A stretch of DNA of 64,000 nt from Candidatus Latescibacterota bacterium. GTDB lineage: Bacteria; Latescibacterota; UBA2968; UBA8231. A program made the translations under genes and the position numbers. Every line of letters starts with the position of its first letter. Positions within the stretch are counted from its first letter, which is position 1. The DNA is taken from positions 256,001 to 320,000 of the forward strand of contig CBDFJF010000001.1 of assembly GCA_965248265.1 (NCBI GenBank), in the 5' to 3' direction. The notes under the pieces were generated by a model. That model was not told where the DNA came from. It searched no databases and saw only the letters and a program-made list of their open reading frames with translations. This document shows, in pieces, positions 1-64,000 of the stretch.

Positions 1-47
1 CAAAGCTGCAGGCGAAGCGAGTCCGACTGACGCCCCGACCCAATCCG

Positions 48-554
48 ATGATTGAGCAACTGGCCCTCTACCTGTTCGTTGTACTGGCGTTGGCCGGTGG
101 AGTCATGGCTGCGGGCATGCGGCACATCCTCCACGCCATCATCGGCCTCGGGATCAGCCTGCTGGGGATAGCCGGCCTGTTTCTCCATCTGGGCAGTCCG
201 TTCGTCGCAGCCATGCAGATTCTCATCTACATCGGCGGCATCGTCGTCGCCATCGTCTTTGCCATGATGTTGTCGCTCTCCATGACGGTGCAGCCGCCCC
301 GGGCCAATCGCATCAAAGCCTGGTTTGCCGCGATTTCCTCAGCCCTGTTCCTGGTGAGCGTAGCACTCCTGCTATCCAGGGCTGAGTTCCAGACGATCCA
401 AACACCGCCGCCGGCCGACAGCTGGGCCGTCGCCCATATCGGTCACGCCCTGCTCAACCGCTACAATCTGGTGTTCGAAGCCCTGTCCGTTGTGCTGCTG
501 CTGGCCATCATCGGCGCCATCCTGATCGCCAGGCAGGAGAAGCCGGCGTCATGA
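48..554 (+). CDS. nuoJ: NADH-quinone oxidoreductase subunit J
   Basis: Hydrophobic 168 aa; motifs AAMQILIYIGGIVV..FAMML and FEALSVVLLLAIIGAI; upstream of nuoK. Confidence 0.93.
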   Translation: MIEQLALYLFVVLALAGGVMAAGMRHILHAIIGLGISLLGIAGLFLHLGSPFVAAMQILIYIGGIVVAIVFAMMLSLSMTVQPPRANRIKAWFAAISSALFLVSVALLLSRAEFQTIQTPPPADSWAVAHIGHALLNRYNLVFEALSVVLLLAIIGAILIARQEKPAS

Positions 555-856
555 CCCTGCAGACCTACCTGCTGCTAGGCCTGATCCTGTTCTCCCTGGG
601 GCTTTACTGCGTACTGTCCCGGCGCAATCTCATCGGCGTTCTGATCGGCATCGAACTCATGATGAACGCGGCCAGCCTCAACTTCATGGCCTTCAACCGA
701 TTCAGCGTCAGCGATCCTTCCACTGGACAAGTCATCGTCCTCATCGTCATCGGCCTGGCAGCGGCGGAAGTGGCCATCTTCCTGTCGATCATCCTCAACG
801 TCTATCGCATGCGGCGGGCCATCGACGTCGAGGAGCTCAAGGAGTTACAGGGATAG
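551..856 (+). CDS. nuoK: NADH-quinone oxidoreductase subunit K
   Basis: 101 aa, 3 TM; RRNLI..LIGIELMMNAA and AAAEVAI motifs; ATGA overlap with nuoJ. Confidence 0.95.
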   Translation: MTLQTYLLLGLILFSLGLYCVLSRRNLIGVLIGIELMMNAASLNFMAFNRFSVSDPSTGQVIVLIVIGLAAAEVAIFLSIILNVYRMRRAIDVEELKELQG

Positions 857-2712
857 TGCCGGGCGCCCTCGACACACTGACGCTCCTGCTGGGCACGATC
901 TTCGCGCCGTTGGCCGGTTTCCTGGTGGCGATCCTTTTCCTGATGCGCTCGGCTCGAGCGGCGCAGGTCATCGTGTTGGCTAGCACCGCTGTTTCGGTTG
1001 CCGGCTCCACCACACTGCTGATGCGTGGACCCGCTGAGCCATTGCGATTCCTCTGGTTCGCCAGCGGTGATATCCAGCTGCGGTTTGGATTCCTGCTCGA
1101 TGGCGTCAGCCTCATGTTCGGGGTCGTCGTAGCCGTCATTACCCTGTGCGTCATGGTCTACTCGCTCGGCTACATGGGTCATGACCCGGCAAAGACACGC
1201 TACTTCGCTCTGCTGGGTTTCTTCGCCTGGTCTATGCTCAGCTTCGTCTACGCCGTCGACCTACTGCAAGCCTTCATCTTCTGGGAACTGATTGGTCTGT
1301 CTTCCTTCTTCCTGATCGGTTTCTGGTATGAAAAGCCGAGCGCCGCCAACGCCGCCAGGAAGGCCTTCCTGATGACGCGGGTCGGTGATGTCGGCCTGTT
1401 CATCGGAATTCTGCTGATTCTCCAACTGGTCGGCGACTTCGACATACCGGCATTGCTGGACGCCGACTCCGGGCTGGTCACTTCTGTCTCGCCGGCGGCA
1501 CTGACGGCAATCGTCCTGCTCATCTTCGTCGGCATTGTCGGCAAGAGCGCCCAGTTCCCCCTACACACCTGGCTGCCCGACGCCATGGAAGGCCCCACGC
1601 CGGTCAGCGCTCTCCTGCATTCGGCGACGATGGTGGCGGCCGGTGTTTTCCTGATGGCCCGCTTGCACCCCCTGTTCATGGCCGACGAGACCGCGCGCAC
1701 GGTTGTCCTCTGCATCTCCGCGTTAACCGCCTTGCTGGCGGCGACGATGGCGATGGTCGACCGCGACATCAAGAAGGTGCTGGCCTATTCCTCCATTAGT
1801 CAGTTGGGCTTCATGCTGATGGCCCTGGCGGCCGGCAGTCTGTTTGCCGGCGTCTTTCACTTGATCACGCACGCCTTCTTCAAGGCGCTGCTGTTCCTGT
1901 GCTCCGGACTCTACATCCACCACCTGGCCACCAACGACATGGAAGAGATCGGTCGTCTGGGTGGCAGGCGCATGCGCTTTGCTACCATCGGACTCGTAAT
2001 CGGCGGCGGTGCCCTTGCGGGTATCCCTCCTCTGAGCGGCTTCTTCAGCAAGGAAGAGATTTTCGCTCAACTGGGCCACGATGGGTTCACTCTGTTTACG
2101 GGGGCCGCTTTCACGGCTGCTTTTCTCACGGCCTACTACACCTTTCGCATGGTCTTCCTGGTTGGTCGACCTGCCGCCGACGATGTGCGCGAAGCCGCTC
2201 CGGAACACTCCGGACCCGCAGAGCCCTTTAACATGGTGGCCCCGGTGGTGTTGCTGACGGTCGCCGCCGCCCTCATCGGCTTTGCCGGAACCGACATCGC
2301 CGCCGGCCTCGGCCTGAAACCGGCCGTGCACAGCCTGGCATCAGCCCTGCCTGCCGTGATCGTCGTTTTGTTCGGTGTCGCCGTCGCCTGGTTGGATTTC
2401 GGTCGCCGGAACGCACAACGCATTGGCTTCATCAACGCCGTACCGCCACTGCAAACCCTCTTCGTCAATCAGTGGTACATCGACGCCTTCTATCGAGCCA
2501 TCATCGTCCGCATCACGGTGACGACCGCCGCGGTGTTCCATTGGATGGAAGTCAAGATTCTCGATGGTGGCTTCGATCACATGGCGGATAGCATTCTCGC
2601 CTGGGGCAAGCGCTCCACCCGCGTTCAAAACGGCTGGGTCCAATTCTACGGGGGGTGCGCCATCGTCATGTTCGGTGTCCTGGCCCTGTACCTCGGCGCG
2701 CACGGAGGGTGA
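856..2712 (+). CDS. nuoL: NADH-quinone oxidoreductase subunit L
   Basis: GKSAQFPLHTWLPDAMEGPTPVSALLHSATMVAAG, KKVLAYSSISQLG, HAFFKALLFL. Confidence 0.96.
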   Translation: MPGALDTLTLLLGTIFAPLAGFLVAILFLMRSARAAQVIVLASTAVSVAGSTTLLMRGPAEPLRFLWFASGDIQLRFGFLLDGVSLMFGVVVAVITLCVMVYSLGYMGHDPAKTRYFALLGFFAWSMLSFVYAVDLLQAFIFWELIGLSSFFLIGFWYEKPSAANAARKAFLMTRVGDVGLFIGILLILQLVGDFDIPALLDADSGLVTSVSPAALTAIVLLIFVGIVGKSAQFPLHTWLPDAMEGPTPVSALLHSATMVAAGVFLMARLHPLFMADETARTVVLCISALTALLAATMAMVDRDIKKVLAYSSISQLGFMLMALAAGSLFAGVFHLITHAFFKALLFLCSGLYIHHLATNDMEEIGRLGGRRMRFATIGLVIGGGALAGIPPLSGFFSKEEIFAQLGHDGFTLFTGAAFTAAFLTAYYTFRMVFLVGRPAADDVREAAPEHSGPAEPFNMVAPVVLLTVAAALIGFAGTDIAAGLGLKPAVHSLASALPAVIVVLFGVAVAWLDFGRRNAQRIGFINAVPPLQTLFVNQWYIDAFYRAIIVRITVTTAAVFHWMEVKILDGGFDHMADSILAWGKRSTRVQNGWVQFYGGCAIVMFGVLALYLGAHGG

Positions 2713-2719
2713 CCGACTG

Positions 2720-4195
2720 ATGCCGTTGCTCAGCGCCATCATCGCCTGCCCATTAGCCGCGCTGGTCATCGTCCTGTGCGCTCCCGCAAGTGCGGTCCGC
2801 CTGATCCGCTGGGTCAGTGCCTTGAGCGCGCTGACCGCAGGCGCTCTGAGTCTTCATCTGTGGCACAGCTACGACGCGGCCACCGCAGGCCAGCAGTTCG
2901 TCGAACGCATCCCCTGGGTAGCCAGCGCCGGTATCTCCTACCACCTCGGCGTCGACGGCTTCAGCACCATCCTGGTGATGCTGAACTCGATCGTCTTTTT
3001 CACCGGTGTGCTGACGATGTGGGACCTCGAGGAACGCGTGAAGGGCTTCTTCGCCTTCATGCTCCTCCTCGTCATCGGCGTCTACGGCGTTTTCCTGTCG
3101 CTTGATCTGTTCTTCTTCTTTTTCTTCTACGAGATCGCCGTCGTTCCGATGTACCCGCTGATCCTGATCTGGGGTAGCGGCAACAAGGAATACGCGGCCA
3201 TGAAGCTGACCCTGTTCCTGCTGGCCGGCAGCGCCCTGTTGTTTCCCGCCCTGCTGGCGATCTATCATACGGCCGGGCTCGGCACCTTCGACATGACCCT
3301 GCTGGCCGCGCATGCCTTCGATCCCGAGTTCCAGGTCTTCGTCTACCCCTTCGTCTTCGTCGGTTTTGGAGTTCTCGCCGGCATGTTTCCGGTGCACGGA
3401 TGGTCGCCGACCGGCCACGTCGCCGCCCCTTCAGCCGTCTCCATGCTCCATGCGGGTGTGTTGATGAAATTAGGCGCCTTCGGCATTCTGTCCGTCGGCA
3501 TCCGCATTCTGCCCGAAGGCGCCGTGTACTGGGCGCCCGTGTTCGCGGTCCTGGCCTCCATCGGCATCGTCTACGGCGCTTTCGTGGCCATACGACAAAC
3601 CGACTTCAAGTTCGTCATCGGCTTCTCATCGGTGTCGCACATGGGCATCGTCGTACTGGGACTCAACCTGGCCGTGTTGGGCCAGGCCGGAGCCGATGCC
3701 CTCAACGGCGCCGTTTTCCAGATGTTCGCTCATGGGATCATGACGGCCCTCTTCTTCAGTGTCGTCGGTTTCATTTATGATCGTTCACACTCCAAAACCA
3801 TCGCCGACTTCGGGGGACTGGGGTCGCAGATGCCGCGCGCCGTCTCCGTCTTCATCGTCGCCGGCCTGTGCGGTGCCGGCCTGCCCGGATTGGCCAGCTT
3901 CTGGGCCGAAATGCTGGTCTTTCTAGCCGCGCTCAAGACTTACCCGGTCATAGGTGTCTGCATCATCGCCGGGCTGGTACTCACGGCCGTCTACGTGCTG
4001 CGGGTGTTCATCCAGGCCTTCTTCGGACCGCCAAACCCGCGTTGGCAGAAACTCGAACGCATGGACCTGGATGGATGGGCCATGCTCCTCCCCCGAGCCC
4101 TGCTCATCGCCGTGCTCGTGTTCTTCGGGTTTGTGCCACGAGCGATCTTAGATGTTATCAACAGCACCACCCTCAATCTGCTCTCAACTTTCTGA
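2720..4195 (+). CDS. nuoM: NADH-quinone oxidoreductase subunit M
   Basis: Start reassigned to ATG at 2720 (MPLLSAII) just after the nuoL stop; HGWSPTGHVAAPSAVSMLHAGVLMKLG, FSSVSHMG. Confidence 0.94.
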   Translation: MPLLSAIIACPLAALVIVLCAPASAVRLIRWVSALSALTAGALSLHLWHSYDAATAGQQFVERIPWVASAGISYHLGVDGFSTILVMLNSIVFFTGVLTMWDLEERVKGFFAFMLLLVIGVYGVFLSLDLFFFFFFYEIAVVPMYPLILIWGSGNKEYAAMKLTLFLLAGSALLFPALLAIYHTAGLGTFDMTLLAAHAFDPEFQVFVYPFVFVGFGVLAGMFPVHGWSPTGHVAAPSAVSMLHAGVLMKLGAFGILSVGIRILPEGAVYWAPVFAVLASIGIVYGAFVAIRQTDFKFVIGFSSVSHMGIVVLGLNLAVLGQAGADALNGAVFQMFAHGIMTALFFSVVGFIYDRSHSKTIADFGGLGSQMPRAVSVFIVAGLCGAGLPGLASFWAEMLVFLAALKTYPVIGVCIIAGLVLTAVYVLRVFIQAFFGPPNPRWQKLERMDLDGWAMLLPRALLIAVLVFFGFVPRAILDVINSTTLNLLSTF

Positions 4196-4198
4196 TCC

Positions 4199-5629
4199 AT
4201 GGCTGACGTCATCCTTTTCCTGCCCGAGATCGTCTGCCTGGTGATGGCCTTGCTCCTGTTCCTTGCACCCGTCTGCTCGCTGCGCTACAACACGGCCTGG
4301 GGCATGGCCGTGATCGCCGGCATCCTCGCCGTCGCCGCCAGCCTCTACACCTGGCCGCTGTCGGGCGAGCCGTTCTTTGCCGGCATCTATCGAGTCGACT
4401 TTTTCTCCCAACTGGTGAAAACGGCCCTGGCAGTCGGCTACCTGCTCGTCGTCGTCATCAGCAAGGACCCACGCACCCTGCGCGCCGCTACATGGCATGA
4501 ATTCCCATTGTTTCTGCTCTTGTCGACGGTCGGGATGATGATGATGGTCAGCGCCACGGAATTATTGACCCTCTATATCTCCATGGAGATGTCGGCCTAC
4601 CCGCTCTACATCGTCGTCGCCTTGCACCGCAATCGCACCATCGGCTCCGAGAGCTCGACCAAGTACATGGTCCAGGGAATGGCAGCATCAGCCATCTCCC
4701 TTTACGGAATGAGCTTCCTCTTCGGCCTGCTCGGTTCCACCTATTTCGATACACTGGGTGCTCAGCTCGACAGCGTCGCGCTGCAACCGGTCTTCTGGCT
4801 GGCCGTTGCGTTGATCCTTTCCGGGTTCCTGTTCAAGCTGGCCGTGTTCCCCTTCCACTTCTGGGCACCCGACACCTATCAGGCCGCGCCCCACGAAGTC
4901 GTCACCTTCATCGCTACCGCTTCCAAGGTCGCCGCCGTGGCCCTGCTTTGCCGCATCGTTTCGCTGGTGATACCAGCCTCGGAGAGCCTCCTTCACGCCC
5001 GGCCGGTATTGATGTGGCTGTCCATCGTCGCCATGACTCTGGGCAACCTGGCCGCTCTGAGACAAAAAGACCTGAAGCGTCTGTTGGGCTACTCCGCGAT
5101 TGCTCACGGCGGCTATATCCTGATAGGCCTCCAGGCCTTGTCCGGCCTCGGACTCACCGCGGCCCTGTTCTACGCCCTCGGTTATGCCGCCATGTCATTC
5201 GTCTGTTTTCTGGTGGTTTGTGAGGTGGGTCGGGACCAGGACGTCGTTCCGATAGATTCCGTGTCCGGGTTGTACAAGCGCTCGCCTTGGCTTGCGGCCG
5301 TGCTTCTAGTGGGCCTGCTGGGACTGATCGGCCTGCCGCCGACGGTCGGCTTCATCGGCAAGTGGTTCCTGTTCTCGGCCGCCCTGGAGCAGGGGCAGTT
5401 CGCCCTGATCCTGTTCGCCGCGATCAACGCAGCCATCGCTCTTTATTACTATCTGCTCATCATTCGCCAGGCCTACATGGTAGAGCCTGCAACCACGGAA
5501 CCGATCCACCTTCGTTTGCCAGCGCTGATGACGGCAACGACCACCACCGCCCTCGTCGTCGCCATGGGAACATTTCCAAACTTCTTCTGGGACTGCGCGG
5601 AGCAAGCCGCTGCGCTGCTGGTCAGATAG
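4199..5629 (+). CDS. nuoN: NADH-quinone oxidoreductase subunit N
   Basis: FKLAVFPFHFWAPDTYQAAP, KRLLGYSAIAHGGY, GLPPTVGFIGKW. Confidence 0.95.
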   Translation: MADVILFLPEIVCLVMALLLFLAPVCSLRYNTAWGMAVIAGILAVAASLYTWPLSGEPFFAGIYRVDFFSQLVKTALAVGYLLVVVISKDPRTLRAATWHEFPLFLLLSTVGMMMMVSATELLTLYISMEMSAYPLYIVVALHRNRTIGSESSTKYMVQGMAASAISLYGMSFLFGLLGSTYFDTLGAQLDSVALQPVFWLAVALILSGFLFKLAVFPFHFWAPDTYQAAPHEVVTFIATASKVAAVALLCRIVSLVIPASESLLHARPVLMWLSIVAMTLGNLAALRQKDLKRLLGYSAIAHGGYILIGLQALSGLGLTAALFYALGYAAMSFVCFLVVCEVGRDQDVVPIDSVSGLYKRSPWLAAVLLVGLLGLIGLPPTVGFIGKWFLFSAALEQGQFALILFAAINAAIALYYYLLIIRQAYMVEPATTEPIHLRLPALMTATTTTALVVAMGTFPNFFWDCAEQAAALLVR

Positions 5630-5645
5630 TCTTACGGGAGTCATC

Positions 5646-6497
5646 ATGGAGATCATCCTCAATTCCAAGTTCTTCGCTGAGCTCTCGCCCGCCCAGTTGG
5701 GTGAAGAGATTAAGTCCTTCGGGTATGACGGCATCGACGTCTGCGTGCGCCCCGGTCACCCCGTTCACTTCGGTAACGTGACCACGTCGTTGCCCGAAGC
5801 CGTGGCGGTGTGGCGAGACCAGGGAGTCAGCTGTCCGATGGTCAGCTCCCCCGTCGACTTCACCGACCCGCATTCGGCCGACGCCAAAGCCCTGTACGCC
5901 GCGTGTGAGGCGGCCGGTGTGGGTCTGATAAAACCTGGTTACTGGCGTTTCAACGACGGGGATGACTACTGGCAGGTGTTGGAACAAGCCCGTGAAGGAT
6001 TGGCGGAGTTCGCCAGACTCGGAGAACAACACGGTGTCAAAACCTGTTGCCACATGCACAGCGGACAATGCATTGGCTCCAACTGCGCCGGTCTCATGCA
6101 CTTGATCCAGGGATTCGATCCGGCGCTGGTGGGAGCCTACGCCGACTTCGGACACATGGCCCTCGACGGCGAGGACATCGCCATGGGCATGGCGATGATC
6201 CGCGATCACCTGTGCGTCGTCGGCATGAAGGACGGCTTTCAGGCCTTCAGAGAGGGAGAAGAGCCGTCGTACGGTCCCAAGTTCGGCCAGCTCGGAGCCG
6301 GCAGCGTCGACTGGCGCCGCGCCCTCCGGACACTCGCGGACATGAACTTCGACGGACCCATGTGTGTTCATACCGAGTATGAATTCGACGAAGCCATCAT
6401 CCGCGAAGTTGGTTACGCCGACCAAAAACCACCGGATCTGGAGACCGTTCCCAAAGAGGACGCTGCCTACCTGCGCCGGCTCATGAACGAGTTGTGA
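5646..6497 (+). CDS. Sugar phosphate isomerase/epimerase family (xylose isomerase-like TIM barrel)
   Basis: GYDGID..RPG, ADFGH, MKD, LGAGSVDW, HTEY motifs; SD GGGAG upstream. Confidence 0.8.
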   Translation: MEIILNSKFFAELSPAQLGEEIKSFGYDGIDVCVRPGHPVHFGNVTTSLPEAVAVWRDQGVSCPMVSSPVDFTDPHSADAKALYAACEAAGVGLIKPGYWRFNDGDDYWQVLEQAREGLAEFARLGEQHGVKTCCHMHSGQCIGSNCAGLMHLIQGFDPALVGAYADFGHMALDGEDIAMGMAMIRDHLCVVGMKDGFQAFREGEEPSYGPKFGQLGAGSVDWRRALRTLADMNFDGPMCVHTEYEFDEAIIREVGYADQKPPDLETVPKEDAAYLRRLMNEL

Positions 6498-6769
6498 CCT
6501 CGCCGTCGACAGTCGACCCTGCACAACTCGACGCACCCGCCCTGTGTTCTCGACTACCGGACAATCGAGTCAGCACGGCTTAGAGCCCGTGCACTCTCGC
6601 GCAACCCTCGCGCTACCCGGTGCAATCCCGCGCAACGGACTGCGCATTCGGCATGGAATCTCCCATCCTTCCAACACCATCCCGCACAGCTGATTTCGAC
6701 TGTACGGTCCATGATCCTCTGCATTGGCAACGTCTTTGCATATACAGCGTACATACAAGGCTGACCAAC

Positions 6770-7574
6770 ATGCAGACGACCCCAATCCCGATGCCCCGAG
6801 TTCGAGAGCTGAGCGCGCTTGTCCTTGCTCTCTGTTGCGGCGGTTGCATATCGGTTCACCAGACCAATCTCCGCTCACCTGTCCCCCACCCGCCAGTTCA
6901 TATCGTAGAAAAAAGCGATGAGCTTGTACTTGAGTTGAAGCCGCGGCTTGATATCAACTTCGATCAGACGCTCGAAACCGCGATTGATCACTCGGATGTC
7001 AACACTACTTGGCAACTGCCAAAAGCCCAGATCGGCCTTGATGGAACCCTGTCGCGATCCGCTTTGCAGTTGTCTGCTGGCATCGGCTATGCAAGGATCG
7101 AAGAAGAGGGTTATTCATTCGGCACCGTCGAACTGGGGGTCAGGCCAGTTTCGCTGGGTAGCTACCTGGGACTTGGGTTCAGATGGCGAAAAAGCTGGTC
7201 GGAGACTGATTACACCTACTCCTCCTCAGGTGCTTTTGGTGCTGAGCAAGGGGATGGTGGTGCGACAAGCCAACGACTACTTGAAGGACCTGTTCCTCCA
7301 TTTCTCGCACAACTCCCCCGCGTGGGGTGATGGTGGAGGCTATTTCCTGAGCGTCGAAGTCGGCTTCATAGAGCTGCTCCGTATCCAGGACAGGCGAGAA
7401 AATACAGCGTATGCCAAAAAAATGGGCTCCTTGACCGTGGGCGCCTATCGGGACATAGACCCCTCACGGCGATTAGTGGCGGGGTTGCGTGTGACTCGGC
7501 TTGTCGACCGACATCTGCCCGAGATCGTCGCTCAAATCGACTGGAAGGTGGGTCGACGGGCGTTCAAGCACTGA
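6770..7574 (+). pseudogene. Frameshifted putative lipoprotein / outer-membrane beta-rich protein
   Basis: Lipobox-like LALCCGGC and amphipathic beta strands in ORF 6620..7330; plausible coding continues in another frame after ~7265 (ANDYLKDLFLHFSH...AQIDWKVG) to 7574. Confidence 0.5.
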
Positions 7575-7684
7575 CGTTGACTCGCGGCCGATGCACTGGC
7601 TGAACCCGGATTCAGGCTGTCGCTCCGTGAGCACGCAAGACAGATACCGCACCCCAACTCGCAGTCACCGCGGCGGCGCCAGGG

Positions 7685-8749
7685 TCAGGTTTCTAGATCA
7701 AACAGCTTCGCCGCGTTGTTCCAGAACATGTCTTCGATGGCACTATCACCCAAACGCTCCGACCAGCAGGCAAACTTGAGGGCACGCAGCGTTTCCAGCC
7801 CGCTGTGTATGGGTTTGAGCATGTTGTGTTTTTCCTCCCATACCGGGGTGTTCTCGTACAGCCAGAGAAAAGAATCGACGACGCCCAGTGAGCGGCCGCG
7901 GTTGCCGAGAAAGTCTGAGCCGTTCATCAGCTTGTCGTGACCGATGATGCGGATGATGGATTGGTGCGCTATCGGCTCGCAGACGGCGCTGATGTCGAAG
8001 TAGAGGTTATCCAGTCCAGTGAGTTGCGGCAGCCCCTCGAGATTGTGCGACGGCTGATGGCCACGAGCCGAATGCGCCAGAATCAGCTTCATGTTCGGAT
8101 AGGTCTCACAATAGTGCCGAATCCAATGGATGTTCGCCGGGTCGGCAACCGCCCGGGACTTGACGATGTGGAGCATGATCACCCAGCCCTCTTCGTCGGC
8201 GACCTTGATCAGCGGTTCAGGTAAGTAGTCAGGAATATCGGCCTCCCACGTCGGATCGACCTTCGCCCAGGTGTGATAGCACTTGAGCCCATGCAGCTTC
8301 AACCGGCGCACCTCCTGCCGTACCCACTCCGGATCGTCGTCCGGAGTGACGAGAAAGGTGCCTCGGCACTGTGTGTCCTTTGCGGTATTCTCACCGATCC
8401 ACCCGTTGGTGCGCTCCTGGATGTTGGTGGTGTTGCACGGACCGTCCGGAGTGGGATAGGGCCAGGGCAGGAACAGCGCCGCCACCGGCCGACCATGGTA
8501 CAGTACATCCAGCATCGGTTTGTATTCGTCGTAACCGACTTCCTCCAGTGACTGGCCGAAGGGATTCTCGAAATGGTCCGGATGCCACAGGTGCACGTGG
8601 GCGTCGAAGACGCGATCTGGAATAAAGGATGCCAGTTCGCGCTCGTAGAACTCGATGTCTTCCTCTCGTATGTGCCCTGCCGTGGTTGATACCGTCATCT
8701 CAGTAATACCTTTGAAATTGGCCTGCTCTGTATCGATCCGGTCGGACAT
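7685..8749 (-). CDS. Amidohydrolase family protein (Amidohydro_2-like)
   Basis: FDAHVH metal motif, GLKCYH, LILAH, GSDF, NAAKLF; true start may be the second Met (MTVST). Confidence 0.82.
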   Translation of the reverse strand: MSDRIDTEQANFKGITEMTVSTTAGHIREEDIEFYERELASFIPDRVFDAHVHLWHPDHFENPFGQSLEEVGYDEYKPMLDVLYHGRPVAALFLPWPYPTPDGPCNTTNIQERTNGWIGENTAKDTQCRGTFLVTPDDDPEWVRQEVRRLKLHGLKCYHTWAKVDPTWEADIPDYLPEPLIKVADEEGWVIMLHIVKSRAVADPANIHWIRHYCETYPNMKLILAHSARGHQPSHNLEGLPQLTGLDNLYFDISAVCEPIAHQSIIRIIGHDKLMNGSDFLGNRGRSLGVVDSFLWLYENTPVWEEKHNMLKPIHSGLETLRALKFACWSERLGDSAIEDMFWNNAAKLFDLET

Positions 8750-8970
8750 AACTTACGGTCCATGCAATGGTGTGCGCGAGGACGGCGTTCCCCAACCAGG
8801 ATCTGCAGCGCATGGTTTTGCATCACCCATGATCATCCGCCGACAGCGCTTGTGGGCCACCTTCGATTGTCATAACATCAGCCCGGTATCATCCTGGCAC
8901 GGCCCGGGTAGACCACCCCCGGGTTGATGCCATCCACTACCTCAGTTCCATCAAATCCGGGAGGGTCAAG

Positions 8971-9396
8971 ATGAACATCGGTAGATTGTTGTGCGCGGCA
9001 CTTGTAGGGGGTGCCGTCATGTGGCTTCTGGGTGGCCTGTGGCACATGATGATCATGGACACCTTCTATAGCGGCAACAGCGCCTCCGTGCGCCTCGAAG
9101 AACCGCTGATGAGGTGGATCATCCTTGGGTACGTGATCCTGGGGCTGCTGATGGCCTACATCTATCCCAAGGGATTCTCTGGCGGGGGCGCCGTGAGTGA
9201 AGGCCTGCGTTTCGGGGCGATTGTCGGGCTCCTCTGGGTCCTGCCGCACGCCGTAATCCTTCACGGAGTCTATTACGGCGCCACGGGCAGGCTGATCTTG
9301 ATCGATGCTGCTTGGCACATGGTGGAACAGGGAATTGGGGGAATCGTCATCGCTCTCATCTATGGCTTGAGCGCGAGGACGGAATCGACGCAATAG
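8971..9396 (+). CDS. Small 4-TM membrane protein (DUF1761-like)
   Basis: 141 aa, LGGLWH, EGLRFGAIVGLL; SD GGGAGG. Confidence 0.7.
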   Translation: MNIGRLLCAALVGGAVMWLLGGLWHMMIMDTFYSGNSASVRLEEPLMRWIILGYVILGLLMAYIYPKGFSGGGAVSEGLRFGAIVGLLWVLPHAVILHGVYYGATGRLILIDAAWHMVEQGIGGIVIALIYGLSARTESTQ

Positions 9397-9416
9397 GCGC
9401 GGCTGCACGACCACGC

Positions 9417-9451
9417 GAAACGGCCCCGACTTGTCCGGTTGGGGCCGTTTC
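9417..9451 (+). terminator. Probable intrinsic terminator hairpin
   Basis: GAAACGGCCCC...GGGGCCGTTTC inverted repeat 20 bp after the stop at 9396. Confidence 0.6.
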
Positions 9452-9585
9452 GGCTTTCAAACCGAATTCGTCACACGATGCCTCCTTGTGCCAAATGCAA
9501 TCCCGGTTACCTTGCAGGTAACGATATTCCAGCTAAGCCTATCTCATCCACGCCCCCTTCACTTGGGTCGTGAGGAACGATTCCA

Positions 9586-10641
9586 ATGGCCCAATACGAA
9601 GACCGCGGCGACAACGAAGATGGCGGCGGTGAAGGCGAGGAGGAGGAAGCTGGGATACCGACCATGCAGAAGGTCGCCATTCTCTTCGTCGCTCTGGGGC
9701 AAGAAACTTCTGGCGAGGTGATGAAGTTTCTTAGCGACTACGAGATCGAAGAGATCACCCAGTCGGTTGCGAATCTTAAAAATGTCAGCGTAGAGCAGCA
9801 GGACAGAGTGATGGAGGAGTTCGAGCAGCACCTCCTCGCTGGAGAATGGGTCAGCACCGGAGGCATGGACTTCGCGCGTGGCGCTCTGGAACGAGCCGTT
9901 GGACCCCGTAAGGCACAGGAAATACTCGACCGCGTCGCCAGCACCGTTTCTTCCGGTTTCTACATGCTCAAGAACGTCGCTCCGGAGCAGGTCGCCCCGT
10001 TCATCTCGCACGAGCATCCGCAGACCATCGGATTGATACTATCGCAGTTAGACCCCGCCCAGGGTGCCGGTATTCTGGCCCAGCTTCCGGAGCGCATGCA
10101 GTCAGACGTCGCCTACCGTATCGCGACCATGGAGAACATCACCCCGGCTATCCTAAAGGAAATTGAAGAGGCCCTCGAAGCCTCACTGCGCGATATCCTT
10201 GGCGGTAATCAGGATGTGGGTGGACCCAAGGTGGTCGCCGACATGCTCAACCTGACTGGTTCGTCGGTGGAAAAGAACGTCCTGGACCAGATGGACGCGC
10301 AGGATCCGGAAGTGGCCGAGTCCGTGCGCAACCTCATGTTCACCTTCGCCGACATCTCCAAGCTCACCGACCGCGAATTGCAGGTGTTGTTGCGAGAGGT
10401 CGACCAGAAGGACCTCGTCGTCGCCCTTAAGGCAGCCGAGGAGGAGTTGAAGGACAAGATCCTCGGCAACATGTCCGAGCGCGTGCGCACCTTCATCACC
10501 GAGGAAATGGAGTTCCTCGGCCCGATGCGTCTCAGCGAAGTGGAAGAGGTCCAGCTGCGCATCGTGCAGCAGGTACGTCAGCTCGAGGAGCAGGGCCAGG
10601 TAACCATCGTCCGCGGCGACGCCGATGACTCGTTCGTATAA
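9586..10641 (+). CDS. fliG: Flagellar motor switch protein FliG (full length, stand-alone)
   Basis: QKVAILFVALG, GGMDFAR..LE, EHPQTI, VGGPK.VA, LMFTF, NMSER, GPMRLSEVEE.Q. Confidence 0.92.
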   Translation: MAQYEDRGDNEDGGGEGEEEEAGIPTMQKVAILFVALGQETSGEVMKFLSDYEIEEITQSVANLKNVSVEQQDRVMEEFEQHLLAGEWVSTGGMDFARGALERAVGPRKAQEILDRVASTVSSGFYMLKNVAPEQVAPFISHEHPQTIGLILSQLDPAQGAGILAQLPERMQSDVAYRIATMENITPAILKEIEEALEASLRDILGGNQDVGGPKVVADMLNLTGSSVEKNVLDQMDAQDPEVAESVRNLMFTFADISKLTDRELQVLLREVDQKDLVVALKAAEEELKDKILGNMSERVRTFITEEMEFLGPMRLSEVEEVQLRIVQQVRQLEEQGQVTIVRGDADDSFV

Positions 10642-10743
10642 GAGTCCCGTAGGGACTTTCGACTTCCGCTAGGAAGTTCTCGAGCTCCGAAGGAGCTTTT
10701 CAAGTTCCCGCCAGGAAGTTTTCAAGCTCACGAGGTAGTTTTC
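10642..10743. repeat. Tandem array of five degenerate ~20-22 bp hairpin units
   Basis: AGTCCC-gta-GGGACT, ACTTCC-gcta-GGAAGT, AGCTCC-gaa-GGAGCT, then two decayed units, separated by short pyrimidine linkers. Confidence 0.7.
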
Positions 10744-11003
10744 CGGGTCTCGCTGCATCGGCGGAACTCATGGCTCGCTCTCCTCAATAATGGGCGATGG
10801 TCACACCCTCGCTCAGCCCGTATCAGTTGGCCCCGCAGCTGTTAGATCTCGCGACGCGAGCTGTGCCGCTTGTATCGTGAGGCCGATCCCAGTGTACGGA
10901 TAATCTTCGCGCGTGTGCGACCTCTAAAAAATCCGAAAGATGCGCTATGCGCGGTCGTGGAAAGGACTCGACATGGCGTGCGCACTGCGTTTACGTATGC
11001 AGA

Positions 11004-11108
11004 CTGGCCGTATGCAAGAAAATCGTAGAGCACCATGGCGGCCGCATCTGGATGACCCCCAACGCGTCGGCCGGCGCGACGTTCTCCTTCACCTTGCAGT
11101 GCGGGTAG
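11004..11108 (+). pseudogene. Histidine kinase HATPase_c C-terminal remnant
   Basis: Reads [34 protein letters not shown], the canonical kinase C-terminus, with no N-terminal part. Confidence 0.7.
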
Positions 11109-11366
11109 CGGTCATTTCTCAGCTTGCCGGTTCGGACGCAGGCCTCCTGCGGATTGTCATAGTGTGTATGGAACCTCACTCAGGAGACTTTCTGATGAAG
11201 CGCTTGCTACTTGTCACACTATTGAGGCTCGCTGCCCTTCCGACCGTCTCAACTAACACACTGACCACCAGGATGTTGGTTTCCGGCGATCCGGCACGTT
11301 TTAATTGACGCACAAGACAAGGATGATACCATGAAGGACACGTACACGGCGCTGGTGAACGCAACG

Positions 11367-12497
11367 TTACAGAGCCAGGAGTCGGGCCAGGGTCGTCAGT
11401 GGCAGCACGCGCGCGTTGTACTGGGCGACCTCGTAATCCTTGCTACCCATGTGGACCTGGTAGAAATAGGGAATGTCGGTGCGCTCGGCGAAATAGGGGA
11501 TATTCCGGCTCAAACCCTGCTCCCCACTCTTGCACTCCACCGCAAACGCCGGCCGCTCGTTCTCGACGACCACGAAGTCCAGTTCCCGGCCCTGGGCGTC
11601 CCGCACAAAACGCAGTTCCACGTGATCTCCGTCGAAATCCTCCCGTGCGTGACAGTGCTTCAGTAGATGGGAGGCCACCATGTTCTCAAACCGCGCTGCC
11701 GGGTTTTCGCATAGCGACCAGTCCCACATATAGAGCTTGCGCTCCTTCCGAACCGCGCGCAGCCGAGGCAATTCGTACGGGTGGATGCGGAAGCATAAGT
11801 AGAGATTTTCCAGGATGGTAATCCACCGGTCGGCGGTTTCGAAGGCCACCGACAGGTCCTGTCTCAGGTTGTTGACAGAGAGCGGGGAGCCTACCCGGTC
11901 GGGTAGACTATGGGCCAGCAGGTCTAGTTGGGACACCTCCTTGACGTATTCGAGGTTGATCAGATCGTCTTGAATGACCCGGCTCTGGCGCTCCCGCTGC
12001 CAGCGTTTCCAATGCCGGGCATTGCCCTTGAGAAAGGGCTCGGGAAAGCCGCCGAATCGCAGCAGGTGATCGACATCTGACGGCGTGGGGACTTCGCTGG
12101 TCTCGTACAGCGAAAGGGGGTGCAGGCGATGATAGTGATAGCGACCCTGTAGCGAGTCTCCCCCCCTTCGGTAGTGGTCCAAGCGGGCCGACCCGGTGAT
12201 GAGAAAACGTCTACTTGACTTCGTGCTGTCATACAGCCCTTTTACGAGGTTCCGCCAGCCTTTGTACTTGTGAATCTCGTCCAGGATCACCAGGCTTTCG
12301 TCGCCGGGAAGGGCACCCTGGAGCAGCGCTTTCTGGGAGGCGATAACGTCCCAGCTCAGATAGGCCGGATGCTTCTCGCTGCCGCCTTGGAGGAGATTGA
12401 GGGCCAGCGTCGTCTTGCCGACTTGCCGTGGGCCGCCGAGAAAGACCATCTTCTCTTCCAGATCTTCCGCGATCACGTCCTCTAGATAGCGCTTCAT
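11367..12497 (-). CDS. AAA+ ATPase (AAA_14 + DUF4143-type with C-terminal PD-(D/E)xK-like motif)
   Basis: GPRQVGKTT, ILDEIH, ITGSA, SLQGR, GGFPE, FENMVA, ELDFVV...VECK. Confidence 0.88.
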   Translation of the reverse strand: MKRYLEDVIAEDLEEKMVFLGGPRQVGKTTLALNLLQGGSEKHPAYLSWDVIASQKALLQGALPGDESLVILDEIHKYKGWRNLVKGLYDSTKSSRRFLITGSARLDHYRRGGDSLQGRYHYHRLHPLSLYETSEVPTPSDVDHLLRFGGFPEPFLKGNARHWKRWQRERQSRVIQDDLINLEYVKEVSQLDLLAHSLPDRVGSPLSVNNLRQDLSVAFETADRWITILENLYLCFRIHPYELPRLRAVRKERKLYMWDWSLCENPAARFENMVASHLLKHCHAREDFDGDHVELRFVRDAQGRELDFVVVENERPAFAVECKSGEQGLSRNIPYFAERTDIPYFYQVHMGSKDYEVAQYNARVLPLTTLARLLAL

Positions 12498-12533
12498 ACG
12501 GGCTTCCCTTGCACATGCTTTAATTCATGTGTC

Positions 12534-12565
12534 CTCTAATATATACGTGTACATATTAGAGTCAA
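12534..12565 (-). promoter_or_regulatory. sigma70-type promoter overlapped by an inverted-repeat operator
   Basis: Minus strand TTGACT-N16-TATATT; CTCTAATAT...ATATTAGAG inverted repeat overlaps it. Confidence 0.5.
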
Positions 12566-12678
12566 GACGAATTAATACACAGTTCCGGATCCGAAGGCTG
12601 AGAGCGGCCAACATTAAATAAGTGTATATGAAGACCGGGGGCCGCGATGGCAGACCGATCGACGGCGCCGTATGGTGG

Positions 12679-13110
12679 TCATGCAACCGGATTGAGATCC
12701 CCTTGGGCGTTGGGCACGACTCGACGCACTGTCTGTACGAGATCGAAGTCGCGATCGAAGCTGCAGATCCCGTCCAGATCGTTCGACAGGACGACTGCCG
12801 CGTGGATGGCATCGCGAGCTGCCATAGCTGGGTGCTCATCCAGCAAGTGACTGCCCAGAATGGCAACTCTGTCAGTGACGGGCAGGATTGTGTTGAACAG
12901 GGCGCACGTGATGTCGAAGGCTTCCCGCCCGCCGGTCTCCCATCGACCCAGGCTGCGGTAACGATGCATGATTTCCTGCAGGGCTTCCGCGTCGATTCCA
13001 GCATCAACTACACCTGTTGCGATCTGTTCCATCAGGGCCAGACAAGGGCGCTTGTTTGGATGCTCTGAAGCTGTCGCGTACATGACAACGTTGGTGTCGA
13101 CCAAAATCAC
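12679..13110 (-). CDS. vapC: PIN-domain toxin (VapC family), copy 1
   Basis: ILVDTNV, EALQE, RDAIHAA, SFDRDF acidic tetrad. Confidence 0.9.
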   Translation of the reverse strand: MILVDTNVVMYATASEHPNKRPCLALMEQIATGVVDAGIDAEALQEIMHRYRSLGRWETGGREAFDITCALFNTILPVTDRVAILGSHLLDEHPAMAARDAIHAAVVLSNDLDGICSFDRDFDLVQTVRRVVPNAQGDLNPVA

Positions 13111-13358
13111 GGCTGGGGTTCGTCTGGATCGGGTAACGATTCGCGTTTCATCTGTTCAACGGAGCCTACCGGCAGATTTAACGTGCCCAAGCGTCGAACA
13201 ACCGCGAGCCTCTCCTCCACGGACAGGTCTCCGTACTGCTTCTCGCACGCTTCTCGCACCAATTGTCCCATGCTCGTATTCCGCTCCGACGCGAGGCGAG
13301 CCAGGCGCTCATGCATGTCGGGAGACAGCAGGATCGTAGTTTTCTTGGTTAATTCCAT
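13107..13358 (-). CDS. Ribbon-helix-helix (CopG-like) antitoxin, copy 1
   Basis: KKTTILLSPDMHERLARLA...SMGQLVREA; 4-bp overlap with vapC; SD GGAGG before ATG at 13358. Confidence 0.85.
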   Translation of the reverse strand: MELTKKTTILLSPDMHERLARLASERNTSMGQLVREACEKQYGDLSVEERLAVVRRLGTLNLPVGSVEQMKRESLPDPDEPQP

Positions 13359-13364
13359 ATCCAC

Positions 13365-13378
13365 CTCCATATATGGAG
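13365..13378. promoter_or_regulatory. Perfect 14-bp palindrome over the antitoxin SD (putative operator); second copy at 14869..14882
   Basis: CTCCATATATGGAG in both repeat copies. Confidence 0.55.
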
Positions 13379-13454
13379 AAGATAGGCTAGGCCTGTTTTG
13401 GGGGACTTGGCAACGGTATACTGTACGGTTTCAGAGCGGTGAGGTCCCCAATAT

Positions 13455-13844
13455 TCACGACAGAATAATCTTGACATTGTAAAGCCGGAATTGCCGATCT
13501 GACGTCAAGATCGTCATGGATTCAGCCTGAGCAACCGCGATTAGTAACCTGTCGAAGGGATCTCGGTGGTAAGCGGGGAGCACGGCGACCCTTGCTGCGT
13601 GCTGGTGCTGAATTGGGAGAGATTCTATCCCATCTCTGATCAGTCTCGGAAGGACAAACTCCTCCGGTGGCTGCGGCAACGTTAACTTTCCGAGTTGATA
13701 CTTAATCGAGATTTCCCAGGTGCTCGCAGCCGATAGAACCAGCGTGTTGTCGGGATCGTCCACGATGCTGGCAACCTCGTGGCCCATCCGCTGTGGGCTG
13801 ACCAAGCTCCAAAGCCAGATCTGAGTATCGAGCAGATACTTCAC
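13455..13844 (-). CDS. vapC: PIN-domain toxin (VapC family)
   Basis: YLLDTQIWLW, SAASTWEI.IK, HRDPFDRLLIA.A, LTSD. Confidence 0.92.
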   Translation of the reverse strand: MKYLLDTQIWLWSLVSPQRMGHEVASIVDDPDNTLVLSAASTWEISIKYQLGKLTLPQPPEEFVLPRLIRDGIESLPIQHQHAARVAVLPAYHRDPFDRLLIAVAQAESMTILTSDRQFRLYNVKIILS

Positions 13845-14074
13845 GATTCAAAGGCCTGAAGCTCGTCCTCCGGCAGGGGAGCATTGAAGTCTTCCGGGAC
13901 TTCGAACAGCCCCAAGTCTCTGCCAAGTGTTCGCCTGGACTTTGCGTCGCTGACAGGCACAAGTCTAGCAAGAGGTTTTCCAGACTTAGCGATAACAACC
14001 TCTTCTCCCGTGGCAACCTGAGCGAGGAGCCGCGACAGGTGCGTTTTAGCTTCGTGGATATTGACCTGAATCAT
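13841..14074 (-). CDS. Phd/YefM family antitoxin
   Basis: VNIHEAKTHLSRLL..V..GEEVVIAK.GKPLARLVP; 4-bp overlap with the toxin. Confidence 0.92.
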   Translation of the reverse strand: MIQVNIHEAKTHLSRLLAQVATGEEVVIAKSGKPLARLVPVSDAKSRRTLGRDLGLFEVPEDFNAPLPEDELQAFES

Positions 14075-14097
14075 CTTTGGTCCTCCATCTTTTGATG

Positions 14098-14131
14098 TGA
14101 CTAAGCTAAGTATCCATCTTAGCTAAGTCAA
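14098..14131 (-). promoter_or_regulatory. Promoter and operator of the Phd-PIN operon
   Basis: Minus strand TTGACT-N17-TAGCTT within inverted repeat TGACTAAGCTAAG-N7-CTTAGCTAAGTCA (1 mismatch). Confidence 0.65.
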
Positions 14132-14184
14132 ATAGCGCGAATCTCATCGATCTGATCGATGAAGATTTGCACGCCGTGTGGTGG

Positions 14185-14614
14185 TCATGCAACCGGACTG
14201 AGATCCCCTTGGGCGTTGGGCACGACTCGACGCACCGTCTGCACGAGATCGAAGTCGCTCGAAGCTGCAGATCCCGTCCAGACCGTTCGACAGGACGACT
14301 GCCGCGTGGATGGCATCGCGAGCTGCCATAGCTGGGTGCTCATCCAGCAAGTGACTGCCCAGAATGGCAACTCTGTCAGTGACGGGCAGGATTGTGTTGA
14401 ACAGGGCGCACGTGATGTCGAAGGCTTCCCGCCCGCCGGTCTCCCATCGACCCAGGCTGCGGTAACGATGCATGATTTCCTGCAGGGCTTCCGCATCGAT
14501 TCCAGTATCCACTACACCTGTTGCGATCTGCTCCATCAGGGCCAGACAAGGGCGCTTGTTTGGATGCTCTGAAGCTGTCGCGTACATGACAACGTTGGTG
14601 TCGACCAAAATCAC
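14185..14614 (-). pseudogene. vapC: PIN toxin copy 2, frameshifted
   Basis: 2-bp deletion near 14258 (gaagtcgc-ga-tcg becomes gaagtcgc-tcg) changes SFDRDF to SFERLR. Confidence 0.85.
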
Positions 14615-14862
14615 GGCTGGGGTTCGTCTGGATCGGGTAACGATTCGCGTTTCATCTGTTCAACGGAGCCTACCGGCAGATTCAGCGTACCCAAGCGTCG
14701 AACAACCGCGAGTCTCTCCTCCACGGACAGGTCTCCGTACTGCTTCTCGCACGCTTCTCGCACCAATTGTCCCATGCTCGTATTCCGCTCCGCCGCGAGG
14801 CGAGCCAGGCGCTCATGCATGTCGGGAGACAGCAAGATCGTCGTTTTCTTGGTCAGCTCCAT
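14611..14862 (-). CDS. RHH antitoxin, copy 2
   Basis: Near-identical to 13107..13358. Confidence 0.85.
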   Translation of the reverse strand: MELTKKTTILLSPDMHERLARLAAERNTSMGQLVREACEKQYGDLSVEERLAVVRRLGTLNLPVGSVEQMKRESLPDPDEPQP

Positions 14863-15016
14863 ATCCACCTCCATATATGGAGAAGAAAGACCTTCTTGAG
14901 GGACTTGGCAACGCCGTACTGCAGTCAGCTCGCCCCGTCCGAGCCCCATTTGCCAGAGCAGTTTGCACAGCGGCACCACAAACCGGGGCAGCCGCCCATT
15001 GGAGCTATCCGAAAAA

Positions 15017-15272
15017 TGGTCTTCTCCCCTAAATCTGGTCCACTTCAGATGAGAGAAATTTCTGGTTATGTTGCGGGTCCAGGGAGAAGAGAAAATGAAA
15101 AAGCGTTACACCGAAGAGCAGATTGCGCTGGCGTTGCGGCAGGCCGAGGGCGGCACAGCCGTTGGGGAGATCTGCCGCAAGATGGGGGGTCAGCGAGGCT
15201 ACGTTTTACCGCTGGAAGAAACAGTTTCAAGGCATGGGCATAGCTGAGTTGCGCCGCCTTCGCCAGCTGAAC
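15017..15272 (+). mobile_element. IS3-family remnant (left end plus frameshifted, truncated orfA)
   Basis: TGGTCTTCTCCCC end; ATG at 15095 reads MKKRYTEEQIALALRQAEGG..VGEICRKMG, then after an extra G, VSEATFYRWKK...ELRRLRQL. Confidence 0.8.
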
Positions 15273-15273
15273 C

Positions 15274-15839
15274 GTGGCCGAAGCCGCCTCCTTTTGTCAG
15301 CGCATGCCTCCCGGGACGCTCGATTTCCTCGAGGAGCCGATCCGCGATGAGACCCCCGACGCGTACGAATCCCTGCGCTCCATGGTGGACGTTCCCTTCG
15401 CTATCGGCGAGGAGTTTGCCAGCAAGTGGGACTTCCTGCCGTACCTGGAGCGCGGTATCACCAACTTCGCGCGCCCGGATGTGTGCATCGTGGTGGTCTC
15501 ACCGAGGCCGTCAAGATCGCCGCCATCGCAGAGGCTCACTACATCGATCTCATGCCGCACAACCCGCTGGAACCTGTCTGCACCGCCGCCACGGTCCATC
15601 TGGCCGCCGCCGTTCCGAACGTGTCGTGGCTGGAGATTCGCGAGTCGCCAACCGAGCATGTGGACCGGTACGACACGGCGGTCTACCCGGTACAACCGGT
15701 GGCGGACGGTCCCAACATCATCGTGCCGGACGCACCGGGACTGGGTGTGGAGGTGGACGAGTCGCTCCTGCGGGCCCCGTCGGACTCGACCCGGGAGTTG
15801 AGCCTGCGTCGCCGCGACGGATCGATCATGAATTGGTGA
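15274..15839 (+). pseudogene. Mandelate racemase/enolase superfamily (galactonate dehydratase-like) C-terminal fragment
   Basis: FLEEP, FAIGEE, RPDV, then frameshift near 15490 to GGLTE..KIA, MPHNP, PGLGVEVDE; 5' half missing. Confidence 0.8.
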
Positions 15840-15887
15840 CCTGCGGCGGTCTGCTCGCTGAGCCCGACTGCCGGCGATGACTTCTCG

Positions 15888-17855
15888 ATGAAAGCGCAGA
15901 CACAAGACGCCTCAAAGGCGTCCGAGCTCTGGTCGATCACACCCCGCGGCTTCATCATCGGATGCGTCGCGGCAGCTACTCTTGCCATCACCATTCCCTA
16001 CGGCGGTATGGTCATCCAGGGTTCTCGCCTGGGATTGAGCGCATGTACTCCCGCCGCCTTTTTTCTGTTTTTCGTTCTGCTGATCACGGTTCAAGTCGTC
16101 CTCGGTATGCTCAGGCGGGCGTGGCTCCTCAAGCCGGGTGAGTTGATCGTCGTCTTCGTCATGATGATGATGGCCACCGCCATCCCGACCCGCGGCGTGG
16201 TGGGCGTGCTCCTCCCGATGATCACCGGCACCTTCTACTTCGCCACACCGGAAAACAATTGGGCCGAGCTCATCCATCCCTTCCTGCCGCGCTGGATGGT
16301 CCTCTACGATACAGAGGCGGTCAAGGGATTCTACGAGGGCACGAGCTCTGCGATCCCATGGGAGTTGTGGACGCCTCTCCTGCTGAGATGGCTGGTCTTC
16401 TTCGCAGCCTTCCACCTGACCCTGCTGTGCGCCCTGGCGATGCTCAGGCGCCAGTGGGTCGAGCACGAGCGCCTGGCTTTCCCTCTGGCTCAGGTCCCCC
16501 TGGCCATGATTCAGGATGGCGAAAAGGCCGATTCCATCGTCAAGCCATTCTTCAAGAACCCGGTCATGTGGATCGGCTTCCTGCTCTCCTTTTCCCTGAA
16601 CAGCACGAATGCGCTGCATCACTACGTCGACTACATCCCTGCCCTTTTGTCCGAGTACCACACGAGCATTTTCCGGGGCCACGTCGGGCTGACCTGGCGC
16701 ATCAACTTCCTCATGTTGGGCTTCGCCTACTTCATCGGCTCCAACGTCTCTTTCAGTCTCTGGTTCTTCTACCTCCTCCACCTGATCCAGGAAGGTGTTT
16801 TCAACATCGTCGGTATCGGCAATCCCGAGCAGCTCGGGCACTGGACCGATTCGGGTCCCGTGGGCGCCATCATGGCCCATCAGATGATGGGCGCCCTCAT
16901 CGTCCTCGTCCTCTTCGGTCTGTGGACCGGGCGCTCCCATATCCGGCAGGTGCTGTGGAAAGCCTGGGACCGGAGCGCCCCCGTAGACGATTCCCGCGAG
17001 ATCATGTCATACCGGTTCGCCGTTGTCGGGTTCCTCGTCGGACTCGGCGCGATGTGGGTGTTCCTGTGGAAGACGGGAATACCCGCCTGGATCGCGCCGC
17101 TGTTCATCTTCGCCGCTCTCATCATCTGGATCGGACTGGCTCGAGCCGTCGCCGAGGCCGGCATTCCGACCATCACGCCCTCCATTGTCCCGGCCGGCTT
17201 CGTCATTTCCGGAGTCGGCACTTCCGCGCTGGGCATAGAGGGCATCGTCGCCACCGGGATGACGCTGACCTGGGGAGGCGACCTTCTCGCCTTCATCACA
17301 GCCCCCATGGCCAACGCTATCCGGCTGGGCAGCGAGGTGGCCAGGCACCGACGAGCCGTGTTCACCGCCATAGCCACGGCCCTGCTCATCAGTCTGGTGC
17401 TCTCCGCCTGCTTTCTCGTGTTCCTCGCCTACCGGGACGGCGCCCTGCATCTGCACTCCCAGTACTTCACGGGTTTTGCTCGCTACCCCTCGGACATGGC
17501 CGCCACCCAGCTAGCCAACCCCACAGGTCCCAACCTGGTGGGATGGTTGTGGACGGGCGCCGGTGGGCTGTTCATGGCCGGCTTGATGATTGCACGTCAC
17601 TTTCTGATTTGGTGGCCCTTCCACCCGATCGGTTTTGCCGTGAGTGCCGGCTGGGTGCTGAATCAGACTTGGTTTTCCATCTTCTTGGCATGGCTCATCA
17701 AGCTCGTCTTCTTGCGCTACGGTGGTCCCAGCATGTACGAGAAGACGAAGCCGTTCTTCATGGGCATCATCATGGGGCAGTTCGTGGTGGGGGGTTTCTG
17801 GTTGATCGTCGACGCCTTCACCGGCATGCAGGGCAACGTCATTCGGGTGTACTGA
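15888..17855 (+). CDS. Multi-pass membrane protein, putative peptide transporter (DUF6785/DUF6784-like)
   Basis: 655 aa; RRQWVEHERLAFPLAQVP, WWPFHPIGF, SIFLAWLIK..LRYGG, PFFMGII.G. Confidence 0.75.
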   Translation: MKAQTQDASKASELWSITPRGFIIGCVAAATLAITIPYGGMVIQGSRLGLSACTPAAFFLFFVLLITVQVVLGMLRRAWLLKPGELIVVFVMMMMATAIPTRGVVGVLLPMITGTFYFATPENNWAELIHPFLPRWMVLYDTEAVKGFYEGTSSAIPWELWTPLLLRWLVFFAAFHLTLLCALAMLRRQWVEHERLAFPLAQVPLAMIQDGEKADSIVKPFFKNPVMWIGFLLSFSLNSTNALHHYVDYIPALLSEYHTSIFRGHVGLTWRINFLMLGFAYFIGSNVSFSLWFFYLLHLIQEGVFNIVGIGNPEQLGHWTDSGPVGAIMAHQMMGALIVLVLFGLWTGRSHIRQVLWKAWDRSAPVDDSREIMSYRFAVVGFLVGLGAMWVFLWKTGIPAWIAPLFIFAALIIWIGLARAVAEAGIPTITPSIVPAGFVISGVGTSALGIEGIVATGMTLTWGGDLLAFITAPMANAIRLGSEVARHRRAVFTAIATALLISLVLSACFLVFLAYRDGALHLHSQYFTGFARYPSDMAATQLANPTGPNLVGWLWTGAGGLFMAGLMIARHFLIWWPFHPIGFAVSAGWVLNQTWFSIFLAWLIKLVFLRYGGPSMYEKTKPFFMGIIMGQFVVGGFWLIVDAFTGMQGNVIRVY

Positions 17856-17899
17856 TCCCGTCACGGGGCAGGCGAGCGCCGTGGGCCGCACCAGCCCGA

Positions 17900-18210
17900 T
17901 CACCTTCCCTGATACAGGTGGTCAGCGATGGTGCCGATCTCAAGCTGGACGCGCTCTTCAATCTCTCCCCTGCGCTTCTGCCTCTGGTACGTGGCGAGCG
18001 CCCTTCGCGCCTCATCTTCCCGGCCCAGCTCGTTGTACAATGTGCCGAGGAACAGGTACGCACGCGGCCCGATCCACTCGGCTTCGCGCAGCGCCTCGAC
18101 GTAGGCGAGCGCCTCCCCGTGTCGGCCCATGCGGTACAGCACGGCTCCCAGCTGCCACCTGACGGGATCTGATTCCGGGTCCACGGCGAGGGCCTCTCGC
18201 AGCAAATCCT
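17900..18210 (-). pseudogene. 3' fragment of a TPR-repeat protein
   Basis: LREALAVDP..RWQLGAVLYRMGR..EA and AYLFLGTLYNELGR..EA; no credible start, frame runs into the terminator/att region. Confidence 0.6.
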
Positions 18211-18217
18211 GGATAGA

Positions 18218-18262
18218 CAAAGAGAAAGCCCTGGGAATTAAAATGGTGCCGTCCCAGGGCTT
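18218..18262 (-). terminator. Intrinsic terminator downstream of the tRNA-Val 3' fragment
   Basis: Perfect 11-bp stem AAGCCCTGGGA/TCCCAGGGCTT followed on the minus strand by TCTCTTT. Confidence 0.65.
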
Positions 18263-18268
18263 ATTTGA

Positions 18269-18317
18269 TGGTGGGCGATGCCGGGCTCTCACCAGCGACC
18301 CCCTGCTTGTAAGGCAG
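18269..18317 (-). other. tRNA-Val(UAC) 3'-half fragment, putative att site
   Basis: Minus strand CTGCCT-TAC-AAGCAGGGGGTCGCTGGTGAGAGCCCGGCATCGCCCACCA: anticodon arm, decayed T-loop, acceptor 3' strand and CCA; no 5' half. Confidence 0.85.
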
Positions 18318-18372
18318 TGGTTTGTGTTAATATTTACAGTAAGTTATAGATATGTATCCCTCCGTGTAACCA

Positions 18373-18636
18373 TTACAGTCCACGCTTCCCACCATAGAGG
18401 TCGTATTCGGCCCGAACGACATCTGCAAGCCGGAACCTGATAGTCTTCGAGCCAAAACGCACGCCTGGCAGGTGAACACCAGACGGGTGATTTCCGTTGG
18501 CGATCTTCATCACTTCCTTCCTACTGATCTTCCATCGATCCATCAGCATCTCGGGCGCGACGAGCTTTTCGCCGTTGATGATAGCGTCGGCCTCTTCGCT
18601 CGCGTAATCCTCATACGTAGTCTTCATCGGCATCAA
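18373..18636 (-). CDS. Excisionase/AlpA-like small winged-HTH protein
   Basis: LMDRWKISRKEV...LPGVRFGSKTIRFRLADV; adjacent to att. Confidence 0.7.
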   Translation of the reverse strand: MMPMKTTYEDYASEEADAIINGEKLVAPEMLMDRWKISRKEVMKIANGNHPSGVHLPGVRFGSKTIRFRLADVVRAEYDLYGGKRGL

Positions 18637-18687
18637 CCAATATCACCGTCCACCGCATCCGACAAGGTGGCAATGTTCCCGATTGGT

Positions 18688-18791
18688 GTGAACGGTGCAC
18701 CTTGGTGAACCATTTCCCGGACTAGCGCTCGAGAGTCCTGAATCCAAGTTGCTATCCTAACTTGTGGTTCACGAAGGTTCACAAGGTTCAC
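18688..18791. repeat. Opposed hexamer iterons (putative origin)
   Basis: GTGAAC at 18688 and 18705; GTTCAC at 18767, 18777 and 18786, at the primase 3' end. Confidence 0.45.
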
Positions 18792-20466
18792 TCCCGAGTA
18801 GGCGAAGGCCTCTCCACCGTACGCCTGATCTTGTTTTGATTCTCTCGAAGCCACGTTCTCTTAGCCGCGGGGCAAGGGCCTTCTGCGAGATGTTAGTCCC
18901 GCTCCATTTCCGGTAAGCCTCAACGAGTTCTGTCGAACCTACCTTCGCTGAGGGTTCTATAGAGCAGTGTTCAGAGAGAAATCCTGCTAGTATGTCCTCC
19001 TCCGCCCGATAAGCGGCCGTCGCTTCGGCCACCTCGTCTGGTATTCCCAAACCGTTAGCTGCCCACTCAAGGCAGCCGCGGACGGCCCAAGCCAAAATAC
19101 CGGGGAATTCCTCCTTCAGCTTGGCAGGCAGGGATTGGTCCTGCTCACCTCGGGAAATCGTGACATTGAAAGGTATCAGGTGGATCCGGCGCCAGATGGC
19201 GTTGTCAGTCCCTTTGACATTGGGCTTGTGATTGGCCCCGAGCCAGGTCTTGTGGGTTGGCCAAAACTCGCGAAAGTCTTGCCTCATTTTACGGGCAGTC
19301 AGTCGATCGCCGCCCGTTATCTGCTTTACTAGGCTCTCAGCGAGCCGTCGCCCATCCTCGATCTCCATGGCCACCGCTAAGCGCGCCCCCTCCAGGTCGG
19401 CCAGTCCGGTTGGATGCGCGTCTCCGTGTCGGACCAGCAACAGGTCTGGCTCGACCTGTTTACCGTAGGCTCCGAGCAGAGACAATAGGACGTTCAGCAT
19501 CGTGCTTTTGCCATTGGCTCCGGCCCCGTGAAGGAAGAAGAGCACATGTTCTCTGGTGTCACCCGTCAGCGAGTAACCAACGGCGCGGCATAGGAACTCC
19601 ACCAGACTTGTGCTGCCGCCGAGGACTTGGAATAAAAAGCGATCCCAGACCGGGCATGTTGCTGATGGGTCGTACGGAACCTTGATGATGCGTGTTATCA
19701 GGTCATCTCGGCGGTGAGGTTTCAACTCTCCCGTGCGGAGGTCTATCGTGCCATTCTTGACGTTTAGCAAGAAGGGGTCACAATCGAACTCTTCTAGTAG
19801 GACCGGGATTCCAAGTTCGCTCTCTGCCAGTTTCAACATGGCACGCAACTTGGGTTCCGACTGCGATCGCATTGCGTGTTTCACAAGCTCTTTGCACTTG
19901 TCATTGTCTTCAATTTTCGCGGCCTCGGTTAAGATGTCGAGGGCCGTTAGCTTCGCGAAACGCATAACTTCAGCAGTCTCATCGAGAGCCCACCGCTGGC
20001 CGTCCCAGACGTACCACTTGCCATTGGTATGGCAGAATCTGAGTTCGCTGCTAAGCTCGAACACTAGGCGGCGTGCGTTGCCCAAGTCAGTCAGATGTCT
20101 GGGGGTAGGGCCGGTCTGTGAAGGAAGAGTCTCCTCGATCTGCTGATGACCGTTGGACTTGTCAGGGGCGGAAGCGGCCGTTGATGTCGGTGACGCAATC
20201 GCACGTGCAGCTCTCGCCTGGGCCTGACGCCTCTTGGGTGTTTCTGGAAACAGATCCTTCATCGCCAACCCCCGGGCTTTCATGACGTCGCGGGTTTCGC
20301 AGCCCGCGTGGCAGTTCACTAGGCAGACCCCGTCCTCCGTGAGTTCAACTGAAAGAGAAGGTTTTCGGTCATCGTGTGCCGGGCAACAGACCGTAAACTT
20401 GCCGTTCCGAGGCCCTCCGTGGGGAGGGAGGGCCTTGAGAATGTCGTAGGCTCTTGCTATAGTCAT
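18769..20466 (-). CDS. Phage/plasmid primase-helicase, P4/D5 family, with N-terminal Zn finger
   Basis: CPAHDDRKPSLS..NCHAGC; TDLGNARRL; LNVKNGTIDL; HGAGANGKST; VKQITGGD; AIWRRI; start taken at MTIAR. Confidence 0.9.
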   Translation of the reverse strand: MTIARAYDILKALPPHGGPRNGKFTVCCPAHDDRKPSLSVELTEDGVCLVNCHAGCETRDVMKARGLAMKDLFPETPKRRQAQARAARAIASPTSTAASAPDKSNGHQQIEETLPSQTGPTPRHLTDLGNARRLVFELSSELRFCHTNGKWYVWDGQRWALDETAEVMRFAKLTALDILTEAAKIEDNDKCKELVKHAMRSQSEPKLRAMLKLAESELGIPVLLEEFDCDPFLLNVKNGTIDLRTGELKPHRRDDLITRIIKVPYDPSATCPVWDRFLFQVLGGSTSLVEFLCRAVGYSLTGDTREHVLFFLHGAGANGKSTMLNVLLSLLGAYGKQVEPDLLLVRHGDAHPTGLADLEGARLAVAMEIEDGRRLAESLVKQITGGDRLTARKMRQDFREFWPTHKTWLGANHKPNVKGTDNAIWRRIHLIPFNVTISRGEQDQSLPAKLKEEFPGILAWAVRGCLEWAANGLGIPDEVAEATAAYRAEEDILAGFLSEHCSIEPSAKVGSTELVEAYRKWSGTNISQKALAPRLRERGFERIKTRSGVRWRGLRLLGSEPCEPS

Positions 20467-20563
20467 TTCATCGGATCCATACGGCCCGCCGCTTTCGCCT
20501 CCCAGCTTAGTGACGGGCCGTTTTTCTGTTATGCAGCAGGACACATCGCCCTGCTGTTTGGTT

Positions 20564-20758
20564 TCACACCACGTTCCGGTCCGTGATTAGGTGGCGTAGT
20601 CCGACGGCAAGGCGCTGCCTTGTACGGGTAGTCGGACGGCAGATGCGACCGTTGAGGAGGCGGCTCAGGTAGTAAATCGACAGGCCTGTCTCCCGAGCGA
20701 GATCACTGTTGGTGGCCTCGAGCGCTTGCAAGATCATTCTGATTCTGAGCGGGTTCAT
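20564..20758 (-). CDS. XRE/Cro-type HTH regulator
   Basis: NSDLARETGLSIYYLSRLLNG..RP. Confidence 0.7.
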   Translation of the reverse strand: MNPLRIRMILQALEATNSDLARETGLSIYYLSRLLNGRICRPTTRTRQRLAVGLRHLITDRNVV

Positions 20759-20785
20759 CAGTTCTCGTGGGTTTCGGGGAAGAAC

Positions 20786-20868
20786 AAAAAAAAGGGGCTC
20801 GCGGTCTGTGGCACGCACTCCGACCCGTTCCTCCACGGAGAAGTGAATGCCACTGACCGAGAACCCCT
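20786..20868 (-). terminator. Long stem-loop with U8 tail in the leader of the XRE-primase operon
   Basis: Pairing AGGGG/CCCCT, CGGTC/GACCG, GTGGCA/TGCCAC, CTCCG/CGGAG, followed by a T8 run on the minus strand. Confidence 0.55.
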
Positions 20869-21057
20869 ACCCTCATCTATGCGATGACCAGGGAGATCCC
20901 TGCTATGATGCTTTTACAATACCAAGCCCTTGTGTCTTTGGCAAGACAAGTATTTGCTGTTCCATGTAAAACCGGCTAAACCGGCGGTCTGATCCGGTCG
21001 GCGCCCCGGGATTGTTCCACGGCAAGTCCCGCAACTTCTTGCCTTGCTTAAGAAGCC

Positions 21058-22038
21058 CTAAAGCCCGTCCTGCGTTCCTCTCAGCGATTCGAATCGCCGG
21101 AACGCGGCCCGAGCAGCTTCAGGGTTCACTTCGGCGTACTGAAGTGTCGTCCTAAGGCTGCGATGCCCCATGAGTTGCTTGAGAGCCAATGAATCGATCA
21201 CTCCTGCCCGTTCGGAGCCAAAAGCATGGCGCAGCTGATGAATTGTGGCCGCCTTTCCTCCGCTGGTCACGCCAACGGAATACCGTCGGAACAGCCGATA
21301 AGCCATGTCGTAGCTCAGTGCCTCGCCGCTCGATTCCGAAAACTGCCGCGAGATGAACAGGGGCCCATTCGAGGGGTTTCCTCTCTCTCGGAGGTATCTC
21401 TTGATCAGAGCCACAACTCGCTGGCTGACGAAACCTTGGCGCTCTCGTTCACCCTTGCCCCATACCCGCATGGTCCCTTCACTCAGATCCACGTCCTCAA
21501 TCCTCAGAGTTAGGGCTTCGCGAATCCGCAGACCTGAATCATACAACAGCGTGAAAAGTGCCTTGTCCCGTGGTGCCTCGATGCGTCCCAGGATCACCTT
21601 GACTTGATCCTTCGTGAGAGGGCGGGGAAGTCGCGTAGGTGTCCGTTTCCGCTGCAGGCCCTCCATCGGGTTTGCACGCAGGGTCGCCCTGGTTCTTAGT
21701 GTTGGGACTTCTGGGAGTTTCACGATCCAGTTGAAGAAGTTGTGAAGGGTTCCGAAATGCCGGTTGTATGTGGCGGGTGACACCGGATTGCCCTCCGCCG
21801 TCGTAAGATTACCCAGATACTCGGAGATTTCGGTGCCACTGACGTCGGAGATGCGCCTGTCTCCGAATTGAGCCTCGAAGCGCCTAAGGTCCGCTCGGAA
21901 AGCCTTCCCCGTGTTCACGCTGAAATCGTGATCAGGGCTGCGAAATTCCTTCGATGCCTTGCTGATGGTGAGGACTTTGGGCTGAGGTCTTCCGGGGCGC
22001 CCGAGCTCCCCCAGGCTTGGATTGGGTGTCGAGTTCAA
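21058..22038 (-). CDS. Tyrosine recombinase (XerC/D-like, no arm-binding domain)
   Basis: LYDSGLRIREAL (R), WGKG (K), HQLRH, LMGHRSLRTTLQY. Confidence 0.92.
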   Translation of the reverse strand: MNSTPNPSLGELGRPGRPQPKVLTISKASKEFRSPDHDFSVNTGKAFRADLRRFEAQFGDRRISDVSGTEISEYLGNLTTAEGNPVSPATYNRHFGTLHNFFNWIVKLPEVPTLRTRATLRANPMEGLQRKRTPTRLPRPLTKDQVKVILGRIEAPRDKALFTLLYDSGLRIREALTLRIEDVDLSEGTMRVWGKGERERQGFVSQRVVALIKRYLRERGNPSNGPLFISRQFSESSGEALSYDMAYRLFRRYSVGVTSGGKAATIHQLRHAFGSERAGVIDSLALKQLMGHRSLRTTLQYAEVNPEAARAAFRRFESLRGTQDGL

Positions 22039-22106
22039 GATATTCTACCAGTTCTGCCCCAAAATAGGGGCCGTAAGTTGTTGTATTGCCATAGCGGAAT
22101 AAATGC

Positions 22107-22140
22107 GAGTTCAAGATACCTTGTCAAGTATCTTGAGCTC
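22107..22140. promoter_or_regulatory. 13-8-13 inverted repeat, putative recombinase core site; extra half-site at 22031..22042
   Basis: GAGTTCAAGATAC-cttgtcaa-GTATCTTGAGCTC (1 mismatch); GAGTTCAAGATA repeated over the TTG start. Confidence 0.6.
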
Positions 22141-22165
22141 ATTTACATCAGGTTGCCCGTCCTGC

Positions 22166-23233
22166 TCAGATCGGGTTCGAAACCGTTGCCACAGACTCCA
22201 ACAAGGATATCAGCCGTTCGTGGATCGAACGCCAGTCGTCGGCGAGGTTGACTGTAGCCACACGCAGCGGGTAACCTCGGACCACATAACGCAGGTCGAG
22301 ATCATACTCGACAGTCGGATAGAGAAGCATCCCCTCCGGGGTGGTACCCGAAGAGCAATCTGTATTGGCGAGATAGGCATGCATCTGGTAGAGATTCGCC
22401 GAGTGTACCGTCTCGCGATCGTAATTCGACTGTAACGCCTCGTAGTAGTATTTGGTGTCGATGATCATGTGACGGTTCTTTGATCGTAGTGAGACGTCGG
22501 TCCGCATCCCGGGGAGGAATTGAGAGCCGTGTTCGCTTAGGGATACGGCGTCCCAAGAGATCTTCTCGGAGCCTACTGTCGAGAACTCCGCCTGCTCGCG
22601 GGCGTAGAAGTTCCGTACAAAGTCCTCGAAGAGACGCTCCATCTGCCGACGGTCTTTCGTAAAGTCCCGGAATCTTGTGCGGCCCGTTTCCTCGGAGACA
22701 AATAGGTTCTGGTTCACAAGGGTGCAGAGATCTATCAGAAACCCATAAACTTTCGACTGACTGCCTATCTGGACAGCCCGGAAGGTCAATCCCGATACCG
22801 GTATGACCTCGATCCCATCCAGTCGCCTGCACATACCACCGCAGAGCTCGCGAGATTGCTGATCAACACAGTGTGCTCGAGCCAGCCGCCATAGGGTGCT
22901 CTTGATGATCCTGTTGGGTAGAGTGTCATAGCTCAGTTCGTCGTAACGGCAATGGAGCCGCCCCAGCGGGGCCAGTTGTCGTTTGACCGTCTCCGAGAAG
23001 TCCAACCTGCCTCTAAGTCCACGGATGTCAGCTGTCGTCTCAATGTAACCCCTTCCCATACCCCTACGTATCAGGTGCGCTGTCCCGTTCGCCAGAACCC
23101 TAGCCAGGAGATCAAGAATGCCGACGCCTGACTGAGTCTCAACGGCGGTCAGCTCTCCCTCTTCGAGTCTATTCCATGCGTAGGAGAGCAGGTAGTAGAC
23201 GTTTCGAATAGGTATCTGGCGTGGGTTACTCAC
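22166..23233 (-). CDS. mcrC: McrC restriction endonuclease subunit
   Basis: IPIRNVYYLLSYAW, LFEDFVRNFY, MRTD..L...IIDTKYY, NLYQMHAY, GMLLYP. Confidence 0.92.
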   Translation of the reverse strand: MSNPRQIPIRNVYYLLSYAWNRLEEGELTAVETQSGVGILDLLARVLANGTAHLIRRGMGRGYIETTADIRGLRGRLDFSETVKRQLAPLGRLHCRYDELSYDTLPNRIIKSTLWRLARAHCVDQQSRELCGGMCRRLDGIEVIPVSGLTFRAVQIGSQSKVYGFLIDLCTLVNQNLFVSEETGRTRFRDFTKDRRQMERLFEDFVRNFYAREQAEFSTVGSEKISWDAVSLSEHGSQFLPGMRTDVSLRSKNRHMIIDTKYYYEALQSNYDRETVHSANLYQMHAYLANTDCSSGTTPEGMLLYPTVEYDLDLRYVVRGYPLRVATVNLADDWRSIHERLISLLESVATVSNPI

Positions 23234-24880
23234 TTCAAGAGCCCGTCGATCTCCGTGTCGAGTCTCTTCTGGTCGCCTTCGTCAAACCAGTATTCTCTTA
23301 ACAAGGGCGCTATCTCATGTCGGATCTTGCGCTCATACCAGGCATTGTCGAACGGGCCTACTTCGCCGGGTTTGGGGCAGAAGAAACTATGCCCGATGCA
23401 GTACCCTGTGCCCAAGTCCCGTGTGTTCTCCGAAATCGCCTTGTTCAACGCGCCCATCTTGGAAACGATTCTGTCGACGAGCGGACCTCCGACGCCAGTA
23501 TTGATGAGCACATCCCTAAAACGTGTGCTACGGAACGCCGGCTTCATGTCCACGAAAACGAACCTCCGACGGAGCGCGTAGTCAACCATGGCGAGGGACC
23601 GATCTGCGGTATTCATAGTCCCGATCAGAAACACGTTCTCTGGTACATAGAACCGGTCTCCATCTGGCTGATAAACTAGACTGACTCCTAACGCTGGATC
23701 TCGTTTGTCGTGCTCGATTAGCATGAGGAGTTCACCGAAAATTCTACTGAGATTACCCCGGTTTATTTCGTCGATGATCATCACATGTGGGTCATTAGCG
23801 TTCTTGAGGGCGTTCTCCACGAATTTGAAGAAGATCCCGTTCCTTAGCTCAAACCCCCCGGTGTCCCTTGGCCGGAATCCCTGGACGAAGTCTTCGTACG
23901 CATAGGATTGGTGAAACTGGACCGTGACTAGCTGCTCAATCCGCTCTTGTCCTAGCAGAGTCTTCGCGATTCTTCGGGCAGCGAATGTCTTCCCTACTCC
24001 TGGTGGACCCTGCAAGATTAGATTTTTCTTCTCACGTAGCAGCCCGAATGCTTCGTCAAACTCACTGGGTTCCATAAACAGGTCCGCGAGAGCGTCTTCC
24101 CGCGTGTAGGGAACGTCCCCCGAAGGCTTTGGTGCGGAGTCACGCGTTTCCGCCCAGGCAACGTAGGCACCTAGAAGCGAGGCCAGTTTGTTGTCCAGGT
24201 CAGATTGCGCCGAATTCTCTATCTCCATCTCACTTATGAACATCTCTAGCGACATTGCCAGGTAATAATCCCGCCCTAGTGTTCCCTTGGCGGGTTCCAC
24301 CGTGGGGCGATTGGTAGTGTCATCGTTTGCTGTCCAGAAGCTCTCAGTAAGTGCGGAAAGACCGTTGAGTTCTTCTGCTACCGTACGTGCCTTGTGCGTA
24401 CCGGTTTTGCCGGGATTCTCTGTTGTTGAGGCGCCGATGCCCAGGCGAATCCCCGGGCCGTCCGGGCTTCCATTCTCAGCACCGAATAGGAAGTGCACCA
24501 CGGGATACACTCCCGTCGTAGGCTTCGACGTAACGCGAGTGTCATACACAGCAACCCATGGCGTGACCGCCCAATTCCCAAGCCCGCAGGATGCACCACC
24601 CTTCCAGTGCTCGTTCGGTACCAGGAACTGTGCAAGTTTCTCAAACTCTCGAGCAAGGTCTTTACTCAACTGATAGATTTCTGTGTCAGAAGAGAAGGTC
24701 TCTGGTCTGTCTGGATAGACCTCCAGGAAAAGCTGGCAGAGTTCCCAGAACCCATAGGAATCGCCAGCCTCATCTGTACCCGCCTCCACACCAACCTCAC
24801 GTACCTCACCTGGCCTACGCTTGTTCTGCTCGAAAGCCACAAACTCTGGAAATCGCCTCAAATAGGGGTCGGTTATCCTA
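23230..24880 (-). CDS. mcrB: McrB AAA+ GTPase with DUF3578-like domain; 5' end removed at the IS3 junction
   Basis: NLILQGPPGVGKT, VQFHQSYAYEDFVQG, IIDEINRGN, GTMNTADRS, ALRRRF; G.GNWAVTPWVAVYD...GVY domain; native start missing. Confidence 0.88.
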
Positions 24881-24931
24881 TGAATCGCCCCGGGGTTGCC
24901 GGAGGCTCCATTTCTTGAGAGGATTGGAGTC

Positions 24932-26163
<1,232 letters not shown>

Positions 26164-26193
26164 CCGAGTCTCCGAAAAACCCGGGGCGATTCA

Positions 26194-26490
26194 GTTCCGT
26201 ATGCGATTGTAGGATAACTGGGTCACATACCCTCTGGCGAACAAATCGCGAGTGGCCTCAAGCTCATGTCGCAGGGTGTCGGCTGCTGCTCGGCGATGAG
26301 ACAGTAGCAGGTGACGCTCCCGGAGCTCCAGCTGGCTCAGCTCCTGGTCCCTCGTCAACGCGTCCGCAGAAAGCAGGTCAGGCACGATGAGAATCACCAG
26401 CAGGGTGATTGCGGCTGAGAGACGGATTCCAATTGGCGAGTGTGTTCGCACGGACTGGGGCCTGGCCGGATCGAGGGTGGTCTTCGTCAA
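26194..26490 (-). pseudogene. 5' fragment of a secreted/membrane coiled-coil protein truncated by IS3
   Basis: Hydrophobic leader LSAAITLLVILIV then helical segment; stop codon lies inside the IS right end. Confidence 0.5.
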
Positions 26491-26807
26491 GAGGGTCTAC
26501 GGGCGGGGCAGGTGGGAGAGGTTAGCTATCGCGGGACCACAAATCAATCATCAACGATTTCGAATCGAAACTCCAGTAAGATCCCGGTGCCACTCGCTTG
26601 TCTGTTTGTGGGTATTTTTGTGCATTTGTAGGGATGTCAGCCCAACTGGGGCGTTGTTAGGTTGGCTCCAATAGCACTTAAAGTTATATTTGACCTCATC
26701 TTACGATTTTCATGGAGGCTCCGCGGTGGTGCTGTCAAAGCTAGTCTCGGTAGCCTTCTCTTTGCCCGAATAACGGCGGTTCTCCAGGTCAATTCCCGAA
26801 GCGCGCT

Positions 26808-29585
26808 ATGTCCAAGACTTCCAGTGATGGTTTAGCCCGTCTACAAAACGAAAGCAGGATTCCCGCTTCGACCTGGCGGCAGTGGTGTAATCTCTTGAAG
26901 ATGGACTCAATGGAGGCCATCGATGTGTGGGAAGAGATCTGTCACCCCATCATGATCGCCAACAGAAAAGTACCTGAAATCCCATACATCCTTCAGCTGC
27001 GCTCCCAACGGCCACAGCTCGACATTTTCGAGTTCAAAGAAGAAATCGCCAAGGTCCTGAACCTGATCACCTTTCTGTACACTCTGGACGATGAGTGTCT
27101 GGTTAAAGGCAAGGTCAAGTCGGCGTTGCTCAAGCTCTACCGCAGCATCTCCACGAAAATGAGCCCGACTGAACCCTACACAGCGTTCATCGATCGCTTC
27201 TTGATCGAAGCGTTAATGATGGTCTTGGTGACCAAGGTACTCAAGGGACCCAACATCAGTCTGGCGGGCGTATTGAAGCCTCTCGTGGAGGGTCGTGGTT
27301 CCATCGTTCAGGTCATGCGCCTTGGGACGAAGTCGTTGGGGGAGGAGCCGTACGTCGACACAGTTCGTGAATGCCTTCAGGAGCATTTTCTTGACCCCGG
27401 TGCCAAGGTTTCCTCCGGCCCAACTAATGGAGCGTCATCGACATCAACGGATGAAAATGAAGAGGATGACGATGAGGCCGACGCCGGCGTTGTTGACGAC
27501 GTAGAGGACGAAGATGATGAGTACGACGAGGATGCTGAAAACGATGATGACGACGTTGCTGACGATGATGAAGATGATGAAGATGATGACGAAGCCGATG
27601 AGGATGACGATGAGGATGCTGGAGACGAAGAAGAAGATGATGATGATGACGACGAAGACGATGGGGATGCTGGGGACGAAGAAGAAGATGATGATGAGGA
27701 GGAGGATGATGATGAAGATGATGATGAGGACGAAGACGACGATGATGATGATGATGAATACGGCGACGACGACGACGATGATGATGACGCCGACGAACCG
27801 GTCGAGATCTTTCTGCTGAAGTTCAAAACCGCTCTACACTCCATCTACGAGTTTGAGTCAGGGGTTACCGATGACGCGGAGGAGATTCCTGAAGAGGACC
27901 AGGTGCTGGAGGCGCGCCTGAAGGCGACGGCAGTCTTCGATCCGCTCCACGCATCAATACCCTCGATGGAAGAGGCGCAAAACATCGCGCGCCGAGCTGA
28001 GCTCGCACGCAGTCCCAGGAAGCTGCACAAGGTAGCGCCAGCGCCCATAGGAGGGGGCGCGAGTGCCGGCGGCGCAGGTTCCGGCGGTGGCGGTGGCGGT
28101 GGAGCTGGTGGTGGAGCCGGTGCCGCAGGCTCTGTTACCGCGGCCGTTGCCGCAGCGAAAGCCGCTTCAGCGAGCGCCAAACATCCCTCAGATGCCGTCA
28201 AACCGAGAGCCGCGCCCCGAAAGGATGGACAGGCTGAGAGCCGGGTCAACATGGACAATGTCCAGGATGTTGACATCGACGCAGCTGACTACGTGGACGC
28301 GGCCGAGGTGACGTTCAATGAGTTCAGCGAGCGCGTTCATCAGGTCTGCGGCCAACTGGCCGGTGTAGAAAAAGCGGACCAGTCGGTTTGGGCCGTGTTC
28401 ATCGACCCTGCTGGCGATATCGACAATCCATCACAGCTGGCGCGCACAATGTCGATGGAAGGAACGGACGCGTTCAAGGCCTACGCCGTTATCAAAATGG
28501 CTTCCCAGTACCTGCAACTGAAGAATCTGCTGTCCATATCCGATCAGATCCTCAAGAAGGATCGCAACTTCATGATCGAGGTTACGCAGATGTTGAATCA
28601 CGTCAATAACGCGAATAAAACCCTGCAGCCTGACAGTCGGCAGCTGGTGCCTCTGGGCAAGACCCTCGACCATGCAGCGGCATCGCTGGTCAGGCTGGAG
28701 GCTCTGAGGATCAACTACAAATTCGGCCATGAGCACGGGGATGAGTACACGAAGGACTCTGTCACCGTTTACTATGAAGAAGCTCTGCGCTCCCTGACGG
28801 ACCTGACGGACCGTGATCTGCTGGCCGCGGCCAGACAGAAGGCGGACGCCGACACCGTCCAGATGCTGAAGGTTTTCGAGGCGGCCCGCTTCGTCGATGC
28901 CGTGAAGACCACGATCCGTGACTACGTCAAGGAACTGATTGACGCGGGACAGGGGAAGTCGGCGCCGGCCGTAGGGGCGCACACCATCGCTTCTCCGATA
29001 GAATTCGAGGACGCGGAAAAGACGGACGCAGATCCCATTCCACCCGAGTTCCTCAAGCCGAGCGACCTGGGCGAAGCCTACGATGCAGTTTGCGCGCACG
29101 TTTGCACGGAAAGTTGGTCTTACATGACACCCGTGCATCAACCCGAACAGGCGATGGATGACATCAGGGCCATCGTAAGGGAGTTGATGGTGGGCGCTGC
29201 GACCTTCCAGCCAGAGAAGAAGCGCCATCAGGAGAAACCGGCAATGGCGTTCTCCGTCGTCAGCCTGGACAAGGTCTCCGGCAACGCCAACCTCAAGGAT
29301 CTGTTCGTGCGGCTCAAGGAGGATGGTGAGATCAATTTCGTCGAAGACTATGAAGATGGCTCCTTCGTCGACCTCTTCGAGTTGCGGGAGTACAAGCCGG
29401 CTCGTATCGCGACTGCCGCCAAGAAGAAAGCGGAGGCTGAGGGCACAGAGTCTCTTCAGACCGGGCGCAAGTATCTTTATACCTTAGGCCGAACCAACAA
29501 GCTCTTCGGAGAAGCCCCGGCCGATATCATCAACAGCTGTGTCCGAGATGAAAACGGCGGACCCAAAGTGTTCGTCACCTTCTGA
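26808..29585 (+). CDS. Large hypothetical cytoplasmic protein (925 aa) with a D/E-rich tract and a G/A linker
   Basis: Long ORF with host-like codon usage; no recognised domain. Confidence 0.85.
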   Translation: MSKTSSDGLARLQNESRIPASTWRQWCNLLKMDSMEAIDVWEEICHPIMIANRKVPEIPYILQLRSQRPQLDIFEFKEEIAKVLNLITFLYTLDDECLVKGKVKSALLKLYRSISTKMSPTEPYTAFIDRFLIEALMMVLVTKVLKGPNISLAGVLKPLVEGRGSIVQVMRLGTKSLGEEPYVDTVRECLQEHFLDPGAKVSSGPTNGASSTSTDENEEDDDEADAGVVDDVEDEDDEYDEDAENDDDDVADDDEDDEDDDEADEDDDEDAGDEEEDDDDDDEDDGDAGDEEEDDDEEEDDDEDDDEDEDDDDDDDEYGDDDDDDDDADEPVEIFLLKFKTALHSIYEFESGVTDDAEEIPEEDQVLEARLKATAVFDPLHASIPSMEEAQNIARRAELARSPRKLHKVAPAPIGGGASAGGAGSGGGGGGGAGGGAGAAGSVTAAVAAAKAASASAKHPSDAVKPRAAPRKDGQAESRVNMDNVQDVDIDAADYVDAAEVTFNEFSERVHQVCGQLAGVEKADQSVWAVFIDPAGDIDNPSQLARTMSMEGTDAFKAYAVIKMASQYLQLKNLLSISDQILKKDRNFMIEVTQMLNHVNNANKTLQPDSRQLVPLGKTLDHAAASLVRLEALRINYKFGHEHGDEYTKDSVTVYYEEALRSLTDLTDRDLLAAARQKADADTVQMLKVFEAARFVDAVKTTIRDYVKELIDAGQGKSAPAVGAHTIASPIEFEDAEKTDADPIPPEFLKPSDLGEAYDAVCAHVCTESWSYMTPVHQPEQAMDDIRAIVRELMVGAATFQPEKKRHQEKPAMAFSVVSLDKVSGNANLKDLFVRLKEDGEINFVEDYEDGSFVDLFELREYKPARIATAAKKKAEAEGTESLQTGRKYLYTLGRTNKLFGEAPADIINSCVRDENGGPKVFVTF
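27450..27797 (+). repeat. Low-complexity GAN repeat encoding ~116 mostly Asp/Glu residues
   Basis: GAT/GAC/GAA/GAG runs; DAGDEEEDDD unit repeated at 27615 and 27666. Confidence 0.9.
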
Positions 29586-29590
29586 TATCA

Positions 29591-30508
29591 ATGGCCCATC
29601 ACCAGTTCGAGCCGCAGCATTACTACACCGCACTCGGAAGTCACCCTCCAGTGCTGGAGGTCGCTCCCGGAGACAGCGTATCGACCACGACCGTCGACTC
29701 TCAGGGCGGTGATGCGCGCGGTCAGCAGGTGACCGAGCGCGGCAATCCCCAGACTGGACCCTTCGCGGTCAAGGGCGCAGAACCCGGCGACTGTCTTGTC
29801 GTCAAGCTGGATAGGCTCCACCCTAACCGCTCACAGGGCTATACCAGAGGTGTGGTGGCCCCAAACGTGCTGGACCCCGGGTTTGTGCCGGAGTTCGACG
29901 GCGAGGTGGAATACGTGCGCTGGTCCGTCGACACCAACGCGGGCACGGCGCAGGTGTTGGAACCTGAGGGGTTGCTGACAGGCTTTTCCCTACCGCTGGA
30001 TCCGATGGTCGGGTGCTTTGGAGTGGCCCCGCCGCAATCCCAGGCAATCTCGACTGCCACGTCCTCCACCCACGGTGGCAACATGGACTACCGCGGGTTC
30101 AGGCAGGGGGTGACCGTCCTCTTTCCGGTTTTCGCCCACGGGGCCCTGTTCTTTATCGGGGATGGACACGCGATCCAGGGCGATGGTGAGATAGTTGGCA
30201 CCGGCATCGAGATATCCTTCGACGTCACTTTCACTCTCGACCTGATCAAGGGCAAAACCATCGGCTGGCCACGCGCCGAGAGCAGTGACTACCTGATGGT
30301 CGCAGGCAACGCCAGGCCCCTGGACCAGGCCGTCCAGCATGCCACCACGGAAATGGTCCAATGGTTGCAACAGGACTTTGCTCTCGACGCCAGGGCGGCG
30401 CATGTGCTGATGGGACAGGCCGTGGAGTACGACCTGGGCAACATCTACGATCCGGCGTACACGATGATATGCAAGATGTCGAAGTCGGTGCTGGCCGGGC
30501 TCAACTAG
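29591..30508 (+). CDS. Acetamidase/formamidase family protein
   Basis: NPQTGPFAVKGAEPGD, HGGNMDY, GDGHAIQGDGEI.GTGIE. Confidence 0.9.
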   Translation: MAHHQFEPQHYYTALGSHPPVLEVAPGDSVSTTTVDSQGGDARGQQVTERGNPQTGPFAVKGAEPGDCLVVKLDRLHPNRSQGYTRGVVAPNVLDPGFVPEFDGEVEYVRWSVDTNAGTAQVLEPEGLLTGFSLPLDPMVGCFGVAPPQSQAISTATSSTHGGNMDYRGFRQGVTVLFPVFAHGALFFIGDGHAIQGDGEIVGTGIEISFDVTFTLDLIKGKTIGWPRAESSDYLMVAGNARPLDQAVQHATTEMVQWLQQDFALDARAAHVLMGQAVEYDLGNIYDPAYTMICKMSKSVLAGLN

Positions 30509-32639
30509 CGTCAGTCGAGGCGGGGCGATTCGGTTTGCGGCCGTTGTCCGATACTGGGCGATTCAACTGCAGTGGAATATCGATGTTTCGACCCTGCGCC
30601 ATGTCCATGAGAGCCGTCTGGAAATCATACGAGGGCTCATGAGGTTGCGGCCTCACCCGTCGGTAGGTGCCATCCGCCTGCAGCTGTCGCGTCTTCAGAC
30701 GATCCCCAAGGCAAAGCTGCAGGTCCCGCCACAGACGCTCCTTGTGCTTATCCTCCAAGATCGGGAACACGACCTCCACGCGGCTGCGCAGATTGCGGTT
30801 CATCCAATCGGCACTACCGGCCCAGATCTCCTGGTCTCCACCATTAGCGAAGTGGAATATCCGTGAGTGCTCCAAGTAGCGGCCGATCAGGCTGAACACC
30901 CTGATGCGGTCGCTCACGCCCGGTATACCAGGACGTAGACAGCAGATTCCGCGGACGATCAAGTCCACTTCCACTCCGGCCATGGAAGCCCGGTAGAGCG
31001 CGCGGATGACCTCCTGACTCGTAAGACCATTCATCTTGGCGATGATGGCGGCTGGTCGTCCAGCGGCGGCATGTTCGATCTCCCGGTCTATGCGCGCCAG
31101 CATCCCGTTCATCAGCGTGGTAGGGCCGACCAGCAGTTCACGAAACGATTCCGCTGAACCGGCCGTCAACAGGTTGAAGACTTCAGCGACCTCACGAGTG
31201 AGTTCCTCACGGGCCGTGAACATGCCGATGTCGGTGTAGAGACGGGCTGTGGTGTGATTGTAGTTGCCGGTGCCAAGATGGGCGTAACGGCGCAGGCCGT
31301 CTTCCTCCCGTCGCACGATCATGGACAGCTTGCAGTGTGTTTTCATCCCCACCAGGCCGTAGACGACGTGCACGCCGCTCTCCTCCAGCCGCTTTGCCCA
31401 CTCGATATTGGAGGCTTCGTCGAACCGGGCCTTCAGTTCGACGAGGACGGTCACTTCCTTGTCCTGCTGAGCGGCATCGATCAACGCACGCACGACCTCT
31501 GAATCCTCGCCCGTTCGGTACAGGGTCTGCTTTATGGCAAGGACGCGGGGATCTATCACTGCCATCCTGATGAACTCGATCACCGAGTTGAACGACTCGT
31601 AGGGATGGTGCACCAGGACATCGGCTGAGCGTATGCTGTCAAAGAGCAGGTCGGGGTCCCTGTTCAGTTGGCGCTCGACAGGTGTGTAGGGCTCGAATTT
31701 GAGGTCCGGCCGGGGAACCTCGGAGTAAATCGTCAACACTCTATTGAGGTTGACCGGTCCATCGGCGACGTAGACCTGTTCATCTTTCAGCTTGAACTGC
31801 CGCTGCAGGAAGCGGGTCAGCCGTGCCGGTGCCCCTGCCTCGATCTCCAGTCGAACCGTGTCGCCCTTGCGTCGGTTTTCCAGCGATTCGGCGATCTCGA
31901 CGAGCAGGTTGTCGGCTTCCTCCTCGTTGACGTAGAGTTCGCTGTTGCGCGTGGCCCGGAACGAGGCGGAACCGGTAACTTCGTAGCCTTCGAACAATTC
32001 GTTGAGCTGATGGGCGACGATGGCGGCGAGGGTAATCAGGTGAATGGACGAGTCTTCCGTGCTGGGTACCCGCAGAATTCTGGGCAGCACTCGCGGCACG
32101 GTGACGACTCCGAACATGGTGCCCGCGCGCTCGGATTCCAGCATGACACCGATGCACAGTGCTTTGTTCAATACCCTGGGAAACGGGTGAGCCGGGTCGA
32201 TGACGATCGGGGTCAGGATTGGTTCGAGCTCTTCCCGCCAGTACTGGGTGATGAAGGCCCTGTGCTCTTCCTGGAGATCGCCCGTATCCCAGATATGGAT
32301 CCCTTCCTGTGCCAGGGCGGGTAGCAGGTCCTCATTCCACAATCGGTAATGGCTGGCGACCGATTCGTGAGTCCTCTTTGAGATCTCCCTCAACTGCTGG
32401 TCCGGAGTAAGCCTATCGGGCCCGGTGGCACCTGCGCCACTGTCGCGCAGCTGCATAAGACCGGCCACCCGAACCTCGTAGAACTCATCCAGGTTGGAGC
32501 AGACTATTCCAAGGAACTTCACTCGCTCCAGCAGCGGGTTCCGGCGGTCTTCCGCCTCCTGCAGCACCCGGCGGTTGAAATCCAACCAGGAGAGTTCGCG
32601 ATTGATGTAGAGATCTGGTTTGGTAAGGTCGATGGTCAT
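30501..32639 (-). CDS. ppk1: Polyphosphate kinase 1
   Basis: YINRELSWLDFNRRVL, HHPYESF, ELKARFDE..NI, KTHCK, HLGTGNYN, GRYLEHSRI, SADWMNRNL. Confidence 0.97.
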   Translation of the reverse strand: MTIDLTKPDLYINRELSWLDFNRRVLQEAEDRRNPLLERVKFLGIVCSNLDEFYEVRVAGLMQLRDSGAGATGPDRLTPDQQLREISKRTHESVASHYRLWNEDLLPALAQEGIHIWDTGDLQEEHRAFITQYWREELEPILTPIVIDPAHPFPRVLNKALCIGVMLESERAGTMFGVVTVPRVLPRILRVPSTEDSSIHLITLAAIVAHQLNELFEGYEVTGSASFRATRNSELYVNEEEADNLLVEIAESLENRRKGDTVRLEIEAGAPARLTRFLQRQFKLKDEQVYVADGPVNLNRVLTIYSEVPRPDLKFEPYTPVERQLNRDPDLLFDSIRSADVLVHHPYESFNSVIEFIRMAVIDPRVLAIKQTLYRTGEDSEVVRALIDAAQQDKEVTVLVELKARFDEASNIEWAKRLEESGVHVVYGLVGMKTHCKLSMIVRREEDGLRRYAHLGTGNYNHTTARLYTDIGMFTAREELTREVAEVFNLLTAGSAESFRELLVGPTTLMNGMLARIDREIEHAAAGRPAAIIAKMNGLTSQEVIRALYRASMAGVEVDLIVRGICCLRPGIPGVSDRIRVFSLIGRYLEHSRIFHFANGGDQEIWAGSADWMNRNLRSRVEVVFPILEDKHKERLWRDLQLCLGDRLKTRQLQADGTYRRVRPQPHEPSYDFQTALMDMAQGRNIDIPLQLNRPVSDNGRKPNRPASTDAS

Positions 32640-32839
32640 GCCTCCACATTTCTGTCAAGGGAGCCAAATGTCTACAACGCAACAAGATATGTCAACAGCC
32701 AGAGGCCTCATACGGAGCCTGATTCCTGGTAATTGACAACCGAATCGACTCTCGTTTTGCTTTATCGCACGCAGTCTTGCAGGTTAACTTCCCTCAATCA
32801 TGGCGCGACGCCCAGGCAAACCTCAAACGGATCGGACAC

Positions 32840-33817
32840 ATGGCTTCAAACGCAAACATCAGAGCGAACATCGTCATACCCGGGGATGATCCCCCACAGA
32901 TAGCCGGTTCTCCCCATCTCGACCGCCTGCGGACTTTCGGGGACGTCACCCTGTACGACAACAAACCGTCTGATACTTCAGAACAGTTATCGCGGGTGGC
33001 GGATTGCGATGTCATCATCAACTCACGTGGCGCCGTCACCTGGAGACAGCAGCAGCTCAGGGAGCTACCCAAGCTACGCATGATCGCGACGTGTTCGATC
33101 GGTACCGACATGATCGACATTGATGCGGCCCGCGACCTCGATATCGTGGTGTCGAACCAGCCGGGACGTACTGCGCCCGTTGTCGCCGAGCACATGTTCG
33201 GGTTGATGTTCGCCGTGGCCAAGAGGGCTGCCTTCCAAACCGCACAGATCCGGGCAGGTCAGTGGACCCGGCGCATGAATCACATGGTGCAGGGCAAGGT
33301 CCTGGGTATCATCGGCACCGGCAACATCGGTGCCGAACTGGGAAGGTTGGGGAAAGCGATCGGCATGGAGGTGATCGCGTGGACCTTCCGCCCTTCACCT
33401 GAGCGAGCCGCGGATCTCGGGGTTCGGTTCGTAGAATTGGACGAGCTGTTGAAGACGGCGGACGTGGTCAGCCTCAATGTGGCCTTGACGGAGGACACGC
33501 ATCACATGATCGGCCAGAAGCAACTGGCGATGATGAAACCTGATGCCATATTGCTCAATGGCGCCCGCGGGGACGTCCTGGACATCGATGCGCTGGCTGA
33601 GGCACTGGTCGGCGGCCATCTCGCCGGCGCCGGACTGGATGTGTTTGCCGAAGAGCCGTTCGCCAGCGAGCACCCGATCAAAGCCTGTGAGCAGGTAGTC
33701 TTCACACCGCATGCGGCGGATCAGACGCCAGAGGGAATCGATCTGCTCAATGAAGGGGCCGTCGACAATGTCATCGCGTTCCTGGAGGGGAATCCGCGCA
33801 ATAATGTGGCGGCGTAA
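32840..33817 (+). CDS. D-isomer-specific 2-hydroxyacid dehydrogenase
   Basis: GIIGTGNIG, LLNGARG, GAGLDVF..EP, TPHAA; start at MASN. Confidence 0.9.
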   Translation: MASNANIRANIVIPGDDPPQIAGSPHLDRLRTFGDVTLYDNKPSDTSEQLSRVADCDVIINSRGAVTWRQQQLRELPKLRMIATCSIGTDMIDIDAARDLDIVVSNQPGRTAPVVAEHMFGLMFAVAKRAAFQTAQIRAGQWTRRMNHMVQGKVLGIIGTGNIGAELGRLGKAIGMEVIAWTFRPSPERAADLGVRFVELDELLKTADVVSLNVALTEDTHHMIGQKQLAMMKPDAILLNGARGDVLDIDALAEALVGGHLAGAGLDVFAEEPFASEHPIKACEQVVFTPHAADQTPEGIDLLNEGAVDNVIAFLEGNPRNNVAA

Positions 33818-33862
33818 AGCGCCTGCCCTGCAGTCGCATACGGCTGTCGCAGGGCCGTAGCG

Positions 33863-34948
33863 CTAGCGGATTGTGCGCTTGACCTCGCGTTCGAACGCCC
33901 GGATCTCCCGGGCCCCGTCGAGGACACCCAATTCGATGTGAAAGTCCCTGGTTTCGCCCGGTTGCAGGTACTCCAACATCCGACGCTTGCGGTTCCAGGC
34001 GCGACCCATCACGCTGCAATTCCCCGGTTCTATTCCCGTTACGTAAGTCCCCTTGTGGAAGTGCTGCCACTGGTTGACGATGGGGATTTCTTTGCGGGGA
34101 AACTTCCAATAGAGCCCCAGCTCCAGACGGTCGTTGATCAACCCCATGTGGACGTTGCCCTGGCGATCCGCCTTGGGACGATGGATGTAGACGTCGTCGT
34201 GCATGGTGGAGCGGGGAGCCCGTGCCACACTGTAGTCTTTGGGCTCGACCTCCTTGTCCTGCAGCCACTCCGTGCTCCTGCGGGTGTGCAGGACCAGACG
34301 CGTCCCGGCGTCGAGCAGCGGGAAGCCGGGGTTCGTATGGTAGACGATCATCAGCGGTGAGGGATCTGCCCCCAGGTTCTCGATGCGGTCGTGGATGCGG
34401 ATCGACTTCTCGCCCAGGACCGTAGAGATCTCCCGCGTCATCTCGAGGCAGGCACCGAACATGATGTTTTCGCGCATCTTGCCCCGCACACGGATGACGT
34501 AATCCTCGTCCTCCCAGTTGCTATCCGCGACAACGCCCTTGGCCGGTAAATAGGAGAGACGTCCGTGCAGCCCGAGTTCCTCATTCTCCTCCTCGGGATC
34601 GACCTCAGGATGACCGACGAAGGTCATGCCGCAGGTGGTGACCAGGCCCATAAAGGATCCCCGCATCCAGTTGAAGCCTTCGGGCTCATAGAACGCCGGC
34701 CCGACGTCGCCGGACTTGGAGCGAAAACAAAGCGACATGCCCTTGTAATGGGCGGAGGCTACATCGAGGGCCCTGCCCGGCAGAAGCGAGAAACACAGTC
34801 CTGAGGCGTTGAATACCTCGATAAGGTCGGCGCCACGTTCGTTGCCCTCGACGAGTTCAGCCCGTCGGGCCAACGCTACCTGACTCATGTCACCGACGAG
34901 ATCCGTGACTTGCTGCCTGGTGTAATTCTTGCCGAATAGTTTGGGCAT
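33863..34948 (-). CDS. Aldose 1-epimerase-like protein (DUF4432)
   Basis: GRALDV, GLVTTCG, GLHGR.S, YHTNPGFPLL, GIEPGN; start at MPKLFG with SD GAGG. Confidence 0.82.
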   Translation of the reverse strand: MPKLFGKNYTRQQVTDLVGDMSQVALARRAELVEGNERGADLIEVFNASGLCFSLLPGRALDVASAHYKGMSLCFRSKSGDVGPAFYEPEGFNWMRGSFMGLVTTCGMTFVGHPEVDPEEENEELGLHGRLSYLPAKGVVADSNWEDEDYVIRVRGKMRENIMFGACLEMTREISTVLGEKSIRIHDRIENLGADPSPLMIVYHTNPGFPLLDAGTRLVLHTRRSTEWLQDKEVEPKDYSVARAPRSTMHDDVYIHRPKADRQGNVHMGLINDRLELGLYWKFPRKEIPIVNQWQHFHKGTYVTGIEPGNCSVMGRAWNRKRRMLEYLQPGETRDFHIELGVLDGAREIRAFEREVKRTIR

Positions 34949-35193
34949 GGTGGATAACCTCTTGATAGCGGCCAGTTGTGTGCCGGTGAAGGGCGCAATA
35001 ATAGCCACCTGCCCAGAGCCACACAAGGAATCGGGAATCGCGAAACCGGTCCCGGCACGAGTCGATTGCTCAGGCTGTATTTTGTTTTTGATCTTGACAG
35101 CAGGGTACCTATCAAGGGTAATTATCACTCGACGAATGCTGTCTCACTACTGGCCGCTGCGGTGCCTTCACCAGGCAGCGGCGAAACGATGCG

Positions 35194-36516
35194 ATGAAGA
35201 AACTGATTTCCATCGAAAACCTGGCCGAGGGCATGTTTCTTGAGGCGGATGTCGTCGTCGAGGAACGCGATGGCGAGGAGCAGCGGTTTCTGGCGCCGCG
35301 AGACAGCGTCAGTACTGGCGGACAGTCAAAGCGCGCCCGGCTCACCGGCAAAATGCATGAGAAAATCGAGGCCCAGGGCGGGATCAAGATATCCTCGGAG
35401 GGTCTGGTCGAACGGTTGCGCCAGACCGGCCTGACCATGGTGTCGATTGATACCGATAAAGGCAGCGACCTGCCAGAGGATGTCAAACCGCTCACTGACC
35501 CGACTCGAAAGCCACCCCCTGAAGGTCGTCTGGTTCATTTCGACGAAGAGATCGAGCGAGCCTCTGAAATCCGCGGCGAGACCACCGAGACACTCAAGGC
35601 AGCCATGGACGACGTCGCTTCCGGCAAGGGAGTTGACGTCGAAAAGGTGAGTGAGGCCAGTATCGTGATCACGGACAGCATCATGCGCAATGTGGACGCG
35701 ATGGTCAGCCTGACGCGGATCAAGAAGCACGATCCCTACACGGCCATGCACTGCATGAATGTGTGCACCTTGGTCGTTGCCGTGGCTCAGGCCGAGGGCA
35801 TCGATGCCGGCACCCTGACGATGATCACAACCGCGACCCTGCTTCACGATGTCGGCAAGACGCGCGTGCCCCTGGAGATTTTGAACAAACCTGGCCGCTT
35901 CGAGCCCGAAGAGCTTGAAGTAATGCGCCAGCACGCGACCTACAGCGGTGATATCATGAGAGAAGGCGGTGAATTTCCCGAGGAGGCCATCGCCATCGCG
36001 ACCCAGCATCATGAGATGTTGGACGGTAGCGGCTATCCAGGGGGGCTCAAGGGCGACGAGATTCATCCGTACGCGCGCATGACAGCCGTGGCAGACGTCT
36101 ATGATGCCCTGACTGCCAAACGGGTCTACAAGCCTGCCATGCCCATGCACCAGGCCCTGATGCGAATACACAAGAACAAGGGCACGGAATTCGACGAGCA
36201 TTTTGTCGAGCTCTTTGTCAAAGCTCTCGGTGTGTACCCCATCGGCAGTCTGGTTCTGCTGAACACCAAAGAGGTGGCCGTCGTTTTCGAACCGAACCCG
36301 ACCAACTCATTCAAGCCGACCGTCGGTCTGTTGACGATGCCCAATCAAAAGCCCAGGGCGGCCCCCTTTATCTGCAACCTTTCCCGCCGGTCGGAGGCCG
36401 AGGGGCGCGAGGTGACCAAAGTCCTGGATCCTGACAAGCAGGGCGTGGACGTCGAGCAAGTCATGACGCTGATCAAGGATCGCGGAGAGCGCACCGAACG
36501 CCGCATGCGCGGATAG
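35194..36516 (+). CDS. HD-GYP phosphodiesterase with N-terminal DUF3391-like region
   Basis: YTAMHCMNV, LLHDVGK, HHEMLDGSGYP, VADVYDALT..RVYK, GVYPIGSLV. Confidence 0.9.
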   Translation: MKKLISIENLAEGMFLEADVVVEERDGEEQRFLAPRDSVSTGGQSKRARLTGKMHEKIEAQGGIKISSEGLVERLRQTGLTMVSIDTDKGSDLPEDVKPLTDPTRKPPPEGRLVHFDEEIERASEIRGETTETLKAAMDDVASGKGVDVEKVSEASIVITDSIMRNVDAMVSLTRIKKHDPYTAMHCMNVCTLVVAVAQAEGIDAGTLTMITTATLLHDVGKTRVPLEILNKPGRFEPEELEVMRQHATYSGDIMREGGEFPEEAIAIATQHHEMLDGSGYPGGLKGDEIHPYARMTAVADVYDALTAKRVYKPAMPMHQALMRIHKNKGTEFDEHFVELFVKALGVYPIGSLVLLNTKEVAVVFEPNPTNSFKPTVGLLTMPNQKPRAAPFICNLSRRSEAEGREVTKVLDPDKQGVDVEQVMTLIKDRGERTERRMRG

Positions 36517-36571
36517 CGTTCGCTGCGTCCAATCATATCCACTACCTGAACCACTGTTTCCCGCTATTAGG

Positions 36572-37330
36572 ATGACCGTCTTGTTACTGACGGCTACCGC
36601 CGCCGAGCAGGCCGAAGTGGCCGCCCGCCTGGACGATTCCGTTGTGAGACGCCGTCACGGCCGGGACCAGCGTCACGGGAGACTGGCTGGAGTACCTGTC
36701 CGACTGGTCGAGACCGGAATCGGGCTCGTGAATACGGCGCAGGCGCTGACCAGCACGCTGTCCATGGACCTACCGGACCTGGTCATCCATTTCGGTGTCG
36801 CTGGAGCGTACGGGGATTCCGGCCTCGATGTCGGCGACATCGCGGTCGCTGATTGCGAGATCTACGGCGAGCTCGGCGTGCGTACCGGTGAGGGTTGGCA
36901 AGGAGCCAAGATCATCGGTATTCCCACGGCGCGAATCGGGGCACCGGAGGTTGATCATTACAACCATTTCGCCGCAGACACCAACCTGGTGGCAGCGGCT
37001 CTTGCCCTCCTCGATCGGGATGAGACGTGGTCGACTGGTCGGCCGAGAGTAAAAGCCGGCCCGTTCGTCACCGTCCAGGAGTGCAGTGGCACAACGGCTC
37101 TGGGCGATGAGCGAGCCAAGCGGTTCGACGCCATCTGCGAGAACATGGAAGGGGCTGCCAGCGCCCACGTCTGCGCCATGGAGAGCATCCCGTTTCTGGA
37201 AGTGCGAGGAATCAGCAACCTCGTGGAGGATCGCGACCGGGATCGTTGGGAACTGGCGACAGCTTCGGCGCGGGCACAGCACGCGGTCGCGGCTCTGGTC
37301 CAGGAGTTTGCTGTTGGAGGGCTTCCATGA
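36572..37330 (+). CDS. mqnB: Futalosine hydrolase
   Basis: PNP/MTA nucleosidase fold (TGIG.VN, TVQECSGT, ENMEGAA, EVRGISN.VEDRD); coupled to mqnD. Confidence 0.85.
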   Translation: MTVLLLTATAAEQAEVAARLDDSVVRRRHGRDQRHGRLAGVPVRLVETGIGLVNTAQALTSTLSMDLPDLVIHFGVAGAYGDSGLDVGDIAVADCEIYGELGVRTGEGWQGAKIIGIPTARIGAPEVDHYNHFAADTNLVAAALALLDRDETWSTGRPRVKAGPFVTVQECSGTTALGDERAKRFDAICENMEGAASAHVCAMESIPFLEVRGISNLVEDRDRDRWELATASARAQHAVAALVQEFAVGGLP

Positions 37331-38166
37331 GCGCCAGTGACCGGCTATCACTGGGGTATTCTCCCTGTCCCAACGACACCTATGTCTTCTACGCTCTGGT
37401 GCATGGCAAGATTGCCGGCGCACCGTCATTTACGGAGGTGCTAGAAGACATCGAGACGCTCAACGGCATGGCCGCGGACGAGCGTCTGGACGTGGTGAAG
37501 GTCTCCTTCCACGCGCTAGGTCATCTTCGTGATGATTACGGCCTGTTGCACTCGGGTGGGGCTCTGGGTCGAGGATGCGGCCCAATGGTCATCTCCCGCG
37601 AGGAGATTCCGGCAAGCGAGTTGGCCTCATATCGAGTTGCCATTCCCGGGCAGATGACGACGGCCGCTCTGCTGGTCCGTCTGTTTTGTCCCGAACTGCA
37701 GCACGTGCAGATCCTGCCATTCCACCGCATCATGGAGGCTGTTCGCGATGGTGAGGTCGACGCCGGGGTCATCATACACGAGAGCCGTTTCACGTACCCG
37801 GAATATGGTCTGCGCAAGGTCGTCGACCTGGGGCAGTGGTGGGAGCAGACCACCGGACACGCCATCCCACTCGGTGGGATCGCGGCTCGTCGTGGGCTGG
37901 GGGCCTCCCGGGTGCGCGATATTGACCGGAGCCTGAGGGCGAGCGTCGAGTACGCGCACGCGCACGCCTCCCAGGTGCGGGACTACGTCGCCGCTCACGC
38001 CCAGGAGATGGATCCGGAGGTGATGGCCGCACACATCGATCTCTACGTCAACGAATACACGCTCGATTACGGGACAGAGGGGGAGGCCGCCATCCACCAC
38101 CTGATAGACCGCGCGGCCGAGGCCGGAATTCTTCCGGTGACCGATACGCCGCTTTTCATAGAATGA
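37327..38166 (+). CDS. mqnD: 1,4-dihydroxy-6-naphthoate synthase
   Basis: GYSPCPNDTYVF, GGALGRGCGP, IIHESRFTY, IPLGGI, HIDLYVNEY. Confidence 0.93.
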   Translation: MSASDRLSLGYSPCPNDTYVFYALVHGKIAGAPSFTEVLEDIETLNGMAADERLDVVKVSFHALGHLRDDYGLLHSGGALGRGCGPMVISREEIPASELASYRVAIPGQMTTAALLVRLFCPELQHVQILPFHRIMEAVRDGEVDAGVIIHESRFTYPEYGLRKVVDLGQWWEQTTGHAIPLGGIAARRGLGASRVRDIDRSLRASVEYAHAHASQVRDYVAAHAQEMDPEVMAAHIDLYVNEYTLDYGTEGEAAIHHLIDRAAEAGILPVTDTPLFIE

Positions 38167-38179
38167 GGAGACTGGTGAC

Positions 38180-39238
38180 ATGAAGCTGGTACAATTTGCC
38201 GATGGCGAAGGCCGGGAACACGTGGGTTTGATCGAGGACGGTGAGGTCGTCGACCTGAATGCAGATGGCAGCGGACCGAGCTCGCTGTACGACGTTTACT
38301 ACGATCACGGAGGATGTGAAACCGGTCTCGAGGGCACACTCGAGCGCCTACGAAAAAGCGTCAACGCCACGGACAAGCAGTCCTTTGCTGATCTGGCGCG
38401 GCTTCCGTGCGAGCCCGGCGCAGCGCATCTGATGAAACCGGTCAGCGGGCCCGTCGCCGACCCGCACCGGTTGCGGGTTTGGCTGGCCGGGGTGACCCAT
38501 GAAGACAGCGCCAAACTGCGCGAGATCGAAGCCAAGCAGGCGACGGGCGATCAAGTCAACGTGTACGAGCAAAAGTACCGCGAGTGCGCGGCCGGCGGCC
38601 GGCCCGAGCTTTTCCAGAAAGGAGAGCCGGACACCGTGGTGGGGCACGGCCAGGCGCTGACGCGACCAGCCGATACACAGCGGTTGGTGCCCGAGACCGA
38701 ACTGGTCAGTATCTATGGCTTGACCAGCGCAGGGCAGGTGGAGTTGCTGGGATTCACCGGCGGCAACGATGTTACCGACAACGGCATTGAAGCAGCCAAT
38801 CCGCTCAATCTCCCCCAGGCGAAGAACTGGTCCGGTGCCTGCGCCAGCCTCGGGCCAGTCATGGTGACTCCAGGGGAATTCGACCCGGGTGAAATCGAGG
38901 TGTCGTGCGAGATCCTGCGTCGCGGATCGCAGAATCGCGGATCACGGGTCGCATACAAGGAAGGCAAGACGGGTGAAGCCCATCTCAACATGCCGGACGG
39001 CCTTTTGCACATGGAGCGTACCCTGTTCTCGCGGATTCCCCTGCAGCACAGGCAACTCCAGGCGCTCTATTGGGGGACCCCGCTTGTCTTTGCCGAGTCC
39101 GATCTGGCAGACGGCCTGCAGGAGGGGGATTCGGTACGGATGTCATTTTCCGGGGGGATTGGCGTGCTGGAGAATCCGGTGACACCGCTGGTACCAACGG
39201 GCCAACTGGCGCAGCGCGAATCAATGCGGGGGGGGTGA
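38180..39238 (+). CDS. Fumarylacetoacetate hydrolase-like protein
   Basis: VWLAGVTH, RPELFQK, VPETEL, GFTGGNDV...IEA.NPL.LPQAK. Confidence 0.72.
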   Translation: MKLVQFADGEGREHVGLIEDGEVVDLNADGSGPSSLYDVYYDHGGCETGLEGTLERLRKSVNATDKQSFADLARLPCEPGAAHLMKPVSGPVADPHRLRVWLAGVTHEDSAKLREIEAKQATGDQVNVYEQKYRECAAGGRPELFQKGEPDTVVGHGQALTRPADTQRLVPETELVSIYGLTSAGQVELLGFTGGNDVTDNGIEAANPLNLPQAKNWSGACASLGPVMVTPGEFDPGEIEVSCEILRRGSQNRGSRVAYKEGKTGEAHLNMPDGLLHMERTLFSRIPLQHRQLQALYWGTPLVFAESDLADGLQEGDSVRMSFSGGIGVLENPVTPLVPTGQLAQRESMRGG

Positions 39239-39269
39239 GGTACCCGCGGCCGGAATACAGTTTGGTGAC

Positions 39270-40529
39270 CTACAGGTCCTCGACGGCCCGATCGTTCTCT
39301 TCTCCGGTCTCCAGATTTCGGACCCTAACCAGGCCCTTCGACCACTCATCCGGGGCCAGCAGCACCATGCGCTGTGCCCCTGCCATGTCGGCGTGTTTGA
39401 AAGCCCATTTCAGCTTCTTGTTCTCGAGAATGAGATCGACGCTGCGGCCCGCATCCCGGAGTCGTGCCGCGACCTGGGTAGCGGCTTCGCGCAGGCTCTC
39501 GTCGAAGGCGAAAACGACGTCCTGGACGAACGGCGCCAGGGTCGGCAGCAGGTTCTTTTCCTTCAGAAGCTCTGCAATGACGGCATCCCCGAAACCCAGT
39601 CCGCATGCCGGGACGTCTTTGCCACCGAACATCGACAGCAGGTGGTCGTAGCGGCCCCCGCCGCAGATCGCCCTCAACTCTCCTTGCAGGGCGAAGGCCT
39701 CGAAGACGATCCCGGTGTAGTAGGCGAGACCGCGAACCAGGCTGGGGTCGAATCGCAGCCACTCATCGCAGCCGTAGCTGGCGCTGAGCGCGAACAGGTG
39801 CTCGAGCTCATCAAGACCCGCGCGGGAGCCCTCCATGAGTTTGGAGACGGCCTCCAGCGAGTCGCAGGCACCAAGCTCGACGATGGTGTCGACGATGCCC
39901 TGGTCAACTCCCAGCTCGTTGAGCTGCTGCTTGATCACATCCTCCGGCAGCTTCTCGAGTTTGTCGATGATGACACAAACGGCACCGAACTGGTCTTCGG
40001 GAACACCGGCGTCTTCGAGCACTGCCTTGAGAATCTGCCGGTTGGAGACGCGAATCTCGACGTCCTGCGGGCCCAGTCCGATGCGGCTGAAGAAGGTGAC
40101 GATGGCGCGGATGAGCTCGGCCTCGGCCGTGGCGGTCTCCACGCCAAGGATGTCCATGTTCCACTGATAGTGCTCGCGCCTTCGCCCTCGTGTCATGCGT
40201 TCGTACCGCCAGCACTGTGGAATGCTGAACCACTTGATCGGGAGGGCAAGTGATCCTGCTTTTTGCAGCACCAGACGCGCCAGTGATGGCGTGATCTCCG
40301 GTCGTAGCGCCAGATTTCTACCGCTCTTGTCTTCAAACGCGTACAGCTGCTCAACAATATCCTCACCCGCTTTACGCGTGTACAACTCTACGGATTCGAC
40401 CACCGGAGTGTCATACTCCTCGAAGGCGAAAAGGCGAGCAACTTCACGGAAGTGGCCGAATAACCAGTTCCGGAAACGCATGTCCTCAGGAAAAAAATCA
40501 CGGGTACCTCTGGGCGGAGAGAGATTCAT
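39270..40529 (-). CDS. hisS: Histidine--tRNA ligase
   Basis: PRGTRDF, LRPEITPS, WRYER..RGRRREHYQ, LVRGLAYYTG, GGGRYD. Confidence 0.97.
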   Translation of the reverse strand: MNLSPPRGTRDFFPEDMRFRNWLFGHFREVARLFAFEEYDTPVVESVELYTRKAGEDIVEQLYAFEDKSGRNLALRPEITPSLARLVLQKAGSLALPIKWFSIPQCWRYERMTRGRRREHYQWNMDILGVETATAEAELIRAIVTFFSRIGLGPQDVEIRVSNRQILKAVLEDAGVPEDQFGAVCVIIDKLEKLPEDVIKQQLNELGVDQGIVDTIVELGACDSLEAVSKLMEGSRAGLDELEHLFALSASYGCDEWLRFDPSLVRGLAYYTGIVFEAFALQGELRAICGGGRYDHLLSMFGGKDVPACGLGFGDAVIAELLKEKNLLPTLAPFVQDVVFAFDESLREAATQVAARLRDAGRSVDLILENKKLKWAFKHADMAGAQRMVLLAPDEWSKGLVRVRNLETGEENDRAVEDL

Positions 40530-40594
40530 TAGTCGATCAATGCCATCGTCGTAGGGTGATGAGTGAGCGCAAGTGCCTTACGAACTACCATTTA

Positions 40595-41470
40595 CTATAA
40601 CGACTCACCCAGAATAATCGCCAGCAATCCCAGGATCATGCCGACGGTGAGGGTGCGTGACAACCGGTGATCGGTCAGCCTGCCCCCGGTGCGTATCATC
40701 CTGAAGGCCACCGTTAGCAACAGCAAGTCCATGAACACGATGGCAATGAGGTACGGGACGCCGTACACCTCAAGGACCCACGGTACCAGGGTTGCGATCA
40801 TGACTACGACAAACACGGCAGTAGTCACGGCACTGGCTCGTTTTGGCCCCAGTCGAAATGCCAGGGTGGCAACTCCTTGATGCCGGTCGCCGACTACATC
40901 CTCCATGTCCTTGATGATTTCCCGGCCAAAATGGAACAGGAAGGCGAACGCTGCCGGGAGCCAAGCACGGCCGATATCTCCGGCAGCCAGGGCGCCGTAT
41001 GGAAAGGCGGCAGCAGCCAGAGCACTCACCATGAGGTTACCCCAAAGCACTGTTGATTTCAGGTAGGCGTTGTAAAGGTACAGGCTCACAGCGACGCCGG
41101 ATGCGAGGGCGCAGAGCTGAGGACCGAGCCACCAGCTCAGCAGCCACCCAGCCAAGCCCAAAACGGCTGCTTCGATGGTAGCCGCCCTTGTGCTGATCCT
41201 GCCAGCCGGCAACGGCCGTTGGGGCCTGTTGATGCGGTCGATCTCGAGATCTCTCAGATCGTTGTGGATGTTGCCGGCGGCGGTGATCAGGGCGGCTGAA
41301 GCCGCAGCCACCATCACCTGCCGCAAGTCTGCACACAATCCGGATATCAGGCCGGATATCAGGCCAGATGTCAGGGCTCCGACCCCAACAGAGACAGCCG
41401 TAATCAAGCAGTTGAAAGGGCGCAAAAGGGCCCATCCGGCACCTGAGAATTCAGCGAATCGGCGCTGCAA
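40595..41470 (-). CDS. UbiA prenyltransferase, DGGGP-synthase-like subfamily
   Basis: LLRPFN, GN..ND..D.EIDRINRPQRPLPAG, REIIKDMED..GD. Confidence 0.82.
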   Translation of the reverse strand: MQRRFAEFSGAGWALLRPFNCLITAVSVGVGALTSGLISGLISGLCADLRQVMVAAASAALITAAGNIHNDLRDLEIDRINRPQRPLPAGRISTRAATIEAAVLGLAGWLLSWWLGPQLCALASGVAVSLYLYNAYLKSTVLWGNLMVSALAAAAFPYGALAAGDIGRAWLPAAFAFLFHFGREIIKDMEDVVGDRHQGVATLAFRLGPKRASAVTTAVFVVVMIATLVPWVLEVYGVPYLIAIVFMDLLLLTVAFRMIRTGGRLTDHRLSRTLTVGMILGLLAIILGESL

Positions 41471-41650
41471 TTGGATGGTCCGAGGGCCGGAGGCGTATTG
41501 GAGCGGAAAAAATCGTCATAAATATTTGTTTTGTATTAAGTTAATAGCGATTGCACGGCACCAATCAATGGCTGATTTGGTGTGGGCTCCAGAAGGGGCG
41601 TTTTTCTTCTAACCTCTCGAAAAATAAAGGTTTCGAGAGATAGATTTTTC

Positions 41651-41679
41651 TTGACACCTGATATTGGCTACCGTACTTT
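41651..41679 (+). promoter_or_regulatory. sigma70 promoter of the HU/IHF gene
   Basis: TTGACA-N17-TACTTT. Confidence 0.65.
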
Positions 41680-41774
41680 CTCACAAAGCTTTAATCCACA
41701 ATAACTAATGTCACTTTTGGCCCTGTGAAGTTGGGATGTGGTGGGGCGCCATTGCTGGCCCTGGAGAGTTGCTC

Positions 41775-42197
41775 TTGTCGACCATAACGAAGAAGGATCT
41801 CGCCCTCCTCGTTAGTCAAAGCACCGGGTGCAAAAAGAACCTGGCGGCGAAGATGGTCGACAGCCTTTTCGTCGCCATGCGCGACAGCCTGATTCAAGGC
41901 AACCGCATAGAAATTAGAGGTTTCGGCGTGTTTCAGGTCAAGGATACCCGGCCGAAGCCCGCTGCCAGAAACCCACGTACAGGCGAAATCATCTACGTCC
42001 CAGCCCGCCGCAAGACCCATTTCAAGCCCGGACGCCTGCTGAAAGAGGCTCTGCACCAGACACGTGACGAGGCTGCCAAGCAGGGACTTCCACTCGCAGA
42101 CGGAAATTCTGGCTCGTCCGCTGCCGATTCACAGCTCAGTGGCTCACCTCAACCGCCCTTCGACGACCATGATGAGGACGGCCAGCAACAGCCGTGA
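41775..42197 (+). CDS. HU/IHF family DNA-binding protein with acidic C-terminal tail
   Basis: TITKKDL, RIEIRGFGVF, ARNPRTGE, HFKPG; TTG start after GGAG. Confidence 0.9.
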   Translation: MSTITKKDLALLVSQSTGCKKNLAAKMVDSLFVAMRDSLIQGNRIEIRGFGVFQVKDTRPKPAARNPRTGEIIYVPARRKTHFKPGRLLKEALHQTRDEAAKQGLPLADGNSGSSAADSQLSGSPQPPFDDHDEDGQQQP

Positions 42198-42219
42198 TCT
42201 CGGCGGCATCCTGCGATCC

Positions 42220-42867
42220 TTACTCGTCCACGAGCAGGCCTGCCAGCTTCTCACGCCAGTCCTCCGGATAGCGCAACCCACCTTCCAGGCGAAAGTCCGC
42301 AACTAGAGATCTCAGCAGCTCCATGCGGGCGGCGCGATCGCTCATCTGCTGTCGAAGATGCTGGCGTACCCGGCTCAACTGGACGATGTATTCGACGAAT
42401 TCCTCGTCGAATAGTTGGTCCAGGTCTTGCCTCAGGCGGCTTGCGAGAGCGGGACTGGCGTTGCTGGTGCTGATGCTGATACGCAGCGGCCCGGGGTGAA
42501 CGAGCGCGGCCATGCCGAAATTCGAATACCCTGGTTGGTCGTAGGAGTTGAGCAGCAACCGGTCTCGGCATGCACGCTGGTAGATCTGCTCAGCAAGGGA
42601 TGTGTCTTCGACCGTGTTGACGACCAGGTGTACGCCATCCAGGTCATCCATTCGAAAACTCCGTCGATGCCACAGCAGGCTGTTGTCTTCGGCCAGTGAT
42701 TCCAATCGCGGGGTCACGCGTGGAGACACCACAACCAGCTCGGCCCCTGCGTCGAGCAAGCGTCCGGACTTGTCTTCCGCTTCCGTGCCACCGCCGATGA
42801 TCAGGCAGGGCTGTTCAGCGACATCCAGGCCGACCTGGAAGTACGGGTTGTCTGATGCAGGGCTCAT
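42220..42867 (-). CDS. Precorrin-2 dehydrogenase/sirohydrochlorin ferrochelatase (CysG N-terminal / SirC-like)
   Basis: LIIGGG.EA..K...LL.AGA..VVSP, ISIST..ASPALA..LR. Confidence 0.85.
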   Translation of the reverse strand: MSPASDNPYFQVGLDVAEQPCLIIGGGTEAEDKSGRLLDAGAELVVVSPRVTPRLESLAEDNSLLWHRRSFRMDDLDGVHLVVNTVEDTSLAEQIYQRACRDRLLLNSYDQPGYSNFGMAALVHPGPLRISISTSNASPALASRLRQDLDQLFDEEFVEYIVQLSRVRQHLRQQMSDRAARMELLRSLVADFRLEGGLRYPEDWREKLAGLLVDE

Positions 42868-43376
42868 AGCTTCGGCGAGATCGTTGCAACCATGTTGGCG
42901 AGCTCAGGCAGGACCAGCCGGTCCATGGCCAGTGCGGCACCTCCCGGTGAGCCTGGCAACGCGATGATGATGCGGCCTCTGTAGGTCCCGGCTACGGCGC
43001 GTTCCATCACGGCAGAGGAACCGTTTTCCTGGTAGTTCAACGTCGCGAAGATCTGTCCGAAGGCATCCAGGCGGCTGTCCATGATGCCGACGACAGCCTG
43101 GTAGGAGTCCTTGCTGCCGAACCCGGTACCGCCCCCGAAGATGACCGCCTTGCAGGAGGATTTCTCCGCGACAATGGCCAGTTCGCCTTTTATCTGACGA
43201 GCCATGCTCTTGACGATGGAATCATGAACGACTCGGTACCTGCCTTCGGCGTCCGCCGTCAGGCGGTCCACGATGACCTTGGCGATTTCGATGGTACGGG
43301 GCCTGTTGCGATCGCCCAGGGCGATGACGGCGCATCCGATGCCGGTCTCCTGGGGCGCTGAAGTTGGCGAGGTCAT
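42864..43376 (-). CDS. MogA/MoaB molybdenum cofactor biosynthesis family protein
   Basis: GGTGFG.KD, RAVAG, ALPGSP. Confidence 0.75.
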   Translation of the reverse strand: MTSPTSAPQETGIGCAVIALGDRNRPRTIEIAKVIVDRLTADAEGRYRVVHDSIVKSMARQIKGELAIVAEKSSCKAVIFGGGTGFGSKDSYQAVVGIMDSRLDAFGQIFATLNYQENGSSAVMERAVAGTYRGRIIIALPGSPGGAALAMDRLVLPELANMVATISPKL

Positions 43377-44293
43377 CGGCCTCCACTCATGGCAGCGTAG
43401 TTCCGATCTTCCGGATCACCGTAATCGACTGGCAGGCCGAGCTCAAACCACCCCTTCTGCAGAATCGCTCCTGAATCGTCCCGCGCGCCGCCGAAGCCCC
43501 CCGTGACATTGTGGACCGCGCTAAAGCCAACCGCCAGCATGGCTTCGGCCGCCCGCGCCGACCGAGCACCTGATTGGCATCCGAGTATCAAGGGTGAATT
43601 GTGCTCGAAGTTGATCTCCATAACCCGGAGAAAATCCGCATTCGGCACCATTCCCATCGGTTCACGGTGCATGACGGGCACGTTGACCGACTCGGCTGGA
43701 TGGCCGTTGCGAAATTCCGGCTCCGAGCGCACATCGACGTAGGTGTAACCGCCCTTGTCCAGCAGCTCCTTGGCCTGCTCAGGCGTAATATCCTTGTAGC
43801 TCATCGGGTAGGTCTCCTGACGGACGAATTCCCCCTTGGAGGTATAGAGAGCATCGTACGATCTGGGCCGGTTCTTGAGGTAATCGAACCAGCAGGTGTG
43901 AGAACAGAAATACAGCGTGTTGCGCTCGAGGAAATTCTCATTGAACGGTTTCGAGCAGACCGGGCATTGAAGATTGGCTTTCCTTTCGATGGCCGCGCGG
44001 CCGCGATCCCGCCGGGCGTCGATCAGTCGGTTCAGATAGTAGGCGCCTCGCCAGCCGAGCGGGATGAAAAGGGCGAATTCCACCAGTGACAGGTGGGCCA
44101 CCGCCAGGAAAACGACGGCACCAGCGGCTGCTATCCAGAATGAAATGCAGTGAGGACAGCGAAACAGTTTCTCCAACACACTCGAACGGGAAGAAAGCTT
44201 GGTGCGAAGCCCTTCAGCATAACTGGATTGACGCAAAACCCGCGTCAATACGGCCGTCAGGACTATCAGCAGGAGAATCTGAAGCGCGACCAC
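43373..44293 (-). CDS. Fusion: membrane CxxC domain (DUF1360-like) + Zn finger + rhodanese
   Basis: LFRCPHCISFW in TM region; CPVC...FCSHTC; YVDVRSEPEF..GHP...ILGCQSGARS. Confidence 0.75.
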   Translation of the reverse strand: MVALQILLLIVLTAVLTRVLRQSSYAEGLRTKLSSRSSVLEKLFRCPHCISFWIAAAGAVVFLAVAHLSLVEFALFIPLGWRGAYYLNRLIDARRDRGRAAIERKANLQCPVCSKPFNENFLERNTLYFCSHTCWFDYLKNRPRSYDALYTSKGEFVRQETYPMSYKDITPEQAKELLDKGGYTYVDVRSEPEFRNGHPAESVNVPVMHREPMGMVPNADFLRVMEINFEHNSPLILGCQSGARSARAAEAMLAVGFSAVHNVTGGFGGARDDSGAILQKGWFELGLPVDYGDPEDRNYAAMSGGR

Positions 44294-44410
44294 AACACCC
44301 TTGAGAGAGGGGTACTAAGTGACGTACTGAGATGACGTAACAAATGACATGGACATTGACGGCAATGTATTATTTCCAAAAAGGATAGACAAGATTCCGG
44401 GTAGCGGTCT

Positions 44411-46033
44411 CTAGCGGTCAGCTGTTCCATCCCTGACCACAAGCGTCAGTTCGTACGCCACGGGACTGCACCCGGTAGCCGTGCGCTGAATCCCAGGCAA
44501 CGGTGATGTGACAAAGCCCGCCAACTCCGTCGGCAGGGGGGAGTGGGAGCGAGCCACAAACAGCAGCGTCTCCGGCGCCGCCGCTGTTTCAAGGCCGGCC
44601 AGGCGCACGAACCGGGGATCGGCCACGGTGTAGATGCTTCGCCCGGTCTCTGGGCGGGCGTAGTAGGCGGTCGTGAACGGAACGTTGTACTGTGTGCTGA
44701 CAAGCGCCACGGAGAGTGGCAAGCCGGCTTCGCTGATGGAGTGCTCAAGTTTGCCCGTAAACGTCCGCCAGCCCGCGTACTCGCACAACCTCTCATTCCA
44801 CGAACGCGTGGGTTCTCGCGTCTGATCCACTGGAGATACCAGGCGAGGATAGGACTGGTCGAGGATTTGCTGAATCCCCAACGTGCGCATGATGCTGTCC
44901 GCGGTACCCGGGGACTTGAGGGCCAGACCAACGGCCGCGGTCTGCATCAAGCCAACGATGATTACAGCCAATAGCAATCCGGTTCCTGGCTGTCGATCAT
45001 CCGAGCCCACCGATGTTCGGGCGCCGAAAACATACGGCCACAGGGTCAGAAAGGCAGGAAGAATCCAATTGCCCTTGACCTGTCCTCGGTAGAGGGCGAA
45101 GAAACCGAAGCAGAGAAGGACCATGGAGGCGGGTATCAACGCCAGAAGCAGGCGACCATGTGCTCGCATGCAGGTTGGGCGCGAGGCAATCGATGCGCTG
45201 TGCAGGGCCCTGCCGGCAGCCAAGGCGATGCTGCACAGCGTTCCGTACAGCAGCCACAAGAGTAGGGGTGACACGAACAGCAGCGGGGCGACCAGGAAGA
45301 GTCCGCCGCGAGCAAAGATGGATGTTTCTCCGGCGATGCGTGACAGAGTGCTCAGGGCGCGTGGCAAGTGGAAGCCATCGCTCCAATGGGTCACGACCAG
45401 CGGTGCCATACAGACGCCGAAAGCAAGCAGGCTGCTGGCTAGAACCCGCCTTCGCAGTTCCAACGGTGTACCGGCGAAATACAGCCAGATGAACACCGAG
45501 GCTGCCAACAGCGCACCCGAGTACTTGCAGTACGGGGGGATGGCCGTGACCAAGCCCATGCCGAAACACGACACCGGTGTCCACGCTGCGTTGGCAGCAC
45601 GGTGAGCCAGCACCAGCACCAGAAGCCAGGCCGGTACGAGAAAGCCGTCAGGGTGCAGGAAGGAGCTCGAGTGCCAGATCCAATGGCTCGTGGTGAAGGC
45701 GGCGGCAGCCCACAAGGATCGTGTCTCGCTTAGGCCGTTGCTGCGGCACCATTGGAACATCAGCATCGTCGCCAACATTCCGGTAACGACCGGGCCCGCG
45801 CGCAACACCCATTCTACACCCGGAGCCAGCGTATGGGCCAGGCGGATGAGGGCGAAGGGAAGGGGGGCGTAGGTGAGATCCCAGTTGAGACTCCAATACC
45901 AATACGCCGCCTCATCCTTACCAAGCTCGACGCCGAGGGTCAACCACAGCTTGCATGCCGCCGCGACGACGACCAGAGCGCCGAGAATCAGCCCGGATCG
46001 GTTGACCCTGTACAGGGGCGCTGCTATATTCAC
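44411..46033 (-). CDS. GT-C glycosyltransferase (ArnT/PMT, family 39/83-like)
   Basis: L..DEAAYWYWS..W...Y.P, HPD, CKY, multi-TM. Confidence 0.75.
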   Translation of the reverse strand: MNIAAPLYRVNRSGLILGALVVVAAACKLWLTLGVELGKDEAAYWYWSLNWDLTYAPLPFALIRLAHTLAPGVEWVLRAGPVVTGMLATMLMFQWCRSNGLSETRSLWAAAAFTTSHWIWHSSSFLHPDGFLVPAWLLVLVLAHRAANAAWTPVSCFGMGLVTAIPPYCKYSGALLAASVFIWLYFAGTPLELRRRVLASSLLAFGVCMAPLVVTHWSDGFHLPRALSTLSRIAGETSIFARGGLFLVAPLLFVSPLLLWLLYGTLCSIALAAGRALHSASIASRPTCMRAHGRLLLALIPASMVLLCFGFFALYRGQVKGNWILPAFLTLWPYVFGARTSVGSDDRQPGTGLLLAVIIVGLMQTAAVGLALKSPGTADSIMRTLGIQQILDQSYPRLVSPVDQTREPTRSWNERLCEYAGWRTFTGKLEHSISEAGLPLSVALVSTQYNVPFTTAYYARPETGRSIYTVADPRFVRLAGLETAAAPETLLFVARSHSPLPTELAGFVTSPLPGIQRTATGCSPVAYELTLVVRDGTADR

Positions 46034-46079
46034 GATTCAGTCGGAATCCCGCGAAAAAGTTGCCAGCAAGGAGTCGGAA

Positions 46080-46685
46080 ATGGCCGAGAAGGAAGAGGGG
46101 TTACTCAGCACGCTGGAAGAGCGAAGTATAGAACACTCCCTCCTGAAAGCGCGCAAGGTCTTCCTCTGGTCACCCGTTGACGATGAATCCGCCAAGGCCA
46201 TCGTCACGCGCTTGTTGTCATTGGATGCGCAGGACCCGGAAGGGGAAATCGTCCTCTACATCAACAGTCCGGGGGGCACGATCCATGACGGTCTCGCCAT
46301 TTACGATGCCATGCAGGCGATCAGTTGCAAGGTTTCGACCGTCTGCACCGGCATGGCCGCCAGCATGGGTGCCGTGCTGCTGGCCGGCGGTGAAAAAGGA
46401 CGCCGCTTTACCTGGCCTCACGCCCGGATAATGATCCATCAGCCATTGGTAATGGGCACGATCACCGGACGCGCCACAGACCTCGATATTCGAGCCCGGG
46501 AGATGATCGGCTACAAGGAGGAAATCAACCGGCTCCTGGCCGGCCACACCGGCAAGAAGGTCGAGCAGATTGCCGCGGACACCGACCGTGATTACTTCAT
46601 GTCGGCGCCGGACGCCGTGGAATACGGACTCGTCGATGCCATCATTACTACTCCAGGGGTGCCGTCAACCAACGGCAAGGGCTAA
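46080..46685 (+). CDS. clpP: ATP-dependent Clp protease proteolytic subunit
   Basis: LYINSPGG, AASMGA, IMIHQP, DTDRDYFMS...A.EYGLVD; start at MAEKE. Confidence 0.93.
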   Translation: MAEKEEGLLSTLEERSIEHSLLKARKVFLWSPVDDESAKAIVTRLLSLDAQDPEGEIVLYINSPGGTIHDGLAIYDAMQAISCKVSTVCTGMAASMGAVLLAGGEKGRRFTWPHARIMIHQPLVMGTITGRATDLDIRAREMIGYKEEINRLLAGHTGKKVEQIAADTDRDYFMSAPDAVEYGLVDAIITTPGVPSTNGKG

Positions 46686-46696
46686 GCAGCTGGCAA

Positions 46697-47533
46697 TCAG
46701 CGCTGGCATTCAGGGCAGTAGAAGCTGCTGCGTCCCGCAAGAACCAGATTGCGTACCGGCGCGTCGCACACCGTACAGTTTTCATCTGCACGACCATAGA
46801 CTGCAAGCTGCTGCTGGAAACGGCCCCCGCTGCCCGAGCCCAGGTAGTCACTGACGGTTGTGCCTCCCTGGCGAATCGCCTGCCGCAACACCGCCTTTAT
46901 CTGTTCCACAAGCACAGCCACCCGTTTTTTGCTCAGCCGACTGGCACGAATCGTGGGCCGGATGCCAGCCCGGAAGAGGGCTTCGCTGGCGTAGATATTG
47001 CCGATGCCGGCGACGACATGTCCGTCCAGGAGAACGTTCTTGATCGGCCGTGCGCGGGCGCGGCACACCGACCACATGTAGTCGACGTCGAAGGCCGCCG
47101 ACAGGGGCTCGGGGCCGATACGCTGCAGGTAACGGCATTGTTCGAGCTCATCCGGCTCCAACACGAGTACCATCCCGAAACGCCGTGCGTCCGAAAACAC
47201 CAGCTTGGATCGAGTCAACTCGGATTGACTCAGGGTGGAGTGCTCTATACCAAAGACGACGTGGTCATGCAGCTCGTGGTTGTTTCTGAACAGGAGATTG
47301 CCGGTCATGCCGAGGTGGACCAGCAGGGTCCGCTTCGAGTCGACCTCGAGCAGGAGGTACTTGGCGCGACGCGTCGCCCGAGTGAAACGGTCTCCTACCA
47401 GACTGTCGAGGCGGGCTCGGGGCACCGGCTCACGCAGGCGCTTACGGCTCGTCCACACCTCGCTGATGCAGGCGCCGAGAAGGTGGCGCTCCATGGCGCT
47501 GCGGACGGTTTCGACTTCGGGCAGTTCAGGCAC
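46697..47533 (-). CDS. mutM: Formamidopyrimidine-DNA glycosylase
   Basis: MPELPEVET, RRAKYL, HLGMTG, GIGNIYASE.LF, C-terminal Zn finger. Confidence 0.96.
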   Translation of the reverse strand: MPELPEVETVRSAMERHLLGACISEVWTSRKRLREPVPRARLDSLVGDRFTRATRRAKYLLLEVDSKRTLLVHLGMTGNLLFRNNHELHDHVVFGIEHSTLSQSELTRSKLVFSDARRFGMVLVLEPDELEQCRYLQRIGPEPLSAAFDVDYMWSVCRARARPIKNVLLDGHVVAGIGNIYASEALFRAGIRPTIRASRLSKKRVAVLVEQIKAVLRQAIRQGGTTVSDYLGSGSGGRFQQQLAVYGRADENCTVCDAPVRNLVLAGRSSFYCPECQR

Positions 47534-47696
47534 GGGATAGGGACGGTCGTGAGAATGGTTGATCGGAGCGCAAACGCGGGTCGTTCGCGGTCCAAGTTAC
47601 CCAGGCGAGTTTATCCAGACAAACCCAGGCCAGCAAGGATTATCGTAAGTTCACCGACGCCGATACTGACACAGAACGAATCTTGAGGAGTGATTC

Positions 47697-48995
47697 ATGG
47701 ACCTGACACAGCAACCACCCCGCCGGCCATCCAACAGAGCCATCGCCGGCATCGTCTGCCTTGCACGGATGACGGACAAAGCCAGAGGCCACGACGCTGA
47801 ACTCATGGGCGAGTACAAGTATGGCGATGACTCGGGAATGGATAGCGAAACCCTGTCTTTTTTCGGCATGGTGGCGGGGGAATTCGAGGAAGCGGCCGTC
47901 GATAACGACGATGCGCAGTTGACCGACCTCGTGACGGAGAGAATGGCAGGACGCGAAGCCGAGATCACTGCGTTCAACGAGGAGTGGCTGGCGCGGAAGC
48001 CGCAGGACGAGCTCCACCGCCGGCTTCTGGCCGAACGCCTGGCCAGGTACGCTCCTGAGCGCACCGATATAACGACCGTCATACAGTCCATTGAGCTCGA
48101 TGACTGGGGTGCCTTCCGCGACCTGGACCTCACGGCCGGACCTCCCCGTACGCCGTACCTGCGTTCGGTGGCTGGTGTCGCCGGCGCGGCGCGCATGGGG
48201 GACAAGGCCCGGGCGAAGGTTGCAGGGCTGATCGGGGAGTACAAGTACGGTTCCGACTCCGGCATCGATCGCATCATTCTGGAATTTCTCGGAGTTGGAG
48301 AGGATGAGTTCGCTCAAGCCGCGTACGCGAACCCGAATGACGACGAGCTCAGCGACTGGGTGAAGGTGCACGGCGATCTGTCCGCACCGCGGATTGCCGC
48401 GCACAATGCCCGTCTGAGCGCCCGCGGCCTCAACACCCCCGACGTAGGCGAGCGCTTTCTGCAACGCCGCGCCCAGATCGCTCCTGAACGCACGGATATC
48501 ACCGCATTCTTCGACCTCATCGACCTGGATGACGAACTGAGTTTCGGCATCGACCTCAACCGGCGCCCCCCGCGGAGCCCGTACGACGACAGTCTTGCCG
48601 GTTTGCTCGGGCTCGCCCGCATGATCGACAAAGCGAGGGCAGCCAATGCAGGTAGACTCGGGCTTTACTGGTATGGCCAGGATTCAGGCATCGATCGACG
48701 TTTGCTGGAACTGCTGGGCCTGTCGCAGGAGGAGTTCGCCGAAGCTCTGGAAAAACGCGACACCGACGACGCCGTGATCGAGTGGCTGGGAAATCGATTG
48801 GATAAAACCCCGGCCGAAAAGGAGGCGTTCAATGACATGCTCATCAACCTCCGTCCAAGTACGGACGGTCAGGAGGCTTTCCTCAGATCAATCGTGCGCA
48901 AATACGATGCTGATCGCACCGACATAGAGAGCTTTCTGGCCGCGGGTGTATTGGATGACGAAATCACCTTCGCGCGCCTCAAAGCGAAGGTGTGA
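47697..48995 (+). CDS. Protein with three tandem DUF5069-like domains
   Basis: Three ~140-aa repeats DL...PPR.P....AG....ARM.DKAR......G.Y.YG.DSG.D. Confidence 0.8.
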   Translation: MDLTQQPPRRPSNRAIAGIVCLARMTDKARGHDAELMGEYKYGDDSGMDSETLSFFGMVAGEFEEAAVDNDDAQLTDLVTERMAGREAEITAFNEEWLARKPQDELHRRLLAERLARYAPERTDITTVIQSIELDDWGAFRDLDLTAGPPRTPYLRSVAGVAGAARMGDKARAKVAGLIGEYKYGSDSGIDRIILEFLGVGEDEFAQAAYANPNDDELSDWVKVHGDLSAPRIAAHNARLSARGLNTPDVGERFLQRRAQIAPERTDITAFFDLIDLDDELSFGIDLNRRPPRSPYDDSLAGLLGLARMIDKARAANAGRLGLYWYGQDSGIDRRLLELLGLSQEEFAEALEKRDTDDAVIEWLGNRLDKTPAEKEAFNDMLINLRPSTDGQEAFLRSIVRKYDADRTDIESFLAAGVLDDEITFARLKAKV

Positions 48996-49777
48996 CACCA
49001 TCGATGGAACAGTTTCCCCTCATCGGGATCACGACCGACATTCAGCAAGAGGATGGTGAGCGGCGTGTGCAACTAGTGGATAATGCCTATGTCCAGGCCG
49101 TCGAGCGTGTGGGGGGCACCCCTCTCATCATTCCCATCGTTGACCGCATTCAGTCGCTCGACGCCATCGCCGACCTGTTGGACGGAATCATCATCACGGG
49201 GGGACGTGGGATCGAGCAAGGGATCGTAGGTGAGCTTCCCAGTGAGCTTGCCCCCGTTGATGAGCTTCGCTACCAGTCCGACGCGACCCTGTTACGGGCT
49301 GTGCGCACTCGTTCCACGCCGGTACTGGGCATTTGCTACGGCATGCAGCTGATCAATGCGCAATTCGGCGGGACTCTCTACGGCGATGTCGAGCGACAGT
49401 TGCGCGGGAGTGGGTGCCACACTCCCAAGCGCAACGACGGGCAGGTGGTGTCGCATCCGATCGAGGTGGTTGCAGGGTCGAGGCTGCAGCGCTTGATTCG
49501 CGAGCGCGCTGCAATCCAATCCAAAGCACCAGAGCCCGGCGGCTCTTCAGAGACAACGCACGCGAACAGTTATCACTTCCAGGCCGTGGACCGAATTGGT
49601 GAAGGTCTGCGTGCCAACGCCAGCAGCAGTGACGGTGTCATCGAGGGGTTGGAGAGCGACGATGGCGTCATCATGGGGGTACAGTTTCACCCCGAGCGCA
49701 TGGGTGGAGACAGTATCTGGGACTGCCTGTTCGAGGACCTGAGGGAGCGGGCGGCGCGATCCAGAGCGCTACGTTGA
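48992..49777 (+). CDS. Gamma-glutamyl-gamma-aminobutyrate hydrolase family (peptidase C26)
   Basis: PLIGIT, PVLGICYGMQ, NSYHFQAV, GVQFHPE. Confidence 0.88.
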   Translation: MTPSMEQFPLIGITTDIQQEDGERRVQLVDNAYVQAVERVGGTPLIIPIVDRIQSLDAIADLLDGIIITGGRGIEQGIVGELPSELAPVDELRYQSDATLLRAVRTRSTPVLGICYGMQLINAQFGGTLYGDVERQLRGSGCHTPKRNDGQVVSHPIEVVAGSRLQRLIRERAAIQSKAPEPGGSSETTHANSYHFQAVDRIGEGLRANASSSDGVIEGLESDDGVIMGVQFHPERMGGDSIWDCLFEDLRERAARSRALR

Positions 49778-49805
49778 GGCCTCCTCGGCGAGGTCAGTGG
49801 ACACT

Positions 49806-50480
49806 CTATTGTTTGCTGGCCACCTGCACGATCCGGTTTTCCCCGAGAATGTAGGCGCTCAACGAGCCTCCGTGTACGCAGCCGGAGTCGAGGCCAAGAA
49901 GGTAGGGTCTAGTATCATCGCCGTTCGCTTTCTTGACCACGAGCCCTCCCGGAGCATCGTGGCCGAAGACGATGAGGGGGAGGTGGCAAGAGGCGGCGTC
50001 GATGACATCGTGCCAGCGCGGTCCGGCCAGGCCCTTCACCGGAGGCCAGGTGCGGATGGTGAGGAATTCCGCTCTCGACGTTCCCTGCACACCCGTTTCC
50101 GGGTTGATGCCGGCGTGAACGAGCAGGAAGTCGTCTTCTTCAATACACAGTGGTACTTCCTCGAGCCAGTGTTGAAGCGGTTCGGCGACAGGGGCCAACT
50201 GGTCAAGGGTGAATTCCTGGTCCACGTTGGAGAACGAGGCTTCTTCTCCGGCCAGACTCTGCATCAATTGCCGCAAGAGGCGATCATCATGATTCCCCAG
50301 GACCATTTCAGCGCCGGTCTCGCGGATGATCTCCCAAACGTGCAGGGGGAGCGGGCCACGGCTGAATGCGTCTCCGGTCAACAGGAGGCGGTCATCACTT
50401 TGTGCATACCCCACCTCGTCGAGCAGCTGTTCCAGTTCCTGCGCACAGCCATGGATATCACCGATGAAGATCGTCGACAT
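49806..50480 (-). CDS. Metallophosphoesterase (ApaH/PrpE-like)
   Basis: IGDIHGC, GD..SRGP, LGNHD, VHAGI, VFGHD, GLDSGCV.GG. Confidence 0.88.
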   Translation of the reverse strand: MSTIFIGDIHGCAQELEQLLDEVGYAQSDDRLLLTGDAFSRGPLPLHVWEIIRETGAEMVLGNHDDRLLRQLMQSLAGEEASFSNVDQEFTLDQLAPVAEPLQHWLEEVPLCIEEDDFLLVHAGINPETGVQGTSRAEFLTIRTWPPVKGLAGPRWHDVIDAASCHLPLIVFGHDAPGGLVVKKANGDDTRPYLLGLDSGCVHGGSLSAYILGENRIVQVASKQ

Positions 50481-50611
50481 GCGGTTTCTCGAAGGATGGA
50501 TTCGTCTGATTGCGACACTCAGGGTACTGGCCTATCATAACCCTGCTCAAGCACGGTCTCGATAATCGGTTACGACTAAGTTTTTCGTCAACTGCCGATG
50601 CCGCAATTTAT

Positions 50612-50637
50612 TTGATTTACACCCTTGATTTACACCC
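50612..50637 (+). repeat. Perfect 13-bp tandem duplication abutting the start codon
   Basis: TTGATTTACACCC x2, then ATG. Confidence 0.85.
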
Positions 50638-51993
50638 ATGAACAACACTGCTCCGACCGCTCCTGCGCCATCCGCATGCCACGTGATGGCGAAACCTTCG
50701 GGCTCGGTCTGCAACATAGACTGCGAGTATTGCTTCTATCTGGAGAAAGAGAAGCTGTACCCGGAGGTTGGGCAGGACTGGCGCATGAGCGACGAGGTGC
50801 TGGAACGCTACGTCCGCCAGCAAATCGAGGCTCAGGATGTTCCGGTCGTCGACTTCGCATGGCAGGGAGGAGAACCGACCTTGATGGGGGTCGACTTCTT
50901 CCGCCGCGCAGTCGAACTGCAGCGGCAGTACGGTGACGGCAAGGAGGTCACGAATGCTTTCCAGACCAACGGCATACTCCTCGACGACGATTGGGGGCGA
51001 TTCCTCAAAGAAAACGAATTCCTTGTCGGTCTATCCATAGATGGCCCGAGGGCATTCCACGACCGCTACCGAGTTGACAAGGGGCAGAAGCCGACCTTCG
51101 ACCGCGTGGTTGCCGGCCTCGAGGTGCTCAAGCAACACGGGGTCCAGTTCAACACGTTAACGGTGCTCCAGCGCCACAACGCCGATCACCCAGAAACCGT
51201 GTATCGTTTTCTCAAGGAGATCGGCAGTCAGTTCATGCAGTTCATCCCGATTGTCGAACGCTCCACGGAAACCCCTGCGGCTGATGGTTTGGAGTTGATC
51301 GCCCCAGACTTCGACGGCGAGGCGACTGTGACCAGGTGGTCGGTCGGATCGGTGCAGTACGGCAAGTTTCTGTGCCGCGTCTTCGACGAATGGGTACGAG
51401 CCGATGTGGGAGAGCGTTACGTGCAGATATTCGATGTTTCCCTCGGCTCATGGCTGGGTCAGAGCGCCAGCCTCTGCATCTTTGCTGAGACCTGCGGCAA
51501 TGCCCTCGCCATCGAGCACAACGGTGATCTGTATTCGTGCGACCATTTCGTCTACCCGGAGTTCAAACTCGGCAATGTCGCAGATCACACGATACGACAG
51601 ATGGTTGCCAGCGAGCAGCAGCGCACCTTCGGTCAGGATAAGAAGGATACGTTGCCCGGATATTGCCGGGAGTGTGACTTTCGCTTCGCCTGCAATGGGG
51701 GATGTCCCAAGCATCGGTTCATCAAGACACCCAGCGGGGAGGATGGCCTGAACTACCTGTGCAAGGGGTACAAGCTCTACTTCGCCCACGTCGCCCCGTA
51801 CATGGAGTTTATGGCCCAGGAACTCAGGCAGCGCAGGCCCGCGGCCAACGTGATGGAATGGGTGAAGGAACGAGATTTCGCCAAGGCCAACCAGGCAACC
51901 AGGCCGCCGGGTCGAAACGACCCGTGTCCCTGCGGCAGCGGCAGGAAATTCAAACGCTGCTGCGGCGACAAGCAGCCCGCATCAGCAAGCTGA
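50638..51993 (+). CDS. Anaerobic sulfatase maturase (radical SAM/SPASM) with C-terminal SEC-C motif
   Basis: CNIDCEYCFY, WQGGEPTL, YSCDHFVY, CNGGCPK, GRNDPCPCGSGRKFKRCC. Confidence 0.93.
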   Translation: MNNTAPTAPAPSACHVMAKPSGSVCNIDCEYCFYLEKEKLYPEVGQDWRMSDEVLERYVRQQIEAQDVPVVDFAWQGGEPTLMGVDFFRRAVELQRQYGDGKEVTNAFQTNGILLDDDWGRFLKENEFLVGLSIDGPRAFHDRYRVDKGQKPTFDRVVAGLEVLKQHGVQFNTLTVLQRHNADHPETVYRFLKEIGSQFMQFIPIVERSTETPAADGLELIAPDFDGEATVTRWSVGSVQYGKFLCRVFDEWVRADVGERYVQIFDVSLGSWLGQSASLCIFAETCGNALAIEHNGDLYSCDHFVYPEFKLGNVADHTIRQMVASEQQRTFGQDKKDTLPGYCRECDFRFACNGGCPKHRFIKTPSGEDGLNYLCKGYKLYFAHVAPYMEFMAQELRQRRPAANVMEWVKERDFAKANQATRPPGRNDPCPCGSGRKFKRCCGDKQPASAS

Positions 51994-52042
51994 TTTCACC
52001 AGTCGGAGCCAACCAAGACTTCACGCGAAAGACTGCATCCCC

Positions 52043-52948
52043 ATGATCGAAGCGCAACTCCAAACGGATGATTTCAAAGTCTGCGTAACCGTCGATGGCA
52101 AGCCATTCACGGAGTACCGCTACGGGCACTTTGTCTGCCGACCCTACTTCTATCCTGTGCTGACGCCGGACGGTCAGCGCCTGACTCGCGGGTACCCGGC
52201 CGAGAAGGTCGAGGGCGAAACGGATGACCACTATCATCACCGTGGTATCTATGTGGCCCACGGTGATGTCAACGGCCACGAACTGTGGATGGAGAAGGAG
52301 GGCCACGGATGCATGCTGCAGCGCGGGGAACCGGGGGTCGGTGAGACGGATGGGGCCGTTTCCATCTCCGGCATCGTCGACTGGTTCGGGTGCGAGGGGG
52401 AGAAGCTGCTCGAGGAGGCACGTGACATCCGCATATGGGCGGAGGGCGATATGCGCGTCATCGATCACCGCAGCGAGATGCGGGCGCTCTACGGGGACGT
52501 CAATTTCGGGGATACGAAGGAGGGTGGGTTGATAGCCATTCGCGTCCCCACGTCCATGGATGCCCAAGAAAAGGGGCGGATCGAGAACTCAGAAGGTCTC
52601 GTCTACGACAGCGGACAGGGTGAGGAAGTGACCTGGGGTGTGCAGGCTGCCTGGGTCGACTATTCCGGTCCTCTCGCCAATGGCGACGAGTGGGGATACA
52701 CCGTAGTCGATCACCGTTCCAATCCACGCCATCCCACCTACTGGCACGTGCGCGGATACGGATTGTTCACGGCCAATCCCTTCGGGGTCCATCACTTCAA
52801 GAACGACAAGAGCATTGATGCGAGTTTGGATCTGCCGGGCGGGGAGACGGCCGTCTTCCGCTACCGGATCATCATCCATCCGGGGAGGGGGCCAGGCGCC
52901 GCCAGAATCGGCGAGTTGATCGAAGCTTTTCAGTTGTCGCCGAGGTAG
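52043..52948 (+). CDS. DUF6807 / PmoA-like family protein
   Basis: RPYFYPV, DHYHHRG, DTKEGG..IRV, WVDYSG, DH.SNP, WHVRGYGLF.ANPF. Confidence 0.75.
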   Translation: MIEAQLQTDDFKVCVTVDGKPFTEYRYGHFVCRPYFYPVLTPDGQRLTRGYPAEKVEGETDDHYHHRGIYVAHGDVNGHELWMEKEGHGCMLQRGEPGVGETDGAVSISGIVDWFGCEGEKLLEEARDIRIWAEGDMRVIDHRSEMRALYGDVNFGDTKEGGLIAIRVPTSMDAQEKGRIENSEGLVYDSGQGEEVTWGVQAAWVDYSGPLANGDEWGYTVVDHRSNPRHPTYWHVRGYGLFTANPFGVHHFKNDKSIDASLDLPGGETAVFRYRIIIHPGRGPGAARIGELIEAFQLSPR

Positions 52949-55900
52949 CTGCGGTAGAGGGCTTCCGCGTCGCGCAATGTCGGATTGGTATTCTCGACGG
53001 CGCCAGCGGCAGGCAGTGCCTTCGCCGCAACCGGCTGCGCAGGCGAGGTCACCGACAAGGTAAAGGAGGACTTGATCACCTCGTCGGCATGGATGGTGAG
53101 GCCAAGGATATCGAAGTCGCCCTCACTGTCGCGGGGCAACACGTAGCGACCGTGCCAGATGCCCGGGCCCTGATAGGCCAAGGCCACATCCCGCCATCCT
53201 GAATCCAGCACCCTCAGCAGAGGCTCACGACTCATCCCGCGTTCGCTGATGGCGAATACGTCCACGAAGGCCGGTTGAATCGGATTTGGAATCACTGCCA
53301 ATCGCAAGGTTGCGGGGGAGTCGACGCCGTAGGAGCCATCCACTGGATAGGCCTCCACAACGATTCGGGCCGTCGCCTCCACGCCGCTCCGGTTTCGAGC
53401 CGTCAGAGTGATCATTTCGCTCCCAGGCGGGAATTCATCCGTGGAGATCCTGAGCACATTCGCATCCGTGTCATGTATGAGGTCGACGGGGATCAGGGCG
53501 TCGGCCTCCCACACCAGATTGGCCGGATTGCTACCACCCTCTACCAGGGTCTCTATGTCGATTTCCAGCTGCCGATCTCCTGCAAAAATGGCGATTTCGA
53601 CCAGATCACGCAGGACCAGCTCGGCTGGGGGAGGGAGCACGGTGATGCCGATGAAGGCCTCGAGCACGACGTCGCCAAAGGGGTCGGTTCCCCGAAGGAT
53701 GATGATCTCATTGCCGTCCCAGCCCTCCTCGGCGAGAACGGTCAGGGCGAGCGATTCGGGGTCTATGATGGTCTGAGTGTGGACGCTGCCCGAAATCTCC
53801 CAGCTCCAATCAGCGGCATCGAATCCACTGACGAAGTCACCGATGAAGATGCTCTGATCGAATTCACCGGCGGCGATGGTCAGCGCGGGAATAGGGGCCA
53901 ATTCAGGGATTTCCAACTCTATTGGATCCTGACCCGGATCGACATTCGGGCCCCGGACGCGGATGACCAGCAATTCGCGGGCTTCGTTGCCATCCGGATC
54001 GGTGACCAGGAGCTCAATATCAACTCTTCCCGGTGACACGGACTCAGCGATGGCGATCGTCAACACGTGCGTCGTGGCGTCCACGCGCAGCTCGATCCCT
54101 TCCTCCGTTGCAGGAAGAAGCCACTCCATCTGACCGGGATCGTGATCCAGGTCAAAGACGTAGCTGTCCAGGTCCAGGGAGGCGTCGATGCCGCCGACGG
54201 GCAGCTCGATTACGGGAAGAGGGGCAACCGAGGGTTCACCTGTGGCCGAGGCCGCGAACACGGTGAGATCGAAGGACGCGGTTTCGCCCGTCGGGTCGCT
54301 GACCGTGAAGCGCAATGTTTCGGTGTCGGTGAAATCGGGAGGAGCTTCGATACGGGCGTCGCCGCTACTACTGAAACGGACGTCGAGGGCGCCCTGCCCG
54401 CTGACATGCCATGAAAGATCCTCGGTTTGATCGTCCGGGTCGACGACCAGGCCGCCCAATTCGAGAATGGAGTGCGTCCCGGGGAACAACCCCAACCGTT
54501 CTGGTGCGGTCAGGATACTGGGAGCAAGTGACGCAAGCACGGTAACCGTCAGCGGGACCGTGTCTGTCAGGCCCTGGCTATCCTCGACCAGCAAGGTGAT
54601 CGTCTCCGTCCCCATCCAATCCATCGGTGTGCTCACGACCAGGCGTGATCCACGCCGTTCGAGGCTCACCTGGTCCTCGCCAGTCCACGTCAGACTCAGG
54701 GTGCCGATGTCGTCCTCCATGTCCTGGATGAGTGCACTCATGGTCAGACTGGAGTCTTGTCTGCCTCTGACAATCTGGAGGTTCGGGGCAACCTGGAACG
54801 CAGGCGCGTCGTTAAGGGCAGCGACTGACACCGGGATCGATGTTGAATCGGCAAAGCCGAATTCGTCGGTTACGACCAGATGAACCTCTCCTTCGCCGCT
54901 CCAGTTCGGGTTCGGCTGAATTCGGACGACGAACGGTGGGCCGCTGACGCTGGCCGTCAAGTTTTCTGTCGCCGTAACTGTCCAGGTGAGTTTGGCAGCT
55001 GGCGAGTCGGGGTCATCGACCCAATCATCGACTGTCAACTCGAAGATGGTATCCTCGTCGATGTCGATAGAATCCAGCATCTGGCCCAGTGTCGGTGCGG
55101 CGTTCACGAACACATCCACCGTGGTGAGTGCGGACTGGCCATCAGGATTAGTAGCCATCAGTGTGACACGCTCCCACAACGACTCATCGCCCGGGGCCGA
55201 GAGCAGCCGCCGCCCCGTCTCCACATCATGTGTGAGCGACAGGGCACTGCTGGACGTGAAAGACCAGACGATCTCCTCGCTGCTGTAGAGGGGATCGAAC
55301 ACAGCCCCGTCGAGCCGAAGGCTGGTGCTGTCGAGTTGGCCGCGCGCCAGAACGATGGTGGAGGGCAGTCCCTCCAGGGTGATTCCCTGAACAGTGACGC
55401 TCAAAGGCGTGATGAAGCGGAAAGGGCGGTGGTTGCCGTCGGGGGTGAAAAAACGCGTTTCGCGAATGCCGGTCTCGTCGATCCTGACGACGGATTCGGC
55501 CGTCGGCGCCTTGGCGCGAAGTCGCAAATAGGCTGTCGCCCCGGCCCCCATGTCGGTGGCGCGGACGACGCTGAAGTCCAACTGGGTCCCGGCCTGGCTC
55601 GCCGCAGGGTCATCTGCATCCAACAGGTCGTTGCGGAAGATCTCTCCGTTGCGCATGAAGATACCGGGTGCGAAGGGTTGGAAGCCGCTCGAAATGGCAT
55701 CGCGGTCTTCCTCGACCAGTTCGAAGACAGTCTCGTCGAAGGTCAGGAATATCGCCGCTCCAGAGAGAGACTGGTTCTCTGAATCGACGAAGAGCTCGAA
55801 CTCGATCTCCTGGCCGACCATGGTATTGATTTCAGTAAGGCCGGACTGGACGTCGCGCAGTTCCAACTTGGCCGCCAGTAGGGGATCCTGGGCGATGCAC

Positions 55901-55995
55901 AGGAAAAGCATCATCGCGGCCCCGGTTAAGGCCCCCGGTCTGAGAAACCCGCTTCGTTCCATCGCTTGAATCGTTCCTTCGCTGTGATAGACCAC
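52930..55995 (-). CDS. Secreted protein: N-terminal cohesin-like domain plus multiple cadherin/Ig-like repeats
   Basis: Signal peptide; VGQEIEFEL...LTFD...EL; repeats with (V/F)DDPD..L.W....V.D..G and NDAP; start may be ATG at 55962. Confidence 0.78.
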   Translation of the reverse strand: MVYHSEGTIQAMERSGFLRPGALTGAAMMLFLCIAQDPLLAAKLELRDVQSGLTEINTMVGQEIEFELFVDSENQSLSGAAIFLTFDETVFELVEEDRDAISSGFQPFAPGIFMRNGEIFRNDLLDADDPAASQAGTQLDFSVVRATDMGAGATAYLRLRAKAPTAESVVRIDETGIRETRFFTPDGNHRPFRFITPLSVTVQGITLEGLPSTIVLARGQLDSTSLRLDGAVFDPLYSSEEIVWSFTSSSALSLTHDVETGRRLLSAPGDESLWERVTLMATNPDGQSALTTVDVFVNAAPTLGQMLDSIDIDEDTIFELTVDDWVDDPDSPAAKLTWTVTATENLTASVSGPPFVVRIQPNPNWSGEGEVHLVVTDEFGFADSTSIPVSVAALNDAPAFQVAPNLQIVRGRQDSSLTMSALIQDMEDDIGTLSLTWTGEDQVSLERRGSRLVVSTPMDWMGTETITLLVEDSQGLTDTVPLTVTVLASLAPSILTAPERLGLFPGTHSILELGGLVVDPDDQTEDLSWHVSGQGALDVRFSSSGDARIEAPPDFTDTETLRFTVSDPTGETASFDLTVFAASATGEPSVAPLPVIELPVGGIDASLDLDSYVFDLDHDPGQMEWLLPATEEGIELRVDATTHVLTIAIAESVSPGRVDIELLVTDPDGNEARELLVIRVRGPNVDPGQDPIELEIPELAPIPALTIAAGEFDQSIFIGDFVSGFDAADWSWEISGSVHTQTIIDPESLALTVLAEEGWDGNEIIILRGTDPFGDVVLEAFIGITVLPPPAELVLRDLVEIAIFAGDRQLEIDIETLVEGGSNPANLVWEADALIPVDLIHDTDANVLRISTDEFPPGSEMITLTARNRSGVEATARIVVEAYPVDGSYGVDSPATLRLAVIPNPIQPAFVDVFAISERGMSREPLLRVLDSGWRDVALAYQGPGIWHGRYVLPRDSEGDFDILGLTIHADEVIKSSFTLSVTSPAQPVAAKALPAAGAVENTNPTLRDAEALYRSYLGDN

Positions 55996-56047
55996 CTCAG
56001 AGTCGTGACTACTCCCTGGGTGGATACATGTTTCCGTGGTGGAATCG

Positions 56048-56062
56048 GCAAGAATCGTGCCA
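56048..56062 (-). promoter_or_regulatory. sigma54 (-24/-12) promoter for the 52930..55995 gene
   Basis: Minus strand TGGCACGATTCTTGC, consensus GG-N10-GC. Confidence 0.8.
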
Positions 56063-56202
56063 CCTAACCCAGTGAGGATTCCATGCCTTACTGGTCCTTC
56101 AGATCAGCAGGAAATGCCACCTCGAGGAACAATTTTCCCGGCAACGGAGTGCCCTCACCCAAGGATTCGGGGGTGTCAGGAAGGATAGGGAGGGGCGGAT
56201 CA

Positions 56203-56217
56203 TGGCATTGATCTTGC
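56203..56217 (+). promoter_or_regulatory. sigma54 (-24/-12) promoter for the giant-protein operon
   Basis: TGGCATTGATCTTGC, consensus GG-N10-GC. Confidence 0.75.
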
Positions 56218-56324
56218 TCAAACTACCTACGAATACCGTCAGAGCTCCCACCGCACGATGCGGGGGGTCCTGAGCCATCCTCTCCTCAACTGTGGTGGTC
56301 CGGGACAAACCGAAGGAATGGAAA

Positions 56325-59300
56325 GTGAAACACCAGAGCCAACACAGCGTCCTGTCCCCAGGGCGTAGCAGCAGTTCCGGCCGGCCGACTCGTGGGTGGA
56401 GTCCGTATTCATCCCGCTGCGATACGCAACGGCGTCCTCTATTGACTGCCATTGCCCGGTCGATAGGCGTTCTTATCGTGGCCTGTGTTGCCACCGTGAA
56501 CGCGGCTGTTCCCACCTTCGAAAACCAGACTCCGACCGGATTTTCGGCTCAAGACAGTACCGACAAGCAAGACTTCGTCGAAGGGCAGGACATAACAGTC
56601 CGCGTCGATCTGAACCAGGCAGCGACACCGACCTACCCGGTCATCGGCAATTTTCACAATCTGGAAACCGCAGAAATACTAGAGTCCCGCGACGTTGATG
56701 GTTTACGGGCGGACGTTGTTGTATCGGACGGTGGAATAGTTCACACGGCCTGGATCACTCAGGAAGTGGTGTCGCCGGTGACAACTCCTGTCTACAACGT
56801 CCGTTACGCCCGCAGCAACGACGGTGGCGACAGCTTTTCGACTCCCGTCAGCGTGTCTGGTAGCTTGCGTTTTGACCTATTGACGATCGACGGCGCCGGA
56901 CCCTCGTTTTCGACTGTTGACATCGAAGTGGACAGTCGCGGCAATCCGCGCGTCGTCTACGCCTTCAATCACTCGCCCGACGGTCACACGGTTGGCTTCG
57001 CGAGCAATCCGGACAATGTCTACTTCAATCACTCCGAGAACGGTGGAGCCACGTGGCTGCCGAACAACTCGGCCGTTCGTGTCAACGACATTGACGTAGT
57101 GGGCGAAGGCGTGTTGTCGGCCTTTCCGCGCATGGCGATCGATCAGCGCGACAACATCTATATCACCTACGTCCGCGGAACGACGATAACCGCTGCAGGA
57201 GGCGACGACGTCATGCTGACGAAGGTGGACCGGTCGACGAGTCCGTTCACGATGGAGCAGATCGGCTCCACTGGAACTGTTGGCAGCAGCGGCGGTGTGC
57301 GCATCACCGGTGACGCAGAACGGCACACGGGACCTGACATCGACGTCGGCACCGGCGATGTACTGCACGTCATCTTCTTTCGAGAGGATGCCGTCAGCGC
57401 CAACTCCACTATTGAGCACAAGACTCTGCTCGGTGATTTCTGGAATGTCGTCGATGCCAGCGGCTGGAATCAGGGTGTGGACGGAGCCCAGCTGGATGTA
57501 TTCGATCCGGAGCCGGCGACAAACGCTTCGCTGGAACAAAGGGCCACGTTCTACTTCCCGAGCATAGCCGTCGACCAGGTGAGTACGCCTGATCGGATCT
57601 ACGCGTTCTACAAGTCAGGCACTGCGGGACTGGAGACGGTCGTTTTCAACAACTACGTCTACGACAATGCTATTGGCGGCAGTGCCGGATGGCTGCAGGC
57701 GCAAGCATCGACCGTATGGAGCACGGCCAGTTCGGTCGTTTTCGCGGATGGTGATCTGGCCTACAACATCGAGCTGGATTGGACCGTGACCGAGCGGGTT
57801 GAGGCGGTCATCGACGACCGCCGCCCGGACCGCGGCGACGTCCACATCGTCTTCACCGCCGGCTACAGCAATAACGCGGGTGGCGCCAGTGAGCACGACA
57901 TCTATTACGGCTTTTACAATGGTGTGACCTGGACCTTGCCGGAGAAAGTCGCCGACGACGACTCCGACAGCGCCACCGAAGATGGCATTCGAGCCACCGA
58001 CACCTACCTCGTCGCTCCGACCATCGCCAAGGATTCCGACAGTGAGAACATCTACATGGTGTTCGGAGGAGGGACCGCGGAGGGGCTGGGCGTCAGCGGT
58101 GTCACGGACGCCAATCACCATGCCTACTTCAAGGTGTTAGGCCGCGCGGTGACGTCCGAAGATGTGTCTGTACCCGTCGGTGGGTTTCAGTACGACCTGG
58201 ACTATACCCCTATCAACCCCCACGACGCCACCGCAGACATCGATAACCAGCCGGTGTGGGTCCATGTAGCCGACAACGTTGACGGAGACGGACTCGGAGC
58301 CACGGGCAAGCAGGGGGATGGCTTCCTCGCCGGTGACTGGGAAACTGTGGCCGCTTTCACATTGGCAGATGACGACAAATTCTTTGAAGGCAAGGTCAAC
58401 GAAGACGCGTCGAACACCCACGAGTGGGGGGACGACAATGACAAGATCGGCTTGCTGGTCAAGCTCAACGTGCTCGGGAAGGATTCGGCCACTAACCTGC
58501 AGGTAGTCACCAACAGCACAGCGAGTGACGCCGGCAGCGGCAAAGGGGCCCGGACAATCAGTGTCTCAAATGCGAATCCGACACTGAACGTGGACACCTT
58601 CATCTCACCCCTCGATTTCTTCCTCCTGGGAGCAGACATCGACATCGTCGATTCGAACACCTCTCCCACGGTGGCGGTTTTTCAACCAGACGGTGTAGGG
58701 GATATTGCCAACGACTCCTACTCAATCAAGTACACCCTGAAGGATCCCGACGACGACCTATCCACCGGTGGCTTGCTCGCCGCGCTCTATTTCTCGGAGC
58801 ACAGCGACCTGGCCTCGGTCCAGGACATCCGGATTTTCGGTACGCTGATCGTAGACGAGAACGACAACAGCACGGTTTTCGCCAGCGGCACCGACGATTT
58901 CAGCGAAGCAGCCAACGAGAGCTACCTGTGGGACGACCCCTCAGCCGCGCTCAAGGGCAAGCTGTTTGCCAGCATTCATCAGGTGCCCAGTGGCACCTAC
59001 TTCATTTACCTGGTCGCCGATGACCAGAAGAATTCCGCCGTTTTCGCGCGCAGTCCGGGCTCGGTTACCGTCCTGCACAAGCCCATCGTTCAGTATGTCG
59101 ATCCAGCCGGTATCGATACCGTGGACACGGGCGTGCGCAGCGGCCGTCTGGCCAATCCCTACGACTTCGATTTCTTCGTCCAGGATTTCGATCTCCAGGG
59201 CGCCGCCGAAGTGCAGTTGTTCTTTTCAGCCGTGAGCGGCTTGAGCTCGATATCGATCAGCGGGTTTTATCCGAACCAGAATTTCGTGTTGGGCAAGAGC

Positions 59301-62207
59301 CTGTCGGGAAAACGAGCGACGGCGATCGAAAACTCGGATTCGTTGACTACCTCGGATGTCGAATTTTCATGGGACCTCACCGATTCCGTGTGTGTGGCCT
59401 CGGTGTGCGCGCCCGGCGACTCGACGATCGTGCGGGAAGGCTCCTATTTCCTCTATGTCGTCTCCAACGATTCGGTCAACACCACGGTCGGACAGAGCAA
59501 GGGCTCTCTGATCGTCAAGCACTCGCCCCAATTTACGTTTTTCGAACCGCCACGCGACACGCATCGTCCGATCAACACGGGCTCGCAGCCGACCTACACG
59601 ATTCAATGGCAGAAGGGGTCGGGTGACGATGACTTCGATGACGATGCCACCATCGACCTCTACTTCACCACTGACAACCCGGCGACGACCAATTACGAGG
59701 ACTTTCCCGATTCGCTCCTCCGGGACCTCGACACCAAGGTCGTTGTGACTGGATTGAGTGAGGACGGCGAGGCAGCGAACGACATGTACATCTGGGATTT
59801 CCGCGATCCTCCTGCCGATGTGCCCGTAGACGGCCTGAAATCATACCTGTACGCCGTGATCACGGACGACACCGGGAACAAGGACGTGGAACTGGGTGGT
59901 GCGCTAACCTTCGACCATACGCCCACGATAATCATGACCAGCTCAGATCTCGCAGATCTGGCGAGCTTCGATCTGAATGATGTATTGCGCATAACCTGGG
60001 ACGACTACCTCGTCGACGACGCCGTAAGCACGGACGACGCCTACATCCGGCTGTACGCCGATGACTCCGGGGGTAACTTCACGACGATCGCGGCAGTGGA
60101 CGCAGCCGTGGATGGGGCTTCGACGTTTCTCCTCAATAGCTCCAATGGCGATATCACCGGCACGATCGACACGCTGCGCGAGAGCAGTGTCAACTACTTC
60201 GACTGGAATACCAAACTATTCGGGTCGGCGGCGACGAGCTACGACATCTACGCAGCGATCAGCACCGATCCGACGTTCAGCAACAACACGGCGGGCAATC
60301 CGCAGCTACAAGTGAGTTCCACGCAGCTGTCGATCGTCGGCGCGGCGGGTACTCCTCCCAAGGTCAGTATCAGTCCCACCGATCAGGCCGTTGCCATCGG
60401 CGACACCTTCACCTTCGACGTGATGGTGCAGCACAACAAACCGATCAATCTGGTGCAGATTGTGATGGAGGTTGGCAGCAACGACTTCCAAGTACTGGAC
60501 CAGGACGCCGACCAGGGCGGGACCCAACCCTTCGTCGACCTGGACAACGTCTTTACCGGAGCCACGCCGATCGAGAATGCACTCGATGGCGCCAATCTGC
60601 GCTTTGCCAAGTCCTCATTTGGAGGCGAGCTGGTGGGCACTCCGACCGAGCCGGTACGCTTCGCCAGCTTTCAGCTGGCGGCTTTGAACACAATGGACAG
60701 CGCACCCTCCCTGAACTTTACCGGAGGCACCAGTGGTACCGTGTTCGGGTTGGTAGGAGACAGCGATCCGCTGACCACCCCGGCCCTGACCGCACCGGAA
60801 GCCCAACTCACGCGGGTCAGGCGGGGCATCATAACGGCAACTGTTGAGCTGGAGGGCCGGACCATCCCGCCGGCCGCTGGTGACCATACGACGCTGCTCG
60901 ACGTGCACCTGCGCATACCCGGAAGCACCATTGATCTGACGGACGACAACTATGTCACCCGCAATGATACGGACTTGACGACGGCGGATACGCTGGAAGT
61001 CGAAACGGACGCCTCCGGGGCGCTGAGCCTGTTCAGCATTCCGGCCGGGCGTTACATACTCACCGTGAAGGACTCCAGTCATGTCAGCGGCCGCAGCGAC
61101 ACCATAACCGTGCGCAACGGGGAAACTGTCGATATCAACGCCAGCAATCTGGGTTTCTTCGGCTCAGATCTAAGAGGCGACCCCACGATCCAATTACCCA
61201 ATACCGGCGCGGAACTGATTGCCGGAGATGCCAGCGAAGACAACGAGATCAACGAAGACGACGTCAATATCGTCATAGCCGCGTGGGGTACCGACGACAC
61301 CAAGCCGTCGTTCGAACAGGCGGACATGAATAACGACGATGAGGTTGGGGCTGCCGATTTGACGGTGACGACCTCCAACTTTGGCAACGTGACCGGATTC
61401 GGGGCGCCGCCCGTGTACAAAGCACTCGCCAACGATGTCGTGGATGTGGAGTGGCCCGAGCGTCTCAACCCCCGGTCTGGGGTAGGAGACAACAGCGGCG
61501 TCGCACTGGAGCTTCGCCCTCTCTTCAACCCCAAGCAACGGCTGCTACCGGGGGACGAGATCGGATTCGAAATCGTGGCGCGGGATCTGGACGATCTGGC
61601 CGGCTTCGAGTTGCGGCTTCGCTTCGACGAACAGGCTCTGACCATTCTATCCGAAAAAACGACTCGGGGTGAAGTGTTCAGGCCCAACCGGCGCGGCTCA
61701 GTTTTTGAGACTCAGGAAGAGGGAGGCGAATTGCGGATCATCAGCTCGCGCGTGGGTAAGGAGTGGGCGGCAACAGGTGACGCCAGTCTGGTTGAACTGT
61801 GGTTCACAGTCGCCGATGGCAATATGGACGACGCCATCGAGATGGCCGAAGGGCTGCTGCTGAATCCAGCCTATATACCCGCGAACGTTAGTTGGACCGG
61901 CAGTCTGTCGGACTTGTTTTTGCCAGGTCAGATGGAATTGGATCAGAACTATCCGAATCCCTTCAACCCGTCGACGACTATACCATTCGCACTGCCCAGC
62001 GCGCGCGGCAACCTTCGGCTAGAAATTTACAACGTGATAGGCCAAAAGGTGAGGACCCTGATGACTGGTCCAATGGACGCCGGGTTTCACTCGATCGTCT
62101 GGAATGGCATGGATGATACCGGTCATTCAGTCGGCGCTGGCCTCTACTTCTCCCTCCTGGAAGTGGGTGAGTTCACCCAGACCAGGAAGATGCTCCTGCT
62201 GAAGTAA
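56325..62207 (+). CDS. Giant secreted protein: Asp-box propeller, Ig repeats, cohesin, dockerin-like EF-hand pair, cohesin, FlgD/T9SS-type C-terminal domain
   Basis: RSNDGGDSF and SENGGATW; GDASEDNEINEDD...ADMNNDDEVGAADL; PGDEIGFEI...GFELRLRFD; QNYPNPFNPST...IYNVIGQKVRTL...TRKMLLLK; start uncertain (56292 or 56325). Confidence 0.85.
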   Translation: MKHQSQHSVLSPGRSSSSGRPTRGWSPYSSRCDTQRRPLLTAIARSIGVLIVACVATVNAAVPTFENQTPTGFSAQDSTDKQDFVEGQDITVRVDLNQAATPTYPVIGNFHNLETAEILESRDVDGLRADVVVSDGGIVHTAWITQEVVSPVTTPVYNVRYARSNDGGDSFSTPVSVSGSLRFDLLTIDGAGPSFSTVDIEVDSRGNPRVVYAFNHSPDGHTVGFASNPDNVYFNHSENGGATWLPNNSAVRVNDIDVVGEGVLSAFPRMAIDQRDNIYITYVRGTTITAAGGDDVMLTKVDRSTSPFTMEQIGSTGTVGSSGGVRITGDAERHTGPDIDVGTGDVLHVIFFREDAVSANSTIEHKTLLGDFWNVVDASGWNQGVDGAQLDVFDPEPATNASLEQRATFYFPSIAVDQVSTPDRIYAFYKSGTAGLETVVFNNYVYDNAIGGSAGWLQAQASTVWSTASSVVFADGDLAYNIELDWTVTERVEAVIDDRRPDRGDVHIVFTAGYSNNAGGASEHDIYYGFYNGVTWTLPEKVADDDSDSATEDGIRATDTYLVAPTIAKDSDSENIYMVFGGGTAEGLGVSGVTDANHHAYFKVLGRAVTSEDVSVPVGGFQYDLDYTPINPHDATADIDNQPVWVHVADNVDGDGLGATGKQGDGFLAGDWETVAAFTLADDDKFFEGKVNEDASNTHEWGDDNDKIGLLVKLNVLGKDSATNLQVVTNSTASDAGSGKGARTISVSNANPTLNVDTFISPLDFFLLGADIDIVDSNTSPTVAVFQPDGVGDIANDSYSIKYTLKDPDDDLSTGGLLAALYFSEHSDLASVQDIRIFGTLIVDENDNSTVFASGTDDFSEAANESYLWDDPSAALKGKLFASIHQVPSGTYFIYLVADDQKNSAVFARSPGSVTVLHKPIVQYVDPAGIDTVDTGVRSGRLANPYDFDFFVQDFDLQGAAEVQLFFSAVSGLSSISISGFYPNQNFVLGKSLSGKRATAIENSDSLTTSDVEFSWDLTDSVCVASVCAPGDSTIVREGSYFLYVVSNDSVNTTVGQSKGSLIVKHSPQFTFFEPPRDTHRPINTGSQPTYTIQWQKGSGDDDFDDDATIDLYFTTDNPATTNYEDFPDSLLRDLDTKVVVTGLSEDGEAANDMYIWDFRDPPADVPVDGLKSYLYAVITDDTGNKDVELGGALTFDHTPTIIMTSSDLADLASFDLNDVLRITWDDYLVDDAVSTDDAYIRLYADDSGGNFTTIAAVDAAVDGASTFLLNSSNGDITGTIDTLRESSVNYFDWNTKLFGSAATSYDIYAAISTDPTFSNNTAGNPQLQVSSTQLSIVGAAGTPPKVSISPTDQAVAIGDTFTFDVMVQHNKPINLVQIVMEVGSNDFQVLDQDADQGGTQPFVDLDNVFTGATPIENALDGANLRFAKSSFGGELVGTPTEPVRFASFQLAALNTMDSAPSLNFTGGTSGTVFGLVGDSDPLTTPALTAPEAQLTRVRRGIITATVELEGRTIPPAAGDHTTLLDVHLRIPGSTIDLTDDNYVTRNDTDLTTADTLEVETDASGALSLFSIPAGRYILTVKDSSHVSGRSDTITVRNGETVDINASNLGFFGSDLRGDPTIQLPNTGAELIAGDASEDNEINEDDVNIVIAAWGTDDTKPSFEQADMNNDDEVGAADLTVTTSNFGNVTGFGAPPVYKALANDVVDVEWPERLNPRSGVGDNSGVALELRPLFNPKQRLLPGDEIGFEIVARDLDDLAGFELRLRFDEQALTILSEKTTRGEVFRPNRRGSVFETQEEGGELRIISSRVGKEWAATGDASLVELWFTVADGNMDDAIEMAEGLLLNPAYIPANVSWTGSLSDLFLPGQMELDQNYPNPFNPSTTIPFALPSARGNLRLEIYNVIGQKVRTLMTGPMDAGFHSIVWNGMDDTGHSVGAGLYFSLLEVGEFTQTRKMLLLK

Positions 62208-62219
62208 GGCGGGGTACTC

Positions 62220-64000
62220 ATGTTCAGATTCTCATCCTACATTGCGGCGATCCTGTTCGCCGGACTCGGTGCTGCAGAGGCGACACCACCGATCTTCGAG
62301 AACAGGACGCCGGTCGGGTTCTCGGTCGAGGACAGCACGACGACGGAGGATTTTATCGTCAGCAGCGAAGTCACCGTTCGTGTGGATTTGAACCAGGCTG
62401 CGAGTGAGGAGTATCCGGTAGTCGGCCACTTTCATCCACTCGAACAGAGTCTTCAGATCGGTACAACGGATACCGATGGTATGCAGGTTGACATCGCCAT
62501 GGTGAACGTGGCGCCCTTCGGAGTCAACGCCAATCAACCGGATGCCGGCGACACGACTCTGCAGATCACTCCAGTCATCCACACGGCCTGGATCGAGGAG
62601 TCCATCTACGACACCGGTCCCATCTACACGGTCGGAGCCACGCCCGCGTACGAAGTCATGTACGCGCGAAGTTACGATGGCGGCGACACCTTCACGACGC
62701 CGATAAGCGTGTCCAGCGGAGTCAGCTATTACCTGCTGACCGTGACCGGTACCTCGTTTTCGACGCTCGATCTCGAAGTGGAGAGCGGTGGCAATCCGCA
62801 CGTGACCTTCGCTTTTGTGTCGACGGCCGACCGCGTGCGCAAGAGGAATGTCTACTACACGCGCTCAGCCGACGGCGGGACGACATGGGATACACCGGTG
62901 ACCGTGAATGACCACAATACCGTCGGCAATCTCGAAGGACGCAGGGCGGCGTTTCCGCGGATGGCCATCGATGACCGCGACAACATCTTCATTAGCTACG
63001 TCCGCGGAGCCAGTCGGGGTACCGGCACGGGCGACGTCATGCTGGCGAAGGTCAACCGAGATAATTTCGGGATTGTCGGCATCGGCGAGGCCGGCGTTGC
63101 AGGCACCGGTGGTGTGCGCCTGACCGACGATGCCAAGAGGCACACGGGCCCGGACCTGGCGGTCGGTGACGGCGACGCGCTGCACGTGATCTATTTCAAC
63201 GATGATGATGATGTGGTCGAACACAAGCGTTCGAGTACGGACACGACCTGGATCGACCTGAGCTCCACGGGATGGGACCAGAATGTCGATGGGGCGGTCG
63301 TGGGGGCGTTCGTCGATGAACTCGTGAACACAGCGGTGGAACAGGAAGCGGATTTCTACTTTCCATCGGTCACCGTGGACAGGCTGATGTTGCCTGACCG
63401 GGTCTACGCGCTATACAAATTCGGCGATACCGGCGAGGAGACGATCAATTTCAACCAGTATGATGACGATGGTGGCACGGTTGCCTGGGGCACGGCCTCT
63501 GCCGTCTGGAGCACGGGCGGTACGCTGTTCCTTGATGGCGACACGGACTACAACATCGAACTCGACTGGACCATCACCGAACGGGTATCGGCCGTCGTCG
63601 ACGACAGGCTGGAGGACCGTGGGGACCTGCACATCGCTTTCACTGCCGGGTACAGCAATACCGCCGGAGGACCGAGCGAACACGATGTGTTTTACGCGCG
63701 GTACAATGGCGCCAGCTGGACGTTGCCAGAAAAAGTCGCCGACGACGACTCCGACGGCGTTGGCAACACCTCGGATGGCATCGCCGCGGCCGACGCCTTC
63801 CTCTTGAGTCCGGCCATCGCACAGCACCCGGATTTCGACAGCATATTCCTGGCCTTCGCCGGAGGTACGGACGAAGGGTTCGGAGTGAAAGGTGTCACGG
63901 ACGTCAACCAGCATCCGTATTTCAAGATCCTGGGACGGGTAATCTCCTCTGAGGATGACTCGGTTCCCATAGGGGGCTACGAGTACAATCTTTCCTACAC
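62220..64000 (+). CDS. Paralog of the preceding giant secreted protein (runs off window end)
   Basis: MFRFSSYIAAILFAGLGAAEA signal then PIFENRTPVGFS..VTVRVDLNQAA..YPVVG, matching PTFENQTPTGFS..ITVRVDLNQAA..YPVIG; shared YNIELDWT, AGYSN, WTLPEKVADDDSD; absent from the ORF track because it has no stop in the window. Confidence 0.85.
   Translation, partial: MFRFSSYIAAILFAGLGAAEATPPIFENRTPVGFSVEDSTTTEDFIVSSEVTVRVDLNQAASEEYPVVGHFHPLEQSLQIGTTDTDGMQVDIAMVNVAPFGVNANQPDAGDTTLQITPVIHTAWIEESIYDTGPIYTVGATPAYEVMYARSYDGGDTFTTPISVSSGVSYYLLTVTGTSFSTLDLEVESGGNPHVTFAFVSTADRVRKRNVYYTRSADGGTTWDTPVTVNDHNTVGNLEGRRAAFPRMAIDDRDNIFISYVRGASRGTGTGDVMLAKVNRDNFGIVGIGEAGVAGTGGVRLTDDAKRHTGPDLAVGDGDALHVIYFNDDDDVVEHKRSSTDTTWIDLSSTGWDQNVDGAVVGAFVDELVNTAVEQEADFYFPSVTVDRLMLPDRVYALYKFGDTGEETINFNQYDDDGGTVAWGTASAVWSTGGTLFLDGDTDYNIELDWTITERVSAVVDDRLEDRGDLHIAFTAGYSNTAGGPSEHDVFYARYNGASWTLPEKVADDDSDGVGNTSDGIAAADAFLLSPAIAQHPDFDSIFLAFAGGTDEGFGVKGVTDVNQHPYFKILGRVISSEDDSVPIGGYEYNLSY

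Follow-up and report, generated by a model that had tools for sequence, protein, structure and literature searches.

Satellites typically carry defence cargo (PMC10085698), and in the case of PICMIs three core proteins suffice for a satellite (PMC10803314); loci of this three-core grade are regarded by the SatelliteFinder authors as possibly being satellites, other mobile elements or chance aggregates (PMC10085698). In the deletion-inversion described for Tn10, the central segment is lost, the second IS becomes a direct repeat, and both inside ends are joined to the target (PMC2723962). Here, a 64-kb stretch of a Candidatus Latescibacterota genome (the window, to whose positions coordinates refer) was compared with these systems. 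Its nt 18269-24880 (6.6 kb) are very probably the attR-proximal part of what was once one island of about 11 kb, inserted in the 3′ end of tRNA-Val(UAC) and later split by an inversion.

The initial annotation had read nt 18218-24880 as a compact, satellite-like integrative element at tRNA-Val(UAC), with a tRNA 3′ half, CCA and terminator at one end, and had proposed a search for the intact tRNA gene. This gene was found at G000:C1:537517-537593, with a gene for a 394-aa integrase downstream. On the minus strand of the window, nt 18269-18317, the attR core, are a copy of nt 29-77 of this tRNA, from the anticodon stem through CCA, in which 47 of 49 positions are identical and both mismatches lie in the T loop; the mismatches could represent decay or imperfect attP homology. 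The att core has two copies genome-wide, these being the intact gene and nt 18269-18317; no further copy was found inside either island half, and ARAGORN called no tRNA in the 64-kb window. The 3′ side of the copy (nt 18212-18268, minus strand) is a putative chromosomal flank with the terminator-like hairpin, consisting of an 11-bp stem and a 15-nt loop followed by the U-rich UUUCUCUUU; its fold energy is -19.5 kcal/mol (z -4.07; 0 of 200 shuffles equally good), and it escaped a simple terminator scan because its loop is longer than the limit of that scan. Synteny on the 5′ side of tRNA-Val is kept in all three relatives examined, whereas the 3′ flank is not conserved among relatives, so that the sequence below nt 18268 does not permit an independent demonstration that it was the ancestral neighbour of the tRNA. 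In the P arm, a ATGGTTACA motif (nt 18365-18373, minus strand) is a candidate for an arm-type integrase site. The motif recurs twice near the intact tRNA-Val, in the P′ arm; of the 23 genomic copies on both strands, these three are no more than about 170 bp from one of the att cores.

From attR, in the 5′ to 3′ direction of the window, the genes are Xis-like, helicase, XRE, recombinase, mcrC and mcrB, all on the minus strand; this inventory, given by the initial annotation, was confirmed. The first gene (nt 18373-18636, true start probably the Met at residue 4) encodes a small Xis/AlpA-like, HTH_17-type DNA-binding protein, as judged from its family profile and predicted structure. The protein had no Pfam match of its own, and HTH_17 was matched by 7 of the 29 aligned members of its family (31 representatives); its structure model (pLDDT 73.7) was closest to BldC and the excisionases 8c3t, 4j2n and 8dgl, all weak matches (E at least 0.1). 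The gene at nt 18769-20544 encodes a replication initiator-helicase with a weak CHC2 zinc ribbon (E 0.0042; 17.3 bits, under the cut-off of 24.9), D5_N (3.3e-36) and a P4-family SF3 helicase (DUF5906, 1.2e-08; TIGR01613, 311 bits vs a cut-off of 108.7). Neither a Prim-Pol nor a Toprim domain was found in it, in which it differs from most homologues among the matches listed. A candidate replication origin with opposed iterons lies at nt 18688-18791 (minus strand): three direct GTGAACC repeats run across the helicase stop codon and, beyond a spacer of about 54 bp, GGTTCACC, GGTGCACC and GTTCAC follow in the reverse direction. The 64-kb window contains 11 GGTTCAC sites, four of them inside 87 bp here, and the core GTTCAC is common to these repeats and the P4 iteron, TGTTCACC.

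The protein predicted for nt 20564-20836 was an XRE/Cro-C1-type HTH regulator (HTH_26, 22.6 bits vs a cut-off of 22), and that for nt 21058-22038 a 326-aa, Xer-like tyrosine recombinase, the second of the island, with a SAM-like N-terminal domain (Phage_integrase, 6.1e-26); it resembles XerA, XerC and XerD, with scores under the equivalog cut-offs. Homologues sharing 53% identity occur in three other genomes of the phylum, in variable, defence-rich regions, and thus the recombinase may itself be a mobile-element integrase. The palindrome CAAGATAC-N8-GTATCTTG, between mcrC and the recombinase gene (nt 22105-22130, minus strand), is single-copy in the genome and is therefore probably an operator or terminator.

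The restriction genes comprise mcrC (nt 22166-23233; PF10117, 2.2e-34; NF007277, 343.4 bits vs a cut-off of 338) and an mcrB minus its first 95 codons (nt 23230-24880), which, according to domain profiles and alignment with P0002, retains MrcB_N/DUF3578 and the AAA_5 GTPase part. Nucleotide 24880 is the last base ahead of an IS3-family element (nt 24881-26193, plus strand, 1313 bp; orfA, ALIL frameshift pseudoknot and orfB), the IRL of which abuts mcrB, and the long "mcrB" ORF begins with 108 codons of antisense IS sequence. The missing start, 95 aa with the Mrr_N domain, was located at a distance of 261 kb, where an Mrr_N-only ORF is cut short by another copy of this IS that abuts it; the intact tRNA-Val, the 394-aa integrase gene and a two-gene cassette lie upstream of this ORF. 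In P0002, the best non-self homologue of mcrB (647 aa, Mrr_N + MrcB_N + AAA_5), residues 1-95 align ungapped with L003:6723-7007 at 77% identity and residues 96-638 with window nt 23230-24879 (minus strand) at 49%, from residue 1 of the fragment; this fusion is rare, PF14338 being present in 2 of the 120 mcrB homologues listed. Both mcrB halves abut IS left ends, the flanks of which are reverse-complementary over 3 bp (..ggatag / taggat..), and removal of one copy of this 3-bp duplication makes the reading frame continuous. The reconstructed product consists of Mrr_N, DUF3578 and an AAA+ GTPase, and the present mcrB appears to have lost its start together with the Mrr_N domain.

A second gene is split in the same way. 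The first 99 codons of an NPCBM_assoc-domain gene (nt 26194-26490, minus strand), identified by ortholog alignment as the donor-site half of the inversion, abut the IRR. In alignments with four of six orthologous loci, orf99 of the window reaches nt 2779, and the fragment of 426 aa adjoining the other IS copy begins in frame at nt 2778. The two halves thus overlap by 1 nt, and each lies directly against an IS right end; paralogue alignments agree. The two breakpoint IS copies are now in direct orientation, and the window copy lacks a target duplication of its own (cta / gtt). Across the outer flanks, which appear to have been adjacent ancestrally, the distance from dapA to a 712-aa gene is 3.9-5.1 kb in four of five relatives, 56 kb in the fifth and 259 kb here, and gene-level synteny in relatives G015 and G008 has the orientation that an inversion predicts. 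One rearrangement thus inverted about 261 kb, with breakpoints in mcrB and the NPCBM_assoc-domain gene and an IS copy at each.

The types of IS end at both breakpoints point to a head-to-head IS pair, which is inferred rather than seen. Two such copies, about 5 bp apart, would have sat in the NPCBM gene, and their facing left ends would have inserted into mcrB as a deletion-inversion in which the spacer between the copies was lost. IS3-family elements are known for copy-out-paste-in transposition, not Tn10-type cut-and-paste, and hence the chemistry of this two-IRL event is an extrapolation. With attL and attR now in inverted orientation at a distance of 263 kb, the island should be unable to excise as a unit.

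The split mcrB, the second split gene and the adjacency seen in relatives at both breakpoints argue for one island of about 11 kb and one IS-pair deletion-inversion. The remote half, 261-263 kb away, contains the intact tRNA-Val, the adjoining gene for the 394-aa Phage_integrase protein on the attL side, three ORFs and the mcrB start. Judged from the sequences of both halves, the original order would be tRNA-Val (attL), 394-aa integrase, a small doubtful ORF, the two-gene cassette, mcrB, mcrC, Xer-like recombinase, XRE, initiator-helicase with 3′ iterons, Xis-like HTH and attR. The cassette is conserved and encodes proteins of 323 and 450 aa, to which searches assigned no function. The GC content of the island is 0.53-0.58, compared with about 0.60 in the surrounding window. 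No intact copy was found elsewhere among the phylum genomes and metagenome loci searched, and the reconstructed order is therefore without a living example. In the intact island, the att-proximal integrase, aided by the Xis-like protein, would use the 49-nt core to excise and integrate the island, the helicase would load at the iteron origin and replicate the island circle, the XRE protein would act as repressor, and McrBC would cut modified incoming DNA. The island is an ordinary tRNA-Val mobile island of known kind, now probably immobilised.

Other readings were weighed against this one. That the inversion is a mis-join across identical 1.3-kb IS copies, mcrB having received a simple IS insertion, is extremely improbable, even though the assembly (two contigs, 92% estimated completeness) contains 14 near-identical or related copies of the element. 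After a simple insertion, IRL and IRR would each adjoin one mcrB half, but here both halves are joined to IRL, within 30 bp of unique sequence; a path swap across IS bodies cannot alter which IS end adjoins a flank, and the second split gene mirrors the pattern on IRR. The mcrB-IRL junction in the window is also bridged by independent short-read contigs from four runs of one sample, and the read depth of the IS is about 13x that of its flanks; the Mrr_N-IRL junction is seen in the assembly only, the read check having covered the window. Hardly more credible is the proposal of the initial annotation that nt 18218-24880 are a complete element of an undescribed satellite family, with the internal 326-aa recombinase as its own integrase. 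The Xis-like/helicase/XRE/recombinase set is compact and co-directional, and the location of the recombinase homologues noted above would suit such a role. However, the right boundary is the IS junction inside mcrB, and the intact tRNA and second att copy are missing on that side; the apparent oddity of an internal recombinase is explained by the other half, where a conventional integrase adjoins attL. A family in this lineage is not borne out either: the best helicase match among 168 phylum genomes shares 45% identity, the recombinase-XRE-helicase trio was not found in these genomes or in 80 metagenome loci, no helicase, XRE or Xis homologues lie beside the three phylum recombinase homologues, and none of the 80 metagenome helicase loci (0/80) has an Xis, XRE or recombinase homologue. 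What stands of that proposal is a tRNA-Val-associated integrative element with a P4-family helicase, an Xis-like gene and type IV restriction cargo and, within nt 18218-24880, no capsid, terminase or conjugation genes. Membership in a full prophage or plasmid elsewhere had been named as its refutation; half of the island does lie elsewhere, but the larger element is neither prophage nor plasmid.

Somewhat less remote, though still unlikely, is that the reconstructed 11-kb island belonged to the minimalist phage satellites (PICMI or Type C PICI kind), a helper phage inducing its excision and replication and packaging it, with McrBC and the two-gene cassette as the defence cargo usual in satellites (PMC10085698). 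An integrase, an HTH_17-type regulator and an SF3 initiator-helicase are all present, opposed iterons lie directly 3′ of the helicase gene as described for SaPIs (PMC9371898), and PICMIs are satellites on three core proteins (PMC10803314). Under the definitions of PMC10085698, no more than three satellite core functions can be counted in the island (integrase, regulator and replicase), a grade which is ambiguous to the authors of that scheme. Against this reading, no homologues of capsid-morphogenesis, small-terminase, Psu/Sid/Delta or Ash proteins were found in either half by Pfam and PHROGs, and no island gene in the window had a PHROG structural or packaging match. The 450-aa cassette protein is an all-alpha solenoid without an informative structural match, and the helicase family occurs equally on small plasmids (46-54% identity) and in actinophages (36-38%). 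Satellite status is unsupported.

The breakpoints resemble Tn10 deletion-inversion in having the same end type at both target halves, the duplication in reverse complement, IS copies ending as direct repeats and the intervening segment lost (PMC2723962); they differ in the element, an IS3-family member (DDE rve, ALIL frameshift) rather than IS10, and in the inferred donor, two head-to-head copies separated by about 5 bp rather than a composite transposon carrying cargo. As in E. coli McrBC, the McrC reaches the equivalog cut-off and the AAA+ part of McrB aligns with PRK11331 residues 159-448, but Mrr_N + DUF3578 take the place of the E. coli McrB N domain as N-terminal reader, and mcrB is now decapitated. 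With PICI/SaPI and Type C PICI the island shares Int, a regulator and an SF3 self-loading initiator-helicase (PMC10085698; PMC9371898), and with the SaPI ori two opposed short-iteron sets immediately 3′ of the helicase gene (PMC9371898); unlike them, it lacks small terminase, capsid-morphogenesis gene and known helper, and its genes are co-directional, not divergent about a master repressor. P4-like satellites likewise integrate in tRNA 3′ ends and carry a P4-family helicase C-terminal domain and defence cargo, but searches of the island revealed no Psu, Delta, Sid or Ash/epsilon, leaving three of seven components (PMC10085698). In comparison with tRNA-integrated genomic or defence islands that have a tyrosine integrase and a P4-family (TIGR01613, D5_N) primase-helicase, the helicase is without a recognisable catalytic primase domain, an extra Xer-like recombinase is present, and the island is split and inverted; what it shares with them is an integrase by the intact tRNA, a tRNA 3′ end repeated directly at the opposite boundary, a P4-family helicase, a small Xis/AlpA-type HTH protein, defence cargo and a GC content under that of the surroundings. 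Islands with an integrase and a P4-family helicase are present at tRNA-Met in two relatives of the same phylum, G059 and G006.

The module between positions 18218 and 24880 had been described in the initial annotation as a compact satellite-like element, and its gene set was confirmed: a 3′ copy of tRNA-Val was followed by genes for an Xis-like protein, a helicase, an XRE-type protein, a tyrosine recombinase and McrC/McrB, those from the Xis-like gene to mcrB all lying on the minus strand. The supposed end of the element was not, since position 24880 is an IS junction inside mcrB and the remainder lies 261–263 kb away. The module is one half of an ordinary tRNA island, split and deprived of its mobility by the inversion that an IS pair caused, and the main value of the analysis is this correction, by which an apparently odd compact satellite becomes half of a conventional tRNA island.

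The Xis-like protein (87 aa) had no Pfam match of its own; tested as an AlpA-type regulator, it was related to HTH_17 via its family alone (31 representatives, HTH_17 in 7 of the 29 aligned members), and its predicted structure (pLDDT 73.7) was nearest to BldC and three excisionases, with weak E-values. Its closest homologues include P0241, at 79% identity. The helicase (591 aa), which is 61–68% identical to the proteins P0122–P0126, possessed D5_N, DUF5906 and the C-terminal domain of the P4 family TIGR01613 (311 bits), together with a weak CHC2 zinc ribbon (E 0.0042, under the Pfam cut-off); domain search detected no Prim-Pol, Toprim or catalytic primase domain in it, while most homologues among those listed have one. 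An XRE-type HTH protein was encoded between the helicase and a 326-aa Xer-like tyrosine recombinase. The mcrC product passed the NCBIfam equivalog cut-off, and the gene for this nuclease subunit adjoined that for the McrB AAA+ GTPase, in which the NTAD and Walker motifs were seen in alignment. No structural or packaging PHROG match was found in the window-half proteins. Homologues of the Xer-like recombinase (53% identity) occurred in three other genomes of the phylum, where the neighbours were NACHT, SNF2, PIN and ADP-ribosylglycohydrolase genes, not helicases; the protein might serve to resolve multimers or have come as the integrase of a formerly separate module. A palindrome upstream of its gene was considered as a recombination site and ruled out, being present in a single genomic copy, and repeats within 18150–24900 were short chance-level pairs only.

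ARAGORN predicted no complete tRNA in the window, which spans C1:256001-320000. The attR copy at 18269–18317 (minus strand) corresponded to nt 29–77, from the anticodon stem to CCA, of the tRNA-Val(UAC) gene at C1:537517-537593 on the same contig, with 47 of 49 nucleotides identical and both mismatches in the T loop; it was followed by a hairpin with a U-rich tail (-19.5 kcal/mol, z -4.07). Straight after this terminator hairpin, at 17900–18200, is a small TPR-repeat ORF whose listed start overlaps the tRNA fragment, so that it either begins at a more internal codon or represents a gene remnant. As in tRNA-integrated genomic islands, the intact tRNA-Val gene, on the plus strand and 263 kb off, stands at one side of the island, and beside it lies a gene for a tyrosine integrase of 394 aa (L003:2772-3956 in the locus around the intact tRNA, outside the window; Phage_integrase 1.5e-21), beginning 177 bp past the tRNA. 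The recombinase had been regarded as unusual for its internal position; that oddity disappears, as the other half of the island carries a conventional integrase adjoining attL. The order after the intact tRNA-Val was the 394-aa integrase, a doubtful 99-aa ORF, a 323-aa ORF, a 450-aa ORF and an ORF with the Mrr_N domain only. The tRNA 3′-end direct repeat had two copies genome-wide, separated by about 11 kb once the inversion is undone, and no third copy turned up, whether across the genome or within the island. The motif ATGGTTACA had 23 genomic copies, two of them just ahead of the integrase start and one over the stop codon of the Xis-like gene; these three att-side copies share one orientation relative to the tRNA and are, from sequence, plausible candidates for arm-type sites of one attP. 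The tRNA side comprised 4,415 bp and the window side 6,561 bp, about 11 kb in total, with a GC content of 0.53–0.58 versus about 0.60 in the surroundings.

The best non-self homologue of the window McrB, P0002, is a protein of 647 aa with Mrr_N, MrcB_N and AAA_5 domains, encoded on a 30.6-kb contig. Its residues 1–95 aligned without gaps with the Mrr_N ORF (77% identity), which is broken off after codon 95 by an IS copy at its left end (IRL), and its residues 96–638 aligned with the window mcrB fragment, beginning at residue 1 of the fragment. The long ORF labelled 'mcrB' began with 108 codons of antisense IS sequence, and position 24880 was the final base ahead of IRL. The DNA adjacent to the two IRLs read ..ggatag and, reverse-complemented, taggat.., that is, a 3-bp duplication, and the mcrB reading frame was continuous after one duplication copy was dropped. 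Because of the two P0002 alignments, the duplication and the continuous frame, the sequences indicate that both pieces were formerly one gene and that the DNA from the intact tRNA to the 3′ copy was formerly one island. No complete mcrB frame is left, the first 95 codons being 261 kb away behind an IS; after the inversion mcrB is without its start and its Mrr_N domain. The architecture combining Mrr_N, DUF3578 and AAA_5, whose pieces are at window 23230–24880 and L003:6723-7007, is uncommon in McrB: among the matches listed, PF14338 was present in 2 of 120 (P0002 and P0101).

The interrupting element, 1313 bp at window 24881–26193 and delimited by BLAST against the genome, belongs to the IS3 family, for which the diagnostic features are an orfA/orfB programmed frameshift, a DDE rve transposase, TG..CA inverted repeats and a 3–4 bp duplication. 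An ALIL frameshift pseudoknot was found at 25210–25326 (Rfam, 101.2 bits), flanked by ORFs of the IS3 types orfA and orfB with HTH_Tnp_1 and rve domains, and the ends were TGAATCG...CGATTCA. The genome contained 14 copies, twelve about 100% identical (one of them left-end truncated) and two 89–91% identical. A matching 3- or 4-bp target duplication was present in 8 of the 14, six being detected by script and two more (4 bp) read by eye from the flanks; it was absent at the window IS (cta/gtt) and at the second copy beside the Mrr_N fragment, the 542k copy (tag/cag). Altogether 6 of the 14 copies had no matching duplication, one of the six also being left-end truncated, which suggests further IS-linked rearrangements in the genome. 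Pairings of right ends (IRR-IRR) of the window IS with a copy at C2:2472433 and of the 542k copy with one at C2:1368976, proposed from 3-bp matches, were rejected on the basis of translations, and one of these two partners has its own 4-bp duplication.

A second split gene was located at the right ends of the two IS copies. It encodes a protein with an NPCBM_assoc domain and would have had about 525 codons, of which a 99-codon head (orf99) is at window 26194–26490 and a 426-codon tail at C1:543323-544600, 261 kb apart; both pieces abut IRR, and orf99 reads into it. Many relatives have intact orthologues of this gene, arranged in tandem pairs, and the 426-aa fragment aligned with its tandem paralogue from residue 102. 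Of six orthologous loci compared by tblastn, four had the last residue of the head at nt 2779 and the first of the tail at nt 2778, with the frame shared; the other two gave no match for the short 99-residue piece and were scored as misses. The pieces overlapped by 1 nt and no 3-bp duplication was present. The distance from dapA to the gene for a 712-aa protein was 259 kb here, whereas among five relatives four had 3.9–5.1 kb and one had 56 kb, and in two relatives (G015 and G008) dapA-dapB-UVR stood beside FmdA or beside orf925-712aa, oriented as predicted. The 925-aa ORF at window 26808–29585 had no Pfam domain even at E ≤ 5; it has a paralogue at C1:493.7–496.3 kb, and G008 carries an orthologue. 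On its 5′ side, tRNA-Val was syntenic in all three relatives examined, and synteny of the left flank of the window with tRNA-Val was not conserved in G015, the closest relative. That flank carries, at 15888–17855, a gene for a DUF6785/DUF6784 protein, of a very large paralogue family with 4–30 scored matches per genome and more than 900 in total in the 41 genomes searched, many genomes reaching 29–30. Because of the split NPCBM_assoc gene, the outer flanks that are neighbours in relatives and the synteny 5′ of tRNA-Val, the comparison indicates that a single inversion of about 261 kb turned the ancestral gene order into the current one.

How the inversion arose can be judged from its four junctions: both mcrB halves were on IRL and both NPCBM_assoc halves on IRR, the IS copies were direct, and the duplication was reverse-complemented. 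Resident IS copies recombining with each other by homology were ruled out as the cause, as in such an exchange the flanks keep their end type and mcrB would have one half on IRL and one on IRR. Replicative inversion by a single IS was likewise ruled out, since it gives the same end types as recombination, leaves the copies inverted and explains just 2 of the 4 junctions. The observed signature is that of deletion-inversion, and such geometry is produced by Tn10 inside ends according to the account of 'deletion-inversion' in PMC2723962. In such an event, an inverted IS pair would have inserted the two ends that face each other into a target on the same molecule, with loss of the intervening DNA. 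Because the donor gene halves overlap by 1 nt, we infer that the donor was a pair of head-to-head IS copies with IRLs about 5 bp apart, if each had made a 3-bp duplication. IS3-family elements show targeted insertion beside the end of a resident IS. The same-end geometry is mildly unusual for an IS3-family element and may interest IS specialists.

Short-read contigs (four runs, one sample) bridged 17900–24910, including 30 bp of IRL-specific sequence, and depth over the IS was about 13x that of the flanks; the Mrr_N-IRL junction has the assembly as its sole basis. Neither an excision joint nor an IS-free mcrB was found in the contigs of these runs, an absence that is uninformative in contigs. 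Because attL and attR are now inverted relative to each other, the island is presumably unable to leave as a circle. The same inversion both disabled a restriction gene and locked a mobile island in place, and, with both breakpoints base-resolved via the two split genes, it provides a clean, fully reconstructable natural case of an IS pair flipping 261 kb of chromosome.

The 323- and 450-aa ORFs of the tRNA half formed a conserved two-gene cassette at L003:4319-6717 (C1:539318-541716). Both were outside Pfam families, and the 450-aa family had 176 matches with no Pfam domain. Of the four closest IMG/VR loci, three (L127-L129) had a 323-aa homologue directly upstream of the 450-aa one. The model of the 450-aa protein was confident (pLDDT 90) and showed an all-alpha solenoid, for which structure comparison gave no informative relative, and sequence search of the PDB with both proteins returned nothing. 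Its two genes possibly represent an accessory or defence pair that is new to description.

At the 3′ end of the helicase gene there were three direct GTGAACC repeats, the last over the stop codon, and about 54 bp beyond them GGTTCACC, GGTGCACC and GTTCAC in the opposite direction; the 64-kb window has 11 GGTTCAC sites, and an 87-bp stretch in this candidate origin contains 4 of them. The repeats are presumably comparable with the iterons of P4. Because the opposed repeats match the layout described for SaPI origins in PMC9371898, where two sets of iterons, facing opposite ways across a central region, directly follow rep, the likeliest reading by analogy is an iteron-type origin at which a self-loading helicase acts.

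Single-protein helicase scans for island relatives yielded one 31% locus in the genome_contigs database and none in viral_contigs or metagenome_contigs. A helicase profile scan retrieved 80 metagenome loci (39–55% identity), none with homologues of Xis, XRE, the recombinase, McrBC or the cassette beside the helicase; just two distant integrase matches were seen. Other integrase-plus-primase islands of the relatives were at tRNA-Met. In G008, tRNA-Val carries an insert of 4.6 kb (L110, G008:C1:3240154-3244901) bounded by a 50-nt tRNA 3′-end copy; this insert lacks an integrase and encodes a TOTE-type AEP/ResIII helicase, a Gp49-like protein and a DUF4160/DUF2442 pair. G015 and G032 had tRNA 3′-end repeats only, about 21 nt long and about 90 nt downstream of tRNA-Val. 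Because of this bounded insert and these short repeats, the 3′ side of tRNA-Val(UAC) may be a place where integration has recurred within this bacterial family.

The proposed satellite family was not found in this lineage, the best helicase match among 168 genomes of the phylum being 45% identical, and the helicase family also occurs on small plasmids (46–54% identity) and in actinophages (36–38%). As for the satellite assignment itself, the integrase, regulator and helicase were present, but hijacking and packaging functions were not found by Pfam or PHROGs: no island protein matched Psu, Delta or Sid, no Ash/epsilon homologue was detected among the island proteins, and the small terminase and capsid-morphogenesis genes of PICIs were likewise without a match. 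One could still regard it as an undescribed minimalist kind of phage satellite in a little-studied phylum, packaged by a helper and consisting of Int, an HTH_17 switch of Xis/AlpA-like type, a primase-less Zn-ribbon SF3 helicase, a SaPI-like iteron origin and McrBC plus 323/450-aa defence cargo; this we consider very unlikely, as nothing specific in the present data favours a satellite. Measured against the components set out in PMC10085698, the island has 3 of 7 for P4-like satellites and 3 of 5 for PICIs, including the PICI set of integrase, regulator and primase-replicase, which alone corresponds in that scheme to the ambiguous 'Type C' grade. Three core proteins can make a satellite, as PICMIs exemplify in the description of PMC10803314; PICMIs are there characterized by fis-adjacent integration, a Vibrionaceae host and a virulent helper phage, whereas the island described here is integrated at tRNA-Val.
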